A program made the translations under genes and the position numbers. From IMG/VR virus record IMGVR_UViG_2687453534_000001: a DNA stretch of 64,000 nucleotides. One strand, written 5' to 3'. The stretch is from a virus. Shown here in pieces: positions 1 through 64,000 of this stretch; positions within the stretch are counted from its first letter, which is position 1, and every line of letters starts with the position of its first letter. Under the pieces are notes generated by a model. It was given only the letters and a program-made list of their open reading frames with translations. It was not told the DNA's origin and did not search any database.

Positions 1-849
1 TTAGCGCAGATTGAACGTCGACGGATCGGGGCCGATGCGACCGTCGGCCGCGTCGAGCCCGGTGATGCGTTCTACCTCGTCGGTGCTGAGTTCGAATCCG
101 AATACATCGAAGTTGGCCGCGATGCGCGCCGGCGTCACCGACTTGGGAATGACGACGTTGCCCAGCTGAAGATGCCAACGCAGGATCACCTGCGCTGCGC
201 TCACCCCGTGGCCCTCGGCGATGGCGCCAATGGTCGGGTCGTCCAGGATCGTGCCCTGGCCAAGTGGCGACCATGCCTCGGTGAGAATGCCGTACTCGGC
301 GTGGAAGGCGCGCAGCTCGGGCTGGGTGAACCGGGGATGCAGCTCGATCTGGTTGAGAGCAGGCACTTCTCCGGTTTCATCGATCAGCCGCTGGAGATTC
401 TCGACGGTGAAATTGCTGACCCCGATGGCCTTGGCTCGGCCGTCGGCCTGGATTCGCTGCAGAGCCTTGAAGCTGGCCACGTACTCGTCGAGTTCGGGCA
501 CCGGCCAGTGGATCAGGTACAGGTCCACATAATCGGTCTCCAGCCGCTCCAGGGAGGCGTCAAACGCGCGTAGCGCGCTGTCATAGCCCTGATCGGCATT
601 CCACAGCTTGGTGGTCAGGAAGACATCCCCACGGGGAACCCCGGACTGCGCGATGGCGCGTCCTGTGCCCTCCTCGTTCTCGTACACCTTCGCGGTGTCG
701 ATGCTCCGGTATCCGACCTGCAGTGCGGTCGATACCGCCGCCTCGGCTTCGTCACTGGGCACTTGCCAGACGCCATAGCCGAGCTGGGGAATCGTGGTAC
801 CGGAATTGAGCGTCACGTTGGGGACTATCTGGGGAACCGTCACGGTCAA
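1..849 (-). CDS. Aldo/keto reductase (2,5-diketo-D-gluconate reductase-like), host gene
   Basis: 282-aa ORF with the AKR signature (LGYGVWQV, IDTAKVYENE, LYLIHWP, IGVSNF). TTG start at 849-847, stop at 3-1. High GC3. Confidence 0.88.
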   Translation of the reverse strand: MTVTVPQIVPNVTLNSGTTIPQLGYGVWQVPSDEAEAAVSTALQVGYRSIDTAKVYENEEGTGRAIAQSGVPRGDVFLTTKLWNADQGYDSALRAFDASLERLETDYVDLYLIHWPVPELDEYVASFKALQRIQADGRAKAIGVSNFTVENLQRLIDETGEVPALNQIELHPRFTQPELRAFHAEYGILTEAWSPLGQGTILDDPTIGAIAEGHGVSAAQVILRWHLQLGNVVIPKSVTPARIAANFDVFGFELSTDEVERITGLDAADGRIGPDPSTFNLR

Positions 850-899
850 CCCAACGCGGGGCGTCGCGGAGTATTCCCGGGGGTCTCGGGGGGTAAATG

Positions 900-935
900 A
901 AACGCCCCGCTCCCAATGCTGGGAGCGGGGCGTTT
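900..935 (-). terminator. Perfect hairpin immediately 3' of the tRNA-Lys fragment (tRNA terminator; also the AKR upstream region)
   Basis: AAACGCCCCGCTCCCA-atgc-TGGGAGCGGGGCGTTT, a 16-bp perfect inverted repeat seen directly in the sequence. Confidence 0.5.
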
Positions 936-939
936 CTGG

Positions 940-995
940 TGGTGCGCCGTCAGGGGCTCGAACCCCGGACCCGCTGATTAAGAGTCATCGAGTGC
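940..995 (-). tRNA. 3' portion of tRNA-Lys (CTT), probable attL core: anticodon arm, T-arm, acceptor 3' strand and CCA
   Basis: Reverse complement reads ...GACTCTTAATCAGCGGGTCCGGGGTTCGAGCCCCTGACGGCGCACCA, with anticodon loop CTCTTAA (CTT). No matching 5' acceptor or D-arm lies to the right; the sequence diverges into phage DNA next to the integrase. Confidence 0.6.
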
Positions 996-1135
996 GGTAG
1001 AATTGAGCTGCGGATAACCTCTATTTGCGCAGGTAAGCCCTATATACTGAACAACATAGTGCACCATAGTATTCATTCTTTTAGCTACAGCTAAGCTACA
1101 GCGGCAGGGCCTCGCGAGGCGTTTGCCCGACTCGG

Positions 1136-2608
1136 ATGACAACGACGGAGAACGAAGCCATGCGATGCCCAACCCCTCAACTCAAGGGTTATCCCGACAA
1201 GACTGCGGCAGCCGACGAGCTGGCCCGTCGTTATCGAAATCCGCCGAAGGCCGTCAAGCCGTACGAGTGCGACTGCGGAGCGTGGCACCTCACGCCGCGC
1301 CAGCGCGCAGGGCGCGGTGAGGGCAAGCCTTACAAGCGCGGGGATGGTATGTGGATCTGCGCTGTGACTGTGCCGGGTGCAGACGGCAAACAGAGGCGAA
1401 AAACGGTCTCAGCGAAGGACCGCGGTATGGCGCTTGATCGGCGCAAGAAGCTGCTGGAGGACATCGCCAAGGGGAACATCATCCAGTCGCCCAAGATCAC
1501 GGTCAGTCAATGGCTCGATCACTGGCTGGAAACTATCCACAAGCCGAACGTGAAGCCCAAGACCTACCGATACTACGAATCGGGGGTTCGTCTGCTGATC
1601 AAGCCACACATCGGCAAGAAGCAGCTCGCCAAGCTGACGCCCGAGGATGTTCGTGCGGTTATCAAGAAGATCAACGAAACGGGCTCGACACGGAACGCAG
1701 TCAAGGCGCACCAGATTCTTCAGAAGGCGCTCAAGAGTGCGATCAACGAAGGCGTACTTGAGCGCAACGTCGCCACGATGGTCAAGAAGCCCAGCCACGT
1801 GACTGCGGAGATTCAGCCGTTTACAGCGGCCGAAGCCAAGCACGTCATGAGGACTGCGATCGACTTGAATGACCCCCTGGCGGATCGTTGGAGTTTCGCG
1901 TTCCTGACGGTGGCCCGCCCGAGTGAACTCAACGGCCTTGAGTGGAGCCGGGTCGACTTCGACAACAAAGTCTTGGATCTGTCCTGGCAGCTACAAGAGC
2001 TGACGAATAAGAGGCACGGGTGCGGAGAGCCCAACGACGATGGCGTCTACCCCTGCAAGCGAAAGCGCGCGGCCTGGTGCCCGCAGGCGGAGTACGACTT
2101 CCAACCCGGCTTTGAGTACCGCCCCTGTCACGGTACTCAGGTGTGGACGCGCCCCAAGACGGCCGTGGGTAAGCGCTCGCTTCCTCTCATCAAGCCGCTG
2201 GAAACTATGTTGCGCTTGCGATTAGAGCGCCAGAAGCCCGGACACCTGGACCTAGTTTGGGCTCACGATGACGGTCGGCCGTATGGTCCGACGGAGATGA
2301 ATGAGCGATGGCATGCGCTCATGGTGGCCGCTGGGTTCGAGTTTGATGAATCCGTTACCGGCCGTAATGAAATTGAGATCGAATCTGGTAACTCGGAAAT
2401 CCCAGATTTGCCTAGCAGAATGCTCTATGCGTCAAGGCACACTGCCGCAACGCTTTTGATGGAACTGAAGGTCCCCGAAGATGTGCGGATGGCGATCATG
2501 GGTCAGAGTTCTGTTGTCGCGCATCGCGGTTACGTCCACGTGGATCAGACGCAGACGAAGGCAGCATTGTCAAAACTGGCCAAGTTGTTGAATCCAGCGC
2601 TACATTGA
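1136..2608 (+). CDS. int: Tyrosine integrase (site-specific recombinase, phage integrase family)
   Basis: C-terminal catalytic region (ASRHTAATLLMELKVPEDVRMAIMGQSSVVAHRGYVHVD). N-terminal arm-binding-like KRGDGMWICAVTV. Alternative ATG at 1160 has a GGAG RBS. Adjacent to attL. Confidence 0.9.
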   Translation: MTTTENEAMRCPTPQLKGYPDKTAAADELARRYRNPPKAVKPYECDCGAWHLTPRQRAGRGEGKPYKRGDGMWICAVTVPGADGKQRRKTVSAKDRGMALDRRKKLLEDIAKGNIIQSPKITVSQWLDHWLETIHKPNVKPKTYRYYESGVRLLIKPHIGKKQLAKLTPEDVRAVIKKINETGSTRNAVKAHQILQKALKSAINEGVLERNVATMVKKPSHVTAEIQPFTAAEAKHVMRTAIDLNDPLADRWSFAFLTVARPSELNGLEWSRVDFDNKVLDLSWQLQELTNKRHGCGEPNDDGVYPCKRKRAAWCPQAEYDFQPGFEYRPCHGTQVWTRPKTAVGKRSLPLIKPLETMLRLRLERQKPGHLDLVWAHDDGRPYGPTEMNERWHALMVAAGFEFDESVTGRNEIEIESGNSEIPDLPSRMLYASRHTAATLLMELKVPEDVRMAIMGQSSVVAHRGYVHVDQTQTKAALSKLAKLLNPALH

Positions 2609-2677
2609 GTCCCACGCGGGGGCTGTCAATTGGCAGGCTGCGCGCCGTAAAGCATCGTTGCCACGGCTGCGGGGCGC

Positions 2678-3031
2678 TTGTGGCGTATGGAACAGGGGAT
2701 GATCTTGTTTGTAGCCATATACCCCTCTGTCGGTGAGGTCATATATCACCACGTCGGGCCACACGCGATGGTGTACATCGGTCAGCTAATTCAGCTCGTC
2801 ACAGGGTCGGTTGTGGTGATCCCGTGCCGGCGTGTCAACGCCGCGCAGCTCGCGGTTCAGTTCTACGCGCTTCGACAACAGGATGTGTGGACAGAAACCG
2901 ATGATGGCCTGCTGACGCATGTGTCGGTGCCCATCGATTTGTCGTGGCAGGAGCGTCCCTGCGCCGCCCCGATCGACATGCGGCGAGGGTCGAAATGGCA
3001 ACCACGCGGCGGTCACCTACTCAACTGCTGA
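2678..3031 (+). CDS. Hypothetical protein between int and repressor (candidate lysogeny-expressed accessory gene)
   Basis: 117-aa ORF. GC3 is higher than GC1 in this frame. No recognisable domain. An antisense 76-aa ORF (2786..3016) is the alternative. Confidence 0.35.
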   Translation: MWRMEQGMILFVAIYPSVGEVIYHHVGPHAMVYIGQLIQLVTGSVVVIPCRRVNAAQLAVQFYALRQQDVWTETDDGLLTHVSVPIDLSWQERPCAAPIDMRRGSKWQPRGGHLLNC

Positions 3032-3040
3032 GTCTTGGCT

Positions 3041-3535
3041 TTACTTGGGGGTGTTGGTTCGAGTCTGGCGATTCGTTTTCTTTGGGGCTCCAGGCTCAGG
3101 TTTAGTCTTGGAGCCCAATACTTTTGGGGCACTTTCAGTGTCCCTGTCGCCATCATTTTCGCTCGCTTTGATCATCTCGCGCAAGAGCGACAGCATGAGG
3201 CCGAGCTGAGCGTCACCCAATTTTTCGGCGCCAGGGGGCAGCATCGCCGCCAGTCGTGAGACGTCCTCTTCGACGGGTAGGCCGACAGATCGGGCTATCG
3301 ACAGCAATATGACATCGAGCTTCACGTTGAGCGCGCGAGCCATGCCTTCTATCGATGCGGGTTCTGGGAACTCCTTGACTTTGATCCCGTTGGTGATCTG
3401 GTTCCAACGTTGGGCCTTCACCACTCCGCCGCTGGCGTCCTCTAGGTCCTTGTATGTCCGATCACCCTTGAGCGTGAGTATCAGGTCTTGGAGAGTCAAC
3501 CCATCCTCATCGCTACTCGCGTTGGTTATAGGCAT
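3041..3535 (-). CDS. Immunity repressor, XRE-family HTH
   Basis: HTH segment RTYKDLEDASGGVVKAQRWNQI. Divergent from the cro-like operon across the operator-rich intergenic region. Confidence 0.7.
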   Translation of the reverse strand: MPITNASSDEDGLTLQDLILTLKGDRTYKDLEDASGGVVKAQRWNQITNGIKVKEFPEPASIEGMARALNVKLDVILLSIARSVGLPVEEDVSRLAAMLPPGAEKLGDAQLGLMLSLLREMIKASENDGDRDTESAPKVLGSKTKPEPGAPKKTNRQTRTNTPK

Positions 3536-3549
3536 CTTGTCTTCCGATC

Positions 3550-3795
3550 GTCGGTGTTCACTAGTAGTTAGCGGCCCTATCAGTTCTATTTGATCTCGAA
3601 ATTACCGGTAATGCAACTAGTAGCTCGTGGTTGCTGAACCTTACAACATCACTGCTCAGTGCGCAGGGCTTCGTTAGTCCGCCCGCGTGGCGGACTAGTA
3701 GATTCGCTAGACACGCCATATCAGTGGTTGACAGAGTGATAGCTAGTAGTTGATGATCTACGCATCCCGTTCACCTACTAGTCACCGCATCGTTA
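3550..3795. promoter_or_regulatory. Divergent early promoter/operator region with an ACTAGT palindrome array
   Basis: ACTAGTAG-type sites near 3560, 3616, 3695, 3743 and 3777. 23-bp palindrome TAGTCCGCCcgcgTGGCGGACTA at about 3675-3697. TTGACA at 3728-3733. Confidence 0.6.
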
Positions 3796-3799
3796 TGGG

Positions 3800-4111
3800 G
3801 TGACGCTGAAGGGTTGTGAATACGTGGCGCACGATGTCAGATCAGTCGAGGTCAAGAACCTACCGCTGCTGCGCAGCCTGGTCGGTCCTGAGCCCGAGAA
3901 GCTGATGACGGCTCGTAATCTGGCTCAAAGAATCGGCAAGCACCCGTCTTTCATCGGCCACCTCCTCAGTGGCGATCCCGATCGTTGCCGAACCTTCTCT
4001 ATCGAAGTGGCGCAGGCGATTTCGGTGGCTCTCGGCGTGAAGATGTCGAATCTTTTTCAGCCCGCATCATCAATTACCAGACAACGACGTACCAACCAAC
4101 AGGCGAGTTGA
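3800..4111 (+). CDS. Cro-like HTH transcriptional regulator
   Basis: GTG start, no SD (possibly leaderless). HTH MTARNLAQRIGKHPSFIGHLLSG. An internal ATG at 3905 is an alternative start. Confidence 0.6.
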   Translation: MTLKGCEYVAHDVRSVEVKNLPLLRSLVGPEPEKLMTARNLAQRIGKHPSFIGHLLSGDPDRCRTFSIEVAQAISVALGVKMSNLFQPASSITRQRRTNQQAS

Positions 4112-4347
4112 TGTCCGATCTGATCACGGGCGAGATCACCGTCGGAATGGAACCGATCTTCGTACCCAAGAAGGTCGCCGCTGCGGCGCTGGGTGCGATC
4201 TCTCTGAACAAGCTCAATGAACTCATTAGGACAGGTCGTATCAATCCCCGAGTGTTAGACGGACGCGTGATGTTCACACCCGAGGAGTTGCGGAGATTTG
4301 CTGCCGAGCTGCCCTCTTGGGAGCCCCCAGAGAGTCGGGGGCACTGA
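4111..4347 (+). CDS. Small HTH DNA-binding protein (excisionase/MerR-like)
   Basis: 78 aa. ISLNKLNELIRTGRINPRVLDGRVMFTPEEL. TGATG overlap with the upstream gene. Confidence 0.55.
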   Translation: MSDLITGEITVGMEPIFVPKKVAAAALGAISLNKLNELIRTGRINPRVLDGRVMFTPEELRRFAAELPSWEPPESRGH

Positions 4348-5705
4348 TGGCGCTGAAACTCGGTTCACTGTTTTCGGGCGCTGGAGGCCTGGATCTTGGT
4401 GTCACTTCCATCTTCGACGCTGAGACCGTCTGGATCTGCGAATTCAACAAAGACGCTCAGAAGGTGCTCGCGGCCCGCTTTCCGGGTTTACCCAACTTGA
4501 TCGACGTGACCGCCGTGGACTGGACCACGGTCGAGGGTGTTGACATCCTGTGCGGCGGTTTTCCCTGCCAGGACGTGAGTTGCGCGGGTGTCCGCAAGGG
4601 GTTGACCGATGGAACGCGCTCGGGCCTGTGGTCCTACTTCGCCGAGGCCATCTCAGTGCTTCGCCCGAAGTTCGTCGTGATTGAGAACGTGAGGGGTCTA
4701 CTCAGTGCAACCGCCGATCGCAACATGGAACCCAGCGACTCAGACCTGGGAGAAGACGCAGGACAGCCTTCACTCAACGCGGCCGGAGCCGTACTCGGAG
4801 ACCTGGCCGGACTCGGGTATAACGCGAGCTGGCGGACTGTATCCGCGTCATGGTGGGGAGCCCCGCATCAGCGCGAACGAGTCTTCATCCTTGCCTATCG
4901 CGCCGACCTCACGGCGGCAGAAGTCGAAGAAGCAATCCGACCCGAATCAGGAGTCATTCCTGACCTGACCGGTATCGGCGACGGTGATCTACTGCCGACG
5001 CCCACCGCGGGGTACTACACCCGCGGGTCTAAGCATCTGATGCTGCCGTACGTCGCGCAGTACGCAACGGGACATGATCCGGTGCCGAATCGGCCAGACC
5101 TCAAGGGTCGGCCCGATCCGCTGCTGCCGACGCCCATTGCGCTCCAGAACAACACGCACAACAGCGCGGGCAAGCCGATGTTGACCGGGCTGGTCAAGGA
5201 GCTGTTCCCCACACCGCGGGTGAGCGACGGCAACGGTGGTGCGGGGCACCACGGCACCGGCGGACCTGATTTACGGACGGCCATCGATGACACGTTCGCG
5301 CTCATGCCCACGCCGATGGCTACAGACGGTGTTCGTAAGGGGTATCACCCGAATCGGCGTCGCGAAATCGGCATCGGTGTATCGATCGTTCAGATGATCG
5401 ACCTCGCGGTCGCGTACAACGAACCCGAGTGGCACCAGTACGACCCCGCGGTGAAGCGGTGGGAAGCCCTCTTCCGACCCGCGCCATACCCCGTGGTCCC
5501 TGGTGGCGGGTCGCCGCAACTGAATCCGCGGTTCGCCGAGTGGATGATGGGCTGGCCGCTGGATTGGGTCAATATCGAAGGACTCTCACGGCGCGCGCAA
5601 CTGCGCATCTGTGGCAATGGCGTGGTGCCGCAACAGGCAGCCGGCGCGCTGCGCTGGATGCTCAGTGACCTACTCGCAGAGCTGCATGCGTCGGTGGCGG
5701 CATGA
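4347..5705 (+). CDS. DNA (cytosine-5)-methyltransferase (orphan Dcm-type)
   Basis: Motif I LFSGAGGLDLG, motif IV GGFPCQDVS, motif VI ENVRGL. TGATG coupling. No adjacent restriction endonuclease. Confidence 0.9.
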   Translation: MALKLGSLFSGAGGLDLGVTSIFDAETVWICEFNKDAQKVLAARFPGLPNLIDVTAVDWTTVEGVDILCGGFPCQDVSCAGVRKGLTDGTRSGLWSYFAEAISVLRPKFVVIENVRGLLSATADRNMEPSDSDLGEDAGQPSLNAAGAVLGDLAGLGYNASWRTVSASWWGAPHQRERVFILAYRADLTAAEVEEAIRPESGVIPDLTGIGDGDLLPTPTAGYYTRGSKHLMLPYVAQYATGHDPVPNRPDLKGRPDPLLPTPIALQNNTHNSAGKPMLTGLVKELFPTPRVSDGNGGAGHHGTGGPDLRTAIDDTFALMPTPMATDGVRKGYHPNRRREIGIGVSIVQMIDLAVAYNEPEWHQYDPAVKRWEALFRPAPYPVVPGGGSPQLNPRFAEWMMGWPLDWVNIEGLSRRAQLRICGNGVVPQQAAGALRWMLSDLLAELHASVAA

Positions 5706-6469
5706 GCACCGTTGACCAGTACATACCCGCGGTCGAGCTACTGGAGCCGCTAGGACTGACCTGGAGTCATCAGACCAACCTCTCTGGATTACTCGGGGCC
5801 AACGACGAGGGCAAGGACCTCGCGGCGATCGACCGGGCCGACCTCAAGGCATACCAGGTCGCCACCGCAGAAATGGAAATGGTCAGCATCCTTCCGACCT
5901 TCGTCCACGACCAGCTCGAAGCAATCGCGATTCCCGACCGAATCGTGTACTACCGCCACAACTTCTATCTGATGGGCATCGAGACGGGCGCGGAGGTTCA
6001 TCGCTCGACGATCGCACTCATGGCGTTGGCCGCGCGAGGCAAGAGCTACGACCCCGCGGCTAAGAAGCGCATCAAGGGTCTACCGATGGACATCGACCGC
6101 GGGCTGATCGTGCACATCCCCGAGGGTGCGAAGAAGGCCACCGTGCACTGGGTCAACCTGCTACGCGGATGGGGCGATGTGTCGCTGGCACACCGGCTCT
6201 CTGAGCTTCGCAAGCGCACCATCAAGGACTACATCGCGCCCGTGCGGCGTCCCGACGACCGGCCCAAGAACGCTCAGGCGTACCGCCGTCGCGGCCAGTT
6301 CGACAACTTTTCAAACAGGACACGCAAGCGGTTCGACGTACTCGCGGCACGCGCGAAGGACATCGAAGAGCTGCGCGACGTGTACACGCGAGCGCACAAG
6401 AACATTGCGCTCACCCCCAGCTTCAAAGAGGCATGCAAACGACGGCTAGCGGAGCTGTCGGCCTCCTAG
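5702..6469 (+). CDS. Exonuclease-like protein, divergent paralog of the 9411..10340 Cas4/RecB-like gene
   Basis: Shares HxP..G..K...HWV.L.RGW and the C-terminal ...KRRLAELSAS with the 9411 protein. No obvious D..K catalytic motif. Confidence 0.55.
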   Translation: MSTVDQYIPAVELLEPLGLTWSHQTNLSGLLGANDEGKDLAAIDRADLKAYQVATAEMEMVSILPTFVHDQLEAIAIPDRIVYYRHNFYLMGIETGAEVHRSTIALMALAARGKSYDPAAKKRIKGLPMDIDRGLIVHIPEGAKKATVHWVNLLRGWGDVSLAHRLSELRKRTIKDYIAPVRRPDDRPKNAQAYRRRGQFDNFSNRTRKRFDVLAARAKDIEELRDVYTRAHKNIALTPSFKEACKRRLAELSAS

Positions 6470-6511
6470 AAGGGCATCACAACAACGACACCAACGAATG
6501 GAAGGAATGAG

Positions 6512-6619
6512 ATGTCATCCAAAGAAATGACTTTCGGCGACTACGCGTCCTGGCTGATGTTGGCCATGACCGGGCCGATCGTCGCGGCGGCGTACCTGAT
6601 CCGAGTGGGGGCGTTCTGA
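6512..6619 (+). CDS. Small hydrophobic protein (35 aa)
   Basis: GGAAGGA RBS. MSSKEMTFGDYASWLMLAMTGPIVAAAYLIRVGAF. Stop overlaps the ATG of the next gene (TGATG). Confidence 0.4.
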   Translation: MSSKEMTFGDYASWLMLAMTGPIVAAAYLIRVGAF

Positions 6620-6942
6620 TGGACACCAACTACCCGACATACCCCAGCGGCACCATCGCGTACTGGGTATGCCCACGCAACGACAACCATGTCTCAGTAC
6701 TGTTGCGAGACGCCAACGGCTGGAACCTTTCCGGGGTTGCTGAGCGTGGCAATTTCACCATGTTCATGGAGCCTCTTAAGTTGGGCCTCGCGCTGTTGAC
6801 AGGTCATTCGATCCCGGTCATCAGCGACCAAGACTTCCATGAACTCCAGCAGGGACCCAAGCCGATGGTCGTGACCATCGTGCACATTCCCACCGCGCCG
6901 TTGATCACCGACGAGGACGAAGAGGTGGCCGACCATGCGTGA
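6619..6942 (+). CDS. Hypothetical protein (paralog of the next gene)
   Basis: N-terminal IAYWVCPRNDNHVSVLLRDANGW matches MVFTICPDNDNHAVFGLRAEDGW in the downstream ORF. Confidence 0.6.
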   Translation: MDTNYPTYPSGTIAYWVCPRNDNHVSVLLRDANGWNLSGVAERGNFTMFMEPLKLGLALLTGHSIPVISDQDFHELQQGPKPMVVTIVHIPTAPLITDEDEEVADHA

Positions 6943-7483
6943 GTATTCCACGGGTTCAATGGTGTTCACCATCTGCCCGGACAACGACAACCACGCCGTT
7001 TTCGGTCTACGCGCCGAGGACGGCTGGTATCTCATGCAGGTCACCGAATCGAGCACGCTCAAGATCACCCAAGAGCCGTCCACCGACGAGGAGATAATGG
7101 GCGATCTGGATATGACGTGGATCGTCTGCCGCGACCCGTCGATGACGATCATCGGGCCGGATAAGACGCGGCCGGACGAGTGTCCCAGTGGGAGTATCAT
7201 TTTCAGCCGGATGGATGATCATCCGTTCGCGATCGTCGCTGGCCTGAAAACGCTCGACGGCTGGGAATTCGCGCGTATCAACCCAGAAGGCAAGTTTGAG
7301 GCGATGGCGTTCATCCATCACCTGCTGACTCACCACTTGGGAATGAACGTCGGACTACCGCAGGACGAAAACGTCTTCGGTAGCGACAGTGTTGACCCGC
7401 GGTACGTGATCGGTGGCGACTGGACAATCGTCCACGTCCCCACGGTCGTCACCACCCCGGTATCGAAGGCGGCGGAGAACTAA
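6935..7483 (+). CDS. Hypothetical protein (paralog of 6619..6942 with a C-terminal extension)
   Basis: 182-aa ORF sharing the CP.NDNH...G.R...GW N-terminus with the upstream gene. Confidence 0.6.
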   Translation: MREYSTGSMVFTICPDNDNHAVFGLRAEDGWYLMQVTESSTLKITQEPSTDEEIMGDLDMTWIVCRDPSMTIIGPDKTRPDECPSGSIIFSRMDDHPFAIVAGLKTLDGWEFARINPEGKFEAMAFIHHLLTHHLGMNVGLPQDENVFGSDSVDPRYVIGGDWTIVHVPTVVTTPVSKAAEN

Positions 7484-8010
7484 TGGACCTGATCGTGGTG
7501 GACCTAGAGACCACAGGTCTTGACACCGATGTTCACTCGATTCTGGAGGTGGCGGCGGTCAACGTCGCCACCGGCCAGGAACTCTACTTTGTGCCCTACA
7601 TCAAGCCTGATCAGATGATGTTGGCCGACCCGGAAGCGTTGCGTATCAACAGGTATTACGAGCGCGGCGTGTTCCGCAAGATGCTCAAAAGTCCGGCCGA
7701 CAACGTCCAAGCCTATCGCGAGCTGTTCGACATGCTGAAAGACAACAGGCTCGGCGGCGCTAACCCGCGGTTCGACGCCGACATGCTGGTCAGGGCGGCG
7801 GGCTACGCGGAGTCTTGGCACTACCGACTGGCCGATGTGTGCGCGTACGTCAGTGGCGCTCTGGGATTCGACCCGAGCGACATTCGCGGCCTGCACGACG
7901 TGTGTGTATCACTCTCGGTGGACACCGGCGCTGAGCACAGCGCCCTAGACGACGCCAGGGCGACCGCAGCATGCTTCCGGGCCGCCGCACTGGGACCACG
8001 GAGTCGATGA
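7483..8010 (+). CDS. DnaQ-like 3'-5' exonuclease (DEDDh)
   Basis: Exo I DLIVVDLETTGLD and Exo III HSALDDARAT. Confidence 0.8.
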   Translation: MDLIVVDLETTGLDTDVHSILEVAAVNVATGQELYFVPYIKPDQMMLADPEALRINRYYERGVFRKMLKSPADNVQAYRELFDMLKDNRLGGANPRFDADMLVRAAGYAESWHYRLADVCAYVSGALGFDPSDIRGLHDVCVSLSVDTGAEHSALDDARATAACFRAAALGPRSR

Positions 8011-8423
8011 TGGGAAGGCTCAAAGAGTGGTTCGGCCAACTCGTGCAACAGCTTCCGTCGCTAGACGTGGAGGCGCGCGTAGAGGTCGACAACTGGCTGA
8101 CCGCAGGCAACAACCTGATCGTGGAGGCCGGGGCGCAGGACCATCAGTTGTTCCTGCGCATGAACGGTAGTGACTGGCCGCTGCGATCGGGCACGTACGC
8201 GCTGGTGACCAGTCAGGGTCGGCGGCTGCTGCTGTCAACGCACTGGGACGAAGTTGACGACTGGGCGGTCTACGTCGGCACCGAGACGGTAGACCAGCAC
8301 GACACACCTCCGGTGTGGGACGTGAAGTTCCGCATCGTCCCCTTTCACCGAGTTAGGGACCCCCTGGTCATCATCGCCCTGGAGGACGGGGAGTTCCTGA
8401 CGGACATTGAGGAGATCGCATGA
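8007..8423 (+). CDS. Hypothetical protein
   Basis: ATGATG start overlaps the upstream stop. Consistent coding GC3. Confidence 0.5.
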   Translation: MMGRLKEWFGQLVQQLPSLDVEARVEVDNWLTAGNNLIVEAGAQDHQLFLRMNGSDWPLRSGTYALVTSQGRRLLLSTHWDEVDDWAVYVGTETVDQHDTPPVWDVKFRIVPFHRVRDPLVIIALEDGEFLTDIEEIA

Positions 8424-9139
8424 CACTCGCACTGGTCACCGACGACATGACGACAGGTGTTCTGAAAACCACTGATGGTGAGCGTAACTCGCGCAAAAAG
8501 CTGTACTGGAAACGTCGGCGAGAAGCGCTATCGGCCGTCGCGCTGGAACGCTTGGCAGATCTGGGCATTGCGTTCCCGGTGGTCGCGGGAACCATGACTA
8601 TCCCCGAGGTTTGCGACTACTTCGGCATCAGCCGATCGACACTTACCAACATTGCCCGCCAGTACTACGAAGAGCTGATCGAGGTCGGTTACATGCCCGG
8701 CAGCGTGACACAGCCGACGCGGTACAGCGAGTTGGCGCTTGCGCATGTTGCGATGATCCTGCGACCCAGCACATCTGATCAGGCGATGATCATCCAGAAG
8801 GCGCTAGGCATCTACCGCGCACCTCGCGGAGCCGTCAAGGTGCACAACCAGAGCGGTGCTCACGTCAAGGTCTGCGGCCGCGTGCTCGATGAGGCATACA
8901 AGCTGATTAGTGAGATTCGCGAGGATGACCCCGAGGAGGTCTGGAAGGCGCTGGAGAAGCGCAATCGCCATGAGCTGCAAGTGCTCACGGTTGCGCTGGC
9001 GGCGCTCGTGCCGAATGACCGCGGCGGACTACGCGCCTGGCTGGCCGAAATCGGTCTGGGCATCCGCTCGGACGCTCAGAACAAGGCAGCGGTCGGACTG
9101 GCCAGCTTGGTCCCGAGTCGTCAGCAGGTGTCTGAGTGA
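8420..9139 (+). CDS. Putative HTH DNA-binding protein
   Basis: GAGGAG RBS. HTH-like MTIPEVCDYFGISRSTLTNIARQ. Confidence 0.55.
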   Translation: MTLALVTDDMTTGVLKTTDGERNSRKKLYWKRRREALSAVALERLADLGIAFPVVAGTMTIPEVCDYFGISRSTLTNIARQYYEELIEVGYMPGSVTQPTRYSELALAHVAMILRPSTSDQAMIIQKALGIYRAPRGAVKVHNQSGAHVKVCGRVLDEAYKLISEIREDDPEEVWKALEKRNRHELQVLTVALAALVPNDRGGLRAWLAEIGLGIRSDAQNKAAVGLASLVPSRQQVSE

Positions 9140-9414
9140 ACGAAGTCCCGGCGCGTCGCCGCGCGGTCTACGACGGTGACGCGCGCGAGGTTGCCAACAC
9201 CCCCCAACTGCTGGGGCCATGCTCCCGTGGCATTTTCTGGCGACCCGTGTCAGCGGCGTACGACAGCGAAAACGACAACACCACAGTCGTATTCGCACCC
9301 GTACCGCGCGACGAGGTGATGGCGATTGCTGCCAAGCAGCTTGACGCGCATCGCGAGACGCTGATTGACCTCGCTGCCAGTGGGCTTCTCGACACCAAGG
9401 GGGCACGCAAGTGA
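9136..9414 (+). CDS. Hypothetical protein
   Basis: GTG start in GTGA overlap. 92 aa. Confidence 0.5.
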   Translation: MNEVPARRRAVYDGDAREVANTPQLLGPCSRGIFWRPVSAAYDSENDNTTVVFAPVPRDEVMAIAAKQLDAHRETLIDLAASGLLDTKGARK

Positions 9415-10340
9415 GCGACCAGTTCACCAACGACATTCCACGCGATGGCTGGGGTCGCCCGAAGATCAAGCAGCCAGACGGCAAGCTCAAGGCCTACCGC
9501 CGTACCACCAAGTTCATCAACGTGCTCGAAGACACCTACAACCTGGAGAAGTGGAAGCTGCGCCAGGTGGCACTAGGCCTAGGGCAGCGTGAAGACCTGG
9601 TGCTGGCCGCTGCGTCTTGCACACAAGAGGACAAGGGGACGCTCAACGACGTAGCGCACAAGGCGATGGAGCACGCGCGGTCATCGTCTAAGTCGACCAC
9701 CGGGACGGCGCTGCACAAGCTGTGCGAGCGCGTGGACCGCGGCGAGCCCCTGGGTTCCATACCGTCAGCGTTCGTTGGTGACATCGAGGCCTATGAGAAG
9801 TGTCGCGACGCCAACGGCTTGAAATACAAGCAGATCGAAATGATGCGCGTCCTGCATGACTGGCAGGTCGCCGGCACCCCAGACCGGGTGGGGGAGTACC
9901 AGGGGAAGCACTACATCATCGACGTGAAGACCGGAGACATCACCTGGTCTGAGCGTGAGATCTCGATGCAGCTCGGCGCGTACTCGCGCAGCACGGCATA
10001 CACCGCTGACGGCGACCAGGTTGACGGCTTTGAGATCGACCAGGACCGCGCCATCGTCATTCATCTGCCATCCGGTCAGGGAAAGTGCGAATTGCACTGG
10101 GTAGACATCGCGCGCGGATGGAAGGCATGCCAGCTCGCCAAGCAGGTATGGGACTGGCGCAGCGAGAGCGGCCTGTTCGTCCCGCTCAGCGAGGACGATC
10201 CGCTGATCCCTCTCGCGCTGGCCTGCACCACCGTGGAAGAACTTCGCGACCTCTGGCAGACCGCCTACGAGGAAGACGCGATTGACGATGCGTTCAAGGT
10301 CGTCGTCAAGCGACGCCTAGCCGAACTCGGCGCGGCGTAA
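9411..10340 (+). CDS. Cas4/RecB-family PD-(D/E)xK exonuclease
   Basis: YIIDVKTG (D..K) and EISMQLGAY (QxxxY) motifs. GGGGG RBS. Confidence 0.75.
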   Translation: MSDQFTNDIPRDGWGRPKIKQPDGKLKAYRRTTKFINVLEDTYNLEKWKLRQVALGLGQREDLVLAAASCTQEDKGTLNDVAHKAMEHARSSSKSTTGTALHKLCERVDRGEPLGSIPSAFVGDIEAYEKCRDANGLKYKQIEMMRVLHDWQVAGTPDRVGEYQGKHYIIDVKTGDITWSEREISMQLGAYSRSTAYTADGDQVDGFEIDQDRAIVIHLPSGQGKCELHWVDIARGWKACQLAKQVWDWRSESGLFVPLSEDDPLIPLALACTTVEELRDLWQTAYEEDAIDDAFKVVVKRRLAELGAA

Positions 10341-10374
10341 TCACAGCAACGGCACTACCAACGAAAGGTACGAA

Positions 10375-11355
10375 ATGAGCTGGCAGATGTGGACATTCAT
10401 TGTCCTGGCGTTTATCGCGGTCCCGATCATCGGGGTCGGTCTGTGGATGCTGCGCAAGTCCGGCAGCGTCGGTCCCAAGCCTGAGAAGGATGGGCCCAAT
10501 GACTATGACTACACGTACAAGCTGCGCGACTGGGGGAACCAAGCCGATCGCGTAGCCGAGAACCGCGGCACCTCGAAGATGACGATCATCGTCGGCACCG
10601 CCATTCTCGCGCTAGCGACGATCATCCTGGCTTTCGGATGCTTCACCATCGTTGCGACGCGCAGCGTCGGCATCGTGACCACGTTCGGAAAGCCTTCCGG
10701 GGCAACGCTCCAGAATGGGCTACACATCAAGGCACCCTGGTCGAACGTCACTGAGATGGATGGCGCGATTCAAAACGACGTGTTCAACGGTGACCACCGC
10801 GTGAAGATCCGCCTCGGCAACAACTCCACCGCTGACGCTGATGTCAACGTGCGCTGGCAGATCAAGGCTGACGCAGCCGATGTGCTCTTCGTCCAGTACA
10901 AGACGTTCGACAACGTGAAGTCCAACCTCGTCACTCGCTCACTCCAGTCCGCCATGAATGAGACCTTCGCGTCATTTGATCCTCTGACGCCCAAGAATGC
11001 CACCAATGGCGCTGACCTGGGCACTTTGTCGCGGGAAGTCCAGAAACGTCTGAACGACAAGATCAGCGCGCAAATCGAGGTGCTTGAGGTCAACGTGCCG
11101 ATCATCGACTACGACCAGCAGACCGAAGACAAGATCAACCAGTTCAACGCCGAGAAGGCCAACACGGCAGTGGCAGAACAGGCCAAGCAGACGGCACAGG
11201 CGCAGGCCGACGCCAACAAGATCCTGGCGTCGTCGGTGTCCAACGATCCGAACGTCATCATCATGTACTGCATCCAGAAGTCGCTGGAGAAGGGGCAGCC
11301 CACCGCTGGCTGCTGGCCGATCAACGGCGCCATACCGACCGTGCCCGTCCGATGA
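10375..11355 (+). CDS. SPFH/band-7 (HflK/C-like) membrane protein
   Basis: Two N-terminal TM segments. SPFH core SVGIVTTFGKP...GLHIKAPW. Gln/Ala-rich coiled-coil tail. Confidence 0.8.
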   Translation: MSWQMWTFIVLAFIAVPIIGVGLWMLRKSGSVGPKPEKDGPNDYDYTYKLRDWGNQADRVAENRGTSKMTIIVGTAILALATIILAFGCFTIVATRSVGIVTTFGKPSGATLQNGLHIKAPWSNVTEMDGAIQNDVFNGDHRVKIRLGNNSTADADVNVRWQIKADAADVLFVQYKTFDNVKSNLVTRSLQSAMNETFASFDPLTPKNATNGADLGTLSREVQKRLNDKISAQIEVLEVNVPIIDYDQQTEDKINQFNAEKANTAVAEQAKQTAQAQADANKILASSVSNDPNVIIMYCIQKSLEKGQPTAGCWPINGAIPTVPVR

Positions 11356-11699
11356 TCACCCTTGACGAGTACCAGCGCCGAGCGGCTGAAACGGCCATCT
11401 ACCCGGATGCTGGAGACGCGGACAGCGCCAACGGATTGGCCTATGTCGCGCTGGGTCTCGCTGGCGAGGCCGGTGAGATCGCGAACAAGGCCAAGAAAGT
11501 GCTACGCGACGACGCTGGCGTGATCACCGATGAGGCGCGGATGCGCATCATCTTCGAGCTGGGCGATGTGCTCTGGTATGTCGCCCAGACGGCGACCCAG
11601 CTCGGCGCTGATCTTGAGTCGATCGCGGGCATCAACATTGCCAAACTGGCCTCACGGACTGAGCGTGGCACGCTGCAAGGGTCCGGTGATTCGCGATGA
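11352..11699 (+). CDS. MazG-like nucleotide pyrophosphohydrolase
   Basis: EYQRRAAETAIYP...GLAGEAGEIANK...ELGDVLWYV. Confidence 0.8.
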   Translation: MITLDEYQRRAAETAIYPDAGDADSANGLAYVALGLAGEAGEIANKAKKVLRDDAGVITDEARMRIIFELGDVLWYVAQTATQLGADLESIAGINIAKLASRTERGTLQGSGDSR

Positions 11700-12187
11700 A
11701 GAAAAAGCGGCTGCTGCGCCTGGTCGCCAGCGAGCGCGAGCGCGCCGACAAGGCGGCGCAGACGATCGAACGGCTCACCCGAGATGGCGAACAGAATCGC
11801 CAGAACCACAAGGAGACTCGCGAGAAGCTACAGCGCACGATGGGGGTCATTCGCAAGGCTGAACGCGCGGCGGCGTATCTCACGCTACCCGAGTTCGGTT
11901 CCATCCCCTACTGCCCGATGTGCGACGAGAGGCTTGAAGATATTCAGGTTCACCTCGTCGGATGGACCCAGCCTGACACGCCATTCACGAGGTCATACAG
12001 CGTGCCCACAAGCGGCGGCAGCCCTTATCTGCCTACCGGGTTCGTGCAATACACCGAATGGTTCGGCACTGTCGAGAGCGTGAACGAGAACGCTGACACA
12101 CCAGCGCATCTGGTCTATCAGTGCGGTTGCGGCTATGTCTTCCGTACGAAGACGCGCGAGGACACACCGAGGGCGGTCATCACATGA
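11696..12187 (+). CDS. Hypothetical protein with coiled-coil N-terminus and Cys4 zinc-ribbon (CPMCDE...CGCG)
   Basis: 163-aa ORF in ATGA-coupled series. Confidence 0.5.
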   Translation: MKKKRLLRLVASERERADKAAQTIERLTRDGEQNRQNHKETREKLQRTMGVIRKAERAAAYLTLPEFGSIPYCPMCDERLEDIQVHLVGWTQPDTPFTRSYSVPTSGGSPYLPTGFVQYTEWFGTVESVNENADTPAHLVYQCGCGYVFRTKTREDTPRAVIT

Positions 12188-12372
12188 CCACCCACAAACG
12201 CTACGGCTACAGAGATAGGTATGACCGCGTGACCGGAGACGACGCACAGGCGCGACGCCTGAATGCTCAGATAGCGATGATCAGGCGCGCTCGCGAAACC
12301 GGGTTCCACATCACCGAGGTCGAGGCCAACCTGGCGGGCTTGCAGTTCAAGCCGCTCGACACCAAGCCGTAA
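12184..12372 (+). CDS. Hypothetical small protein
   Basis: ATGA overlap with the upstream gene. 62 aa. Confidence 0.45.
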   Translation: MTTHKRYGYRDRYDRVTGDDAQARRLNAQIAMIRRARETGFHITEVEANLAGLQFKPLDTKP

Positions 12373-12438
12373 CCGGCTGCGCCGGAACGGGATACGTGCG
12401 CCGCGCGTATCAACTACCAGGAATGAAAGGATCAACCA

Positions 12439-12903
12439 ATGAGTGATGACCTATTCGACGGTCCGGGCTCGGCCGATGTCATCAACTGGGAGGACCTGGA
12501 GAAGCGATTGTTGCTTGTCCAGCCTCTTGAGCTGAAGGTTGGAGTGCCGACCAAGAATTACGGCCCGAAGGACGCCATCGAGGCCAACGTTCACGTGCTG
12601 GACGGCCCGGAGGCTGGCTCGGTGTACCGCAACGGGTACGTCTTCCCGCTGGTGCTGCAAGGTCAGATCAAGAGCAACATCGGAACTGGCCGTTTCAACC
12701 TTGGTCGCCTCGGCAAGGGTGTGCCCAAGCCGGGCCAGAAGCCGCCCTGGACACTGAGCGAGCCGACCGAGGATGAGAAGGCGCTGGCGCGAAAGTATCT
12801 CGCTAGCGACAAGTTCCAGCAGAACATGGCCGCACCTGTCGCCGCGGCATCCGCACCTGCGAATGACCCATGGTCGAACAACAGCGCGGAACCACCGTTC
12901 TGA
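12439..12903 (+). CDS. Hypothetical protein
   Basis: 154 aa. Preceded by the TCAACTACCAGG motif and an AAAGGA RBS. Confidence 0.6.
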   Translation: MSDDLFDGPGSADVINWEDLEKRLLLVQPLELKVGVPTKNYGPKDAIEANVHVLDGPEAGSVYRNGYVFPLVLQGQIKSNIGTGRFNLGRLGKGVPKPGQKPPWTLSEPTEDEKALARKYLASDKFQQNMAAPVAAASAPANDPWSNNSAEPPF

Positions 12904-12958
12904 TAAGCGGCCGAGGCTAGAAGCGGATCAACCCCCGCCCGATCTGCTCGTCTCGGCA

Positions 12959-13031
12959 GGCGCTCCGCTCCCGGTCCCTACCGCAACGATTGGTTTCAGG
13001 TCCCAATCGTTGGCGTCGGGGGCGGAGCGCC
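12959..13031 (+). other. Nested 73-nt stem-loop: 15-bp outer stem (one G-U) and 10-bp inner stem with a 9-nt loop; possible terminator or small structured RNA
   Basis: GGCGCTCCGCTCCCG ... CGGGGGCGGAGCGCC enclosing CAACGATTGG-tttcaggtc-CCAATCGTTG. No U-tract follows. It is not a tRNA (no cloverleaf). Confidence 0.4.
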
Positions 13032-13077
13032 ACCCCCAAACCTACTGACACAACACGACAATCACGCGGAGAGTGAA

Positions 13078-13287
13078 ATGAGCGCGCCAGCACCGGCCTG
13101 CAAGTGCGGTCACGACGATGACACGCACGTCGCCGGATTCGGTCAGTGCCTCGGTTGCACGCACTGCCCCGACATCCCGCACAACGCGAAATCCGGACAT
13201 GTCTACGAGCGCTGCCTATGCACCGAGTTCAAGCGCGACGATGAGAGCGCCGGCCAGACGGAGCGACTGATGGGAATGCAGGGGTGA
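13078..13287 (+). CDS. Small Cys/His-rich protein
   Basis: GGAGAG RBS. CKCGHDDDTH...CLGCTHCPDIPH...CLC. Confidence 0.5.
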   Translation: MSAPAPACKCGHDDDTHVAGFGQCLGCTHCPDIPHNAKSGHVYERCLCTEFKRDDESAGQTERLMGMQG

Positions 13288-13511
13288 GCGCCAAGACTAT
13301 CCGCGCGCGCGAGATCGCCAATGAGGTTCGCAACGACGCCGCGACTGATGTCAAGAACTTCGACGGCCGTGAGCTGACTGGGCGACTGGTCGGCGAAATC
13401 AATGGCAATACCAACGGTCTCATCGTCGGTCTGGCCAATTGTATAGAGACGTTGGCGACCGAGATCGAGCGGCTTGAGAATCGGATGCCCCCTCAACAGG
13501 GGTGGTGGTGA
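13284..13511 (+). CDS. Hypothetical protein
   Basis: GTG start in GTGA overlap. 75 aa. Confidence 0.5.
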   Translation: MSAKTIRAREIANEVRNDAATDVKNFDGRELTGRLVGEINGNTNGLIVGLANCIETLATEIERLENRMPPQQGWW

Positions 13512-14224
13512 TGTTCACCTATTCCACATGCGTCACGTGCAACACGATCATGATCGTTACAGACCACGACCAGCGTCAGCACCCGGAGTGTGCAGAGAAC
13601 GCGCCAGCACCAACCCTGACGCGTGTGGAACAGTTGACCGAAAAGCTGCGCGCGACGGTCCATGTGGGCGACCAGCATGAGCTGGAGGCGCGAATAGAGG
13701 CTGAGCTGAAAACAATCGATGAGCAGCCTCCAGCGCTGGGGCTTTCGGCGCTTTTCTACGCCACCGAGTACGGCTGGCCCGTGTTCCCACTGGAGGTGGG
13801 CGGGAAGCGGCCAGCGATCGCGAAAAAAGACGGCGGGAACGGTTTCAAGGATGCGACGACCGACCCTGAGCGCATCAAGAAGTTCTGGACCAAACACCCG
13901 CTATGCAACATCGGCATACCGACCGGCATCCACTTCGATGTGATCGATGTAGACGTGCCTGATGGTTGGTTGTCGTTGCGCGACATGCTTAATGAGGATC
14001 GCGTACCGGATGTTCATGGCCGCGTGGCCACCTCATCTGGTGGCGTGCACCTACTCATCGAACCCACTGGCGACGGCAACTCAGCACGCATCGCACCCGG
14101 TATCGACTACCGCGGCGCGGGTGGCTATGTCGTCGCGCCACCCTCACGAATAGACCCCCAGCACCGCTGGTCGTGGACGGTCAAGCCGTCACCGAAAGTA
14201 AAGGGAGAGAGAAACAATGAATGA
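13511..14224 (+). CDS. Bifunctional primase-polymerase (Prim-Pol) N-terminal-domain protein
   Basis: ALFYATEYGWPVFPL...GKRP...GFKDATTDPERI...NIGIPTG...VIDVDV...SGGVHLL...DYRGAGGYVVAPPS. GTG 13502 is an alternative start. Confidence 0.8.
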   Translation: MFTYSTCVTCNTIMIVTDHDQRQHPECAENAPAPTLTRVEQLTEKLRATVHVGDQHELEARIEAELKTIDEQPPALGLSALFYATEYGWPVFPLEVGGKRPAIAKKDGGNGFKDATTDPERIKKFWTKHPLCNIGIPTGIHFDVIDVDVPDGWLSLRDMLNEDRVPDVHGRVATSSGGVHLLIEPTGDGNSARIAPGIDYRGAGGYVVAPPSRIDPQHRWSWTVKPSPKVKGERNNE

Positions 14225-14528
14225 ATCAACTAACACCCATGAAGACCCCATCGTGAAGCATGTGGACTCTGAAGTCCTGCTAGACATCTGGCTCGATGGA
14301 TTCTCCAGTGGCATGGCGACTTTGATCCTGAACGCGGCCGAGGGGCACGATGACGCGCCACCTGAGATGGTGCAGGACGCCATGGTTCAGAGAATCGTCG
14401 GAGAAATCATGAGCGACCCGGCGGCGATGGAGACAGCGCGTCAGAAGATCTTTGCGCGTGTGCTCGGTGCTCCGCAGTTCGGGACCATCAAGCTCGACCT
14501 CGCGCGCATGGACCCCGATAAGTCATAG
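14217..14528 (+). CDS. Hypothetical protein
   Basis: 103 aa, acidic. Confidence 0.5.
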   Translation: MNESTNTHEDPIVKHVDSEVLLDIWLDGFSSGMATLILNAAEGHDDAPPEMVQDAMVQRIVGEIMSDPAAMETARQKIFARVLGAPQFGTIKLDLARMDPDKS

Positions 14529-14584
14529 CTCCATATCAACTACCAGGCAATGAATCAACAATCATAACAACGAAACTGGAGATA

Positions 14585-14716
14585 ATGATGAAGCACTGGA
14601 TCTACAAATTCCTGGGCATTCGAGTACGGGAGTACGACGAGACGCCCGCCTACACGGCGACCGTCAAGCGTCTCGGATTCAACCCGGAGACGCTGGTCTG
14701 GGTGGTGTCGGCATGA
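14585..14716 (+). CDS. Small protein (43 aa)
   Basis: GGAGA RBS. ATGATG start. Stop overlaps the next ATG (ATGA). Confidence 0.4.
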   Translation: MMKHWIYKFLGIRVREYDETPAYTATVKRLGFNPETLVWVVSA

Positions 14717-14961
14717 CCTACCTACCGGTCACCGAAGAGGACCAAGCCTGGCAGGAGACGGTCGGCGAGTCGCTGAACGCGATGATAAAAGAGCATCGCG
14801 ACATGGTGCGAGAGCATGGCACCCCGCCGCTGAAACTCCTGGCGGGCCTGCTGAACACGGCAGTCAAGACGTTCGGTACCGAGGACTTTCTGAGGATCGA
14901 AGATCTTATCGATCTCTTCGTCATCGCGCTTGATCGACTTGCGCAACAAGAGGTGTCGTGA
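14713..14961 (+). CDS. Small protein, member 1 of a tandem triplicated family (...DRLAQQ C-terminus)
   Basis: C-terminal IEDLIDLFVIALDRLAQQEVS resembles the next two ORFs. Confidence 0.55.
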   Translation: MTYLPVTEEDQAWQETVGESLNAMIKEHRDMVREHGTPPLKLLAGLLNTAVKTFGTEDFLRIEDLIDLFVIALDRLAQQEVS

Positions 14962-15227
14962 CCATGGACGGAATGGATGTGACACCGGTTCTCGCCGGGA
15001 TGATTGACACCTGGCCCCAAGAGGTTGGCGATGAACTCGATGAGATGATCGACGACCATGTTGAGCTGGTCGGACAGGTCACGCCTCATCGCGGCGTGGC
15101 ACTGGTCAACATCGCAGCGAAATTCGCGGCGATGCACGAGAAGGCCGAAGTTGGCGAGATCAACGAACTCGTCAGCCTTCTCGTGCTCGCAATCGACCGT
15201 CTGGCACAACAGCGGGAGGCGTCATGA
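14958..15227 (+). CDS. Small protein, member 2 of the tandem triplicated family
   Basis: INELVSLLVLAIDRLAQQREAS. GTGA overlap. Confidence 0.55.
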   Translation: MTMDGMDVTPVLAGMIDTWPQEVGDELDEMIDDHVELVGQVTPHRGVALVNIAAKFAAMHEKAEVGEINELVSLLVLAIDRLAQQREAS

Positions 15228-15469
15228 CGCACCCGTTCACGCCCGTACAAGAGGCCGAAGCGATCGCCTGGTACGCGAAAGTTGGTGCGGAGCTTGATGT
15301 GATGCTTGCTTCGCAGCCGGAAACCGGGCCACTTCCCGCGAAGTTCATCGCCGGGGTGATGGCGCTTGGGGCGTCGATGAGGCCAGAACTGAAAATGGAG
15401 AACCTCATCGACCTACTGGTCGTCGCGGTAGATCGTCTCGCGCAGCAGCGAAGTACGACTGATGGCTAA
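15224..15469 (+). CDS. Small protein, member 3 of the tandem triplicated family
   Basis: MENLIDLLVVAVDRLAQQRSTTDG. ATGA overlap. Confidence 0.55.
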   Translation: MTHPFTPVQEAEAIAWYAKVGAELDVMLASQPETGPLPAKFIAGVMALGASMRPELKMENLIDLLVVAVDRLAQQRSTTDG

Positions 15470-15716
15470 CCCGGAGCGCACTGTCTACAGCTTTCCCGGC
15501 ACTCCGTGGGTGTATCTCGTCGCGATATGTCACGACTGCGGCGAAAGGGTGGCGTTCGCTGGCCCCTCGGCGTCACGTGCGCGCGACGATTGGATGAGCA
15601 GTCACACCGACGAAAATCCAACACACCAAATCACGATAGCGGTTGAAGTGCATACAACTTCGGCGCGCGTCGAATGCACGATGGTGAGCTTTCAGGGAGT
15701 GGAGGCAAGGAGATGA
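15462..15716 (+). CDS. Hypothetical protein
   Basis: 84 aa. Confidence 0.5.
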   Translation: MANPERTVYSFPGTPWVYLVAICHDCGERVAFAGPSASRARDDWMSSHTDENPTHQITIAVEVHTTSARVECTMVSFQGVEARR

Positions 15717-16225
15717 ACACAGGACCGACCAACAAACGCTGGCTACGAAAGCTGATACGGCGCGAGCCACATCAGCTCATCTACAACAGCTACGGCGAGC
15801 TGTATCTGAAACGGTGGTATGTCATTCCGCGCAACCCGCTGCTGAATGTGTACGTCCATCAGTTCATTCACAGTGACGACGATCGCGCACCACACGACCA
15901 TCCCTGGTGGTTCGTCTCATGGGTGCTCAAGGGTCACTACTTCGAGCACACCGACACTGGAGTGATCCGGCGCGAGCGTTGGTCGTGGGCGTTTCGGCGA
16001 GCCGTCCATCGCCATCGCGTAGAGCTGCCGTCTGAGCCGACCTGGAACTTTGATCGTGATGAGTGGCAAGAGGTTCCAGCATGGACGCTGCTCATCACCG
16101 GCCGGCGCGTGCGCCAGTGGGGATTCTGGTGCCCGACGCGGTACACAGTAGGACTGGAGCCGTATAACTCAGCTGCACGCTTCGTCCCGTGGCAGGACTT
16201 CGGCGTGGGTGGGTGCGGTGAGTAG
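15713..16225 (+). CDS. Hypothetical protein
   Basis: GGAGGCAAGGAG RBS. ATGA overlap. 170 aa. Confidence 0.55.
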   Translation: MNTGPTNKRWLRKLIRREPHQLIYNSYGELYLKRWYVIPRNPLLNVYVHQFIHSDDDRAPHDHPWWFVSWVLKGHYFEHTDTGVIRRERWSWAFRRAVHRHRVELPSEPTWNFDRDEWQEVPAWTLLITGRRVRQWGFWCPTRYTVGLEPYNSAARFVPWQDFGVGGCGE

Positions 16226-16880
16226 CCCATGCCTGGTACATCACGCGGCCGTGGCCGCGGTCATCGCTATCCCGATCGCAGCAGTGGCGTACGTCGCCCT
16301 GTTCTGGGAGCCACCGCTACGGATACTCCCCAACTTCAGTGGCATCTATGCGAGAGATGCGACAAGCCATTCAGACACCCCAATATCAGAGCAAGGCTCT
16401 GCTATCTCTGCAATGAATCACAACGAAAGGTGTACGGAGACAGTGAAAACAACCATTGAACGCCTACGCGTCGAACGTGAAGGTGTCGTGAACTACCTGC
16501 GGAGCCTCGATGCCGAGATTGAGCGCGAGGAAATGTCAGGCATGCCGGTCGAGCCGAGCGAGCCATTCGCGGTCGTCGCGTTCATCAAGGTTCGCGAGGA
16601 TGACCAGCAGCCGTTGAACTACGCGGCCATTCGCAACGGCGACAGGTGGGTGCTCACGCAGGACTCACGATCCAACTACCCGCAGCGCTCGCGCTGCTGG
16701 GATGAACTTATGCGATGGATCGGGCCGGACGAATGGCCGAACGTCCGCGTGCTGGCCGAGAAGCGCGACAACCCGGTGAACAGTGATCAGATCGTGAACT
16801 ATCACGTGAACGGTCACGTCTCCGACATTGATGGATGGCTGAGTAAACGTGACAACCAACTAAGGAGTCAACAGCTATGA
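16209..16880 (+). CDS. Hypothetical protein with an N-terminal TM segment (start uncertain; possible internal start about 16413)
   Basis: In this frame GC3 is about 75% over the first 45 codons, against about 46% in the competing 16229..16459 frame. Confidence 0.45.
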   Translation: MGAVSSPCLVHHAAVAAVIAIPIAAVAYVALFWEPPLRILPNFSGIYARDATSHSDTPISEQGSAISAMNHNERCTETVKTTIERLRVEREGVVNYLRSLDAEIEREEMSGMPVEPSEPFAVVAFIKVREDDQQPLNYAAIRNGDRWVLTQDSRSNYPQRSRCWDELMRWIGPDEWPNVRVLAEKRDNPVNSDQIVNYHVNGHVSDIDGWLSKRDNQLRSQQL

Positions 16881-17314
16881 GGATGAAGCGCGCCTTGCTG
16901 ATTCAGGCAATAGATGATGCGCTCAAGGCCCACGAGGACGACAAAGACCGGTACTCGCGTGAGGTCAAGGAATGGAATACGAGACGAGAGGGGCGCTGGT
17001 ATGCGCAGTCTCAGCCGCGCTGGAGAGCGCTGCGCGACATGATCACTCAGAAGATCCGTCACAACGAGACGATCACAAACGCGGAGATCGAGCGAGCTAT
17101 GGGTGCCAGCAATCTCCGTGATCACGCCTGGTACAAGGACAAGGTGCCGCTCAACGATGCTGTTCCACGCGTGCGGCCCGTGGACGTTGTCAGCCTGACC
17201 GCACTCCGGCGCACGCTCGAAGCGATCGCCGAGGACGAGGTGAGTAGCGCTCAGCTTGAACGTCTGGGATTCCGCAAGCTGTACGACGTGTTCAGGGCCG
17301 CGGCTGGCGTCTGA
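16877..17314 (+). CDS. Hypothetical protein
   Basis: AAGGAG RBS. 145 aa. Confidence 0.55.
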   Translation: MRMKRALLIQAIDDALKAHEDDKDRYSREVKEWNTRREGRWYAQSQPRWRALRDMITQKIRHNETITNAEIERAMGASNLRDHAWYKDKVPLNDAVPRVRPVDVVSLTALRRTLEAIAEDEVSSAQLERLGFRKLYDVFRAAAGV

Positions 17315-17486
17315 TGTTCGTCCTGCGAATGTGGTGGCACTCGTTCCGCGGTCACCGCGTACTCGGCGAGACAGCCGGGCGCGGTGACCGCGCGGCGTTC
17401 GCGTGCTCATGTGGACGCGTATGGGAGCTGTAGTGCGCCCGTGTGGCGCACAATGAGAGGCAATCACAACACACCCGAGGAGTGCC

Positions 17487-17921
17487 ATGGGTTCGGAAAC
17501 CGACCTGATCAGCATGATCGAGACGACAATTACCGGGCACTGGCCAGACAAACAACAGGACACCGAGGGCGAGCCGACGCTGAGAACAGTTGCCACGGAC
17601 ATCGCCCGAGCGGTTCTCTATGCCGCTTTCCCGCAGCGTGTTCTAAACGGCCCGGACCCGAGCCGGCCGATCGACTGGGGCGAGGCCATGCGCGGCGGTA
17701 TCACCGTCGTGGACGAGTCGCCCACCGTCAAATACGTGCACACCATCCATGCGCCGCAATCGATCGTGGATCGCCTGATCGCCGGTGAGGACATGCTGGA
17801 GATGACGCGCGAAGAGTTCTTTGACGCCCCCGGTGAATGGACAGCCCTGGGTGTAGATGCCGACACGGCGCAGCGTTTCGCGGCCATTGGGTCGGCGGCC
17901 GAAGATGGTCCGTGGATCTAG
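17487..17921 (+). CDS. Hypothetical protein
   Basis: GAGGAG RBS. 144 aa. Confidence 0.5.
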   Translation: MGSETDLISMIETTITGHWPDKQQDTEGEPTLRTVATDIARAVLYAAFPQRVLNGPDPSRPIDWGEAMRGGITVVDESPTVKYVHTIHAPQSIVDRLIAGEDMLEMTREEFFDAPGEWTALGVDADTAQRFAAIGSAAEDGPWI

Positions 17922-17924
17922 TCC

Positions 17925-19571
17925 GTGACGGCGATGAGTGACGAAAACAATGACGAGACGGTAACGCCACCGCCCGAAGACAATGGCGGTCAGGTCATCT
18001 CATTCAAAGAGCGCATGCGCGGATTCCGCGGAAGCGACACCGAGCCACCACCGGCACCACGGCGCGCGACGCCTGTCGAATTCATCGGTGACGATCGCTA
18101 CGGTCGCGCCGCGATGGAAAAGGAGCTGGCGATCCTGGCCGCGACGCCAGAGGGTGCGCGCAACCAACAGCTCAACACCTCCTCATTCAGCCTCGCTGGC
18201 CTGGTGCGCGCCGGAAGGATCGACGAACAGACGGCCATCAACAACCTGGTGAGCACGGCGCGGTCGATCGGCCTGGCCGAAAGCGAGATCATGCCGACGA
18301 TCCGGTCGGCTTTCCGCGGTAGTGACGCCAAGGTCGGTGCGCGGCAGGTGCCCGAACGCGAGGAGATACCAGCGGCGTTCACCATCGACCCGAATGACCC
18401 GCTGAGTGTCCCGGCTGATTCTGCTGATGCGTCGGATGTCGCGGCGGCCGAGATCAGCGACGACGAGGCAGAGCGACTACTGGCGCACCATAGGCGCGTC
18501 CAGCAGTCCGCATACGACCTCCGCGTGTCAGACGAAGGCCGAGCGCTCTACGCGGCCCAGCAGGCGCATGAGCTAGGTCAAACTGCGCCAGATCCGGTGT
18601 CGCTGACCGACTTCTTGAGCATTCCCGATGAGGACGCCGTCTATCGCATCGGTGAGCTGCTCCCGGTTGGTGGCCGCGCGCTACTGGCGGCCCAGTACAA
18701 GGCCGGCAAGACGACGATGATGGCCAACCTGCTGCGCTCGTTGGCCGATGGTGTGTCGTTCCTCGGGAAGTTCCCGACGACTCAGGTTGAGCGGGTCACT
18801 GTGATCGATACCGAGCTAGATGAGCGCATGTTTCGCAGATGGCTACGCGCGCAGGGTATTCAGAACACCGAACGTGTGCAGGTGCTTCCGATGAAAGGCC
18901 ACCTCGCGACGTTCAACATCATCGACCCGAGCACCCGTGCATCCTGGGCGGCCAAGCTACATGGGTCGGACTTCATCATCCTGGACTGCCTACGGCCCTG
19001 TCTGGATGCCCTCGGGCTCTCGGAGGACAAGGACGCCGGTAAGTACCTGGTCGCCTGGGATGCGTTCGTGGCCGAGACCGGAGCCGACGAGTCGATCGTG
19101 GTGCACCACATGGGGCACAGCGCCGAGCGCAGCCGCGGCGATTCCCGGCTGCTCGATTGGCCGGACGTGCTCTGGAAGATCGTGCGGGAGCAGGCCGAGG
19201 AAGGGGAGGACCCGGCAGCCGATGGGGGTAAGCGATTCTTCTCGGCGCACGGGCGAGACGTGGCGGTCGCCGAAGGTTTGCTGGAGTACATCCCGGAGAC
19301 TGGCGGGCTGCTGCTACATGAGGGTGGCCGAGCGGCAACGAAAGCGCGCGACGGGCTGCCGCTGGTGGTGCAGATTCTCTCTGATCCCGAGTTCATCGGC
19401 GGCCTTGGCATGCGAGCGCTGACCGCCAAACTGGGCGAGAGCGGTGTCGGTTTCCATGCCGCGCGCAAGATCATCAAGACCGCGATCGAGGAGTCCGTCA
19501 TTCTCGTCGGTGAGGGTGCCCGTAACGCCAAGGTCATGACATTGAACCCATCTGCGGCGAGGTGGTCATGA
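17925..19571 (+). CDS. Primase C-terminal (PriCT) plus RecA-like NTPase (RepA/DnaB-like replicative helicase)
   Basis: N-terminal ...ATPEGARNQQLNTSSFSLAGLV... (PriCT-like). Walker A AQYKAGKTTMMANL. FIILDC Walker B-like. Confidence 0.8.
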   Translation: MTAMSDENNDETVTPPPEDNGGQVISFKERMRGFRGSDTEPPPAPRRATPVEFIGDDRYGRAAMEKELAILAATPEGARNQQLNTSSFSLAGLVRAGRIDEQTAINNLVSTARSIGLAESEIMPTIRSAFRGSDAKVGARQVPEREEIPAAFTIDPNDPLSVPADSADASDVAAAEISDDEAERLLAHHRRVQQSAYDLRVSDEGRALYAAQQAHELGQTAPDPVSLTDFLSIPDEDAVYRIGELLPVGGRALLAAQYKAGKTTMMANLLRSLADGVSFLGKFPTTQVERVTVIDTELDERMFRRWLRAQGIQNTERVQVLPMKGHLATFNIIDPSTRASWAAKLHGSDFIILDCLRPCLDALGLSEDKDAGKYLVAWDAFVAETGADESIVVHHMGHSAERSRGDSRLLDWPDVLWKIVREQAEEGEDPAADGGKRFFSAHGRDVAVAEGLLEYIPETGGLLLHEGGRAATKARDGLPLVVQILSDPEFIGGLGMRALTAKLGESGVGFHAARKIIKTAIEESVILVGEGARNAKVMTLNPSAARWS

Positions 19572-19589
19572 CGCTGCGGAGATGCTTCG

Positions 19590-19745
19590 ACTGTTTCAGT
19601 GTTTCAGTCAGTGAAACAGTCGAGTTGAAACAGTCAGCACGGTGTGTGACTGGCGACTGTTTCAGAAACCCTAAAGGGTTTCTGAACACAGGTCGCGAAA
19701 CAGTCACCCCGTTCACCGTATGGCTGACCGGCCCGAAACAGTGGA
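19590..19745. repeat. Iteron array (at least 7 copies of GAAACAGT/ACTGTTTC in both orientations) plus palindrome CAGAAACCCTaaAGGGTTTCTG; candidate origin of replication
   Basis: Copies near 19591, 19601, 19613, 19627, 19657, 19697 and 19735, in the non-coding gap immediately downstream of the helicase gene. Confidence 0.6.
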
Positions 19746-19893
19746 TGAAACCCATCCGCGATGTGTTGGGTGGTCTCGCGTTCACGTTGGGTGGCCTCGT
19801 TGTGGCATCCACATCAAGCGCTGGGACATCAATCATCAACCGGCGTGTGATTGAGCGTCGGGAGTCGAAACAACGCTCCAGGGAGGTTCTGGG

Positions 19894-20361
19894 ATGTCTC
19901 ACGCAGTGAACCCGTCGCCAGGTGGCGGACTACCCCCGCCGTTCGTGTCCTTGTTCGTGCCGGGTAAGGCAGCGCCCCAAGGGTCCAAACGTCACGTAGG
20001 CCGCGGCGTGCTGGTGGAAAGCTCCAAGGACCTCAAGCCGTGGCGGTCTGAGGTCGCATACTTCGCTCAGCGAGCGATGTCCGGTCGGCCGATCTACACC
20101 CAGACACCGTTAGCTGTCGAACTCGGTTTCGTCATGCCGCGGCCAACATCGGCGCCCAAAACCAAAACGCCTCCGGCCATCAAACGGCCCGACACCGACA
20201 AACTGGAGCGGGCCATTCTGGACGCTCTGACGCATGTCGTCTATGACGACGATTCGGTGATCATCGATCTGCACGGGCGAAAACGAATCGCCGAGATAGG
20301 CGAGACGCCTGGCGTATCCATCTTCGTCACCCCGGTGGACGAGGCGGGCTGGAAATGGTAG
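19894..20361 (+). CDS. rusA: RusA-like Holliday junction resolvase
   Basis: GGGAGG RBS. VPGKAAPQGSKR...SSKDLKPWR...MPRPTS...KPDTDKLERAILDAL...DDDSVIIDL. Confidence 0.85.
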   Translation: MSHAVNPSPGGGLPPPFVSLFVPGKAAPQGSKRHVGRGVLVESSKDLKPWRSEVAYFAQRAMSGRPIYTQTPLAVELGFVMPRPTSAPKTKTPPAIKRPDTDKLERAILDALTHVVYDDDSVIIDLHGRKRIAEIGETPGVSIFVTPVDEAGWKW

Positions 20362-20501
20362 GCGTGACGTTTGGGGCGCTCCAGCCCGGTCAGTGTGCGC
20401 TCTGCAGCAAGGGTTACTCACTGGGTGCGCGCGTGACGTACCGCAGCCACGACGAAGAGCCAGTGCATGTCATCTGTGCGGAGCTGGCCGATGCCGAGTA
20501 G
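20355..20501 (+). CDS. Small Cys-containing protein (48 aa, CALC...HVIC)
   Basis: ATG overlaps the RusA stop. Its own stop overlaps the next ATG. Confidence 0.4.
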   Translation: MVGVTFGALQPGQCALCSKGYSLGARVTYRSHDEEPVHVICAELADAE

Positions 20502-20745
20502 AGAATTCGAGGCGGCCTACGAGGGTCACTGTTTCGACTGCGGCGAGATGATCGCAGTCGGTCAGCACGTCGTCTATGACGATGACGGCGATCTGGTGCA
20601 TGCCGGGTGCTACAACGATCCAACATCATTCGACCCCAACGGCGATGACGAGGTGCGCTATGTCAAGTTTGTCGAGGTCAAAGAGCGCGACGACCAAAAA
20701 CCATGCGAGGCATGTCATCTAGTCCATGCAGGTGAGTGTTTCTGA
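20491..20745 (+). CDS. Small zinc-ribbon-like protein
   Basis: HCFDCGEMI...HAGCYND. Confidence 0.5.
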   Translation: MPSREFEAAYEGHCFDCGEMIAVGQHVVYDDDGDLVHAGCYNDPTSFDPNGDDEVRYVKFVEVKERDDQKPCEACHLVHAGECF

Positions 20746-21110
20746 TGACCGATCACGACGTACTAGAGGCCCTGGAGTTCACGCCCGATCACGGGCCTTG
20801 TGAGTGCGTCAAATGTGGGCTGAATGAAGACCAGCCTGAGCACGAGGGCCGATGCGGTAAGCCAGCCAAGTATCGCGCCGAGATGCACATGATCGACAAG
20901 TGCAACCAGCCGGGGCTTACCCCAAATGGCGGAACGATCTTCTTCGTCTGTGAGCGCTGCATGCTGATCGGTGAGCGTGTTGCGGCGCGGATAGCCGCGG
21001 CCAATGAGCGGCTGATCAAGGAACGCGACTTCGTGATGATGTGCACCACATGTCAACGACCGCTGAATGATCCGCACAACATCATGGAGGTTGAACCGCT
21101 CGATGAGTGA
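20745..21110 (+). CDS. Cys-rich hypothetical protein
   Basis: CECVKCG...CGK...CERC...CTTCQ. Confidence 0.5.
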   Translation: MTDHDVLEALEFTPDHGPCECVKCGLNEDQPEHEGRCGKPAKYRAEMHMIDKCNQPGLTPNGGTIFFVCERCMLIGERVAARIAAANERLIKERDFVMMCTTCQRPLNDPHNIMEVEPLDE

Positions 21111-22014
21111 GGTACGCCGATGCAAGGCTGGTCGACTGTGCGACGGCTACGAAGTAGTCGCCGGTCAGCGTCGTGCTGCCGAAGTGACCGGCGAGGCTCA
21201 TCTGTGTGAGGCGTGTCAGCTCAAGACGCGAAAACTGATCCGCCGCATGCCCAATGACTGGTGCAAGCTGAAACTGACGATCGGGGAGAAGCGAGCGCGC
21301 GGTCAGGTCGAGGAGATCAGCCGCAGACCCAAACCCGGCTCAAAGGTGCTGATCAACGTGGACACCGCCGAGCTGATGGGTGAGATCGTGGATGTTTGCG
21401 ACCGCTCTACGCGACTGGCACTAGGCAGGGGTGAGCGCAAGCGCTCACGTGGTGATGTAGTGGTTGGCCAGTCATCGGCCGACAGATACGACTTCCAGGT
21501 GGTGCTCAAAGCCGTTGACGTGGTGACCAAGAACATTGACGTGCTGGCGTCCTCGCGAGAGGGAACCATGTTGGCTCTCAAGGTGTTCGACCTCGGTTAT
21601 CGCGTCCGCCGGCATCTCGGCGAGACACTGTACCGAGAGAAGCAACACCTACCGTGCCCCGTGTGCGGCGAGCTAGCGCTAGTCAAGGAGGTGCAGGACA
21701 AACGTCGAAGCGTCAGCTCAGCCAATCAAGAGGAGATCACCCCAGAGGTCATCCGTTGCCTGGCGTGCAACGGTGGACCCAACCAGGACGGCACATGGAC
21801 CGAGGCCGAGTACAAGTGGCTCCAGTCGATGGTTCTCACAGATCAGGAGGAGCACGAGATGCTGAAATGGCTACTTGCGGAGGCGGAATGGCAGCGCGAC
21901 GTATGCGCCTGGCTGGCCGTCGAACGGCAGTGGTACCTAGAGCTGGCGTGCGCCACCACCGGCATGCCGTGGGAGCACTTCCTGACCGCGCTGGAGGGTA
22001 CTGCCGACCGATGA
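21104..22014 (+). CDS. Hypothetical protein with multiple CxxC pairs
   Basis: CEACQ...CPVCGE...CLACNG. Confidence 0.55.
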
Positions 22015-22385
22015 GCACCAACGTCCACGTCTACCGAGAGTCGCGCGAGGTTAGGAACAAGCGCATCGCGATCATCGCGATCGATCTGCTGACGCGAGTG
22101 GTCGCTGGTGACATCGAGGACCCAGCCGCGGCGCTCGCGCGATTCCATCAGGCACGCGTTGATGAGCATGTGTACTGGACGCAGCCAAGCACGATGCCGT
22201 ACGACCCTGATCAGTGGTTGACGGCCAATGAGATGGCCGAGATCGCTGACGTGCTGCCTAGCACGGTTCAGCAATGGAACTACCGCGGTTACATAACAAG
22301 TTCCGAGGCGCATGACGGAACCAAGCTGTACAACGTCGGCGAGGTGAATCGCTACCTCGCACGCAGGCGACCGCGCGAAGCCTGA
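22011..22385 (+). CDS. HTH DNA-binding protein (MerR/excisionase-like)
   Basis: LTANEMAEIADVLPSTVQQWNYRGY. ATGA overlap. Confidence 0.55.
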   Translation: MSTNVHVYRESREVRNKRIAIIAIDLLTRVVAGDIEDPAAALARFHQARVDEHVYWTQPSTMPYDPDQWLTANEMAEIADVLPSTVQQWNYRGYITSSEAHDGTKLYNVGEVNRYLARRRPREA

Positions 22386-22433
22386 TCTATACTGATCAGG
22401 CACCTTTCCGCAAAGGTGTCGTTGTTGTGATGG

Positions 22434-22475
22434 ACGAAGGCCCTCGGACCCCTCCGGGGGCCTTCGTTGTATTTC
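22434..22475 (+). terminator. Rho-independent terminator
   Basis: CGAAGGCCC ... GGGCCTTCG stem followed by TTGTATTTC. Confidence 0.5.
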
Positions 22476-22583
22476 GGGGCGCGCCATCAACTACCGGGCA
22501 ACACAATGTCCACTACACGTCGTATCATGAGCAACTGACAGACCCATCCCAAAATCAGGTCCAGGCCTTCCGTCGGAGGCGAT

Positions 22584-24008
22584 TTGAATCCATCAGTGCT
22601 GATCAATGGGGTCGAGTTCGTACCGTCCGACACGCCGACGCAATCGCATATCGGCGTCGCGATCACGACGCGGAACCGCCCCGAAGTCCTCGCCACAACA
22701 CTTGAGCATGTCCGGCGTTTTACGCCGGGTGCGACGGTGGTTGTCGTTGACGACGCATCCACGCCGCCAGGGGTAGGCATCACCTACCGATTCCCCGAGC
22801 GTGCCGGGGTCGCCGCGGCCAAGAATAAGTGCATAGAGCTGCTGGTCGACGCTGGCTGTACTGAGCTGTTCCTTCTCGATGATGACTGCTACCCGGTCAA
22901 AGAGGGCTGGACCGATCTGTATATCGACAACCCAGAGCCTCACCTGTGCTATCTGTTCAAGACGCTGGACGCGAACGGCAATCCGGTGGGCACTCCTGAG
23001 ACCATCTATGAAGATGGTCGGACGCGCGCGTTCAGTCACCCCATGGGATGCCTGATCTACATGAATCACAGCGTGATTGAGCGCTGCGGCGGCATGCGGA
23101 CCATCTTCGGTGTGTGGGGCCATGAGCACGTCGAGTACAGCCTTCGTGTCAACAACACCGGCTTGACCACCAACGCGTTTCAAGATGCCACGGGCTCGGC
23201 TGAGTTCATCTACTCAATGGATGAGCACTGGCACAAGCATCCCGAATTCAAGCGCAGTGTGAGCGATCGTGAGCGCCAGACGCAGATCGAGCGCAACGAT
23301 CATCTGCTGGCCGAGCTGCGCGAGACAACGCACGGGTTCGTCCCATACCGTCAACTGGGCAATGAAGTCATCACCACCATGTTGACGAAAGTGGTTGATC
23401 CACAGCGTAAGAACGCTTCCAAGTTGGTGTCAGCCGACTTTCAGGCCTGGCGCAAGTCGATCAGAGGTGCGAAGTCGATCATTCTGGCCGACGAACCCTA
23501 TGAGCACGACGGAGGCGCCGGGGCATCTGTGGAGTCGGGTCTGAATCCATACCTCCAGCGCTGGATAGTCTGCTATCGCTATCTGCGCGACCACGAGAGC
23601 GCGTGGGTATGGATGACCGATGGCACCGACGTCGAGATGTTGCGCGAGCCCTGGGGCTTGATGCGTGAGGGCGCGCTGTACGTCGGGTATGAGCCGACCG
23701 TCCTGGACATCCCCTGGATGCGCCAGAACCATCCGCCGTACCAACAGTGGATAGCGGAGAACGGCGGTGCTCAACTGCTCAACGCGGGCGTCGTAGGCGG
23801 CGATCACGCGACGCTGCTGGACTTCACAGCGGGCATGGTGCGCGAGATCTTCCGTGTGGGCCCAAGCAAGGTCAAGGGCGACATGGCGGCATTCAATTAC
23901 GTTGCACGGTCGCCCAAGTGGCGCGAGCGGATCGTTTGGGGCAGTCAATGGCTCACCACATTCAAGGCCAACGAACGCAACGACTGGAGCGTCTGGAAGC
24001 ACAAATGA
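22584..24008 (+). CDS. Family-2 glycosyltransferase (GT-A) with a C-terminal extension
   Basis: TTG start with GGAGG RBS. VVVVDDAS ... LLDDDC (DXD). Confidence 0.75.
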   Translation: MNPSVLINGVEFVPSDTPTQSHIGVAITTRNRPEVLATTLEHVRRFTPGATVVVVDDASTPPGVGITYRFPERAGVAAAKNKCIELLVDAGCTELFLLDDDCYPVKEGWTDLYIDNPEPHLCYLFKTLDANGNPVGTPETIYEDGRTRAFSHPMGCLIYMNHSVIERCGGMRTIFGVWGHEHVEYSLRVNNTGLTTNAFQDATGSAEFIYSMDEHWHKHPEFKRSVSDRERQTQIERNDHLLAELRETTHGFVPYRQLGNEVITTMLTKVVDPQRKNASKLVSADFQAWRKSIRGAKSIILADEPYEHDGGAGASVESGLNPYLQRWIVCYRYLRDHESAWVWMTDGTDVEMLREPWGLMREGALYVGYEPTVLDIPWMRQNHPPYQQWIAENGGAQLLNAGVVGGDHATLLDFTAGMVREIFRVGPSKVKGDMAAFNYVARSPKWRERIVWGSQWLTTFKANERNDWSVWKHK

Positions 24009-24682
24009 TGACACTCGATGAGATCGCACAGAAGCACGGCACTGACAAGTCATCGCTGAATCACAACTACACGGCGATCTATGAGCCACTACTAGAACCG
24101 CTGCGCGACAAGCCGATAACACTGCTGGAGCTAGGCTGGGGTGGTCACGAGGACCCCGACAGCGGCGGTAACAGCGCGCGCACATGGGCCGAGTACTTCA
24201 CCCATCCTGGCGCCGAGATCATCGTGGTCGAGCTGGAGTCCAAAAACGTAAGACCAGAAGACGACGAGCGAATCACCCTCTGGCAGGGCTCGCAGGACGA
24301 TCAGGCGATGATCGATCAGATCGCAGCGGTGTACGGCCCGTTCGATGTGATCATTGATGACGCAAGTCATCTGTCGTCCAAGACGATTCGCTCATTCGAG
24401 CTGCTGTTTCGTCATGTGACACCAGGCGGCATCTACGCCGTGGAGGACACGCACGCGTCCTACCACGAGCACTACTACGGGTCGATGGAAGCCAACGAGG
24501 ACCCCGAGAAGCGCAGACGTGATGGTGAGTTCACCATGATGCAGTTCTTTCAGCGGTTGACCGATGAGGTCAACTACCGCGGGCGCACAGAGCTTGACCT
24601 GTTCCCCTCGCGATACGCCTGGAACGTGCCCGTTGAGTCCATCGCGTTCTACTTCAACATGCTGGTTGCGAAGCGGCGATGA
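24005..24682 (+). CDS. Class I SAM-dependent (O-)methyltransferase
   Basis: ELGWGGHED ... EIIVVE ... DVIIDDASH ... GGIYAVED. ATGATG overlap. Confidence 0.7.
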   Translation: MMTLDEIAQKHGTDKSSLNHNYTAIYEPLLEPLRDKPITLLELGWGGHEDPDSGGNSARTWAEYFTHPGAEIIVVELESKNVRPEDDERITLWQGSQDDQAMIDQIAAVYGPFDVIIDDASHLSSKTIRSFELLFRHVTPGGIYAVEDTHASYHEHYYGSMEANEDPEKRRRDGEFTMMQFFQRLTDEVNYRGRTELDLFPSRYAWNVPVESIAFYFNMLVAKRR

Positions 24683-25392
24683 ACATCCAAATTGGGGTTG
24701 TCGCGCATCAGGATCGAATGCTTCAGGCCGAGGACATGATCGGGGCTGTTGACGCGAACGTGGTCGCGTATGACGACGGCGATCTCGGTTGCGAGGGTAA
24801 CCATCGTCGTGTGTGGTCGATGCTGACCGCGTATGACTCTGACTGGAGTGTCGTACTCGAAGACGACGCGCAGCCCGTCGAAGGCTTTCGCGCACAACTG
24901 GAATCAGCTTTGGCGGTTGCGCCTACACCGATCGTCTCGCTGTATCTGGGCAAGGGGAGACCCGAGTTCGCACAGACCAGCATCCGCACGATCGCTCGCG
25001 CGCTGTCACCAGAGACGCCGGCGGCGCCATGCTGGTTCACTGGCAACGTACTTCTGCACGCAGTGGGTGTAGCCATCCGCACACCGCTGATACGCGGCAT
25101 GCTAGACCATCTAGCCCAGCCGCCCGCGGTTTTCATGGCACAGGACCATGCGATAGAGCACTGGGCAAACACAGCAGGGCACCGCATCGGATACACCTGG
25201 CCAAGCCTGGTGAATCATGCTGACACACCAACGGTTATCGATGAACACCCCGATGGCATACCCCGCGGACCTCGCATAGTGGAGGGGGCCATAGTGGTCA
25301 CCCCACGTAGGGGGTGGCGGGTTGGAACACGCGAGCACTGGTCGAGCGATGAGATCAAGCTGACATTGAGGAGACCTCATGTACATCGCTGA
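24679..25392 (+). CDS. Putative glycosyltransferase (GT25-like)
   Basis: WSVVLEDDAQPVEGFRAQL resembles the GT25 EDD motif. 237 aa. Confidence 0.5.
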   Translation: MNIQIGVVAHQDRMLQAEDMIGAVDANVVAYDDGDLGCEGNHRRVWSMLTAYDSDWSVVLEDDAQPVEGFRAQLESALAVAPTPIVSLYLGKGRPEFAQTSIRTIARALSPETPAAPCWFTGNVLLHAVGVAIRTPLIRGMLDHLAQPPAVFMAQDHAIEHWANTAGHRIGYTWPSLVNHADTPTVIDEHPDGIPRGPRIVEGAIVVTPRRGWRVGTREHWSSDEIKLTLRRPHVHR

Positions 25393-25678
25393 CCCGTATC
25401 CCTCTGCTCATGGTGGATCATCTGATTTCGCAGGTGGTAACAGGCAGAGGGTGCACATCACCGCTGACTACACAGTGCTGGTCGATGGCGTGCAGGTGCC
25501 GGGGTTCATTGCCGAGGATGGGGTGACGGTACACCGAGGTAGTACCGATACCAATACGCTCAACACCTTGACCCTCACACTCCTAGTCTCAGACATAGAG
25601 ATCGATGACGTTGTAGTTGAGGACGTTGCGGTGCTTGAACAGGTCACCGAAGACATCAACGACACATCGCAGGACTGA
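25379..25678 (+). CDS. Hypothetical protein
   Basis: GAGGAG RBS. 99 aa. Acidic C-terminus. Confidence 0.5.
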   Translation: MYIADPYPSAHGGSSDFAGGNRQRVHITADYTVLVDGVQVPGFIAEDGVTVHRGSTDTNTLNTLTLTLLVSDIEIDDVVVEDVAVLEQVTEDINDTSQD

Positions 25679-25679
25679 G

Positions 25680-25988
25680 ATGGTGTGGGCCGGTGACGGT
25701 CGAGGCACTGGGACCAACGTTCCGGCGTCCGTACGCCGCGGTGTGCGCATCAGAGACAACGACGAGTGCCAGTTGCGCTACGACGGATGCACGGGCGTCT
25801 ACGAAGAGCTGGACCACAAAGACGGTGTGACCCAACGGGGTATCGACAGGCGTATGACCCTCACCGTGGATGAACTCCAATGCGCGTGCAGGCCATGCCA
25901 CAAGAAGAAGACCGCCAAGCAAGCGGCTCAAGGTCGTTCCCGCAAGCGATACCGGGACCCAGAACCACACCCAGGACGCAACCGATAG
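25680..25988 (+). CDS. HNH endonuclease
   Basis: ECQLRYDGC...HKDG...CACRPCHKKKT. Lies upstream of the terminase region. Confidence 0.8.
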   Translation: MVWAGDGRGTGTNVPASVRRGVRIRDNDECQLRYDGCTGVYEELDHKDGVTQRGIDRRMTLTVDELQCACRPCHKKKTAKQAAQGRSRKRYRDPEPHPGRNR

Positions 25989-26140
25989 CCCACGCGGGCG
26001 TACAGGGGCTGGGGAGGGGAGCCCCCTGGGGCCCCGGAAATCCCCGGTTGGCATAGGCGCTAAGGCTCCGTACGGGTCTGGCCTTTTTCGGATAAGTCGG
26101 AGCCCCAGGTTCAATCCCGACCGATGCGACGTTTTCAGGT

Positions 26141-26602
26141 CTAGCCGATTGGGACGGCAGAGCATAGTTTCCACTGCGAGTCCTGTTTTTGCATTTCTAC
26201 AACGACAGGATCAGCGGGTACCTTTTCGAATTCACGGGTTGGTTGACCGATTGCGATGGCGCGGTCGCCGTTCGCAACGACCCTGGCTGGGACGAAGAAC
26301 AGCTTGCCGAGTGTTTTGGCTTGGTCGGTGCCTTGCTTGACTTCATCCATGCTTAGCCCGTTGTTTGCCGCGAATCCGCAGAGCATGGTCTGTAGCTTGG
26401 CTGTATCGCCCGCCGTGTAGGTTTCTAAAATCGAATTGATTGCAGTCTCAATCGTTTTAGTCTGAGTATCGTTTTGACCGGTTGCTGGTGCGGGACTTGT
26501 CTGGCCGTGGTCGGAGGCTAAATAGAAACCTCCGGCAGTGATCGCGGCTGCAAGCAGTGCTGTGGCAGCGTGGGTTCCGAGTGTTTTGGCTGACGGTTTC
26601 AC
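26141..26602 (-). CDS. Secreted/membrane-anchored protein (moron gene 3 of 3)
   Basis: N-terminal signal/TM MKPSAKTLGTHAATALLAAAITAGG. GTG start overlapping the upstream stop. Low local GC. Confidence 0.6.
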   Translation of the reverse strand: MKPSAKTLGTHAATALLAAAITAGGFYLASDHGQTSPAPATGQNDTQTKTIETAINSILETYTAGDTAKLQTMLCGFAANNGLSMDEVKQGTDQAKTLGKLFFVPARVVANGDRAIAIGQPTREFEKVPADPVVVEMQKQDSQWKLCSAVPIG

Positions 26603-26793
26603 TTGGTCCCTCTTCTGGGCGCGCGTAGACGAATAAATACGACTGGCCAGATAATGAATACAGCGACGGCCAGTATGGCGACCCCGCCAGCATACGAAAC
26701 CTGTGCCACTGCGGTGGCAGAAGCCAGAAGCGCAACACCAATGAGCACAATATAATACTTATTTAGCTCAGCTATCCGTTCGTGAATTTTCAT
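26599..26793 (-). CDS. Small two-TM membrane protein (moron gene 2 of 3)
   Basis: AAGGTG RBS. Low-GC codons. VLIGVALLASATAVA...ILAVAVFIIWPVVFI. Confidence 0.55.
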   Translation of the reverse strand: MKIHERIAELNKYYIVLIGVALLASATAVAQVSYAGGVAILAVAVFIIWPVVFIRLRAPRRGTK

Positions 26794-26805
26794 TTACGGT
26801 GCACC

Positions 26806-27798
26806 TTAAACTATCGCCGCAGTGAGCTTGTACCCATTGAGGACAAGTTGAATATGCTTTCCTGCGGGCATTTGGAAATCTGGCCAAATTACATCGAAGA
26901 TGATAGTGCATACGACAGCCGCGCCTCCCGCTGCGATGAACTGACCGACTGGGGTGGACTCTGCGGCCAGGAGCGCGCCGAGCCCGGCGCAGGACGTGAT
27001 AAATCCTGCTTTTGGCACGTCGGTGGCCATATTGGTGAGTTTCTTACTCTGCTCCTCAGTAAGATCAAGAGTGGCACGAGGTGCCCACTTGCACGCTCCT
27101 GTCACCGGGTCTTGAGGCCCCATGGCGCACCCTTTTTGAAGATCGACCGGCCGCTTGTCGTCCGGCCACTGATTTTGATCGGGTGTAGACGGTTGGGTTG
27201 GCTGCGGTGTCGGCGCCTGGGTAGGCGCTTGAGGTTGCTGCCCTTGCTGGGGTTGTTGCGGCGCTTGAAAATCCGGGTTGGGCTTTCCGGGGCCTTGGGT
27301 GTATCCGGGCGCTGTCGAGTAGTTGGGTGGTTGCGTACCGTGTGCCGGCTGGTCCCATCCCTGTTGCGGCTGCTGCTGACCGCCGGACTGGCCGCCTTGC
27401 TGGGGTGCTCCCTGTGCGCCGGTTTGGTAGATCGAGATGCCGTTGTCCTGATTCATCGGTGGCTGATTACCGCCCTGATATTGGGGCTGCTGTCCTGGCA
27501 TTTCAGGTGGCCTGAATTGGGAACCTCCGCCGTCTGTCATCCCACCTGTCGGCCCAGGCGGGCCGGACGGGTCGGCACCCACAGTCGCCATGGTGGAGAA
27601 ACCACTGCCTGGCGTGGTGTTGTCGCCCACCACCTGCACCGCGCCGATGACCACTGCTGCGGTAGCTATCACGGCCAACGACTTTCGAAGCGTCGGTGAT
27701 GTCGTTCGTGGCTCGGGCTGCGGCTTGATTGGGGATTGCAGCACTCGGCACCAGTGCGTCTCACGCGGATTGCTGTGATCTTGAATTTCGGGCTGCAT
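26806..27798 (-). CDS. Membrane protein with a long P/Q/G-rich low-complexity region and a Cys-containing C-terminal domain (moron gene 1 of 3)
   Basis: TM LAVIATAAVVIGAVQVV, then about 170 aa of PQG repeats, then a domain with four Cys. Confidence 0.6.
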   Translation of the reverse strand: MQPEIQDHSNPRETHWCRVLQSPIKPQPEPRTTSPTLRKSLAVIATAAVVIGAVQVVGDNTTPGSGFSTMATVGADPSGPPGPTGGMTDGGGSQFRPPEMPGQQPQYQGGNQPPMNQDNGISIYQTGAQGAPQQGGQSGGQQQPQQGWDQPAHGTQPPNYSTAPGYTQGPGKPNPDFQAPQQPQQGQQPQAPTQAPTPQPTQPSTPDQNQWPDDKRPVDLQKGCAMGPQDPVTGACKWAPRATLDLTEEQSKKLTNMATDVPKAGFITSCAGLGALLAAESTPVGQFIAAGGAAVVCTIIFDVIWPDFQMPAGKHIQLVLNGYKLTAAIV

Positions 27799-28003
27799 GG
27801 GGACAACTTAGACGATTTCGAGCTGCGCTGGTAGTGGACGGCGTCAACTCTTTTAAAAGTTTGCGACTGGTTTACCGGCGACCTACTTGAAGGTAGCCGT
27901 TGTCAGTGGTGACCCCTTTGAGCTCCCGTCGGAATGTTCAGGCGTTCTACGCAGCCAGTAAACGGCCAATCAGGCGCGCGCAACGCGCACAAAGGAGCAC
28001 ATC

Positions 28004-28483
28004 ATGGCCGGAGTAGGCCCTACCCCGAAAGACCCAAGTCGGCGAGCAAGACGCAATGCAGGGCCTACGCCGCTGCGCATCATCCCGGCGACTCCCGTCG
28101 AGCAGCCTCCGCTACCGCAGTTCGACCTTGAGGTCAGCGTTGACGGTCAGATCGTCGCCCAACAGTTCAAGTGGCCCGCGCGGACAGTTGAGTGGTGGCA
28201 GATGTGGAAGGACTCGCCGCTGTCGAGCGAGTTTACTTCCACCGACTGGTCAGAACTGCTCGATACTGCTGTGCTGCACGCCCGGTACTGGAGCGGCGAC
28301 GTGAAAGTCGCCGCCGAATTGCGTTTGCGCGTTGCCAAATTCGGCGCGACTCCGGAAGATCGCGCCCGCTTGCGCATTCAGTTCGCCGCAGCCAATGAGG
28401 CGGACAAGAAGGCCAACGAGCCGGGCGCCAAGCCAAATGGCGGGTCCAAAGGGCGGTACGGGCCGCTGGGGTCGACGGGTTAG
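28004..28483 (+). CDS. terS: Terminase small subunit
   Basis: AAAGGAG RBS. Basic N-terminus. Directly precedes TerL. Confidence 0.6.
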   Translation: MAGVGPTPKDPSRRARRNAGPTPLRIIPATPVEQPPLPQFDLEVSVDGQIVAQQFKWPARTVEWWQMWKDSPLSSEFTSTDWSELLDTAVLHARYWSGDVKVAAELRLRVAKFGATPEDRARLRIQFAAANEADKKANEPGAKPNGGSKGRYGPLGSTG

Positions 28484-30226
28484 TTGCCCTGGAAGCCAAC
28501 GGTTCCGGGTGAGCGTCCCACGCTCGGCTGGGCCGTACTCGACTGGATAACCGAGTACCTCCAAGTCGTTGACGGCCCCAGCCTGGGTGAGCCGCTGATC
28601 TTCACGCCGGAACAGGCGCATTTCGTCGCGCGGCTCTACGAAGTGGACCCGCTGTTCAAGCCTGGCACCGCGATCGTCGGCCGAGCGATGAACAACGGCC
28701 GGCTGATCCGCCGTGCGGTGCTCTCCCGGCCCAAGGGCTGGGGCAAGTCGCCGCTGGTGGCGGCGCTGTGCATCGTCGAGGCGATCGGCGATGTGGTCAT
28801 GGACGGCTGGGATGCTGATGGCCAACCCGTAGGCCGCCCCTGGGTCGATCTCGGCATCAAGCCGAAGGTCCAGATCATCGCCGTCTCAGAGGATCAGACC
28901 GCCAATACCTGGGACCCATGCCTGGACATGGTGCGCAGCAGCGATCGGCTGCTCGATGACTACGACGTTGACCCGATGGAAACGTTCATCACGGTTCCGC
29001 GCGGACGAATTGAGGCCGTCACGTCGGCGGGTGTCAGCCGTGAAGGTTTCCGACCCGTCTTCACCGCAATGGATCAGACCGAGAGCTGGACCGAGACCAA
29101 TGGCGGCCTGCGGCTCGCTGGGACCATCCGTCGCAACCTCGGCAAGGTCAACGGCTGCTCGGTCGAGACGCCGAACGCTTTCCTACCCGGTGAGAACACC
29201 GTCGCCGAGCGTTCGTGGAAGACGTATCAGGCGCAGCTTATTCGTGCGGAGCGCCCACAGGGTGAGGGCCGGGTGCCTGGCGGGCTCTACTACGATCACC
29301 GCGAAGCACCACCGGAAACCGACCCATCCGACTACGACTCGCTGCGCGAGGGGCTGCGCGTGTCGTACGGCGAGTCAGCCGATGACAACGGCGGATGGGT
29401 CAACCTTGATCGCATCATCCAAGAGTATTGGGATGACGACACCGATCCGCAGGACGCGCGCCGGTACTACCTGAACCAGATCACCCACGCGTCGGACCAG
29501 TGGATCAGTCAGATCGAGTGGAGCGCGATTCGCGTTGGTGCCGAGGACAAGCCAGACCCGAACCCCATCAAGCCGGGTGATTTCATCGCGGTTGGGTTCG
29601 ACGGCTCACGCGGCCGTCAGCGTGGAAAGGCTGACGCCACGGCGCTGATCGGGTGCCGCATCCATGACGGCCGACTGTTCACCATCGGCATTTGGCAGGC
29701 CGAGAAACACGAAAAGAACTGGGTACCTCCGGTTCACGAGGTGGATGCCGCGGTACGCAAGACGTTCGCAGACTTCCGGGTCATCGCGTTCAACGCCGAC
29801 CCAACCGGCTGGACTGAGCAAGTCGTGGCCTGGGAAAAGGACTTCGGGCGACGGCTCAAGGTCAAGTGCTCCGTCAAGAATCCGATGATGGCCTGGCCAA
29901 AGGGTAAGGGCATCAACGTAGTCGAGCACATCGAGATTTTCCGTCACGCCGTCGTCACGTCGGGTCAGGATGCTGGCGCGGAAGACTCCGTCATCACGAT
30001 CAGCCACAGCGGCGATCTCGCGCTGACACAGCACATCCTCAACGCACGAAAGCGCGCCGCCAGCCGCGGCTACCTGATCCACAAGGCATATCCAGAGTCC
30101 CCCAACAAAATTGACGCCGCGTACGCGGCGGTCATGGCGTACAAGGGGCGGCTCGACTGCTACGCCCAGGGTATCGGCGTACGCGTCAACTCATCTAGCC
30201 AGGGAAGGATGGTAGTGCTCGGATGA
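28484..30226 (+). CDS. terL: Terminase large subunit
   Basis: TTG start. ATPase motif PKGWGKSPLVAALCIVEA. 580 aa. Confidence 0.9.
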   Translation: MPWKPTVPGERPTLGWAVLDWITEYLQVVDGPSLGEPLIFTPEQAHFVARLYEVDPLFKPGTAIVGRAMNNGRLIRRAVLSRPKGWGKSPLVAALCIVEAIGDVVMDGWDADGQPVGRPWVDLGIKPKVQIIAVSEDQTANTWDPCLDMVRSSDRLLDDYDVDPMETFITVPRGRIEAVTSAGVSREGFRPVFTAMDQTESWTETNGGLRLAGTIRRNLGKVNGCSVETPNAFLPGENTVAERSWKTYQAQLIRAERPQGEGRVPGGLYYDHREAPPETDPSDYDSLREGLRVSYGESADDNGGWVNLDRIIQEYWDDDTDPQDARRYYLNQITHASDQWISQIEWSAIRVGAEDKPDPNPIKPGDFIAVGFDGSRGRQRGKADATALIGCRIHDGRLFTIGIWQAEKHEKNWVPPVHEVDAAVRKTFADFRVIAFNADPTGWTEQVVAWEKDFGRRLKVKCSVKNPMMAWPKGKGINVVEHIEIFRHAVVTSGQDAGAEDSVITISHSGDLALTQHILNARKRAASRGYLIHKAYPESPNKIDAAYAAVMAYKGRLDCYAQGIGVRVNSSSQGRMVVLG

Positions 30227-31713
30227 CCACTGCAATCGCGCTGCCGTCGCTTCAATTGTCGAAGGACGAACAAGCCGTACTGATGGATCTGACTACTCAG
30301 CTCCAGAGGCACCAGGGCGAGAACCTGATCAAAGAGCAGTACTACGAGGCCAAGCGCCGAATGGAAGACCTAAAAATCGCCATTCCGCCAACGCTTTCCA
30401 ACCTGATGTGCTGCGTAGGTTGGCCCGCCGTCGCCGTTGACAGTCTGGTAGAGCGGCTGAACTTTGAGGGCTGGTCATACGAGGGTGACGGCGAGGACCG
30501 CGACCCGCTGGGGCTCGATGAGATCTTCCTGGAGAACGATCTCGATGTCGAGTCGGATGTCAACCACACAGACGGCCTGATGTACGGAACCTCCTTTGTG
30601 GCTGTTTCTTCCGGTCTCGATGATGAGCCTGAAGTGGTCGTGACGGTGGAGTCGCCGCGGAACATGACCGCGATCTACGACCCTCGGACGCGTCGCGCCA
30701 CCTCGGCGTTCTTGCAGATCGTTGACCGTGAGCAGCGGGTGGTAGGTGGGCGGTTGATACTGCCCAACGAAATCATCGCCCTGGAATGCGTTCCCATGGA
30801 ACTCAGCGCGGCGGGCGTGGGCAATATGCGTGTGGTCGACCGCAACAAACACAATCTAGAGCGCGTGCTTGTGGCGCAGATGATCAACCGGCCACGGTCG
30901 GGTGCGCGCGGCCGCAATGGTCACTCTGAGATCACCGAAACCCTTATCTCGCATACACAGTCGGGTATGCGGACCCTGGCCAACATGGAGGTGGCCCGCG
31001 AGTACTTGGCATCCCCGCAGCGGGCGGTGCTCGGCGCGAAGGAATCGTTCTTTGTCGGCGAGGACGGTAAGCCAGTCCCGGCGTGGAAGTCCTACATCGG
31101 CCGCATGATCGCGCTGGAGCGCGACGAGTACGGCGAGATCCCGGACATCAAGGAATTCAAGGGCGCCAGCCTGGAATCGTTCTTCGGCCAGATGCGCACC
31201 CTCAGCCAGCTCGTATCCTCCGAAATCGCAGTCCCTGCAAATTATTTGGGCTTTGAGACAGACAACCCGCCATCTGCCGACGCGATCCGGTCGCTAGAGG
31301 GTCGCCACGTCAAACGCGCAGAGCAGCGCCAGAAGACATTTGGCCGCGGCTGGTCGGAGACCGCGCGGCTGTGCGTGATGGTGCGTGAAGGCAAGAAGTT
31401 CAACGAACTGCCCGGCGAGATTCGCAAGGTACGCCCCCAGTGGCGCGACGCCGCAACGCCGACCTTCGCGGCCACATCCGACGCGGTGACCAAGCTCATC
31501 GACAAGGGCGTTTACACGCCGACATCGCGTGTCACCCGCGACAAGCTGGGAATCAGTCGGGCTGATCAGCGACAGATGGAGATTGACGATAAGAAGACGA
31601 CGGTCACGAACCTCGTCGCGTCGGTCCGTCAGGGTGTCGAGAATGCGCGCCAGGACAGCCAGGTAGCGTCCCTGGCTGACCGTAGAGCGGCATCTGTTGG
31701 CCAGCCTGGTTGA
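30223..31713 (+). CDS. Portal protein
   Basis: 496 aa following TerL with ATGA coupling. Confidence 0.85.
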   Translation: MTTAIALPSLQLSKDEQAVLMDLTTQLQRHQGENLIKEQYYEAKRRMEDLKIAIPPTLSNLMCCVGWPAVAVDSLVERLNFEGWSYEGDGEDRDPLGLDEIFLENDLDVESDVNHTDGLMYGTSFVAVSSGLDDEPEVVVTVESPRNMTAIYDPRTRRATSAFLQIVDREQRVVGGRLILPNEIIALECVPMELSAAGVGNMRVVDRNKHNLERVLVAQMINRPRSGARGRNGHSEITETLISHTQSGMRTLANMEVAREYLASPQRAVLGAKESFFVGEDGKPVPAWKSYIGRMIALERDEYGEIPDIKEFKGASLESFFGQMRTLSQLVSSEIAVPANYLGFETDNPPSADAIRSLEGRHVKRAEQRQKTFGRGWSETARLCVMVREGKKFNELPGEIRKVRPQWRDAATPTFAATSDAVTKLIDKGVYTPTSRVTRDKLGISRADQRQMEIDDKKTTVTNLVASVRQGVENARQDSQVASLADRRAASVGQPG

Positions 31714-34700
31714 GCAGGCTCAAGCGCTCCAGGGCGTTCTGGGTGATCTTACTACGCTGTCCACCAAAGATCTTGTGGGCCTGTACAAGAAGCTCGAAAG
31801 CGACGGCGCGACGGGTGCCGACCTGCTGGACGCGTTCAAGGCCGTTTTCCCCGAGGTTGTACAGCCCTACGTCGAGGCCGCATCCCAGGTCGCGAATCAG
31901 TGGTACGGGGAGCTGGCACCTGATGAGCCCTACACACCAAAAGCGGTTGACGCGATTGACGCGGTGCCACAAGACCGCATGATGAACTCGCTGGAGTGGG
32001 CGTTTCGCGCAGCTGGCACCGCTCATCCGCTGACCCGGCTGACGGGTTCGGCACAGCGCATGGTGTTCGACGGTGCTCGCGCGACGATTCTGCGCAACGC
32101 CGACGCCGAGAAGGTCAAGTACTCGCGCCTGGCGTCGCCGGGTGCGTGCGAGTTCTGCCGAGTGATGGCCACGCGCGGAGCGGTATACCGCAGCGCTCAC
32201 GCGGCGCAGGCCGGCCATGACAACTGCCATTGCGTGCCGGCTGTCGCTCGCGGAAAGCTCAAGTTCCAGCGTCCGGGGTATTACCAGGACTGGGACGCCG
32301 AGTACATCGACACGGTCAAACAGCTCGAAGCTGAGCAGATCAAGCCGACGCTCAACGCGGTCCTGTCGAAAATGCGGGCCAACGAACTGGCCGCGTCAGA
32401 CAGCGGGCCAACACTGGTAGCGATGTCTACCAAGAAGTCACCGGCGCCAGCAGACATGGCCAAGTGGCTTGATGCCGAGAAACAGCATCAGTACGACGTG
32501 TCAGCGTGGTTGTCGGCCGAGAAGAGTCACACCAAGAAGTTGGCCAAGGCCGCGGCGCAGGCCAAATACGTGGCCAAGAAGAAGGCGACCGCCGAATGGC
32601 TGGCGGCCGAGCAGCAGCACCAGGCCGACGTGTCGGCGTGGCTGGTGGCCGAGAAGGACTTCACCAAGAAGAAAGCGAAGGCGGCGGCGCAGGCCAAGTA
32701 TGTGGCCAACAAGAAGGCCGCCGCCAATACCGTCGCGTGGCTCAAAGCCGAGCAGGTCTACAACGAACAGCAGACATTGCTTGAGATGGCAGCCGAGGCA
32801 GCCAAGGCATCCGCGAAGGTCGCCGCAATGGCCAACGCGGCGGCGAACGTCGATCTCAAGAAGGCGTCCAAGGCGCTGGCGGCGGCCAAGCACGCGGCGA
32901 AGAAGAAGGGCGACACCACCAAGTACGACGCACTGGCCAAGATGACACCCGCCGAGTATGCGGCATCCAAGGGTGGGGTGGCCGCGCCGAAAGCCACGAC
33001 AACGATCACCGCGAAGGTCACCACCCCGGAGACCGCGGCGACGGCGGGCATCGGCACCGTCAGCACCGCCACCAAGCCCAAGGCTGTCGTTGGTGCGCTG
33101 ACCGACTCACCGAGCGCTCTCGCCAGCACCGGCCAGGTTCTCGGTACTCACGGCGCCACCGTGTACACCGACTCCACGTCTCAGAAGTGGTTGGTCAAGG
33201 GTCCCAAGAACCCGAATGATCAATTCCTGGTCACGCTGGATGCGGCATCCGCTGAGCTGCAAGCGAAGTCGGGCTTGACTACACCGGCGATGTACATCAT
33301 GACGGTAGGCGGCAAGCGTCAGTCCGTTCAGTACATGTTCCCCGGCAGCAAGAGTGCCTTTCCTTCTGGGGTTGACCTGTCCACAATCAGTGAACCTGAT
33401 CTGTTGACGATCCAGAAGCATCACGCGCTCGACTGGCTGATGGGTAACCACGACAGTCATGCCGGGCAGTTCATCCGTGCTGGTAGCGGTGAGATTGTCG
33501 GAATCGACAAGGGCCAAGCTTTCAAGTATTTCACCGGCGACAAGCTGGACTGGAACTATCACCCCAACGTCAAGCACGGCACGCCAGAACCCATTTACAA
33601 CACGCTGTTTCGACAGTACGCCGAAGGCAAGCCCGGTAAGTTGCTCAATCCCTCGGGCGGCGAGCTAGCGGACTACATCCAAGGTCTACAGGCGATCCCA
33701 GACAAGGAGATCCGCAACCTATTCCGGCCCTACGCCGAGGGTGCGGTCAAACAGGGAAAGCTGTTGGTCGAGGCCAACGGTAGCACTCCGACGAACAATG
33801 TTGACGCGTTCCTAGAAGCCGTTGTTGCCAGAAAGAACGGTCTCGCAAACGATCTGAGCGCGTACTACGTCAAGGCTGTCGAAAAGCGCCTGACGAAAAC
33901 CAAAGTCAAGGGTGAGGTCACCACCGTGACGCCGGGGATGACCATCACGCAGGGTGACTTCCTACCACCAACTCCGATCCCGACTGGTCCGACGCCGGTC
34001 CTGTCTGGAGACGCGCTCAAGAAGGCTGGTAAGGCGCTCGCATCAGCCAAGTACCTGGCGAAGAAGAAGGGGGACACCGCCAACTTCGCTCAACTGTCGA
34101 AGATGACACCCGAGCAATACTGGCAGATGAAGAACGGCAATGGGCCTAGCCAACCTGTTGCGGCACAGTCTGTTACGAAGCCTGCGAAGGGGACAAAGTC
34201 CGCCAAGTTACTTGAATGGGAAAAAGAATTCCTGAAGACGTCCGGGTCGAGTGGGTTCTTCCAGCCTGTCAAGGCGTACGCGGTCGAGAAGGGTATCAAG
34301 CTCTCCGAGGCCATCCCCGAATTCGACAAAGAGTTCGGTATCGCGGCGCTCACCACTGATCAGTTGGCGAACCTGCTGGGCTACTACGACGTTGGGGTCC
34401 AGACCAAATGGCTCGGCAAGTACGGTGACGCACTCGGCGACGACATGGCCAAGAATGTGCTGGACAAGCTCAAAGCCCAGGGTAACTCCAAGATCAAAGA
34501 ACCTCCGAAACCTGTTGTCATTAAACAGGGGACGAAGTACACCCCCGAGCATGAGCAGCCCGCGGGCGAGCTGGCCAAGCTCGGCAAGACGGTTATCGCC
34601 AACTCCAAGGCCCCCGTCGGATCTGCCGACAACCCGCACGTTTTCGATGCCAGCGGCAAGGCGGTTGAGTGGCAGCAGTTCGGCTCGCTGATGTCGCCAC

Positions 34701-35254
34701 AGAATGCCTCGGCTTGGAAATCCGACCAGCACAGTGCCATCAAGTCGTACACCGGCAGCGGCTACAGCACAATGAACGCACACGCTCGCGAAGACAAAGT
34801 GCCGTCAGCCAAAACCAAGGCGCTCGATTCGGCGTTCTACGAGCACAATCCGTTTGAGGAGCACATCGTGCTCAGCCGCGGTACGCACGCTGTCGAGTTC
34901 AACGACGAGAACAGTCTGGGAATGAAGTTCAGTTTCGGCGCTGACATCGATGCGCTCAAGGTGCTGGAGGGTGAGACGTACATCTCCAAGTCCTTCCTGT
35001 CCACGTCGATCACCACCACGCCGGCATTCCACAACCCGGTTCGCGTGCTCTACAAGATGAAGCCAGGTCAGCGCGGCATCTTCGTCTCGGGTACACCAGA
35101 CGGAATGGATCAACTGACCTCCGTCGGAACCCACGAGCGCGAGGTTATCCTTCCCCGTAACCAGAAGATGAAGGTGCTGGAAGTGCGCAAGTCAACCGGG
35201 TCGTCACAGTTCAAGGTTGACGTGATCGTGGAGGTGGTGGATCAACCTGTCTAA
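31697..35254 (+). CDS. MuF-like head morphogenesis protein fused to Lys/Ala-rich repeats, an atypical kinase-like segment and a C-terminal R-S-E ADP-ribosyltransferase domain
   Basis: MuF region CEFCRVMATRGAVY...HDNCHC. Repeats about 32460-32780, 32860-32980 and 34020-34140. ART motifs Y-x-x-x-x-Y..N, SRG (Arg), FLSTS (STS) and HEREV (ExE) in the last 200 aa. Confidence 0.85.
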   Translation: MASLVEQAQALQGVLGDLTTLSTKDLVGLYKKLESDGATGADLLDAFKAVFPEVVQPYVEAASQVANQWYGELAPDEPYTPKAVDAIDAVPQDRMMNSLEWAFRAAGTAHPLTRLTGSAQRMVFDGARATILRNADAEKVKYSRLASPGACEFCRVMATRGAVYRSAHAAQAGHDNCHCVPAVARGKLKFQRPGYYQDWDAEYIDTVKQLEAEQIKPTLNAVLSKMRANELAASDSGPTLVAMSTKKSPAPADMAKWLDAEKQHQYDVSAWLSAEKSHTKKLAKAAAQAKYVAKKKATAEWLAAEQQHQADVSAWLVAEKDFTKKKAKAAAQAKYVANKKAAANTVAWLKAEQVYNEQQTLLEMAAEAAKASAKVAAMANAAANVDLKKASKALAAAKHAAKKKGDTTKYDALAKMTPAEYAASKGGVAAPKATTTITAKVTTPETAATAGIGTVSTATKPKAVVGALTDSPSALASTGQVLGTHGATVYTDSTSQKWLVKGPKNPNDQFLVTLDAASAELQAKSGLTTPAMYIMTVGGKRQSVQYMFPGSKSAFPSGVDLSTISEPDLLTIQKHHALDWLMGNHDSHAGQFIRAGSGEIVGIDKGQAFKYFTGDKLDWNYHPNVKHGTPEPIYNTLFRQYAEGKPGKLLNPSGGELADYIQGLQAIPDKEIRNLFRPYAEGAVKQGKLLVEANGSTPTNNVDAFLEAVVARKNGLANDLSAYYVKAVEKRLTKTKVKGEVTTVTPGMTITQGDFLPPTPIPTGPTPVLSGDALKKAGKALASAKYLAKKKGDTANFAQLSKMTPEQYWQMKNGNGPSQPVAAQSVTKPAKGTKSAKLLEWEKEFLKTSGSSGFFQPVKAYAVEKGIKLSEAIPEFDKEFGIAALTTDQLANLLGYYDVGVQTKWLGKYGDALGDDMAKNVLDKLKAQGNSKIKEPPKPVVIKQGTKYTPEHEQPAGELAKLGKTVIANSKAPVGSADNPHVFDASGKAVEWQQFGSLMSPQNASAWKSDQHSAIKSYTGSGYSTMNAHAREDKVPSAKTKALDSAFYEHNPFEEHIVLSRGTHAVEFNDENSLGMKFSFGADIDALKVLEGETYISKSFLSTSITTTPAFHNPVRVLYKMKPGQRGIFVSGTPDGMDQLTSVGTHEREVILPRNQKMKVLEVRKSTGSSQFKVDVIVEVVDQPV

Positions 35255-35273
35255 TCCCATCCCCACACGCTGG

Positions 35274-35642
35274 TTGCCCAACGGCGTATACGACATCATC
35301 AGCGCCGAGCTGGGCGCGTTCTATGACCAGCCGGATTATCCCGGCGCACGCACTGGCGCTGGGCGTTACGTCGACCTCTTTCAGGACCCGGAGCTGGAAC
35401 ATCCAGTCGGGCGACTCTGGACCAACGACAAAGACGCCTGCGGTCTGCTGCATGTGGCAGACGGCGATGAGGTGCTGTACGCCTACGTTGCGCTATCAAT
35501 TCGTCGCGAGCTACATCAGGGGAGTGCCGCGAAGAACACCTTTGAGCACATGTGCGCAGAGTGGAATGAAGACGGCACGCTTACGACGACAAATCTCGCG
35601 GATATTGAAGACTCCGCGATTGCACTCAACGCAGACCTGTAG
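35274..35642 (+). CDS. Hypothetical acidic protein immediately downstream of the MuF-ART gene (candidate immunity/inhibitor)
   Basis: TTG start. GC3 about 70%. Followed by a strong terminator. Confidence 0.5.
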   Translation: MPNGVYDIISAELGAFYDQPDYPGARTGAGRYVDLFQDPELEHPVGRLWTNDKDACGLLHVADGDEVLYAYVALSIRRELHQGSAAKNTFEHMCAEWNEDGTLTTTNLADIEDSAIALNADL

Positions 35643-35654
35643 AACCAAATAGTT

Positions 35655-35690
35655 AAGGCCCCTAACGGGATTTCGTTAGGGGCCTTTTGC
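35655..35690. terminator. Bidirectional rho-independent terminator
   Basis: AAGGCCCCTAAC-gggatttc-GTTAGGGGCCTT followed by TTT. Confidence 0.7.
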
Positions 35691-35698
35691 GTGCCTGG

Positions 35699-35881
35699 TT
35701 ACGGATGAATTCCTTGCTCCCAGCATAGATAGAACTGGGCAACGGTCTCCGCCCATTCGACGCGGCGTTTCACACGTTTCGCGTACCACTTCGCGAACTG
35801 CTCGCCCATTTCGGCATCAACGCACGCGTTGTACCGCACCCATTCCAGCGCCTCTCGGTAGTCCTCATCCGTGGTCTTCAT
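35699..35881 (-). CDS. Small hypothetical protein (60 aa)
   Basis: MKTTDEDYREALEW... The rest of the 245-aa track ORF is antisense to the scaffold gene. Confidence 0.4.
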   Translation of the reverse strand: MKTTDEDYREALEWVRYNACVDAEMGEQFAKWYAKRVKRRVEWAETVAQFYLCWEQGIHP

Positions 35882-35935
35882 GGTAGAGCACTCTACCACC
35901 GAATTGGTAGAGACGTATACCACCCTCACCGCACA
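35882..35935. promoter_or_regulatory. GGTAGAG palindrome/repeat (GGTAGAGcaCTCTACC, then a second GGTAGAG); candidate operator/promoter
   Basis: The same motif family recurs at 61161-61226. Confidence 0.4.
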
Positions 35936-36009
35936 AATCTTCCGCTCACACCCGAGCGGATCGCCCGAAACGGGCGCCCCCTCTATGCGAAACGCAGGAG
36001 AGATCTCAC

Positions 36010-36630
36010 ATGTCAGAAGAAGTCGGAACCCCCACGCCCAACTCGATGCCCGGAGCGGCCGAGACCGCGGCTGGTCAGCAGCCAGACGCGACGGGGGAGA
36101 GCATCGACGAGCTGGAAACTTCGTACGACGAACAGCTCGCGACGCTGGAGGGCGAACGCGACCAGTGGCGCGACCAGGCTCGTAAGAACGAGGCTCGCGC
36201 AAAGACAAACGCGGCCAAGGCGAAGGAGCACGATCAGCACTTCGCCGAGTACAAGGCCGCGTTCGATCGCGAACAGCAGAAGAAGGAAAGCGAGAAGACA
36301 CCTGATCAGCGCGTGCTAGATCAGGCAGCTCAGGATCGGGCTCGCGCCGAGAAGGCCGAGGCTGACAAGGCTGAGGCAGATGCTCGCCTTCTGAGATACC
36401 AACTGGCCGAAGGCATTCCACCGTTTGCGCTGCCACTGATCACGGCGACTTCTGAGGAAGAGATCACTGCCGAGGTCGAGGACCTAAAGGTCAAGCTCGC
36501 TGCCTACGTCACTGAGGTGACCAATAGCCAGTCCCGCAGGCCAGCTCCCGATCCGGCGTTTGGGCGCGGTGGTGCCGCTGGAGCAACTCCAGAAGAGCAA
36601 TTCGCCGCAGCGCTCAGAGGCGTTATTTAG
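36010..36630 (+). CDS. Scaffolding protein
   Basis: GGAGAG RBS. Acidic coiled-coil protein preceding the major capsid gene. Confidence 0.7.
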   Translation: MSEEVGTPTPNSMPGAAETAAGQQPDATGESIDELETSYDEQLATLEGERDQWRDQARKNEARAKTNAAKAKEHDQHFAEYKAAFDREQQKKESEKTPDQRVLDQAAQDRARAEKAEADKAEADARLLRYQLAEGIPPFALPLITATSEEEITAEVEDLKVKLAAYVTEVTNSQSRRPAPDPAFGRGGAAGATPEEQFAAALRGVI

Positions 36631-36662
36631 CAACCACTTTCATTTGAAAGGAGGTCACACCA

Positions 36663-37556
36663 ATGGCTGGTGTGGACATCAATCGGACTACAAACGGGGT
36701 GCTTCTGCCCCCGGCTGTGTCCCAGCAGATCTGGCAGAACGTCCAGCAGGCTTCGATCATTCAGCAGCTCGTGCCGCAGATTGATCTTCCCGCTGGTGGC
36801 CTGTCCATCCCGATCATCACGGGAGATCCCCAGGCCGAGTGGGTCGATGAGACCGACGAGAAGCCGGTAAGCCGCGGATCGCTGAGTTCCAAGAACATCA
36901 AGGGCTACACGCTTGCCGTGATCGTCCCGTTCTCGAACCAGTTCAAGCGCGACCTTCCGGGCCTATACAACGCTCTCGTCAGTCGCCTTCCGCGTGTCCT
37001 TGCCAAGAAGTTCGACCGTACGTGCCTGGGGTTCGACCCCTCGCCCGGTACTGGATTCGACACTCTCGCGGCTGCGCCGACCGCTTCGATCGCTACCAAC
37101 GTCTACGACGGCTACGTCGATGCGCTGGAGTCTGTCGCTTCGGTCGAGGGCTCTGACGTCGAGCGCTGGGTTCTCACCTCTCAGGCTGAGATCGCCGCGC
37201 TGGGCGCCAAGGACACCATGGGTCGCCCAATCTTCATCGACTCGGTTACCCGTGAGGGTCGCGTTGAGCGAGAGATTCTGGCGCGTCCCGTCTCCAAGAC
37301 ACCGCATGCCTACAAGGCCGGTTCGCCGTCCACCGTGGGCTTCGGCGGCGAGTGGTCCACCGCAATGTGGGGCTACGTGGAGGGCCTGTCCATCGACATC
37401 TCCAGCCAGGCGAGCCTGACTGATGGTGCCGAAACGCTGAACCTGTGGCAGCGCAACATGTTCGCAGTCCGCGTCGAGTTCGAGGTTGGTTTCGCCGTTC
37501 GCGACGTTAACCGCTTCGTCCGCATCACGGGCGCAAACGCCGCTCCGGGTAGCTAG
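36663..37556 (+). CDS. Major capsid protein
   Basis: Strong AAAGGAGG RBS. 297 aa. Position after the scaffold. Confidence 0.85.
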   Translation: MAGVDINRTTNGVLLPPAVSQQIWQNVQQASIIQQLVPQIDLPAGGLSIPIITGDPQAEWVDETDEKPVSRGSLSSKNIKGYTLAVIVPFSNQFKRDLPGLYNALVSRLPRVLAKKFDRTCLGFDPSPGTGFDTLAAAPTASIATNVYDGYVDALESVASVEGSDVERWVLTSQAEIAALGAKDTMGRPIFIDSVTREGRVEREILARPVSKTPHAYKAGSPSTVGFGGEWSTAMWGYVEGLSIDISSQASLTDGAETLNLWQRNMFAVRVEFEVGFAVRDVNRFVRITGANAAPGS

Positions 37557-37572
37557 CAGAAGGGAGCGGACA

Positions 37573-37977
37573 GTGGCCGCCGTTGCAATCACCAGAGGCG
37601 AGATTCAGGCACATCTACCGGGTGCGCCCGATGAAGTGGTTGATCGTCTCATCGCTGGCACGATTGCGCGAGCGGCCCTGTTCGCGCCCTGCATTACCTC
37701 AGCCCAATTCCCCATAGAGAAGGCGGCCGCAGCGAAGGACATCCTGATCGATGTCATCGTGCGTGCCGCCGAATCGGGGAGTGGCGTGCAGAGCAACATT
37801 ATGGCTGGCCCTTACCAGGTCAGCTCTGATACCTCCAAACCGCGACGCCGCCGCTTTGAGACCGACGAGATACGCGATCTCAAGGCCCTGTGTGGCATCA
37901 AGTCCGGCGGTGCGTTCACCATCACTCCGACGTACGACGCGACCGACGCATATACCGAGGATGTAACCCCGGCGTGA
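37573..37977 (+). CDS. Head-to-tail connector/adaptor
   Basis: GTG start with GAAGGGAG RBS. 134 aa. Confidence 0.6.
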   Translation: MAAVAITRGEIQAHLPGAPDEVVDRLIAGTIARAALFAPCITSAQFPIEKAAAAKDILIDVIVRAAESGSGVQSNIMAGPYQVSSDTSKPRRRRFETDEIRDLKALCGIKSGGAFTITPTYDATDAYTEDVTPA

Positions 37978-38438
37978 CGATCATCGCAGCCATTCCCACC
38001 AACCTGCTCGGTGCTCTGCACCGCTACAACTCGGCCGCGGTCAACGCGGAGAACGCGCCAGTTCGCACTTGGACGCCACCCAAAGGTCAGCGCGGCATTC
38101 TGTTCTGGTTTCAGGCGGCCGCGCCCCCTGGTGGCGCTGGGGACCCCGAATACATCAAGGATCGGTCCGTCGATCGGGTTGAACTGTATATCCCGCCCTT
38201 GCTCATCGACATCGACGGCAATGCAATGGACGATCCCGGCGCGATGGATGTGATCGACCTCCCCGACAAGAACTCGTTGCGTGGCGTGCGACCAGGACGC
38301 GCCGGCCTCCTGCAAGCGCTCAATGACGACCGAATTATCTGGAACCGCTACGAGGTTCAGGGCTGGCCGCGCGATTACACCAACGGTTTTCACCTATGGC
38401 AACCAGGCAAGGTTGTCGACCTAGAGAGGGTCACCTGA
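37974..38438 (+). CDS. Head-tail joining protein
   Basis: GTGA-coupled. 154 aa. Confidence 0.55.
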   Translation: MTIIAAIPTNLLGALHRYNSAAVNAENAPVRTWTPPKGQRGILFWFQAAAPPGGAGDPEYIKDRSVDRVELYIPPLLIDIDGNAMDDPGAMDVIDLPDKNSLRGVRPGRAGLLQALNDDRIIWNRYEVQGWPRDYTNGFHLWQPGKVVDLERVT

Positions 38439-38617
38439 TGTTCCGAGTTCACCTCAAGAGCGGCGAGCACGTTGATTTTCCCGAGGATGGCAAGTCTGAG
38501 TGGGAGACCGAAGAGGTCACCAACAACCTGATAGTGAGCACCGACACCCGCATTGGGATTTTCAACGGCGACCAGTGGACGCACGTAGTCGAGGATCGCG
38601 ACACCGATGGCGAGTAG
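38438..38617 (+). CDS. Small structural-module protein
   Basis: TGATG coupling. 59 aa. Confidence 0.45.
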   Translation: MFRVHLKSGEHVDFPEDGKSEWETEEVTNNLIVSTDTRIGIFNGDQWTHVVEDRDTDGE

Positions 38618-38879
38618 TCGGGTTCGCATTCAGCACAAGGTGAACGGCTACTACAAAATTCGCGGTGCTGCGGGAGTGAGAAGCGATCTTGAGCGCCGCG
38701 CAGCCGCGATCGCCGCGGCGGCGAACGCCGAGTCCGGTACGGACGGGTTCAAAACCAGCAGTGTGCAGGGCGTTAAGCGCCCTCAAGGTCGTTGGCGTAC
38801 GACCGTAATTCCCACGACATTCAAGGCTATTCGGCACAATGCCCGACACAACACATTGGTGAAGCGGCTCCATGGCTGA
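38607..38879 (+). CDS. Hypothetical structural-module protein
   Basis: 90 aa. Confidence 0.5.
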   Translation: MASSRVRIQHKVNGYYKIRGAAGVRSDLERRAAAIAAAANAESGTDGFKTSSVQGVKRPQGRWRTTVIPTTFKAIRHNARHNTLVKRLHG

Positions 38880-39294
38880 GCTGATCGTTCCCAAACCATC
38901 TGTAGCGCTTGCGGTTCAGGCATTGACCGCAGGGTTACCGCAAGCTGGCCTAACCGGTGTCTTCGTTTCTTCCAAGAAGCCGGGCACTGCGACGGGTCAT
39001 CGCATCCTGCCAGGCAAGTTCATCCGCGTAACGCGACTGAACTCGGGTGGGATGCTCAATCGCGTTACCGACCAGGCACATCTGCTGATCGAGTGCTGGG
39101 ACGATAGCGGAGAAGGGGAGAAGCTGGCCAACACAGCGCGTGGGGTGTTGCGCGCTGTCAGTGGCCAAACGATCGCTGGCGGATTCGTTCGTTGTGCCGG
39201 TGACGACAACGGGCCCGTGGAATTTCCCGATCCCGACGTGCCGAGTCACGACCGCTATCAGTTCACGGTCGACCTGCTCATCTCCACCAACTAG
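38872..39294 (+). CDS. Tail terminator / neck protein
   Basis: 140 aa, immediately upstream of the major tail gene. Confidence 0.55.
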   Translation: MAELIVPKPSVALAVQALTAGLPQAGLTGVFVSSKKPGTATGHRILPGKFIRVTRLNSGGMLNRVTDQAHLLIECWDDSGEGEKLANTARGVLRAVSGQTIAGGFVRCAGDDNGPVEFPDPDVPSHDRYQFTVDLLISTN

Positions 39295-39360
39295 CCCGAA
39301 ACGGGTGCCCCTCAGGTCCGGTCCAAGTTCCGACCACTTCTCAGTAGAAGGGGACCAATT

Positions 39361-39942
39361 ATGGCCAATTCCAAGAACATTTGGGCGGCAACTCTTCACG
39401 AGGATGGCGGTAGCTTCTACCGTGCTCCTCTGGGGACCCCGCTGCCTGATGACGCCCTTGATGCGCTTGACGCTGCTTTCAAGGACCACGGCTGGATGGG
39501 TGACGACGGGTTCAAGGTGAGCCCCAAGCGTGACACCACCAAGCACAAGGCATTTGGTGGGTCCACGGTCAAGACGACCCAGGACAACTACGAATGCACT
39601 GTTACCGCAACGATCTACGAGCAGAACATTGTGACGCTCAAGACCGTCTTCGGTGACGACAACGTGACCGTGAGCTACGCGAGTGGTCACGCCAAGTACC
39701 GCGTCGAATGGTCTGATGCTCAGCTGCCGCGCAGCTCGTTCATCCAGCGCTACATCGACGGACGGAAGACCGCGCTCAATGTGATCGAAGAAGGCCAGAT
39801 CGTAGAGATCGAGGACATCGAGTATGTCCACGATCAACTGGTCAAGTTCACGGTCAACATCGACGTGTACAAGCCGGAATCTGGTAACCCCGGCGTCTAC
39901 TCGCTGATCGACGATCCCGACGCCACTGGCTCGGGCTCCTAG
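39361..39942 (+). CDS. Major tail protein
   Basis: Strong RBS. 193 aa. Followed by a hairpin and the chaperone pair. Confidence 0.8.
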   Translation: MANSKNIWAATLHEDGGSFYRAPLGTPLPDDALDALDAAFKDHGWMGDDGFKVSPKRDTTKHKAFGGSTVKTTQDNYECTVTATIYEQNIVTLKTVFGDDNVTVSYASGHAKYRVEWSDAQLPRSSFIQRYIDGRKTALNVIEEGQIVEIEDIEYVHDQLVKFTVNIDVYKPESGNPGVYSLIDDPDATGSGS

Positions 39943-39953
39943 ATCGAAAGTCT

Positions 39954-40014
39954 CACCCCGGCAATGGTTGTACCTCTGGACCGGACCGCCCTTGCCGGGG
40001 TGGGGCCGTCCGGT
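39954..40014 (+). terminator. Hairpin/attenuator after the major tail gene
   Basis: CACCCCGGCAA ... TTGCCGGGGTG, overlapping GACCGGAC ... GTCCGGTC. Confidence 0.5.
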
Positions 40015-40047
40015 CAACATCTCTCAAATTGAAAGGTTCGGTCCATC

Positions 40048-40506
40048 ATGGCATTTCGTATCACCCCCGCATCTGAGGCAAAGGTCGAATTTGAGGTGCC
40101 TATGAAAGACGGCTCCGTGCTGGCTTTCGCATTGCCGCACATGAACTTCATGGACGAAGACCTAGCCCGAAAGATGAAGAAAAACCTCACCGCGCTAGAC
40201 GCGCCCGTTCCAGTGCTGGATGCCGAGGGTAACCCGATTCTTGATGAAGAGGGCAACCCGGAGACCGAGGTGCCGCGCCGGACCATGCACGAGACCACCC
40301 GAGACTCGGCCCGGGCCATGCTCAGCGCGGTACTCGATGAGTCGCTGTGCGACCGGCTGATGACGCTCACGGTCGGCGAACTGGATCAGATTCTTGCCCA
40401 CTGGGCCAAGGAGTCTCAGAAGCCAGTCGGACCGGATGGCCAGACCCGCGACAACGGCGAGCCTGGCGTCAGCCTGGGGGAATCTTCCGCCTCCTCGAAC
40501 TCCTAG
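40048..40506 (+). CDS. Tail assembly chaperone (G-like)
   Basis: 152 aa between the major tail and tape-measure genes. Confidence 0.75.
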   Translation: MAFRITPASEAKVEFEVPMKDGSVLAFALPHMNFMDEDLARKMKKNLTALDAPVPVLDAEGNPILDEEGNPETEVPRRTMHETTRDSARAMLSAVLDESLCDRLMTLTVGELDQILAHWAKESQKPVGPDGQTRDNGEPGVSLGESSASSNS

Positions 40507-40925
40507 ACGAGTGGGGGGAGGCGATCCAAGCCGACCTAATGGATCGCCAGCTTCACCGTCGTGACATCGGCTCACTGCTGATGTCCTGGCAGGAATTGCG
40601 TGTGTTCCTGGAGAACTTGGGCACCAACTCCGCGCTGTTCCGTGCACGTCATCCGCGCACGTGGGCATGGGACCTGAACGTAGATCTACTGTGCGCCATC
40701 CTTTTCACGCTTCAAGGCGCGAACTGGCAGCGCGCGGGCGGCCGAGGTTCCAAGCCCAAACAGATCAAGAGGCCCAGCGACGAAGGGCCATCGATCGATC
40801 CGAATATCCCTATGGCCGTGCGTAAACAGCGGCACGACGACGAGATCGCCCGTCGTCGTGCGGTGCGAGACAAGAGGCGTGGCAGGAAATCACAGATGAT
40901 CCCGAGAGGAGTGAGCGTTGGCTAA
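40347..40925 (+). CDS. Tail assembly chaperone -1 frameshift extension (GT-like); expressed as a 40048..~40480 / 40476..40925 fusion
   Basis: Overlapping -1 frame. G-run CTGGGGGAA at about 40474-40482 is the likely slip site. Confidence 0.6.
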   Translation: MRPADDAHGRRTGSDSCPLGQGVSEASRTGWPDPRQRRAWRQPGGIFRLLELLDEWGEAIQADLMDRQLHRRDIGSLLMSWQELRVFLENLGTNSALFRARHPRTWAWDLNVDLLCAILFTLQGANWQRAGGRGSKPKQIKRPSDEGPSIDPNIPMAVRKQRHDDEIARRRAVRDKRRGRKSQMIPRGVSVG

Positions 40926-43900
40926 AGGCGTAGAGCTGGCTGTTGGATACGTCTCGCTCGTGGCAGAGACTCGCGATCTGCAAAAGGGTGTCACTCGCGC
41001 ACTGAATGCCGCTGGAAACGACGCTGACGCCATCGGCCGGCGCATGGGGCGCGATCTAGGACAGGGGGCGTCCACGTCGTTCGGCGACATCATGAAGAAG
41101 GGTCTCGCTACTGCGGGCATCGCGGGCGGCCTTGCGTCGATCACCGCTGGATTCACCGCCGCCGTCAAGTCGGGGACTGAGTTTCAGCGGAATTTGAACA
41201 CCCTTCAGGGCGCATCGAACGCATCGGCGGCCGAGATGGCCCAGATCAGCGCCAGGGCTCGCGAGCTTGGTAGGGACGTGACACTGACTGGCACCTCCGC
41301 GCAGGATGCCGCAGCCGCAATGACCGAGTTGGTGAAGGGTGGCCTGAACGTAAGGCAGGCGATGGAGGCCGCACGCGGGACTCTCCAACTCGCCACCGCC
41401 GCACAAGTGGACGCCGCAACTGCTGCCGAAATTCAGGCTCGCACTCTCAACACCTTCGGCCTTGGTGCGGAGTCCGCGGCCATGGTCGCCGACAACCTCT
41501 CGAATGCCGCCGCCGCAGCAAGTGGTGAAATCACCGATGTCGCCTACGCAATGCAGGCTGGCGGCGCAGTCGCATCCAACTTCGGCCTGTCCGTCGAAGA
41601 TACGACCACCGCACTCGCGCTGTTTGCCAAGAACGGCATCATCGGCAGTGACGCCGGAACGATGCTCAAGGCATCACTGCTGGCCATCACCGATTCGAGT
41701 AAGCCCGCCCAGGGTGCGATCGAAGAGTTGGGTCTGACTCTATACGACCAGCAGGGGCGCTTTGTCGGCATCCGCTCGATGATGGACCAGCTCAATCAGG
41801 CCGCAAAGCGGATGACGCCGGAGATGTTCCAATCCGCGACCACAACGCTCTACGGCTCGGACGCTGCCCGTATCGCCGGTATCGCAGCGCGGACGAGCGG
41901 CAAAGACTTCGACGTGATGCGGGAGGCTGTCACCAAACAAGGGGGCGCGGCACGTCTGGCCTCTGCTCAGCTCACGGGTCTACCGGGAGTCTTTGAACGT
42001 CTGTCGAATACGGTCGATGACGCCAAGCTTCAATTGTCGGATCTAGTTGATGGTCCGCTCATACAGGTCGGCAACTGGGTCAACACGACGCTTGGCGACC
42101 TCCTAGATGCACTGAAGGGCGACACCAGTAGTGGCGTCTTTTCAGACATCACTGAAGGGGTCAAAGAGGCATGGCCGGATATTCAGAAGTTCGGCAAGGC
42201 GCTCGGTGAGGTTCTCCAAACGCTTGGCAGCGCGGCGTGGACCGGCTTCGTAGAAGCGCTGAAAGTCGCTGGCGACGTTATCGGATTCGTTGCGCCGCTG
42301 CTGAGTACGGTCGCAAGCGCGCTCGACGGTCAAGAGTCGTTGGTTACCGCGGTCGCGGTGGCATGGGCTTCATGGAAGTTCATCCCCGCACTTCTAGACC
42401 GGCTTCCGGGTCCGCTGGGTAACCTGCGGCAGACCCTACCCGGTGTTGTCACCGGCATGCGTGGATTCCGCGAAGAGATGCAGTTACAGCGCAGTCTTGG
42501 GGCCGCCCAGGGTGTCCAGTTGAACGGCATGAACGCAGCTCTTGCCACCATGCAGGCGCGGTATTCGGTACTTGGTCGCATGGGTGAGGCGTACCGCTCA
42601 GGTGTCGATGGTGCCGAACGGTTCGGGCGTACAGCGGGTGTGGCACGTGCAGCGACCGCTGGCTTGTCCACCGCGGCAGGCGGTCTCATGTCAGCACTCG
42701 GTGGCCCGTGGGGGTTGGCACTTGGCGGTGCATCAGTCGCACTGGGCCTACTCGCCGCGAAGCACCAAGAGGCTGCTGACAAGGCTGCTCAACAGCGTCA
42801 GGAAGAGGAAGCACTTCGCGCCACGCTAGACAAATCCACTGGGCGAATCACTGAGCAGACGCGTGAACAGGTCGCGACCAAGTTTCAGGAGATCAACACC
42901 GATCAGCGCGCACGCAGCTACGGCCTAGATCCCACGCAGCTTCTCGACGCAGCCCTAGGAACTGGTGATCCCAACGCGTACAACGACATCCGCAATAGGG
43001 CTGCCGACATCATCGGTGAGCAAGTAGGCGATAAGGGGTTGCGAACCAGAAGCGCGATGATCGACATCCGCAATGCGGGTATCACCAATGAAGAACTGAC
43101 GCAGGCACTTCTGCGCGAGGGCACCGCGTGGGATGACGTTAACAAGAAGCTCAGTGACTATCAGTCAAACCAGAAGAGCATCAACAAGGACTACCAGAAA
43201 GGTGTTGAGGGGCTTCAGGGCTTCATCGACATCATGCCCGATGTGCGCGAGTCGTTTATCACGATGACGCAGAACATCAATGAGCAGCGCAATTCCATCG
43301 GCGACATGTCGCAGAAGCAGCGCGACCTCCAGTCGATGCTCGAAGGCACTTGGCGCGCAACAGAAGAAGGCGTAAAGCGCTTCAAGGAGCTTGGCGCATC
43401 CATTGTCCAAGTGCCAGATAGTAAGTCGGTTGTCGTCACCGCGTTGACCGAGGATGCCCAGAACAAACTTAAGGGCCTTGGCTACGAAGTTCAGAAAATG
43501 AAGGACGGCAATTTCAAGGTTGTTGCCGAAACCGACGACGCCAAGCGCCGAATTGCAGAGCTGATCGAAAAGATCAATCAGCCGCACACCATGACGATTC
43601 AGGCGCAGATGACAGGTTTGGGCGCCATTCTGCCTGGACCCATCGGCCCCGTAGCGGGTGCCTTGCAGCAACTTCCGAAGAAGAAGGATGGCGGCGCGGT
43701 CTACGGCCCCGGTAGCGGAAAGTCCGACGACGTACTCATGTGGGGTTCGCAGGGTGAGCACATGCTTACCGCTGACGACGTTGACAACATGGGCGGACAC
43801 AGAGGCGTGTTCCAACTTCGCCGGGCGGCGGCGCAGGGCATGCTTCCGGGGTTCAAGGATGGCGGACCCGTTGACCTGGAAGACCTCTTCGGCGGCGACC

Positions 43901-45474
43901 TCGGTCCGGGTCTGGCGGATGAAGCGGGCTTGCAGAGCAAGACAATTCTGATCAACCGCGCTATTTCGATGCTGTTCGGTGATCGAATTCGGAAGATCGG
44001 CGGCATGCGCGCCGACTCGCTGCCGTACCACCCGTCTGGGCGCGCACTTGACATCATGATTCCAGATTCGAGTACACCCGAGGGGAAGCAACTCGGGGAC
44101 GATATTCGTCGCCACCTGCTGGAGAATGCCAGCGCTTACGGTCTCGAAGATGTTATTTGGCAACAGAACTGGACCGGGGCGAACGGCCAATCGAACCGGA
44201 TGGACGACCGCGGTAACCCGACCGCCAACCATATGGATCACGTTCACGCCACGTCTATCGGAGGCGGGAAGCCTCGCAAAAACACCCGGTTTGTGTTGCC
44301 CGCGAAGGTGCGACGCCAGCTCACCGAGCAGTACATGGCCAATGGTGGCACCGGGCCAGCCAACGCCGCCAGCCTCATGGGGCAGATCATGGGTAACGGC
44401 GGCATTCCAACGGGGCGCGAAAGCGGCGTGAGTGCCCTGGCTGCCGGTGGCATGAACGATCGCGGCACCGACCGCACCGAAGGCTACATTCCCGCCGCGG
44501 CCGGTAGCACCGGCACTGCGGGCACCAGTTTCGCCTCCGGGCTGCTGAACATGGGTGCCGAGGCAGTCAACGGGCTCATCGATCAGGCCGCGTCAGCGGC
44601 GGCCACAGCAGCATCAGCGGCCGCCACAGCCGGCAGCTTCGGCGCTGGCGGTCAAGCCGCAGGTCCGGCCGCCGCTGCGGCGATCGGTCTCGGGGCGAAC
44701 GCGGCCAAGCGTGGTGTGAGCTGGGGCTTCCAGATGGCCGGTATCGGCGTGGACGCGCTGGTTGAGCAGTTGTTCCCATTCGGCGCTCCCCGCTGGCTGG
44801 GCTACGACTACACCGGCTTTGTCCCGCAGCTCCAGAATCAGAGCGCTGCCACCACGACATTGGAAAAGGCGGAGGCGCAGAAGTCGGCCGTCGATCCCAA
44901 TACGAAAGAGCACGGCGAGGGCCTAGGTGCCGCACCCGGCCCCGAGCTACCCGGCGCACCCGTCCAGGCGGGGCAGATGCCCGGCTCTGGCGCGCCTGGC
45001 ACACAGACACAGGCGCAGCCCGGCGCACTGCCTGGTGTGGGTGGTGGTCAGGGGCCGTTGCCGCCACCCCCCGCTAGCTCCAATCCGTTCGGCACGAAAA
45101 CCGGACCCGGTCCTGCAGCACCGCCGCCGACGATGGACGGCCCGCCCGCGGCGACACCGCAGCAGCAGAATCCGAACTCACCGATGGGCCCGGAATGGCT
45201 CAAAATGATGGGCATTTTTGACTCCGGCGGCATGCTGCCGCCTGGTGGTATGGCAATCAACCTGTCGAAGTCGCCCGAGCCTGTTCTAACCGGCCGCCAG
45301 TGGGCCGATGTCAGCACCGCGGCCGCGCGCCAGCCGCTAGAGCCGGGTGCCCTACAGGGCAACGACTACAGCATCAAGGTCGACAACATCAACGTCAAGG
45401 ATGTGGACGAATTGATGGGCCAGCTCAACGACAAGCAGAAGCTCCAGATGATGCGGTACGCGGGGCGACCGTGA
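40918..45474 (+). CDS. Tape measure protein with an embedded M15-like peptidase motif
   Basis: 1518 aa, TTG start, GGAG RBS. YHPSGRALDI ... DHVHAT. Gly/Ala/Pro-rich C-terminal third. Confidence 0.9.
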   Translation: MAKGVELAVGYVSLVAETRDLQKGVTRALNAAGNDADAIGRRMGRDLGQGASTSFGDIMKKGLATAGIAGGLASITAGFTAAVKSGTEFQRNLNTLQGASNASAAEMAQISARARELGRDVTLTGTSAQDAAAAMTELVKGGLNVRQAMEAARGTLQLATAAQVDAATAAEIQARTLNTFGLGAESAAMVADNLSNAAAAASGEITDVAYAMQAGGAVASNFGLSVEDTTTALALFAKNGIIGSDAGTMLKASLLAITDSSKPAQGAIEELGLTLYDQQGRFVGIRSMMDQLNQAAKRMTPEMFQSATTTLYGSDAARIAGIAARTSGKDFDVMREAVTKQGGAARLASAQLTGLPGVFERLSNTVDDAKLQLSDLVDGPLIQVGNWVNTTLGDLLDALKGDTSSGVFSDITEGVKEAWPDIQKFGKALGEVLQTLGSAAWTGFVEALKVAGDVIGFVAPLLSTVASALDGQESLVTAVAVAWASWKFIPALLDRLPGPLGNLRQTLPGVVTGMRGFREEMQLQRSLGAAQGVQLNGMNAALATMQARYSVLGRMGEAYRSGVDGAERFGRTAGVARAATAGLSTAAGGLMSALGGPWGLALGGASVALGLLAAKHQEAADKAAQQRQEEEALRATLDKSTGRITEQTREQVATKFQEINTDQRARSYGLDPTQLLDAALGTGDPNAYNDIRNRAADIIGEQVGDKGLRTRSAMIDIRNAGITNEELTQALLREGTAWDDVNKKLSDYQSNQKSINKDYQKGVEGLQGFIDIMPDVRESFITMTQNINEQRNSIGDMSQKQRDLQSMLEGTWRATEEGVKRFKELGASIVQVPDSKSVVVTALTEDAQNKLKGLGYEVQKMKDGNFKVVAETDDAKRRIAELIEKINQPHTMTIQAQMTGLGAILPGPIGPVAGALQQLPKKKDGGAVYGPGSGKSDDVLMWGSQGEHMLTADDVDNMGGHRGVFQLRRAAAQGMLPGFKDGGPVDLEDLFGGDLGPGLADEAGLQSKTILINRAISMLFGDRIRKIGGMRADSLPYHPSGRALDIMIPDSSTPEGKQLGDDIRRHLLENASAYGLEDVIWQQNWTGANGQSNRMDDRGNPTANHMDHVHATSIGGGKPRKNTRFVLPAKVRRQLTEQYMANGGTGPANAASLMGQIMGNGGIPTGRESGVSALAAGGMNDRGTDRTEGYIPAAAGSTGTAGTSFASGLLNMGAEAVNGLIDQAASAAATAASAAATAGSFGAGGQAAGPAAAAAIGLGANAAKRGVSWGFQMAGIGVDALVEQLFPFGAPRWLGYDYTGFVPQLQNQSAATTTLEKAEAQKSAVDPNTKEHGEGLGAAPGPELPGAPVQAGQMPGSGAPGTQTQAQPGALPGVGGGQGPLPPPPASSNPFGTKTGPGPAAPPPTMDGPPAATPQQQNPNSPMGPEWLKMMGIFDSGGMLPPGGMAINLSKSPEPVLTGRQWADVSTAAARQPLEPGALQGNDYSIKVDNINVKDVDELMGQLNDKQKLQMMRYAGRP

Positions 45475-46424
45475 GTAGCAATCCGTTCATCGTCCAGCCT
45501 GATCGCTATGAGTCGCAGATTCTTTCGATGTGGATCAGTGGTGACGGTCGCCGATTCCACACGCATGGCGAGGTCGAGGGACATGAGGGTGTCTGGAATG
45601 CCAAGGGTCAGGTGCAGGGCATCTATGACGCCCCGGTCAAGACCACCTGGAAGGCGGGCGCGTTCCAGGATGGCGCGACCCAGAAGGGCAAGAAGGTTCT
45701 GCACCGAGATCTCACGCTTGGATTCCATTGCATCGAAACACTTGGCCGCACAATGGAAGAGAACGAATCAGACTTCCGCAAGATCTTCGCCTACGAAGTG
45801 GATGAGTGGGACGACAATCCCGAGCCGATCACGCTAGGCATCGAGACTGAGAAGTCTGGCGTGCGCATGCTTGACGTGTTGATGTATGAGAACCCTGTCA
45901 TTGAATCTGACATCGATCCGATCAAACAGCAGTACCTCAACCTTATTCTGAAACTCCGTGCAGGTCAACCGATGTGGTATGAAACCCCGGTCATCACCGA
46001 GTTTTCGGATGGCGGTGCCGACGGTGTGGGGTTCATCGAGATCGAAAACCCGACAGATCAGCCCATGCGGCACAAGTGGATTCTGACTCGCGCAGAGTGG
46101 GAGATCCCGGATTTCAGCTGGCGCGGCAAGAAGTACGCGCGCAAACCCGGTGGCGCCTACCGCTCTAGGGTGCTGTCGATTCCGCCGATCACCGCGGTGC
46201 AGGGTGGCGCGGTCATCAGCCTGAACAAGCAGGACTTGATGATTCGCGATGCGCACTACACCAACATGTTGCCGCTGATGAATGGCCGATTCTTCATGCA
46301 CGTCATCCCGCCGTACACCCCGAAGCAGCAGATTCCGATCAGCTACAAGAACGCCCCCGCTGGAGGCGCGATGGCTCAACTGATACAGCCGCGGCTCTGG
46401 TCGCGGCCATGGGGTCTTGAGTGA
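45471..46424 (+). CDS. Minor tail protein (distal tail, Dit-like)
   Basis: GTG start overlapping the tape-measure stop. Confidence 0.65.
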   Translation: MSSNPFIVQPDRYESQILSMWISGDGRRFHTHGEVEGHEGVWNAKGQVQGIYDAPVKTTWKAGAFQDGATQKGKKVLHRDLTLGFHCIETLGRTMEENESDFRKIFAYEVDEWDDNPEPITLGIETEKSGVRMLDVLMYENPVIESDIDPIKQQYLNLILKLRAGQPMWYETPVITEFSDGGADGVGFIEIENPTDQPMRHKWILTRAEWEIPDFSWRGKKYARKPGGAYRSRVLSIPPITAVQGGAVISLNKQDLMIRDAHYTNMLPLMNGRFFMHVIPPYTPKQQIPISYKNAPAGGAMAQLIQPRLWSRPWGLE

Positions 46425-48148
46425 GCGTCAACGACGCCACCGCCGTACTCGACTACGAACCCATTCAGCTCGACTTCGACAACCTAGACCTGCGCGCGCA
46501 GTGCGAGGCGATCTGGGACGAGACGATCAAGCAAGAGCGCGCCGAGATCAGACTTCGCCGACAGCCACCGATCGTCCGCATCTTCGACGGTGAATGGGAA
46601 CTACACCACGTACTGGCCACCGAGTACCGCGCCGAATTCTCGTTTATTTCCAACGACTCTGGCCCCGGACAGACAGACATTCCATTCACGTCAGAAGTGG
46701 CGCAATGGATTCACGACATGCAGGGCCGCATGGACCGTGGCGAGAAGCGAAACGTCCACATCACCGTGGACTACTGTGGCGCGCGCTGGTCTGGCCGACT
46801 CGACAAGGCAACACTCAAGTCAGACGAAGATGGCGACCAAACACTCAGTGTCACTTGGCTTCACGACTACGAGAATCTTAAATGGTACAGTGTTTGGAGC
46901 AATCCATTCTTGCCCGCGGCGTTCCAAGCGCCGCGCGCGTTCATTCTCGCGGGTCCTGTCCCATGGATTCTGAAAATGAGCCTGTTCCTGCAATTTTTCC
47001 GGGAACACAACCCGCTCATCACGATTCCCGATGATCCGCTGAATCTGGCGAGCTGGTTCTCAGGGCTAGATCAGTCCACCTGGAGCATTGTCGTCAAGCC
47101 GACCTCATTCTTCGAGGCAATGGCCAGCGGTGCCGTGTGGGGCATGGTGTCGTCTCGATGGGCCAACTGGCACGACATGGCAAAGATTATGCTCGAAGAC
47201 GCCGAGTACAGCGTTGTGTGCCGCCGCTGGCTAGAGGGCGACCCCGAGCCGTGGCCCGGTGCGAAACTGCGCAGCGGAACCCTAGTCATCGACATCGTGG
47301 ACAAGTCCGGCGTGATGATCGGAACGTCACACGGCGGCACCATGTTCGACGGATTATTCCGTACCGCAGCCGAATTCGCCGACGACTTCATTGACTCGAC
47401 CGACGACCTGATCGCCGATAACGACATCCCCGAGGACTACTTCATCCCCGGACTGCGGCTTACCCGCAAGGAGATGCCGTACGTCATATACCGCGACGGT
47501 GACCAATCACCCATCCAGACATCGGAATTCACCGTGTCACCCGCCAAGGGTATTCAGGTGAACGTCGGCGGGCACTCGATGCCTGGCGTCAATGAGGCCA
47601 TCAGCGCGTCTATACAGGCCGGGTTCGACATTCTTGGCGGTATCGCCCAGATCGGCTCACTCGGTGGCACAGTTGACACACTGGTCAAACCCCTCTACGA
47701 GGACACTGTTCTAGCGTGGTGGTCGGTCAAATCAACTCAGCGGGCGCAGAATTCGGGATGGTCTCGGTATTTCGAGTACTTCCAAGATGGCGCGAACAAA
47801 GCGTACACCATCGCGGCGCTGATGGTGCTTCGTGCTGGCTTCTGGGCGACGAAGACAACCATCAGTTGCAAGGTGTCAGTGGTAGATGGTGCCCCATTCA
47901 TGGTGGGCGACAGCGGCCTTGGGCACTTCTTTCTAGATGACCGTGTAGGTATCGCCCTGCGCAATGACACGCGGAACCGAATCCAGATGGACAGGTGCCG
48001 CCGCATCGACCTCAAGTGGGATGAGGAGACCCCACCGGAATGGCAACTGACCATCGGCGACGAACGCGCGCTACAGGACCCGGCACAGCGGGCCTGGGGC
48101 AAGATCGAGTCCATCGTCGCCGCCCTGCGAGATCTGGGAGTGTACTAA
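46421..48148 (+). CDS. Minor tail protein (tip/Tal-like)
   Basis: 575 aa. Confidence 0.65.
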   Translation: MSVNDATAVLDYEPIQLDFDNLDLRAQCEAIWDETIKQERAEIRLRRQPPIVRIFDGEWELHHVLATEYRAEFSFISNDSGPGQTDIPFTSEVAQWIHDMQGRMDRGEKRNVHITVDYCGARWSGRLDKATLKSDEDGDQTLSVTWLHDYENLKWYSVWSNPFLPAAFQAPRAFILAGPVPWILKMSLFLQFFREHNPLITIPDDPLNLASWFSGLDQSTWSIVVKPTSFFEAMASGAVWGMVSSRWANWHDMAKIMLEDAEYSVVCRRWLEGDPEPWPGAKLRSGTLVIDIVDKSGVMIGTSHGGTMFDGLFRTAAEFADDFIDSTDDLIADNDIPEDYFIPGLRLTRKEMPYVIYRDGDQSPIQTSEFTVSPAKGIQVNVGGHSMPGVNEAISASIQAGFDILGGIAQIGSLGGTVDTLVKPLYEDTVLAWWSVKSTQRAQNSGWSRYFEYFQDGANKAYTIAALMVLRAGFWATKTTISCKVSVVDGAPFMVGDSGLGHFFLDDRVGIALRNDTRNRIQMDRCRRIDLKWDEETPPEWQLTIGDERALQDPAQRAWGKIESIVAALRDLGVY

Positions 48149-48580
48149 GTGACGATGCCCGCGATGAATCCCAATTTCGGGATGAACGGTGCCAACGCTC
48201 AAGACTACGAGTTCTCCAAAGGCTTTCCCACACACGAGAATTGCGACCTTGAGAACCCGCGAGAGATGTTTCTATGGATGCTCGTCGCACTACCTGGCGT
48301 CGTCGGCGCTCAGCTCGTCATGCCCATTGGTTACAACATGGCGGTCTCTGAACACCTCTACGAATGTGGCGCGGGCCTGGTGCGCGAGCCGGTCAAGAAG
48401 TGGATTCCACCGAAGGCAAACGGCCCGCACTGGATGACCTCACCGGGGCAGTGGGTACCTATGGAAACACCTGTCGAGGAGCAGCATCCAGCCGATGTGG
48501 CAATCAACAAGCTGTCCCGTCTCCAGCAGGCAGAGCTTCTAGAGCGCCTACTCAAGATGCGTGAGGGCGGTGATCTGTGA
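48149..48580 (+). CDS. Minor tail-associated protein
   Basis: 143 aa. Confidence 0.5.
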   Translation: MTMPAMNPNFGMNGANAQDYEFSKGFPTHENCDLENPREMFLWMLVALPGVVGAQLVMPIGYNMAVSEHLYECGAGLVREPVKKWIPPKANGPHWMTSPGQWVPMETPVEEQHPADVAINKLSRLQQAELLERLLKMREGGDL

Positions 48581-50712
48581 CCCAGCCCGATCAGCTCAAC
48601 CCTGAACAAGCGGCCAATTACGACAGCCTGGCCTCCTGGGCGGAGATGACCGAGATCGACTGGCGTAACAAGTACAATGCGCCCTATCAGACAGCGCTAG
48701 ATCAGTTCACGGGCGGATTCTTCGGTGGCCTGCCAACGGGTATGCCGCACAGCCTGGCGATGCTAACGGCGTTGATTCGCAAGCTGATCGGCAATCCGTT
48801 TGCGATATTCCCCTCCGCCGAGGAGGCGCTGGACGCGCTGTTTCAAATTCCGATCATCGGCGATCTGCTGTCGATCGTCTTCCGCGGCACGATTCCGCGA
48901 TCTTGGATTTCTGATGTCATCGAAGATCTGATCAGTGGCGCTGGACAGTTCCTCAACGCATTGAGCGTGAGCGGCAACCCCTTCCTCCAGTGGGACCCCG
49001 CCAAGCCAGGCTGGCAGTCTGGCGGGTCAGCCAAGATGAGTGCCAACGGAACCCAACAGTCAGCACGCTCAGAGATTTTCAATGTTGTTCCCGGACAGGT
49101 ACTTGAGCTACCAGCGGGCACCATGTGGTCAAGCCTGACCGCCACGCCGGGGACGAATCCCATCAAGGTTGGCTTCGCTACCTGGGACGCGAATAAGAAT
49201 CCGTTGCCCGATGTGATCACCGGCCAGTTGCAACCTCCCGCGGCTAACGGCATCTGGCAAGCCATGCCGTCCCAGCCCTGGAAAGTAGAGAGTGGGGTGG
49301 CCTTCGCCGCGCCGCTCCTGATGCTCGACTCCGGCGCAATTTCGGGCGATGTGTGGTTCTCGAATGTATTGCCGCACATGTCAAACAAGATCAACCCGCT
49401 GGATCTGCAAAGTATCCTAGAGGGTGGCAACAACATCGCCGAAGACATCCAGAACACCTGGAATAGCTTCTGGAATGGTGTGTTTGGTGGAAGCGCCACC
49501 GGCAAGACGCCGGACGATGTGAAGGCCGCTGCTGGACATGTCACATCAGTAGCCAGTGATGCCAGCGCCGCCGCACAGTTCGCAGCTTCGATGGTCATCC
49601 GGCCTCGGCGCAGTCCACGCTGGATCTCCACTGGAACTCACGATGATGTTTCGTTCCCAATCATTTCGGCACAGTCGATGTTCACCCCTGCGCTGAATGA
49701 CATCACCTACATCCCCATCACGCCGGACACGGATCGAGTCTATAAGGCGCTGAAGTTCGGGCTCGTCGGCTCAGCAATGACCAACTGCTATGTCGGCGTA
49801 TACAAGATCGAGACAGACGGAACACTCACCCTGGCAGTGAATCTCGGCGATAAGAAGCCAAGCCTGACGGCATCCAAGGTTCAGACATTCGCCATCCCCG
49901 GCGGTGTCGGGGTCGGTCGAGGGGAGACCGTATTCATCGCGGTACGACAGGTCGGTGGCACTGCCGGTCAGATGTTCACCACCCCTTCATTGCTTCAGGT
50001 GACGGAGGTTGTGCAGCCATTGCCGACGTACCCCACAGAGAAGAACAACACTGGCAGTGGGCTTCCCGGTTCTATCTCGGGCGCGATAGTTCGCTCCGAG
50101 TCCGCGCCCGCCTGGGGTGCACTCGGTGAGACACTTCTGGATTCGCCGTGGACAGACTTCTCAACACCAGGCACACATTCCTTCCTGATCCCTACAGATG
50201 CTCGCTATATCTACATCATTGGGTCTAGCGCTGGCGGGGGCGGTGGCGGTGGCGACGGCGGTTGGAACAAGCCGGGTGAAGGTGGACGCCGCGGGCAATG
50301 GGCGGCGGTAAGTCTAGAGCGGGGCGTTGGCATTCCCTGGGATGTCACGGAGTTGGAGATTTACCTCCCGTCTGGCGGCGCAGGCGCTCCCAGCAGAGAG
50401 CAGAACGGCAGCGCAGGCGGCGCCTTGAATGTCCACTTCGCCGATAGTCCATTCACGGTCCTACTGAACATCCCCGGTGGTGCGGGTGGGCGACTGGCAT
50501 ACGGCGGGTTTTTCAATCGCGACCCGGTAGGTGAGGCCCAAGTGAACTACCCGTTCTTTGGTCGGCTCTTTGTGGGCGGCCTCGCCGCGGCAATGGACAC
50601 CAACGGCAATCCACCTGGCGGTGGCGGTGGCGGCGGTGAGGGCGGGGTCGGCGGATCGGCTAATGGCGGTCGTCCGGGTGGCACCGGCTTCTGCGCGATT
50701 AGGACAGCCTGA
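48577..50712 (+). CDS. Minor tail protein with a glycine-rich C-terminus
   Basis: GGGGGGDGGWNKPGEGGRRG ... PPGGGGGGGEGGVGGSANGGRPGG. Confidence 0.7.
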   Translation: MTQPDQLNPEQAANYDSLASWAEMTEIDWRNKYNAPYQTALDQFTGGFFGGLPTGMPHSLAMLTALIRKLIGNPFAIFPSAEEALDALFQIPIIGDLLSIVFRGTIPRSWISDVIEDLISGAGQFLNALSVSGNPFLQWDPAKPGWQSGGSAKMSANGTQQSARSEIFNVVPGQVLELPAGTMWSSLTATPGTNPIKVGFATWDANKNPLPDVITGQLQPPAANGIWQAMPSQPWKVESGVAFAAPLLMLDSGAISGDVWFSNVLPHMSNKINPLDLQSILEGGNNIAEDIQNTWNSFWNGVFGGSATGKTPDDVKAAAGHVTSVASDASAAAQFAASMVIRPRRSPRWISTGTHDDVSFPIISAQSMFTPALNDITYIPITPDTDRVYKALKFGLVGSAMTNCYVGVYKIETDGTLTLAVNLGDKKPSLTASKVQTFAIPGGVGVGRGETVFIAVRQVGGTAGQMFTTPSLLQVTEVVQPLPTYPTEKNNTGSGLPGSISGAIVRSESAPAWGALGETLLDSPWTDFSTPGTHSFLIPTDARYIYIIGSSAGGGGGGGDGGWNKPGEGGRRGQWAAVSLERGVGIPWDVTELEIYLPSGGAGAPSREQNGSAGGALNVHFADSPFTVLLNIPGGAGGRLAYGGFFNRDPVGEAQVNYPFFGRLFVGGLAAAMDTNGNPPGGGGGGGEGGVGGSANGGRPGGTGFCAIRTA

Positions 50713-52460
50713 TGCCCCAGGGCTTCCCGGTCAAGAGTTCCGGTGGCCAATGGTACGGACGATTCAGCGCGTCAGTCCCCTCCATCCCGTCAGCAGAGGC
50801 GTTCGGCACCCCCGAGCTGGTGAAGCTTGTCTACAACCTGCGACCTACCAGCATCCCGTCCGCAGAAGCCTTCGGCTCGATGCTGGTCACATTCCCGCAG
50901 TTCACTTACCCCACCGGCATCCCGTCAGGGGAGGCGTTCGGTACAGCGCTTATCCGCAGTTCTTTCAACCCCGTATCCATTCCCTCGGAAGAGGCGTTCG
51001 GCGGGCCGACAATCTCAGTTGGCCCGGTCACCTTTACCCCTACAGGTATCCCATCGGCCGAGGCGTTCGGCACCGCGAAGTTCTCCCATGTCGTCATCGT
51101 GACGGCGGGCATCGCGTCAGCCGAAGTGGTGCCAGCCCCACGGGTAGGGCGCAACATCGGCGCGACCGGCATCGCCAGCGGCGAAGCATTCGGAACAGCG
51201 ACAGTCAACCGCGGCGCTGTCAGTGTCACTGCGTCGGGCATCCCATCGGCCGAGGCGTTCGGCGCGGCCACCTTCACGCAGCCGGCGACCGTCAATTACA
51301 GCACTCAAGGCGTGGGGAGTGAGACAACCTCGTCACCCACCCAGGTCACGATCAGTCCGAATGCTGGCGAGGACGTGCTGGCCTTCTTCTCGGTCGGCGA
51401 CGGCGGTGTCATGGGCGCTACCTACGGCGCGAGCAATCTGCCTATGACATGCGTTGGCCAAGCACTGTCATCGAGTAGCACGTTGATCGTGTGTTACCTG
51501 ATCCGCAATGTTGCTGCGGGTAGCGCAACCATCAATCTGACGAAGATCGGCAACAACTGGGGTCAAGCGGTTGCCGTGTCCTACGCCGGGGCGCAGGGCT
51601 TCCGAACGGCTAAACATGTTGTAGGCAACGGAACTTCATTCTCGCAGGCCGTAACCGTTCCGCTCAATGGCCGTACGGTACATGCATTCACGCCCGGTGA
51701 GAACAGCACCACCTTGTCAAGTCTCACAGGTGGTACTAGCCGCTATCTGGACAACGCCGGATTTCTTACGCAGTCGATAAGAGATACGGACGCGGATACC
51801 TCCTTCACAGGCACACTAAGCGCTAGCCGGCCGTGGGCAGCTTTGGCGGTGGCGCTGCGCGCAACCGCGGTTGGTGGCGTCACTCCGGGAGTTAGCGCGG
51901 GAACTGCCAGTGAAGGCAATGGCGACACGCGCACGTTTGATGTCTACGCAGCGACAGGCGATTACGTGTATGCCGTAGTCGCGCAGGACCGAACCGGCAA
52001 TCCCTCATCGGTCACGTGCGCGGGCACGGCGATGACCTTGATGGACACTCAGACTTTCACTACCGGCGTTGGTACTGGGTTCCTGAAGGTCTACCGCAGT
52101 GCATCCGCGATGGGTTCGGCTGGCGCTAAGACGGTTTCCATCACCGCCACAGGCGGCGGTTGGTGGCGTGGCTGCGGTATCGCGGTGTCGGGTGTCACCT
52201 CGCCGTCAGGGGTAGTCACCAAAACCTCGGGCTCATCGTCACAACCATCACAGGCCGTCACCTGTTCAGCCGGTGAGTTGATCCTTCAGTTCTTCGCGAC
52301 TGCTACGGAGCCGACCGGAACTGAGGGGGCCGCGACCCTGTGGCTCTCTCCGGGTGGTTCGTTCATGTTCCCCGTGATCAGCATTTCGGACGAGTCAACG
52401 ACTTTCAAGCTCTCGAACACCTCTATCAACTGGGGTGCGATCGCCGTGGTTCTCAGCTAG
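50712..52460 (+). CDS. Minor tail protein with about 9 tandem repeats of about 20 aa (core GIPSAEAFG)
   Basis: Repeats span about 50790-51290. Confidence 0.7.
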   Translation: MPQGFPVKSSGGQWYGRFSASVPSIPSAEAFGTPELVKLVYNLRPTSIPSAEAFGSMLVTFPQFTYPTGIPSGEAFGTALIRSSFNPVSIPSEEAFGGPTISVGPVTFTPTGIPSAEAFGTAKFSHVVIVTAGIASAEVVPAPRVGRNIGATGIASGEAFGTATVNRGAVSVTASGIPSAEAFGAATFTQPATVNYSTQGVGSETTSSPTQVTISPNAGEDVLAFFSVGDGGVMGATYGASNLPMTCVGQALSSSSTLIVCYLIRNVAAGSATINLTKIGNNWGQAVAVSYAGAQGFRTAKHVVGNGTSFSQAVTVPLNGRTVHAFTPGENSTTLSSLTGGTSRYLDNAGFLTQSIRDTDADTSFTGTLSASRPWAALAVALRATAVGGVTPGVSAGTASEGNGDTRTFDVYAATGDYVYAVVAQDRTGNPSSVTCAGTAMTLMDTQTFTTGVGTGFLKVYRSASAMGSAGAKTVSITATGGGWWRGCGIAVSGVTSPSGVVTKTSGSSSQPSQAVTCSAGELILQFFATATEPTGTEGAATLWLSPGGSFMFPVISISDESTTFKLSNTSINWGAIAVVLS

Positions 52461-52540
52461 CCGCAAGCCACTCAAGAAATACCAGGGGTCGATATGCCAT
52501 CGACCCCATCTAGCCCTGCGCAAAGAAAGTGGGAATCAAG

Positions 52541-52948
52541 ATGGCAAATGCTCTGTACGACAAGGGACGTGAAGCTTTCGCGACCGGTGGCATCAACTGG
52601 ACTGGCGACACCATCAAGGTCGTGTTGGTTGATACCGGCGCATACACAGTGAATCTCGCTACACATCAATTCCTTTCGGACATCCCGGCTGGTGCACGAA
52701 TCGCTACCTCATCGGCGTTGGGTTCCAAGACGGCGACCGCGGGCGTCTGCGATGCGGCTGATGTCACGCACCCTGCCGTCGCTGGCGCAAGCATCGAGGC
52801 GGCAGTGATCATCAAAGACACCGGCAGCGCTGCCACATCACCGCTGATCGCCTACATCGACACCGCGACCGGACTCCCAGTGACTCCCAACGGTGGTGAC
52901 ATCAACGTCGTTTGGGACAACGGCGCGAACAAGATATTCAAGCTGTGA
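52541..52948 (+). CDS. Hypothetical tail-module protein
   Basis: ATG 52541 (GTG 52529 is an alternative). 135 aa. Confidence 0.5.
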   Translation: MANALYDKGREAFATGGINWTGDTIKVVLVDTGAYTVNLATHQFLSDIPAGARIATSSALGSKTATAGVCDAADVTHPAVAGASIEAAVIIKDTGSAATSPLIAYIDTATGLPVTPNGGDINVVWDNGANKIFKL

Positions 52949-53211
52949 ACCCGCGGTCGCTCGTCAAATGGCTTGTGCCGGTCGTGCTTGATGCTGTCCA
53001 GGACTATCTCAAGAAAAACCCCGAGCTGTTAGATCAGTTCGGTGAGATCATCACCGCCAAGCTCGTGGCGGCGCTGCCAAGGGTCATCGACAATCTGACC
53101 AACATCACCCCCTGGAAGATCGACGATGTCGTGCTGGACAGTCTCGCGAAACGCATCGTGAACCTACTGCCGTCATTCCTGCCTGATTTTCTGAAATTCA
53201 GGCGGCCGTAG
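52945..53211 (+). CDS. Hypothetical protein
   Basis: GTG start in GTGA overlap. Confidence 0.45.
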   Translation: MNPRSLVKWLVPVVLDAVQDYLKKNPELLDQFGEIITAKLVAALPRVIDNLTNITPWKIDDVVLDSLAKRIVNLLPSFLPDFLKFRRP

Positions 53212-53361
53212 ATGAATCGGCTCGTGCAGACAGCGCTGTTTGGTGCCGGCCTAGCGAGTGTTGCCGCACTCACGGCAGGACTGACATTCATCATCCTCAC
53301 CCGTCTCTACTCACCGGGTGAGAAGGACCCGCGCCTTGCGGAAGGGAAACACGGATGGTGA
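53212..53361 (+). CDS. Small single-TM membrane protein (49 aa)
   Basis: Not in the ORF track. Confidence 0.3.
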   Translation: MNRLVQTALFGAGLASVAALTAGLTFIILTRLYSPGEKDPRLAEGKHGW

Positions 53362-53365
53362 TCCG

Positions 53366-54826
53366 ATGATGCGTTTCACGCGATCGAGGCCGATGATGAC
53401 ACGCGAAGAGATTGCACAAGAAGTTATTTCAGTAGCAGCGATGCTCGGCGTGGAGCCGAAGGGTGTCAAGATCGCGCTCGCTACGATCGCCGTGGAGGTT
53501 GGCACGACTAACCCCGAGTCTGGCGAGTACGGCTGGTGGTGCTTCGCCAACATCAAAGACCCGCAATGCCTGGCGCTGCCACACGACGCTGAGGGGGACG
53601 ACGGCTACTCATCGGGATACTTTCAGCAGCAGGCGCCCAAAGGTGCAAACTGGGGGTGGGGTGGACTGTTCGGCGATCCCGTTGGTGCATTCCGCCGCAT
53701 GGACATTCGCGAGTCCTCACGCATGTTTCTGGAGGCGCTGTTGCGCCTGTCGTATGACTACCGCGGTAATTCGCGCTCACCGGGCCGGATGGCCCAGGAC
53801 GTACAGCGATCGGCGTTCCCGGACCGCTACGACGAGCACTGGCGCGAAGCCAACGAAGTCTATGACCGCGCCGTCAGTGGCAATCCCGGCGAGCCGGAAC
53901 AGCCCTCGGGACCATGGACGGGTGACCCCGTATGGCTCGCCGACGTGCTGCGCGCCGAGGGCGTGGCCGTAGTCGAGTGCTCCGTAGGCGATGTGAGCTG
54001 GCTGGAGCGCGGCCACGGCGACATGGGCTCACTCTGGGGTGTCGTCAATCACCACACCGGAAGTAACGGCTCAACGTGGCGATCCATCTGGGATGGACGT
54101 CCAGACCTGCCAGGGCCACTGTCGCACATCCATTTACGCCGCGATGGCGTGGCTGAGCTTGTCGCTGTCGGTGTGTGTTGGCATGCGGGAACAGGCGCGT
54201 ACGGCGATCTGAGGCCCGGTACAGGTAATCAGCGGACCATAGGCATTGAATGCCAGAACGATGGCGGCGGCTCATCCGATCTGCCTTTACGCCATCGCAG
54301 CTCGTGGCCCGACTCCCAATATGAGGCGCTGGTCAAGATCAACGCCGCGATCGGTCGCCGCCTCGGCGTTGATGCAAGCCGAAGCATCTCGCACAAGGAA
54401 TACGACGACGGCGACCCGCAGACCGATGAGGGCAAGTGGGACCCCGGCCAGATCGACATGGACATCTTCCGTGCCGATGTTCAGCGTCAAATCGGCTCCA
54501 ACACAGGAGGTTTCCTCATGGCACTATCGGACGACGAACAGCGCGAGATCTTGGGCTACGTTCGGGAGCAGCGAGAGATCGTGGAATCACTCTCTCCGCT
54601 GCGCCATCTCGGTGAGAAGAAGGCGAACAACATTGCCGGGTACATCAGGGTGATGGACGCCAACAGCCACGTCGAGGCGATTGAGAAGCGCGCTGGGTAC
54701 GGAGACGCCAAAGCGATTGAGCTACTGGAGGAGATCGCTGGGGCAGACCCCGACGAGTACCCGGATCGTCAGCGAGACGCCGAGCTAGCCCGTCGCATCC
54801 TGGCTAAGGTCAGGGGCGAGAAGTGA
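53366..54826 (+). CDS. lysA: Lysin A: N-terminal peptidase-like domain, central amidase_2/PGRP amidase, C-terminal wall-binding region
   Basis: Amidase_2 region GVVNHHTGSNGST...HIHLRRDGVAEL...CWHAGTG. GTG 53318 is an alternative start. Confidence 0.85.
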   Translation: MMRFTRSRPMMTREEIAQEVISVAAMLGVEPKGVKIALATIAVEVGTTNPESGEYGWWCFANIKDPQCLALPHDAEGDDGYSSGYFQQQAPKGANWGWGGLFGDPVGAFRRMDIRESSRMFLEALLRLSYDYRGNSRSPGRMAQDVQRSAFPDRYDEHWREANEVYDRAVSGNPGEPEQPSGPWTGDPVWLADVLRAEGVAVVECSVGDVSWLERGHGDMGSLWGVVNHHTGSNGSTWRSIWDGRPDLPGPLSHIHLRRDGVAELVAVGVCWHAGTGAYGDLRPGTGNQRTIGIECQNDGGGSSDLPLRHRSSWPDSQYEALVKINAAIGRRLGVDASRSISHKEYDDGDPQTDEGKWDPGQIDMDIFRADVQRQIGSNTGGFLMALSDDEQREILGYVREQREIVESLSPLRHLGEKKANNIAGYIRVMDANSHVEAIEKRAGYGDAKAIELLEEIAGADPDEYPDRQRDAELARRILAKVRGEK

Positions 54827-55899
54827 TCGTCAACGGTCAGTTTGTCGGCTACGGCCGAGGTGACAACGGTCCCGAGGTTGAGCGAGTCCGGTACTACCTC
54901 ACCGAGAAGTTTCGATGGGCGCGCGACATGGGTATGACCCACGGCGACTACTTCGATGAACTCACTGAGCGCGTGTTGATTCAGTTCCAGAAGAACGTCG
55001 GGCTACCGGCAGTTGGCATCGCGAACTACGCGACCAGGCTGCGTTTGTACGGACTTAAACCGCTTCCATGGCAGCGCATTACCGTATACACGTTCGCCGG
55101 AACATGGTCCGCCGCGGACTGGGGTTTCCAGGCTGACGCGGCACGCGGGTTGGACCCCGGATTCTTCACCTGGGTGCCGATCGACTACCCAGCCAGTTTC
55201 GGCCCCATCCCCGGTGGTCCAGTCACCGGCATTACGTCGCTGTCGTACCAGGAATCGGTAGAGGTCGCTGTAAGGGCTGGCATCAAGCGGATCGCCGCGA
55301 CGCCGGGCAAGTTCATGCTCGGTGGCTACTCGCAGGGTGCCGAGGCGGCATCGCGTCTATTGCGAGAGATCATTCACGGCGGCTCCCTGTCGCACCGCGC
55401 GAGTGACTTCATCGGCGGCTACACCTTTGGTAATCCGTGTCGCGAGGAGAACCACACCTGGCCCGGTGACACACTCGCGGGCCGCGGCATCTCGCCGAAT
55501 CGCATCGAGGGCACGCCGCTCACCTGGCACGATTATGCACACGCTGGCGATATGTATACAGCCGTGCCGAATGGTGATGCTGGCGACGACATTACAGCCG
55601 TCTATGACGTGCTGACGCGTCTCCAGATTCACGACCCGTTTCAGATGGCCATAGATATGGTCGCGGCATTGACTGGCAAGGGTGGTCTGGCTGAGCAGAT
55701 CGCCGAGCTGTTGGGTAACCCGCTGAACCTGATCGATGCCGCGCGCGCCGCTGGTATCGCGATTCGGTTCGCGGCATCCGGTGCTCGCGATCACGGCACC
55801 TACGGGATTGATGACGTAATGGACGGCTCAGGGCGTAGCTCTGTCCACCATGCCATCGATTCGATGAACGCATACGGTCGCAAAGTGCTTGCGGTGTAG
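54823..55899 (+). CDS. lysB: Lysin B, mycolylarabinogalactan esterase (cutinase-like)
   Basis: N-terminal PG-binding-like GDNGPEVERVRYYL. GYSQGA serine-hydrolase motif. GTGA coupling. Confidence 0.85.
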   Translation: MIVNGQFVGYGRGDNGPEVERVRYYLTEKFRWARDMGMTHGDYFDELTERVLIQFQKNVGLPAVGIANYATRLRLYGLKPLPWQRITVYTFAGTWSAADWGFQADAARGLDPGFFTWVPIDYPASFGPIPGGPVTGITSLSYQESVEVAVRAGIKRIAATPGKFMLGGYSQGAEAASRLLREIIHGGSLSHRASDFIGGYTFGNPCREENHTWPGDTLAGRGISPNRIEGTPLTWHDYAHAGDMYTAVPNGDAGDDITAVYDVLTRLQIHDPFQMAIDMVAALTGKGGLAEQIAELLGNPLNLIDAARAAGIAIRFAASGARDHGTYGIDDVMDGSGRSSVHHAIDSMNAYGRKVLAV

Positions 55900-55920
55900 C
55901 GAATTACGAGAGGATTAATC

Positions 55921-56133
55921 ATGCCGAATCTGAGTGAAAAGCTGACATCGACACAGCGAATTGCGTTGTACGGCGTTACCTTCGTGGTACTCACGGGACT
56001 CGCCGCTGCCAATGTCATTGACAAAGAAGCGGTACCGCCGTTGCTGGACATGGCCGGAACCATGCTGGGTCTCGGAGTGATCGGCGTGGCCGGTCGAGTG
56101 CTGCACGAGCAGCGGCGAGACGGGTTGTTCTGA
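55921..56133 (+). CDS. Holin (two-TM)
   Basis: GAGAGGA RBS. 70 aa with 2 TM, directly after LysB. Confidence 0.7.
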   Translation: MPNLSEKLTSTQRIALYGVTFVVLTGLAAANVIDKEAVPPLLDMAGTMLGLGVIGVAGRVLHEQRRDGLF

Positions 56134-56134
56134 C

Positions 56135-56461
56135 GTGAACTGGAGCGGCATCGGAGCCGACAACCTGATGGACTTGGTCGCCTACGGCATCATCGGCATT
56201 GCCTACGTGCTGTCGCAACGACAGACGCGCAATCAGTTGGAAGCCATTCGCGGTCAGGTCCAAAACGGTCATAAGACGCCGATGCGCACCGACCTTGACG
56301 AGGTGAAAGACGACGTTCGCGGTATACGAAAGGACTTTGGCGACTTTCGCTCTGAGGTCCGCACCGGGTTCCGCAATCTGCGCGAAGACCTCAATGCCGA
56401 ACGCGACGAACGTATTGCGTCGGACCAGGAACTAGCGAAAAGGCACCGCCATGATCGGTAA
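56135..56461 (+). CDS. Membrane protein with one TM and a coiled-coil tail (holin-like/lysis accessory)
   Basis: GTG start. Confidence 0.5.
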   Translation: MNWSGIGADNLMDLVAYGIIGIAYVLSQRQTRNQLEAIRGQVQNGHKTPMRTDLDEVKDDVRGIRKDFGDFRSEVRTGFRNLREDLNAERDERIASDQELAKRHRHDR

Positions 56462-56771
56462 CGTCGCGATCGTCGATCGTATCAACCTCATTCAGGGCCA
56501 GGACCTCGCGCACCGATGGGACGTGCCAGTAGGTGATAACCTGCCCGCTGGCACCACCGTCACGCTGTACATGTACTCGCACAATTTCAGTGAGACGCTT
56601 GGCGTCTGGCCATCGATCGACGTTGACGCCTCCGGTGCGAGCTTCTTCATCGAGGCCGAGGACCTAGAGCCGATCCCAGCCGGGGCACGGTTTCGCGTCT
56701 ATCTCGTCTACCCAGACGCCCCCAAGCCTCGGCTGGTCTGGATTCTTGGCACCGTCTCAAGGCAGGGGTAG
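56451..56771 (+). CDS. Hypothetical protein
   Basis: 106 aa. Confidence 0.5.
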   Translation: MIGNVAIVDRINLIQGQDLAHRWDVPVGDNLPAGTTVTLYMYSHNFSETLGVWPSIDVDASGASFFIEAEDLEPIPAGARFRVYLVYPDAPKPRLVWILGTVSRQG

Positions 56772-56774
56772 CGG

Positions 56775-57095
56775 ATGATTGACGAATCTGTTCTGAATGC
56801 TATGTGCACCACAATGGTTGGCTACTTCGATGAGGTCTCGCTACACAACAGCGAGCCCGGTGCCGGTGGTGCCAATGAGATGCCCGGCATCGCACGCAAG
56901 ACACCGACATGGGCGCCTGCGGACAACGGCGAGTCAACGGCGGTAGTCACATTCGCGGCTTACGTCGGTGTATCGACACACATCGGCTTCTGGCATGCTG
57001 GTGCATTCGTAGGGTCCCGGCCGTTCGTTGCGAACTTCGAGGCCGCAGCCGATCTGGTTGTGGCGCTCAATCCATATGTGCAGGAACGCACATGA
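56775..57095 (+). CDS. Hypothetical protein
   Basis: RBS GGCAGGGG. 106 aa. Confidence 0.5.
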   Translation: MIDESVLNAMCTTMVGYFDEVSLHNSEPGAGGANEMPGIARKTPTWAPADNGESTAVVTFAAYVGVSTHIGFWHAGAFVGSRPFVANFEAAADLVVALNPYVQERT

Positions 57096-57787
57096 CCCTG
57101 GTATTCCCACCTAAGCCGTTCACGCGGATGGTTCACGCGCGGCCCGGTGTGCTGTCCCAGCCCATCGAGGGTGTCGGCAAGGGTGCGCGCGTCGGCGTCG
57201 TTGCTGATGTGCGCGTGACGGGCAAGATGCACGTCACCGACACCTTCACCAACCTGGACAAGTTCGCCATGGTTTACGGCGGCCTGCCGTTCTTCGGTGG
57301 TGATCCCTATATCGACGCCGGAAAGCTAGCTGGCCGCGGCCTTGTGCGCCACAAGGTGCAGGCAATGAGCGACAACGGCCGCGCCAACGCGGTCATCGGC
57401 TCACTGGCTGGCGGCAAGACCCGGCTGGTGATCTGTGGTGACGCGTTGTTCAACACCTACTACGGCATCGAGGTTGAGACCGGCATCATCAATAACAAGC
57501 TGCACATCATCAAGGGCCGCGGTAACGCGGCGACGGTGACCAAGCACGCGACGGTCAGCGTTGCGTGGGCCAACAGCGATTCGGTGTCGGTGTGGTATGA
57601 CGAGCCCAACCACACCATCCGCGCCTACCGGAACAACACGCAGGTAACGAGTCTGGCGGTGCGCGCTAATGAGATCAACCATGGACCGGGGTTCAGAAAC
57701 CACGGCGTCGCGGTCGGAGTGGATCTGTTCCTAGGTGTGATCAACGTCGGCGCGCTGTTCACGTCATACGAATATCTCGACGTGTAG
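57092..57787 (+). CDS. Hypothetical protein (231 aa)
   Basis: ATGA-coupled start. The long track ORF has a non-coding N-terminal extension. Confidence 0.55.
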   Translation: MTLVFPPKPFTRMVHARPGVLSQPIEGVGKGARVGVVADVRVTGKMHVTDTFTNLDKFAMVYGGLPFFGGDPYIDAGKLAGRGLVRHKVQAMSDNGRANAVIGSLAGGKTRLVICGDALFNTYYGIEVETGIINNKLHIIKGRGNAATVTKHATVSVAWANSDSVSVWYDEPNHTIRAYRNNTQVTSLAVRANEINHGPGFRNHGVAVGVDLFLGVINVGALFTSYEYLDV

Positions 57788-57871
57788 CGCTACCAAAACT
57801 GTAGGACATGAACTGTCAACTACCGGGCTACATTCAGCTCTGAGACCCCGTTATCCGAGCCTGGAGTAGAG

Positions 57872-59050
57872 ATGCCCGATCTGTCATTCACCATGGACCG
57901 CGACGCGTTCACAGAGGCTGTCACGTGGGCCGCACGCATCATCCCCGGTAAGCCACAGACGCCCATCCTGGCGGGAATGCTGGTGACGGGAGGGCCATCA
58001 GGACTGACGCTGAGCAGCTTCGACCTGGATGTGAGCGCCGAGATCGGCCTACCAGAAGCGCAGCAGGTGACGCCGGGTAGCTCTCTGGTCAGTGGCCGAC
58101 TGCTCGCGACGATCGCCAAGGTGCTGCCACGCAAGCCGGTCACCTGGACCGACAACGGTTCAACCGTGGCCATCCAGTGCGGCAAGGTTGACTTCAGTCT
58201 CCCGACAATGGTCGCCGACCAGTATCCCGTGCTGCCGGTGCTGCCCGAGGACACCGGCACCGTGAGCGCCGACGAGTTCAGCCATGCGGTCACGCAAGTG
58301 ATCGGCGCGGCCAGCAGCGACGAGGCCAAACCCGGTCAGATGTGCGTGAGCCTGGAGATCACCAGTCAGTCCACACTGACACTCACGACAACCAACGGCC
58401 ACCGGATCGCCATGCGTGAGATCGACTGGACGCCGCTGTCCGACAACCTGGCCATTGGGCAACGTTTACTGATCCCGACGCGAGCGCTGGCCGAGATTGG
58501 CCGACTCGGTGACGATCAGGTCTATCTCGCCATCAGTGGGAATGAAAGCGACGCACAGCTTCTCGGCATCCATGGCGGTACCCGACGCATGACTTCGCGA
58601 CTCGTCGATGACAAGTTCCCAAACTGTCGAGCCGCGCTGCCGAAGCAATACCTGACCACCGCGGCCGTTCTCGTCCCCGAGATCGCCGAGTCTGTCACCC
58701 GCGCGCTGGCGGTCACCGGCTCGTCGGCTGACAACCATCCGAGGATGAAATTGACCTTTGGTGACAACACGCTGAACGTCTACGCGAGCACTTCGATCGG
58801 CACGGTCAATGAGGACATTGACGTGCAGCTCAACGGAGAGCCTGAGACCGTGTGGATCAACCCCGTGTACCTCATGGACAGCCTGAATGCTCTCGACAGC
58901 GACAAGGCGACCATCGGCCTGCAAGGTGGTCTGCGCGGGTTGATGTTTGCGCCGGATGTTGTCGAGGCAGATGATCTTCTGGCCAATCCGCTTGCCGGTG
59001 AGACGATTCAGATGATCCAGCCGATTCGCCACACCGAACCGGCCACGTAG
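57872..59050 (+). CDS. dnaN: DNA polymerase III beta sliding clamp (DnaN-like), phage-encoded
   Basis: 392 aa. Preceded by the TCAACTACCGGG motif. Confidence 0.8.
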   Translation: MPDLSFTMDRDAFTEAVTWAARIIPGKPQTPILAGMLVTGGPSGLTLSSFDLDVSAEIGLPEAQQVTPGSSLVSGRLLATIAKVLPRKPVTWTDNGSTVAIQCGKVDFSLPTMVADQYPVLPVLPEDTGTVSADEFSHAVTQVIGAASSDEAKPGQMCVSLEITSQSTLTLTTTNGHRIAMREIDWTPLSDNLAIGQRLLIPTRALAEIGRLGDDQVYLAISGNESDAQLLGIHGGTRRMTSRLVDDKFPNCRAALPKQYLTTAAVLVPEIAESVTRALAVTGSSADNHPRMKLTFGDNTLNVYASTSIGTVNEDIDVQLNGEPETVWINPVYLMDSLNALDSDKATIGLQGGLRGLMFAPDVVEADDLLANPLAGETIQMIQPIRHTEPAT

Positions 59051-59061
59051 ATCGTTGGGAA

Positions 59062-59310
59062 TCAGGTGATTTCGCGAATCTCTTCCAAGATGTCTACGTC
59101 GGACTTACCGGTGGCTGTTGACACAGCGGAGAGAAGGATGCTCACCAATATCCTGAGTCCACGTGTCACGTCATCTTTGAAATTTGGATTACCAAGATCC
59201 TTCGCTAGATCGATCAAAGGTTCCGATTTCAGCTGCGAGACGCAGAGTCCAATTGCGAGATCGAGCGCTTCCTTCTCTTCATCTCTTTCTTCATCATCAT
59301 CATTGTTCAC
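59062..59310 (-). CDS. Small acidic protein in a low-GC (about 48%) insert
   Basis: MNNDDDEERDEEKE... Local GC far below the genome average. Confidence 0.5.
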   Translation of the reverse strand: MNNDDDEERDEEKEALDLAIGLCVSQLKSEPLIDLAKDLGNPNFKDDVTRGLRILVSILLSAVSTATGKSDVDILEEIREIT

Positions 59311-59450
59311 CGGGGGATTGTTTCACGAACCTTGCCATCGTGGGTTGCGATCAAATCGCTTGGCCCTCACATACCACCCCTGGCGGTTGTAGCGCTGGAA
59401 CCCGTCCGGTGAACCGGGTAACTGGCGCTCCCGTCAGGGGTGCCAAAAGG

Positions 59451-59495
59451 AGACGCCCCCAACCGCATTCAGTTGCGGTTGGGGGCGTCTTTTTC
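59451..59495. terminator. Bidirectional rho-independent terminator
   Basis: AGACGCCCCCAACCGCA-ttcagt-TGCGGTTGGGGGCGTCT, then TTTTCG. Confidence 0.7.
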
Positions 59496-59498
59496 GTT

Positions 59499-59933
59499 CT
59501 ACTGCCTGGTATCCAGTTCGGCTATGATGTCGGAGATTAGGCGACTTCCCGCCTCGATTCGATCGTGGACGCAGACAGCTCCTACACACGGGGGACCGTT
59601 GAATACCCTTTCAATCAGCCCTCCCAGTCGTGAGTCGCCAGACGCCATGTTGCCACCGAACATCGTCCACCGGCGCATCTGGAACGCCGAGAGCGGCACA
59701 AAATGCGGCAGCGCTCCGGGTAGATTTGGTCCGACAAGCACCACGGCGTTATCGCTCGTAGACTCCACAACCCGTGATCCCTCCGGTGGTGGAATCAGCT
59801 CACCGTTGAGGTCGCTCGCGATACCGACCAGTACCAGACGAGAATGCCGTGCGCTAATGCCATTCAGGGTGCAGTCAGGAAAGTCCGCGGGTCGCAAGAC
59901 CGTTAGTTCTAATCCCATCATTGTGTCAGTCAT
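59499..59933 (-). CDS. Unknown 144-aa protein translationally coupled to the ADP-ribosylglycohydrolase
   Basis: Start ATG at 59933-59931 overlaps the ARH stop (TGATG). The track ORF has a 26-aa N-terminal extension. Confidence 0.55.
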   Translation of the reverse strand: MTDTMMGLELTVLRPADFPDCTLNGISARHSRLVLVGIASDLNGELIPPPEGSRVVESTSDNAVVLVGPNLPGALPHFVPLSAFQMRRWTMFGGNMASGDSRLGGLIERVFNGPPCVGAVCVHDRIEAGSRLISDIIAELDTRQ

Positions 59934-60943
59934 CAGAACTCGTATCCTTCCGCTTCTGAAATCTCTTTCTGGTAGCGCGTTTCCAGCCGATCGAACCACT
60001 CGGCAGGCCATGGGTCGTCATACATCGCGCCGAGGATTGATCCCGCGACCGCCGCGATCGAGTCGCTGTCACCGCTCGTGACCGTCGCGCGGCGCAGCGC
60101 GGCTATCGGGTCATTGGGAAACAGATCGATGCAGAACAGCGCGCACGCCAGCGCATCGTGAGCGCGCCAGCCGGGGCCTGCGTGCTCACACGGATCGAGA
60201 TCCCACGGATCAGCACCAGCATCACGCAACTGGCGAAGTGCGATATCCGCGGTCAGCAGACGGTCCTGGACGAAGAGCAGACCGCGCGTCATGAACCGAC
60301 GCACGCCGACCTCAGCGACGACAGGGTGACCGTCGATCCAACGGTCAACATCCGTAAGTAGAGACGAATCATGATGTAGCCCAGTGCTTGCCAGATAGAT
60401 CGCCTCTTCGAGCAGCCGCCCTGGGTAGATGCTTCGCGCTTTGCGGATGATCGCTGCGGTTAAGAGCGACGCGGCGATGCCTGTCGCGCGTCCGTGGGTG
60501 GATGCTGCTTGCCACGCGGCGACCCCCTGCCAGCTGCGATCTTTGGTTACGAAAGCTGCGGGACTGACGCGCATTACCGTGCCGCATCCATCCGAGTTCA
60601 AAACGGTGGCCTTGGGCCAGGGGAAGTCGTTCTTCAACGCCCCGATAGCGCGCATGCACGTGTTGCCCGGTGCGCGGTTGTTGTCCGGGTCATCGAACCA
60701 CTTGATCCACTGATCGATGATCTTGACGCCGACCTCATCATCGGTCACATCTTTTGTGTCGTGGAGACCTCGCGCGAGCGCGAGCGTCATCTGAGTGTCG
60801 TCGCTGATGATCAGCTTCTCGGGCAGCTCTGGGCCCATTAGCCCGTTTTCGGTGAGCTGAGCGTACGACCTGAACTCATTGCGGTAGCCCCACGCATCGC
60901 CATAGGCGACACCACGGAGCACGTTGGACCATTTACTAGGCAT
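59933..60943 (-). CDS. ADP-ribosylglycohydrolase (DraG/ARH family)
   Basis: GAGGAA RBS. N-terminal GVAYGDAWGYRNEF and C-terminal GDSDSIAAVAGSILGA metal-binding motifs. Confidence 0.85.
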   Translation of the reverse strand: MPSKWSNVLRGVAYGDAWGYRNEFRSYAQLTENGLMGPELPEKLIISDDTQMTLALARGLHDTKDVTDDEVGVKIIDQWIKWFDDPDNNRAPGNTCMRAIGALKNDFPWPKATVLNSDGCGTVMRVSPAAFVTKDRSWQGVAAWQAASTHGRATGIAASLLTAAIIRKARSIYPGRLLEEAIYLASTGLHHDSSLLTDVDRWIDGHPVVAEVGVRRFMTRGLLFVQDRLLTADIALRQLRDAGADPWDLDPCEHAGPGWRAHDALACALFCIDLFPNDPIAALRRATVTSGDSDSIAAVAGSILGAMYDDPWPAEWFDRLETRYQKEISEAEGYEF

Positions 60944-61136
60944 TTGGTTTCCTCATGTGGAAGGGGACGCAGGTTTCGCATTCGTACTTTCCGGACTCAT
61001 CAGCGACGTACACACCGAGAGGTGTGGTGTGCCGCTTCGCGCTGGGCCGCTCCTTGATGGCGAAACGCATGTACATACCCGAGTGCTCGTCGCACGTGAC
61101 CATTCCGCCGTTATCGATCCAAACCCTCTTGGCCAT
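60936..61136 (-). CDS. Small Cys/His-containing protein (66 aa), first gene of the ARH operon
   Basis: MAKRVWIDNGGMVTCDEH...YECETCVPFH. Overlaps the ARH start by 8 nt. Confidence 0.45.
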   Translation of the reverse strand: MAKRVWIDNGGMVTCDEHSGMYMRFAIKERPSAKRHTTPLGVYVADESGKYECETCVPFHMRKPNA

Positions 61137-61160
61137 GAGCAGCCCTTTCGTCCGTTGTTT

Positions 61161-61230
61161 GGTAGACCAATCTACCGTATCACATTGGTAGAGCCGTCTA
61201 CTAGCATCTCGGTAGAATGAACTACCAAGA
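61161..61230. promoter_or_regulatory. Divergent promoter region with three GGTAGA-type palindromes; candidate -10 TAGAAT at about 61214
   Basis: GGTAGAccaaTCTACC, GGTAGAGccgTCTAC and GGTAGaatgaaCTACC. Confidence 0.45.
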
Positions 61231-61253
61231 CAACACAACATCAGAGGACACCC

Positions 61254-62051
61254 ATGACCGACGAAAAGATCGTTGACAAGATCGCAAAGCTGTTGCGACA
61301 GGCCGAGGATGTGGCAGGTACGCCCGAGGAGGAGGCATTTCAGGAACGCGCCTTCGCGCTGCTTGCCAAGCATGGCATCGACCTGGCGACTGTGCGCGCG
61401 CATCAGCGCGGTCTCGACATCAGCGACATACCGAACGCCATCGACACGCTAATGCTCGTTCATAGTCCTTACGCGAGTGAGCAGAAGCACATGCTGTCCA
61501 TCCTCGCGGAGGCGTTGCACTGCAAGACCGTTGGACTCAATGACATCCCGTTCGTGCACGTCTTCGGTATGTCTCACCATGTTGAGCGTCTACAGATGCT
61601 CTGGGAGATATTGCAACCACAGGCGACGCGCTTGGTTGCCAAAGTGCAGATGCCGGAACAGAAACGGGTTCAGAAGCTCACCCAACCCGAGTGGGCGGCG
61701 ATGAATAGAGCCGAGCGGATGAACCACCTGGTGGAGATGTCGCGCGAAATGCGCGCACCGGTATCGCTGCACGTCTACCGCCGGTCCTGGTTGATCGGGT
61801 TCGCCGCGTCGATCGCTCAGCGCATCAAGCTCCAGGAAGGTGAGGCCGCCGACAAGGCTGGCGTGGTCGCGCTGTACAAGTCCGACCGTGAGCGCGCTGA
61901 CGACGCGATGCGCGGCGCGTACCCGGACGCCGTCAACACGATGGTGGACCAGTTCAGTGACGATGGATTCAACCAGGGCGCGCGCGCCGGACAGACCGCG
62001 ACCATGGATCGGCCGGTTGAGTCGGTAGACCCTCTAGGTTTGCCGCGCTAG
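61254..62051 (+). CDS. DUF2786-domain protein
   Basis: N-terminal KIVDKIAKLLRQAEDVAGTPEEEAFQERAFALLAKHGIDL. Confidence 0.7.
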   Translation: MTDEKIVDKIAKLLRQAEDVAGTPEEEAFQERAFALLAKHGIDLATVRAHQRGLDISDIPNAIDTLMLVHSPYASEQKHMLSILAEALHCKTVGLNDIPFVHVFGMSHHVERLQMLWEILQPQATRLVAKVQMPEQKRVQKLTQPEWAAMNRAERMNHLVEMSREMRAPVSLHVYRRSWLIGFAASIAQRIKLQEGEAADKAGVVALYKSDRERADDAMRGAYPDAVNTMVDQFSDDGFNQGARAGQTATMDRPVESVDPLGLPR

Positions 62052-62087
62052 TAGCTTGCACTACCGGCCACGTCACTAGACTAAAAG

Positions 62088-62477
62088 GTGACAACTGGAG
62101 GACACTTCATGACCATGGCAACAGCTCCCACCAACGCAGCCGGATGGCTACGCGACAACGGTTTCAAGCTGTCTCGCGCAGCATCGGCGCGTTTCGCGGA
62201 CACGTTCAACGATCTTGTCGAGCGCTACGCAGACCCAGCGGAGTATCCGATGCGCGACGCGGCGATCATGGCTGCGGCGCGGTATCTCTCGGAAGAGCTG
62301 ACCCTGGATGATGCTGGTTTGGCGCTGGAGCGAGCGCGGAGCCGCGCCGACACGGGCATGGCCGTCGCGCGCGTCGTGGCGCTGCTGTCGATGGAGGACG
62401 GTCTGAGTGAGCATGGCGCACAGCGCGCGGCCCGCGTTGATCGTATGACGGTGCGGCGTTGGAGAGGGAAGCGGTGA
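62088..62477 (+). CDS. Hypothetical protein
   Basis: 129 aa. Confidence 0.5.
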   Translation: MTTGGHFMTMATAPTNAAGWLRDNGFKLSRAASARFADTFNDLVERYADPAEYPMRDAAIMAAARYLSEELTLDDAGLALERARSRADTGMAVARVVALLSMEDGLSEHGAQRAARVDRMTVRRWRGKR

Positions 62478-62761
62478 CCGACTATCTGGGTCTGACTGAC
62501 ATCTGCGCGTGCGGTCACGACCTGGAAAGCCACGACCTCGGCGACCCGCACCATCGCGCCGGCGCGTGCGCTGGCCATGAGCTGGACGGCCCGTGCGACT
62601 GCACGCACTACCGTGAGAAGTGTCGGTGCCCCGAGTGTGATGACCTGGAGGAGATCGAGGTCGAAGAGATGACCACGCGGACCCTGCTGACGACGCTGGG
62701 CGTGCTGGTCGGGTTTGGTGCTCTGCTCGGCCTGACGTTCGGGAGACTCATCAGACGCTAG
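62459..62761 (+). CDS. Cys/His-rich protein with a C-terminal TM anchor
   Basis: CACGHDLESHD...HHRAGACAGHELDGPCDCTHYREKCRCPECDD, then a hydrophobic tail. Confidence 0.5.
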   Translation: MEREAVTDYLGLTDICACGHDLESHDLGDPHHRAGACAGHELDGPCDCTHYREKCRCPECDDLEEIEVEEMTTRTLLTTLGVLVGFGALLGLTFGRLIRR

Positions 62762-62794
62762 ATGCGTCACAGTGGCGAAACACGTTGATACAGA

Positions 62795-62832
62795 AGCACC
62801 CCCGAGATTCACTCTCGGGGGTGCTTTTTTGT
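62795..62832. terminator. Bidirectional rho-independent terminator between convergent genes
   Basis: AAGCACCCCCGAGA-ttcac-TCTCGGGGGTGCTT, then TTTTTGT. Confidence 0.75.
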
Positions 62833-62846
62833 ATCTGCGGTGCGGA

Positions 62847-63986
62847 TCAGCTCTTCTTGAGCTTCAAGGTACCGACGTAATCATTGTCGTAATCCCGAAT
62901 CTCGAAGTCCGTCATGAGGTTCTGGATCTGATCGTCAATGGTCGGCGTGGCGATGCCCTCTTCGGCCTCAAACTGCGCCTTGAGCTGGTTATGTAGCGAC
63001 ACTGCTGCGCCAACCAGATCGGTGGTACCCAGCTTGTAGTTGGTTCCACCATTGAGCCGACCGATCGCGAACGTCTTGGCTCGCTCCAGAGCCTCGCGCA
63101 CGAACGCCGGATAGAAACCGACCACCACACCATCACCAAGCTGGATGGTCATCGCCTCATAGACCTTGTCGTAGTTCACGTCATCTGCAAGACGCTCGGT
63201 TGCGACGACGGCCTTGATCAGACGCTCAACACCGTTGCGGTCCAGCGCCGCGACCTCCACCACTGCATCGATGCGACCGGGACGGAGCATGCCCTTGTGG
63301 ATGCGCTCAAAGTGGTTGGTAGTCATCAGAAGTGCGACCTCGGACCCCTTGGATGTCACACCATCGAAGGTCTCCAGCAGCTTGGACACCTGATCCACGT
63401 CGCTGGTCGATGTCTGGTTGTCCACATCCTCGATGAAGACCACCGCGGGCTGGTACAACTTCGCCGTGCGGAGCACATCGTTGATGTCATCGCCCGGCCG
63501 TGCAGCGATGAAGGTCCAACCGTTCTGGACAGCCTCCAGCGCGGTGAGCTGACCGGCCGAGGTCTTCCCGGTACCGTACGGCCCCTCCAGCAGCAGCGCG
63601 CGCTTGATGCGCACACCCTCGCCTTTGAGCGCCTTGCGGTGCCGAATCACCGACCACAGAGTGCCTTCCAGTGTGCTCATCACTTCGTCGGAGAAGACGA
63701 TCTCACTCGGTACGATGGTCGCGAGGTTCAGGAACTCAGGTTCCTCGGTGCCGACAATCGCCTTGCCGCGATAGATCGAGTTGGTTTTCAGCTCCTCACC
63801 GATCGCATCCAGGAACTCACGCGCGATCTTGGCGTTCTTCTTCGCGGTGATGACGGTGACATGAGTGACGATTCCGTTGTCGCGATCGCGCTTGCCGCCC
63901 ACGGTGACCAACGTCCGGTTATCAACGCTGGGCAGGTAGACGTTGCCCCATGGAACTTCCAGGGTCTCCGTTGCGGAAATCTGCAC
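62847..63986 (-). CDS. AAA+ ATPase (classic AAA family); the N-terminus may extend past the window edge
   Basis: Walker A GPYGTGKT, Walker B VVFIEDVD, second region of homology RPGRID. GTG start at 63986 with an open frame to position 64000. Confidence 0.8.
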   Translation of the reverse strand: MQISATETLEVPWGNVYLPSVDNRTLVTVGGKRDRDNGIVTHVTVITAKKNAKIAREFLDAIGEELKTNSIYRGKAIVGTEEPEFLNLATIVPSEIVFSDEVMSTLEGTLWSVIRHRKALKGEGVRIKRALLLEGPYGTGKTSAGQLTALEAVQNGWTFIAARPGDDINDVLRTAKLYQPAVVFIEDVDNQTSTSDVDQVSKLLETFDGVTSKGSEVALLMTTNHFERIHKGMLRPGRIDAVVEVAALDRNGVERLIKAVVATERLADDVNYDKVYEAMTIQLGDGVVVGFYPAFVREALERAKTFAIGRLNGGTNYKLGTTDLVGAAVSLHNQLKAQFEAEEGIATPTIDDQIQNLMTDFEIRDYDNDYVGTLKLKKS

Positions 63987-64000
63987 CGTGCGGGTTTCCG

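Follow-up and report, generated by a model that had tools for sequence, protein, structure and literature searches.

gp86 of Mycobacterium phage McProf is, with moderate confidence, an active metal-dependent hydrolase and an antidote to the ADP-ribosylation installed by VIP2/Alt-type phage ADP-ribosyltransferases (ARTs), chiefly that of the capsid protein gp54, in a two-layer scheme with the small protein gp55. The pairing of ART genes with ADP-ribosyl glycohydrolase (ARH) genes recurs across actinophages and metagenomic phages. The McProf pair would represent a known toxin/antidote arrangement in phage form, its antidote gene having been relocated among the lysogeny-expressed genes.

The window, the whole 64,000-nucleotide stretch of viral DNA that was analysed, is 100% identical to Mycobacterium phage McProf (BK061309.1), a prophage of Mycobacterium chelonae, and all of the genes discussed are already annotated there. 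The three genes of the ARH locus correspond to gp87, gp86 and gp85. The features are listed below.

31697-35254, plus strand: gp54, 1185 aa, MuF/VG15 minor-capsid domain fused to an ADP-ribosyltransferase
35274-35642, plus strand: gp55, 122 aa, small protein whose family shares an LWTNDxD motif, directly 3' of gp54
59445-59495, minus strand: intrinsic terminator 3' of gp85, a G+C-rich 17-bp stem between an A-tract and a T-tract
59499-59933, minus strand: gp85, 144 aa, PF26991 (precomputed) / phrog_6045 family
59933-60943, minus strand: gp86, 336 aa, ADP-ribosyl glycohydrolase (ARH superfamily), the conserved core of the locus
60936-61136, minus strand: gp87, 66 aa, with C15-x2-H18 and C52-x2-C55, read directly from the sequence
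61137-61253, no strand: divergent intergenic region between gp87 (minus) and gp88 (plus, DUF2786/DUF7168), from the gene positions

The anatomy given in the preliminary description (three minus-strand genes of these lengths, a GAGGAA ribosome binding site, a TGATG junction and a terminator) is present in every detail. gp87 and gp86 overlap by 8 nt at the gp86 start, the GAGGAA is located 5 nt 5' of the gp86 ATG, and the TGATG junction between gp86 and gp85 is a 1-nt overlap. The terminator has a perfect 17-bp stem (59451-59490) followed by a T-tract, and it is probably bidirectional since an A-tract lies on the opposite side of the stem. A simple terminator scan did not list this hairpin, but folding against 200 shuffles did support it (-40 kcal/mol, z = -7.65, equally good folds in 0/200). 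The region 61137-61253 is presumed to hold the promoter of the ARH transcription unit; a sigma-70 consensus scan for this promoter found none, and an Rfam search of 58900-61400 found no structured RNAs.

gp86 matches the Pfam family PF03747 (ADP_ribosyl_GH) over residues 9-308 (E=6e-49; 167.7 bits, gathering score 26.2), and it has the all-alpha ARH fold, which is assigned with confidence. Its motifs are G15-D16, E23, D48-D49-T50, G93-N-T-C, M124-R125, T149-H150 and G291-D-S-D-S295. Across 77 gp86 homologues D16, E23, D48, D49, G93, M124, R125, T149, H150 and G291-D294 are invariant, while G15, T50, T95 and S295 are kept in at least 90%. The binuclear metal-site and catalytic motifs (Glu, DDT, TH and GDxD(S/T)) are all present and align with the DraG motifs, and the N- and C-terminal metal-binding motifs, earlier described as intact, can be read from the sequence as E23, DDT, TH and GDSDS. 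gp86 is therefore likely to be enzymatically active.

The best PDB sequence match of gp86 is DraG (2woe, E=6e-9). ARH1 and ARH3 score equally in the fold search, which does not separate the arginine-specific from the serine-specific relatives, and specificity for arginine is presumed. gp86 scores 49.6 bits against NCBIfam TIGR02662 (the DraG equivalog, cut-off 337.05), and there are no DraT or nif genes in the McProf annotation. The earlier label "DraG-like" thus stands for the superfamily, on PF03747 and the motifs, and not for DraG proper, because of the low TIGR02662 score and the absence of DraT and nitrogenase. The score against NF041672 (the Tri1 equivalog) is 40.1 bits with a cut-off of 490. 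With both scores far under the cut-offs, gp86 was rejected as a DraG or Tri1 orthologue.

gp54 comes after the portal gene in the GenBank annotation. Its N-terminus is a PF25310 VG15 domain (6e-37), and residues 1007-1176 are a PF03496 ADPrib_exo_Tox domain (5e-16) encoded at about 34715-35224, with R1061, S1104 and E1147-x-E1149 forming the R-S-ExE signature. A PDB sequence search with the middle region and its 'GNHDSH' motif found no match. gp54 resembles the MuF polymorphic toxins (Jamet et al. 2017), such as Bxa and Apk2, in having a MuF-type head domain, a predicted C-terminal toxin domain, which varies within that class, and a small downstream ORF, gp55. It lies about 24.7 kb from gp86 on the opposite strand, close to the 25 kb noted before.

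gp55, a tight partner of the ART, had been overlooked in the preliminary description. Its family is found immediately downstream of the ART gene in 12/12 phage records (tblastn, positions cross-checked), with pairwise matches to Sixama gp76 (E=7e-14) and Aleemily gp133 (5e-8). gp55 has no Pfam match and no detectable similarity to any known family, and it would represent a new small-protein family linked to ARTs. It is a candidate for direct, Bsi-like inhibition of the gp54 ART or for immunity to it, presumably by binding, and appears to be the likelier cognate inhibitor. Two distant homologues outside phages (P0276 and P0277) may be orphan immunity genes, since no ART lies next to them.

Both the ARH and the ART genes are present in 5/5 MabR prophages, and they occur together in four more actinophage lineages. 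In INPHARED, 18 of the 28 ARH-positive records (five lineages) have a PF03496/VIP2-type ART, where about 0.06-0.3 records would be expected by chance, the range depending on the ART total assumed. The ART census is a lower bound, because it was queried with the McProf ART alone and did not pick up the divergent Forza-group ART. An ORF with an ART domain (an ART-ended giant protein) is within 10 kb of the ARH in 30 of the 79 ARH-bearing IMG/VR loci, and 24 of these 30 have it immediately upstream of the ARH in the same orientation, at 1-1.5 kb. Four further MabR-like contigs with both genes bring the total to 34/79. Pattern-based IMG/VR scans crossed by contig name gave only four MabR-like contigs; the profile search of the flanks was far more sensitive. 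Pfam-confirmed ART domains occur in five different architectures among the IMG/VR neighbours of ARH, and one IMG/VR cluster lies 2 kb downstream of a Phage_Mu_F gene.

ARH enzymes neutralise R-S-E-type ARTs (PMC11699363, PMC3482391), and Imm-ARG is strictly associated with R-S-E ART toxins (Zhang et al. 2012, PMC3482391). McProf agrees with Imm-ARG and BAH-type immunity in having an R-S-E ART in the same element as the ARH. The immunity gene does not adjoin the toxin gene in McProf, but it does in relatives, as in the 24 IMG/VR loci. The functional tie between the ARH and an R-S-ExE ART, which had been proposed from the McProf sequence with co-occurrence across related phages as a check, gains comparative support from the MabR prophages, the four other lineages, the IMG/VR adjacency and these published precedents.

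gp85 and gp86 are transcribed in the McProf lysogen according to published RNA-seq (PMC9434293, PMC8191103), which answers the earlier question of whether the operon is expressed during lysogeny. The accounts of lysogeny-expressed McProf genes do not mention the ART gene gp54 (PMC9434293, PMC8191103). In relatives the ARH is beside the ART in the head-gene cluster, and in MabR it is next to other lysogeny-expressed genes.

The following mechanism is proposed. gp54 would be produced late and packaged by means of the MuF-like domain, and it probably accompanies the DNA on injection. In the producer cell its ART is probably restrained by the neighbouring gp55 as a binding inhibitor, and residual modification may be erased by gp86. 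gp86 would thus protect the cell by removing protein ADP-ribosylation, most likely on arginine, that was installed by VIP2/Alt-type phage ARTs, with the C-terminal ART domain of the packaged gp54 as its likeliest client. In MabR the ARH gene appears to have been relocated from the head-gene cluster to a block of the right arm with transcription in the lysogen, so that the hydrolase would be present before induction. It would also reverse ADP-ribosylation introduced when related phages with an ART superinfect the lysogen. gp85 and gp87 may be interchangeable accessory genes outside this mechanism.

Several observations weigh against gp86 as an antidote to gp54. Their genes belong to different transcription programmes, at a distance of 25 kb from each other, and with gp54 unmentioned in the lysogeny-expression accounts, the ARH of the lysogen would have no self-made product to reverse. 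The ART and the ARH do not co-vary within MabR, the McProf and FSIL01-1 proteins being 98.6% identical for the ART and 64% for the ARH; a hydrolase need not co-evolve with the ART, because it acts on the product. Most ART-bearing actinophages have no ARH, for example the cluster A mycobacteriophages, Gordonia GMA6, the Chidiebere group and the Microbacterium phages. Some ARH phages have no detectable ART, and sequence and structure leave gp86 unassigned to the arginine subfamily.

The closest known system is that of Bacteroides stercoris, in which the prophage MuF-ART Bxa, an arginine modifier, is blocked by Bsi and its action reversed by BAH (Alexei et al., J Biol Chem 2024, PMC11699363). The predicted roles of gp54, gp55 and gp86 correspond to its MuF-fused arginine ART, small non-enzymatic blocker and ARH-fold enzymatic immunity, and the two-layer scheme proposed here is the one demonstrated for Bxa/Bsi/BAH. 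BAH and Bsi adjoin bxa, but in McProf 25 kb separate gp54 from gp86, which belongs to a lysogeny-expressed block; the host phylum is also different, and gp55 has no similarity to known families. The Tre1-Tri1 pair of the Serratia T6SS (PDB 6dre) and the Imm-ARG class are also close, with these differences: the Tri1 score of gp86 is 40 against 490, a secretion-system context is absent from the McProf locus, and delivery of gp54 would be via the capsid. DraT-DraG, which regulates nitrogenase, shares the hydrolase superfamily and metal-site motifs with gp86 (2woe being the best match), but McProf has neither DraT nor nitrogenase and the TIGR02662 score is 49.6 against 337.

The Alt protein of phage T4 is an ART that is carried in the capsid and injected, with the host RNA polymerase as its target (see also PMC9503650). 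gp54 would resemble it as a capsid-packaged Alt/VIP2-family ART that is delivered at infection. In McProf an ARH co-occurs with the ART, while we know of no T4-encoded ARH that reverses the Alt modification. Alt/VIP2 ARTs are often MuF-fused and packaged (PMC9503650). Phage-packaged ARTs are widespread, and how producer or lysogen cells cope with them is known from one case, Bxa/BAH/Bsi. If gp86 protects the producer only, it would be a further member of this known toxin/antidote scheme. McProf in M. chelonae is tractable in this respect, as the hydrolase is on in the lysogen and cured strains and RNA-seq exist.

It is possible, if doubtful, that the relocated MabR ARH is instead a prophage defence, with the lysogen continuously erasing the arginine ADP-ribosylation made by the injected ARTs of superinfecting phages and so blunting their takeover. 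Such a defence would amount to a prophage-encoded form of the ARG-centric systems against viral ARTs that Iyer et al. 2022 (PMC9503650) predicted; gp86 resembles these in being expressed without a co-transcribed ART and in having variable small flanking genes. Lysogenic expression of gp86 without the ART among the listed genes suggests that the lysogen ARH may erase ADP-ribosylation by incoming phages, and the move of the gene away from the head cluster is in line with this. Mycobacteriophages often carry VIP2-type ARTs (59 records). The ART-only phages Onyinye, Leopard and Aikoy have a gp55 homologue and no ARH, so protection of the gp55 type appears to be enough for self-immunity. None of the chromosomal ARH homologues has a neighbouring ART, and one from Streptomyces (P0074, 41% identical to gp86) is translationally coupled to a Nudix-NrtR regulator, a hallmark of the predicted host anti-ART systems (PMC9503650). 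Against defence, the ARH is also found in phages with no sign of lysogeny in their records, clustered with their own ART, which argues that self-service is the ancestral context. Unlike the ARG-centric systems, gp86 has no Nudix- or WYL-HTH regulator or phosphatase in gp83-gp85 and gp87-gp91, and the McProf genome has an ART. gp84-gp90 and gp55 matched no defence-system protein model in PADLOC-DB, where the AAA-ATPase gp91 gave weak IetA-like matches only, and the locus was rejected as a known defence system. If a lysogen ARH did block ART-dependent phages, erasing a viral modification would be a new defence principle and the first concrete example of anti-viral-ART immunity so far predicted from genomics, and it could affect the choice of therapy phages against M. 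abscessus strains with MabR prophages.

A role of gp86 on ADP-ribose conjugates from the host or other elements, as a counter-defence or lysogenic-conversion factor, is distinctly improbable. Candidate substrates would be the products of host ARTs or toxin-antitoxin systems, ADP-ribosylated nucleic-acid ends, O-acetyl-ADP-ribose and other soluble ADP-ribose derivatives, and ADP-ribosyl-rifampicin made by Arr, and gp86 might then have a part in the McProf phenotype of whiB7 and drug resistance. Lysogenically expressed McProf genes are suspected of changing whiB7 expression (PMC8191103). ARH-fold enzymes vary in substrate, and the fold search favours no one of them over the others. The ARH-like SCO5809 strips ADP-ribosylation from phosphate ends of RNA, but ARH-like enzymes are inactive on base-linked and 2'-OH RNA ADP-ribosylation (PMC11833690). 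Some ARH-bearing phages have no detectable ART, namely Phrappuccino/Settecandela and the Rhodococcus Trina group (tblastn and the 10-kb flanks of two contigs); the giant proteins of the Phrappuccino head region (first 50 kb) have no ART, but a Zeta-toxin domain is present in one. Unrelated substrates would leave unexplained how strongly ARH is linked to PF03496 ARTs, both statistically and by position, and Iyer et al. (PMC9503650) argue from phyletic patterns that viral ARG domains prefer macromolecular conjugates.

The description of the locus as a dedicated three-gene unit is not supported. Such a system would have gp85 as an obligate partner of the enzyme gp86, and a zinc-binding regulatory or adaptor role for gp87; it is very improbable and already largely refuted by the gene distribution. 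The three genes are coupled by their 8-nt and 1-nt overlaps and share a terminator, and small Cys-rich ORFs also lie 5' of the ARH in prophiFSQJ01-1 and in Gordonia phage Aleemily, but these ORFs are mutually non-homologous. gp87 was found by tblastn in only 3/5 MabR phages (McProf, prophiFSAT01-1 and prophiFSIL01-1) and nowhere else, with no match in Pfam, PADLOC, NCBIfam or PHROGs. gp85 is present in 2/5 MabR phages and in 65 other phage records, all without an ARH, comprising cluster K mycobacteriophages and large phages of proteobacteria. Its profile matched only an FSAT01-1-like contig across the 79 IMG/VR ARH loci. In the remaining three MabR phages this position is occupied by a gene for another small protein ('SEPY...DGW'), and gp85 retains the 3' tail of that gene, which marks a replacement event. 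gp85 was rejected as a dedicated ARH partner by its distribution and this junction, and it looks like a swapped-in accessory gene. As described before, the 144-aa protein has no recognisable fold, though it belongs to a widespread phage family (PF26991) of uncharacterised, enzyme-like proteins. The CxxH...CxxC pattern of gp87 can be read as zinc-ribbon-like.

The interval 57800-62800 of the window matches Mycobacterium phage McProf (BK061309.1) with 100% identity and 100% query coverage by megablast, and four more MabR-cluster prophages, from M. abscessus, also match it. McProf resides as a prophage in M. chelonae ATCC 35752, and window coordinates equal those of the BK061309.1 record plus 942. 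The genes are already annotated in this published prophage, and the toxin/antidote principle is already known. The genes concerned are:

60936-61136, minus strand: gp87, 66 aa with CxxH...CxxC, annotated hypothetical, 8-nt overlap with gp86
59933-60943, minus strand: gp86, 336 aa, annotated ADP-ribosyl glycohydrolase (ARH), GAGGAA 5 nt before the ATG
59499-59933, minus strand: gp85, 144 aa, annotated hypothetical, start within a TGATG overlap
About 24.7 kb from the ARH gene: gp54, annotated 'minor capsid and ADP-ribosyltransferase domain fusion protein', with PF25310 (VG15, MuF-like) and PF03496 (ADPrib_exo_Tox)
35274-35642, plus strand: gp55, 122 aa, directly after gp54, with an LWTNDxD motif

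The ADP-ribosyltransferase (ART) domain of gp54 has the motif residues R1061, S1104 and E1147-x-E1149. The terminator forms a perfect stem of 17 bp (-40 kcal/mol, z = -7.65; 0/200 shuffles fold as well) that a simple terminator scan did not pick up. Since an A-tract and a T-tract lie on either side of the hairpin, it probably works in both directions. Sequence, folding and Pfam recovered all the features of the preliminary description, namely the three genes, the TGATG overlap, the GAGGAA, the terminator and the MuF-ART.

gp86 matches PF03747 (E=6e-49, Pfam), and its catalytic Glu E23, D48-D49-T50, T149-H150 and G291-D-S-D-S295 align with the DraG motifs. Every one of these residues is invariant among 77 homologues apart from T50 and S295, whose conservation is 90% or more. 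Orthology to DraG or Tri1 is rejected: gp86 scores 49.6 for the former (cut-off 337) and 40.1 for the latter (cut-off 490). Because of these scores, and because a fold search is blind to the ADP-ribose linkage, the earlier term 'DraG-like' holds at the superfamily level and fails as a statement of orthology. The ExE type marks arginine-directed ARTs such as VIP2 and iota toxin, and the arginine specificity of gp86 is inferred from this type of ART.

The proposal that gp86 is tied to a phage ART, as a predicted hydrolase with a putative protective role, is supported by comparative evidence. A tblastn search of 50,697 phage records found ARH in 28 and a McProf-like ART in 81. Another query, with a divergent ART, yielded 38 additional records, some of them overlapping. 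Among Mycobacterium phages, 59 records carry an ART of VIP2 type. An ART is present in 18 of the 28 ARH records, across five lineages, as against a chance expectation of ~0.06-0.3, depending on the assumed ART total, so that the suggested co-occurrence in related phages is borne out. Both genes occur in 5/5 MabR prophages, in the Gordonia phages Aleemily, Morgana, ObLaDi and Cafasso, in Sixama and GMA2, and in the Forza group, whose ART was overlooked by the McProf-like query yet is PF03496-positive at 7e-18. The relation is asymmetric, since most ART-bearing actinophages lack ARH. No ART was detected in three ARH-bearing groups (Phrappuccino/Settecandela, the Rhodococcus Trina group and one faecal phage).

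In IMG/VR, 79 ARH-bearing loci with 10-kb flanks were searched as six-frame ORFs with a profile of four phage ART domains. An ART-domain ORF is present in 30 of them, the domain being almost always C-terminal in a protein of ~1,000-1,700 residues, and in 24 of these 30 the ART protein is encoded immediately upstream of ARH in the same orientation, with a gap of 1-1.5 kb. Pfam confirmed PF03496 in five different ART architectures, and one ART-ARH cluster is preceded, at a distance of 2 kb, by a Phage_Mu_F gene. Four further contigs are MabR-like, with both genes ~25 kb apart. The ART-ARH link is thus general in phages, and it is McProf whose gene layout is unusual.

RNA-seq of the McProf lysogen found 16 McProf genes expressed, gp85 and gp86 being named and gp84 the highest (PMC9434293, PMC8191103), which bears out, for these two genes, expression of the operon during lysogeny. 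The late gene gp54 is unmentioned in both papers' accounts of lysogeny-expressed genes, so the lysogen's ARH would have no self-made ART product to remove. It may either stand ready for induction or act on ADP-ribosylation from outside, for example by ARTs injected by superinfecting phages. The Streptomyces spiramyceticus homologue P0074, 41% identical to gp86, overlaps the end of a NUDIX-NrtR transcription-factor gene (comparison locus L011, 5267-7002) and also adjoins scpA, scpB and a pseudouridine synthase gene. ARG plus Nudix-NrtR is the hallmark of the 'ARG-centric' systems that hosts are predicted to use against viral ARTs (Iyer et al. 2022, PMC9503650). An ART neighbour was found beside none of the chromosomal ARH homologues examined.

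gp55 was absent from the preliminary description. Its homologues occur in 12 phage records, including the five MabR prophages, Morgana, Sixama, Onyinye, Leopard and Aikoy, and lie immediately downstream of the ART gene in 12/12. Pairwise comparison gives E=5e-8 with Aleemily gp133 and E=7e-14 with Sixama gp76, and the LWTNDxD motif is common to these. Onyinye, Leopard and Aikoy carry the ART together with a gp55 homologue and lack ARH. Given this constant adjacency in the phage records, and such ARH-free phages, gp55 is the ART's tighter partner, with ARH apparently an optional second layer. Two distant non-phage homologues do not adjoin an ART and may be orphan immunity genes. The family has no match in Pfam, PADLOC or NCBIfam.

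ART-ARH pairing is a known principle. Imm-ARG was defined as the sole enzymatic immunity protein, strictly tied to R-S-E ART toxins (Zhang et al. 2012, PMC3482391). MuF-fused Alt/VIP2 ARTs, sporadic actinophage ARG domains and an ART-ARG pair in Aeromonas phages have been described (Iyer et al. 2022, PMC9503650). Bxa, a MuF-ART encoded by a prophage, is promiscuous in modifying arginines; the ARH BAH neutralises it enzymatically and the small protein Bsi does so by binding it (Alexei et al. 2024, PMC11699363). gp55 is a candidate counterpart of Bsi and of a candidate new ART-immunity family. What is new is that ART-ARH linkage recurs in metagenomic phages and across actinophages, the gp55 family as the ART-adjacent partner, the relocation of ARH to the lysogenic programme in MabR prophages, and gp85 and gp87 as interchangeable passengers.

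gp87 occurs only in three MabR prophages. The gp85 family (precomputed PF26991 / phrog_6045; 190 representative clusters at 50% identity) includes cluster K mycobacteriophages (TM4 gp76, locus L007 3501-3890; ZoeJ gp77) and large phages of Brevundimonas, Sinorhizobium and Methylophilales, all of them lacking ARH. In the other three MabR prophages the ARH-coupled gene encodes instead a small protein of 67-92 aa that carries a 'SEPY...DGW' pattern. The final ~15 residues of gp85 (GSRLISDIIAELDT, window 59499-59550, minus strand) match the tail of this unrelated protein in prophiFSIL01-1, where it is gp83 (GGRLISDITTELDT, L010 3523-3801), indicating a recombination junction at which one accessory gene replaced another. 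The partnership with ARH implied for gp85 and gp87 is thus not upheld; both appear to be interchangeable passengers outside the ART-ARH mechanism. The AF2 model of gp85 is confident (pLDDT 92.8) and has no structural neighbour in the PDB, in keeping with the earlier remark that it has no recognisable fold. Its near-invariant residues are R14, D20, G25, GG(93-94), DxR(100-102) and HDRxE(123-127), and the conserved charged ones suggest an enzyme or ligand binder.

In many IMG/VR loci the ART-ARH gap holds a conserved small-ORF series (L047 8858-9926; equivalents in L033, L043, L048, L060-L062 and others) with no Pfam match: one of 66-68 aa ('IDPxQQHLDDHYGD'), one of ~108 aa ('MKLGHxxDEIKY...ILDGEPTM...PRLHVLLGRLLRAA'), one of ~145 aa ending in 'VLGCSRQWV', and sometimes a 61-aa ORF. 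One IMG/VR giant protein (L098 2716-5976) has Zeta_toxin and ART domains, and Phrappuccino gp57 (L019 38600-41866) is a giant head-region protein with a C-terminal Zeta_toxin domain; such proteins are consistent with polyvalent packaged effectors. In Gordonia phage Aleemily (gp113-gp112, L006 13007-13791) the gene straight after ARH encodes 'HAF...DGNKRTA', which by eye resembles the Doc/Fic toxin motif, and the small gene preceding it could be its antitoxin. Residues ~480-790 of gp54 (window 33134-34066, plus strand), between Ala/Lys-rich repeats, include a 'DWLMGNHDSHAGQF' stretch that recalls, again by eye, kinase-like catalytic loops; this middle region had no match in a PDB sequence search.

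A minus-strand gene at window 59062-59310 lies just past the strong gp85 terminator and must therefore have its own promoter. The 31 upstream codons, reaching back to a GTG at 59310, are conserved in protein sequence with prophiFVLQ01-1 gp85 (RDEE..ALD.A..C..Q..EP), and its real product is probably ~75-82 aa. gp88 (window 61254-62051, plus strand), which points away from the ARH unit, has the domains DUF2786/DUF7168; a protein with both domains is encoded 1.3 kb from an ARH homologue on a Kitasatospora chromosome (L015 6324-7622), and a MerR plus sliding-clamp-like gene is found near one in Nocardia (L016). Such genes may be remnants of prophages, or the neighbourhood may be a recurring one. 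gp91 (window 62847-64000, minus strand; full gene L001 12048-13628) is an AAA-ATPase expressed in lysogeny that weakly matches the anti-phage ATPase IetA/IteA (PADLOC 1.3e-5; NCBIfam 9e-4, far under cut-off).
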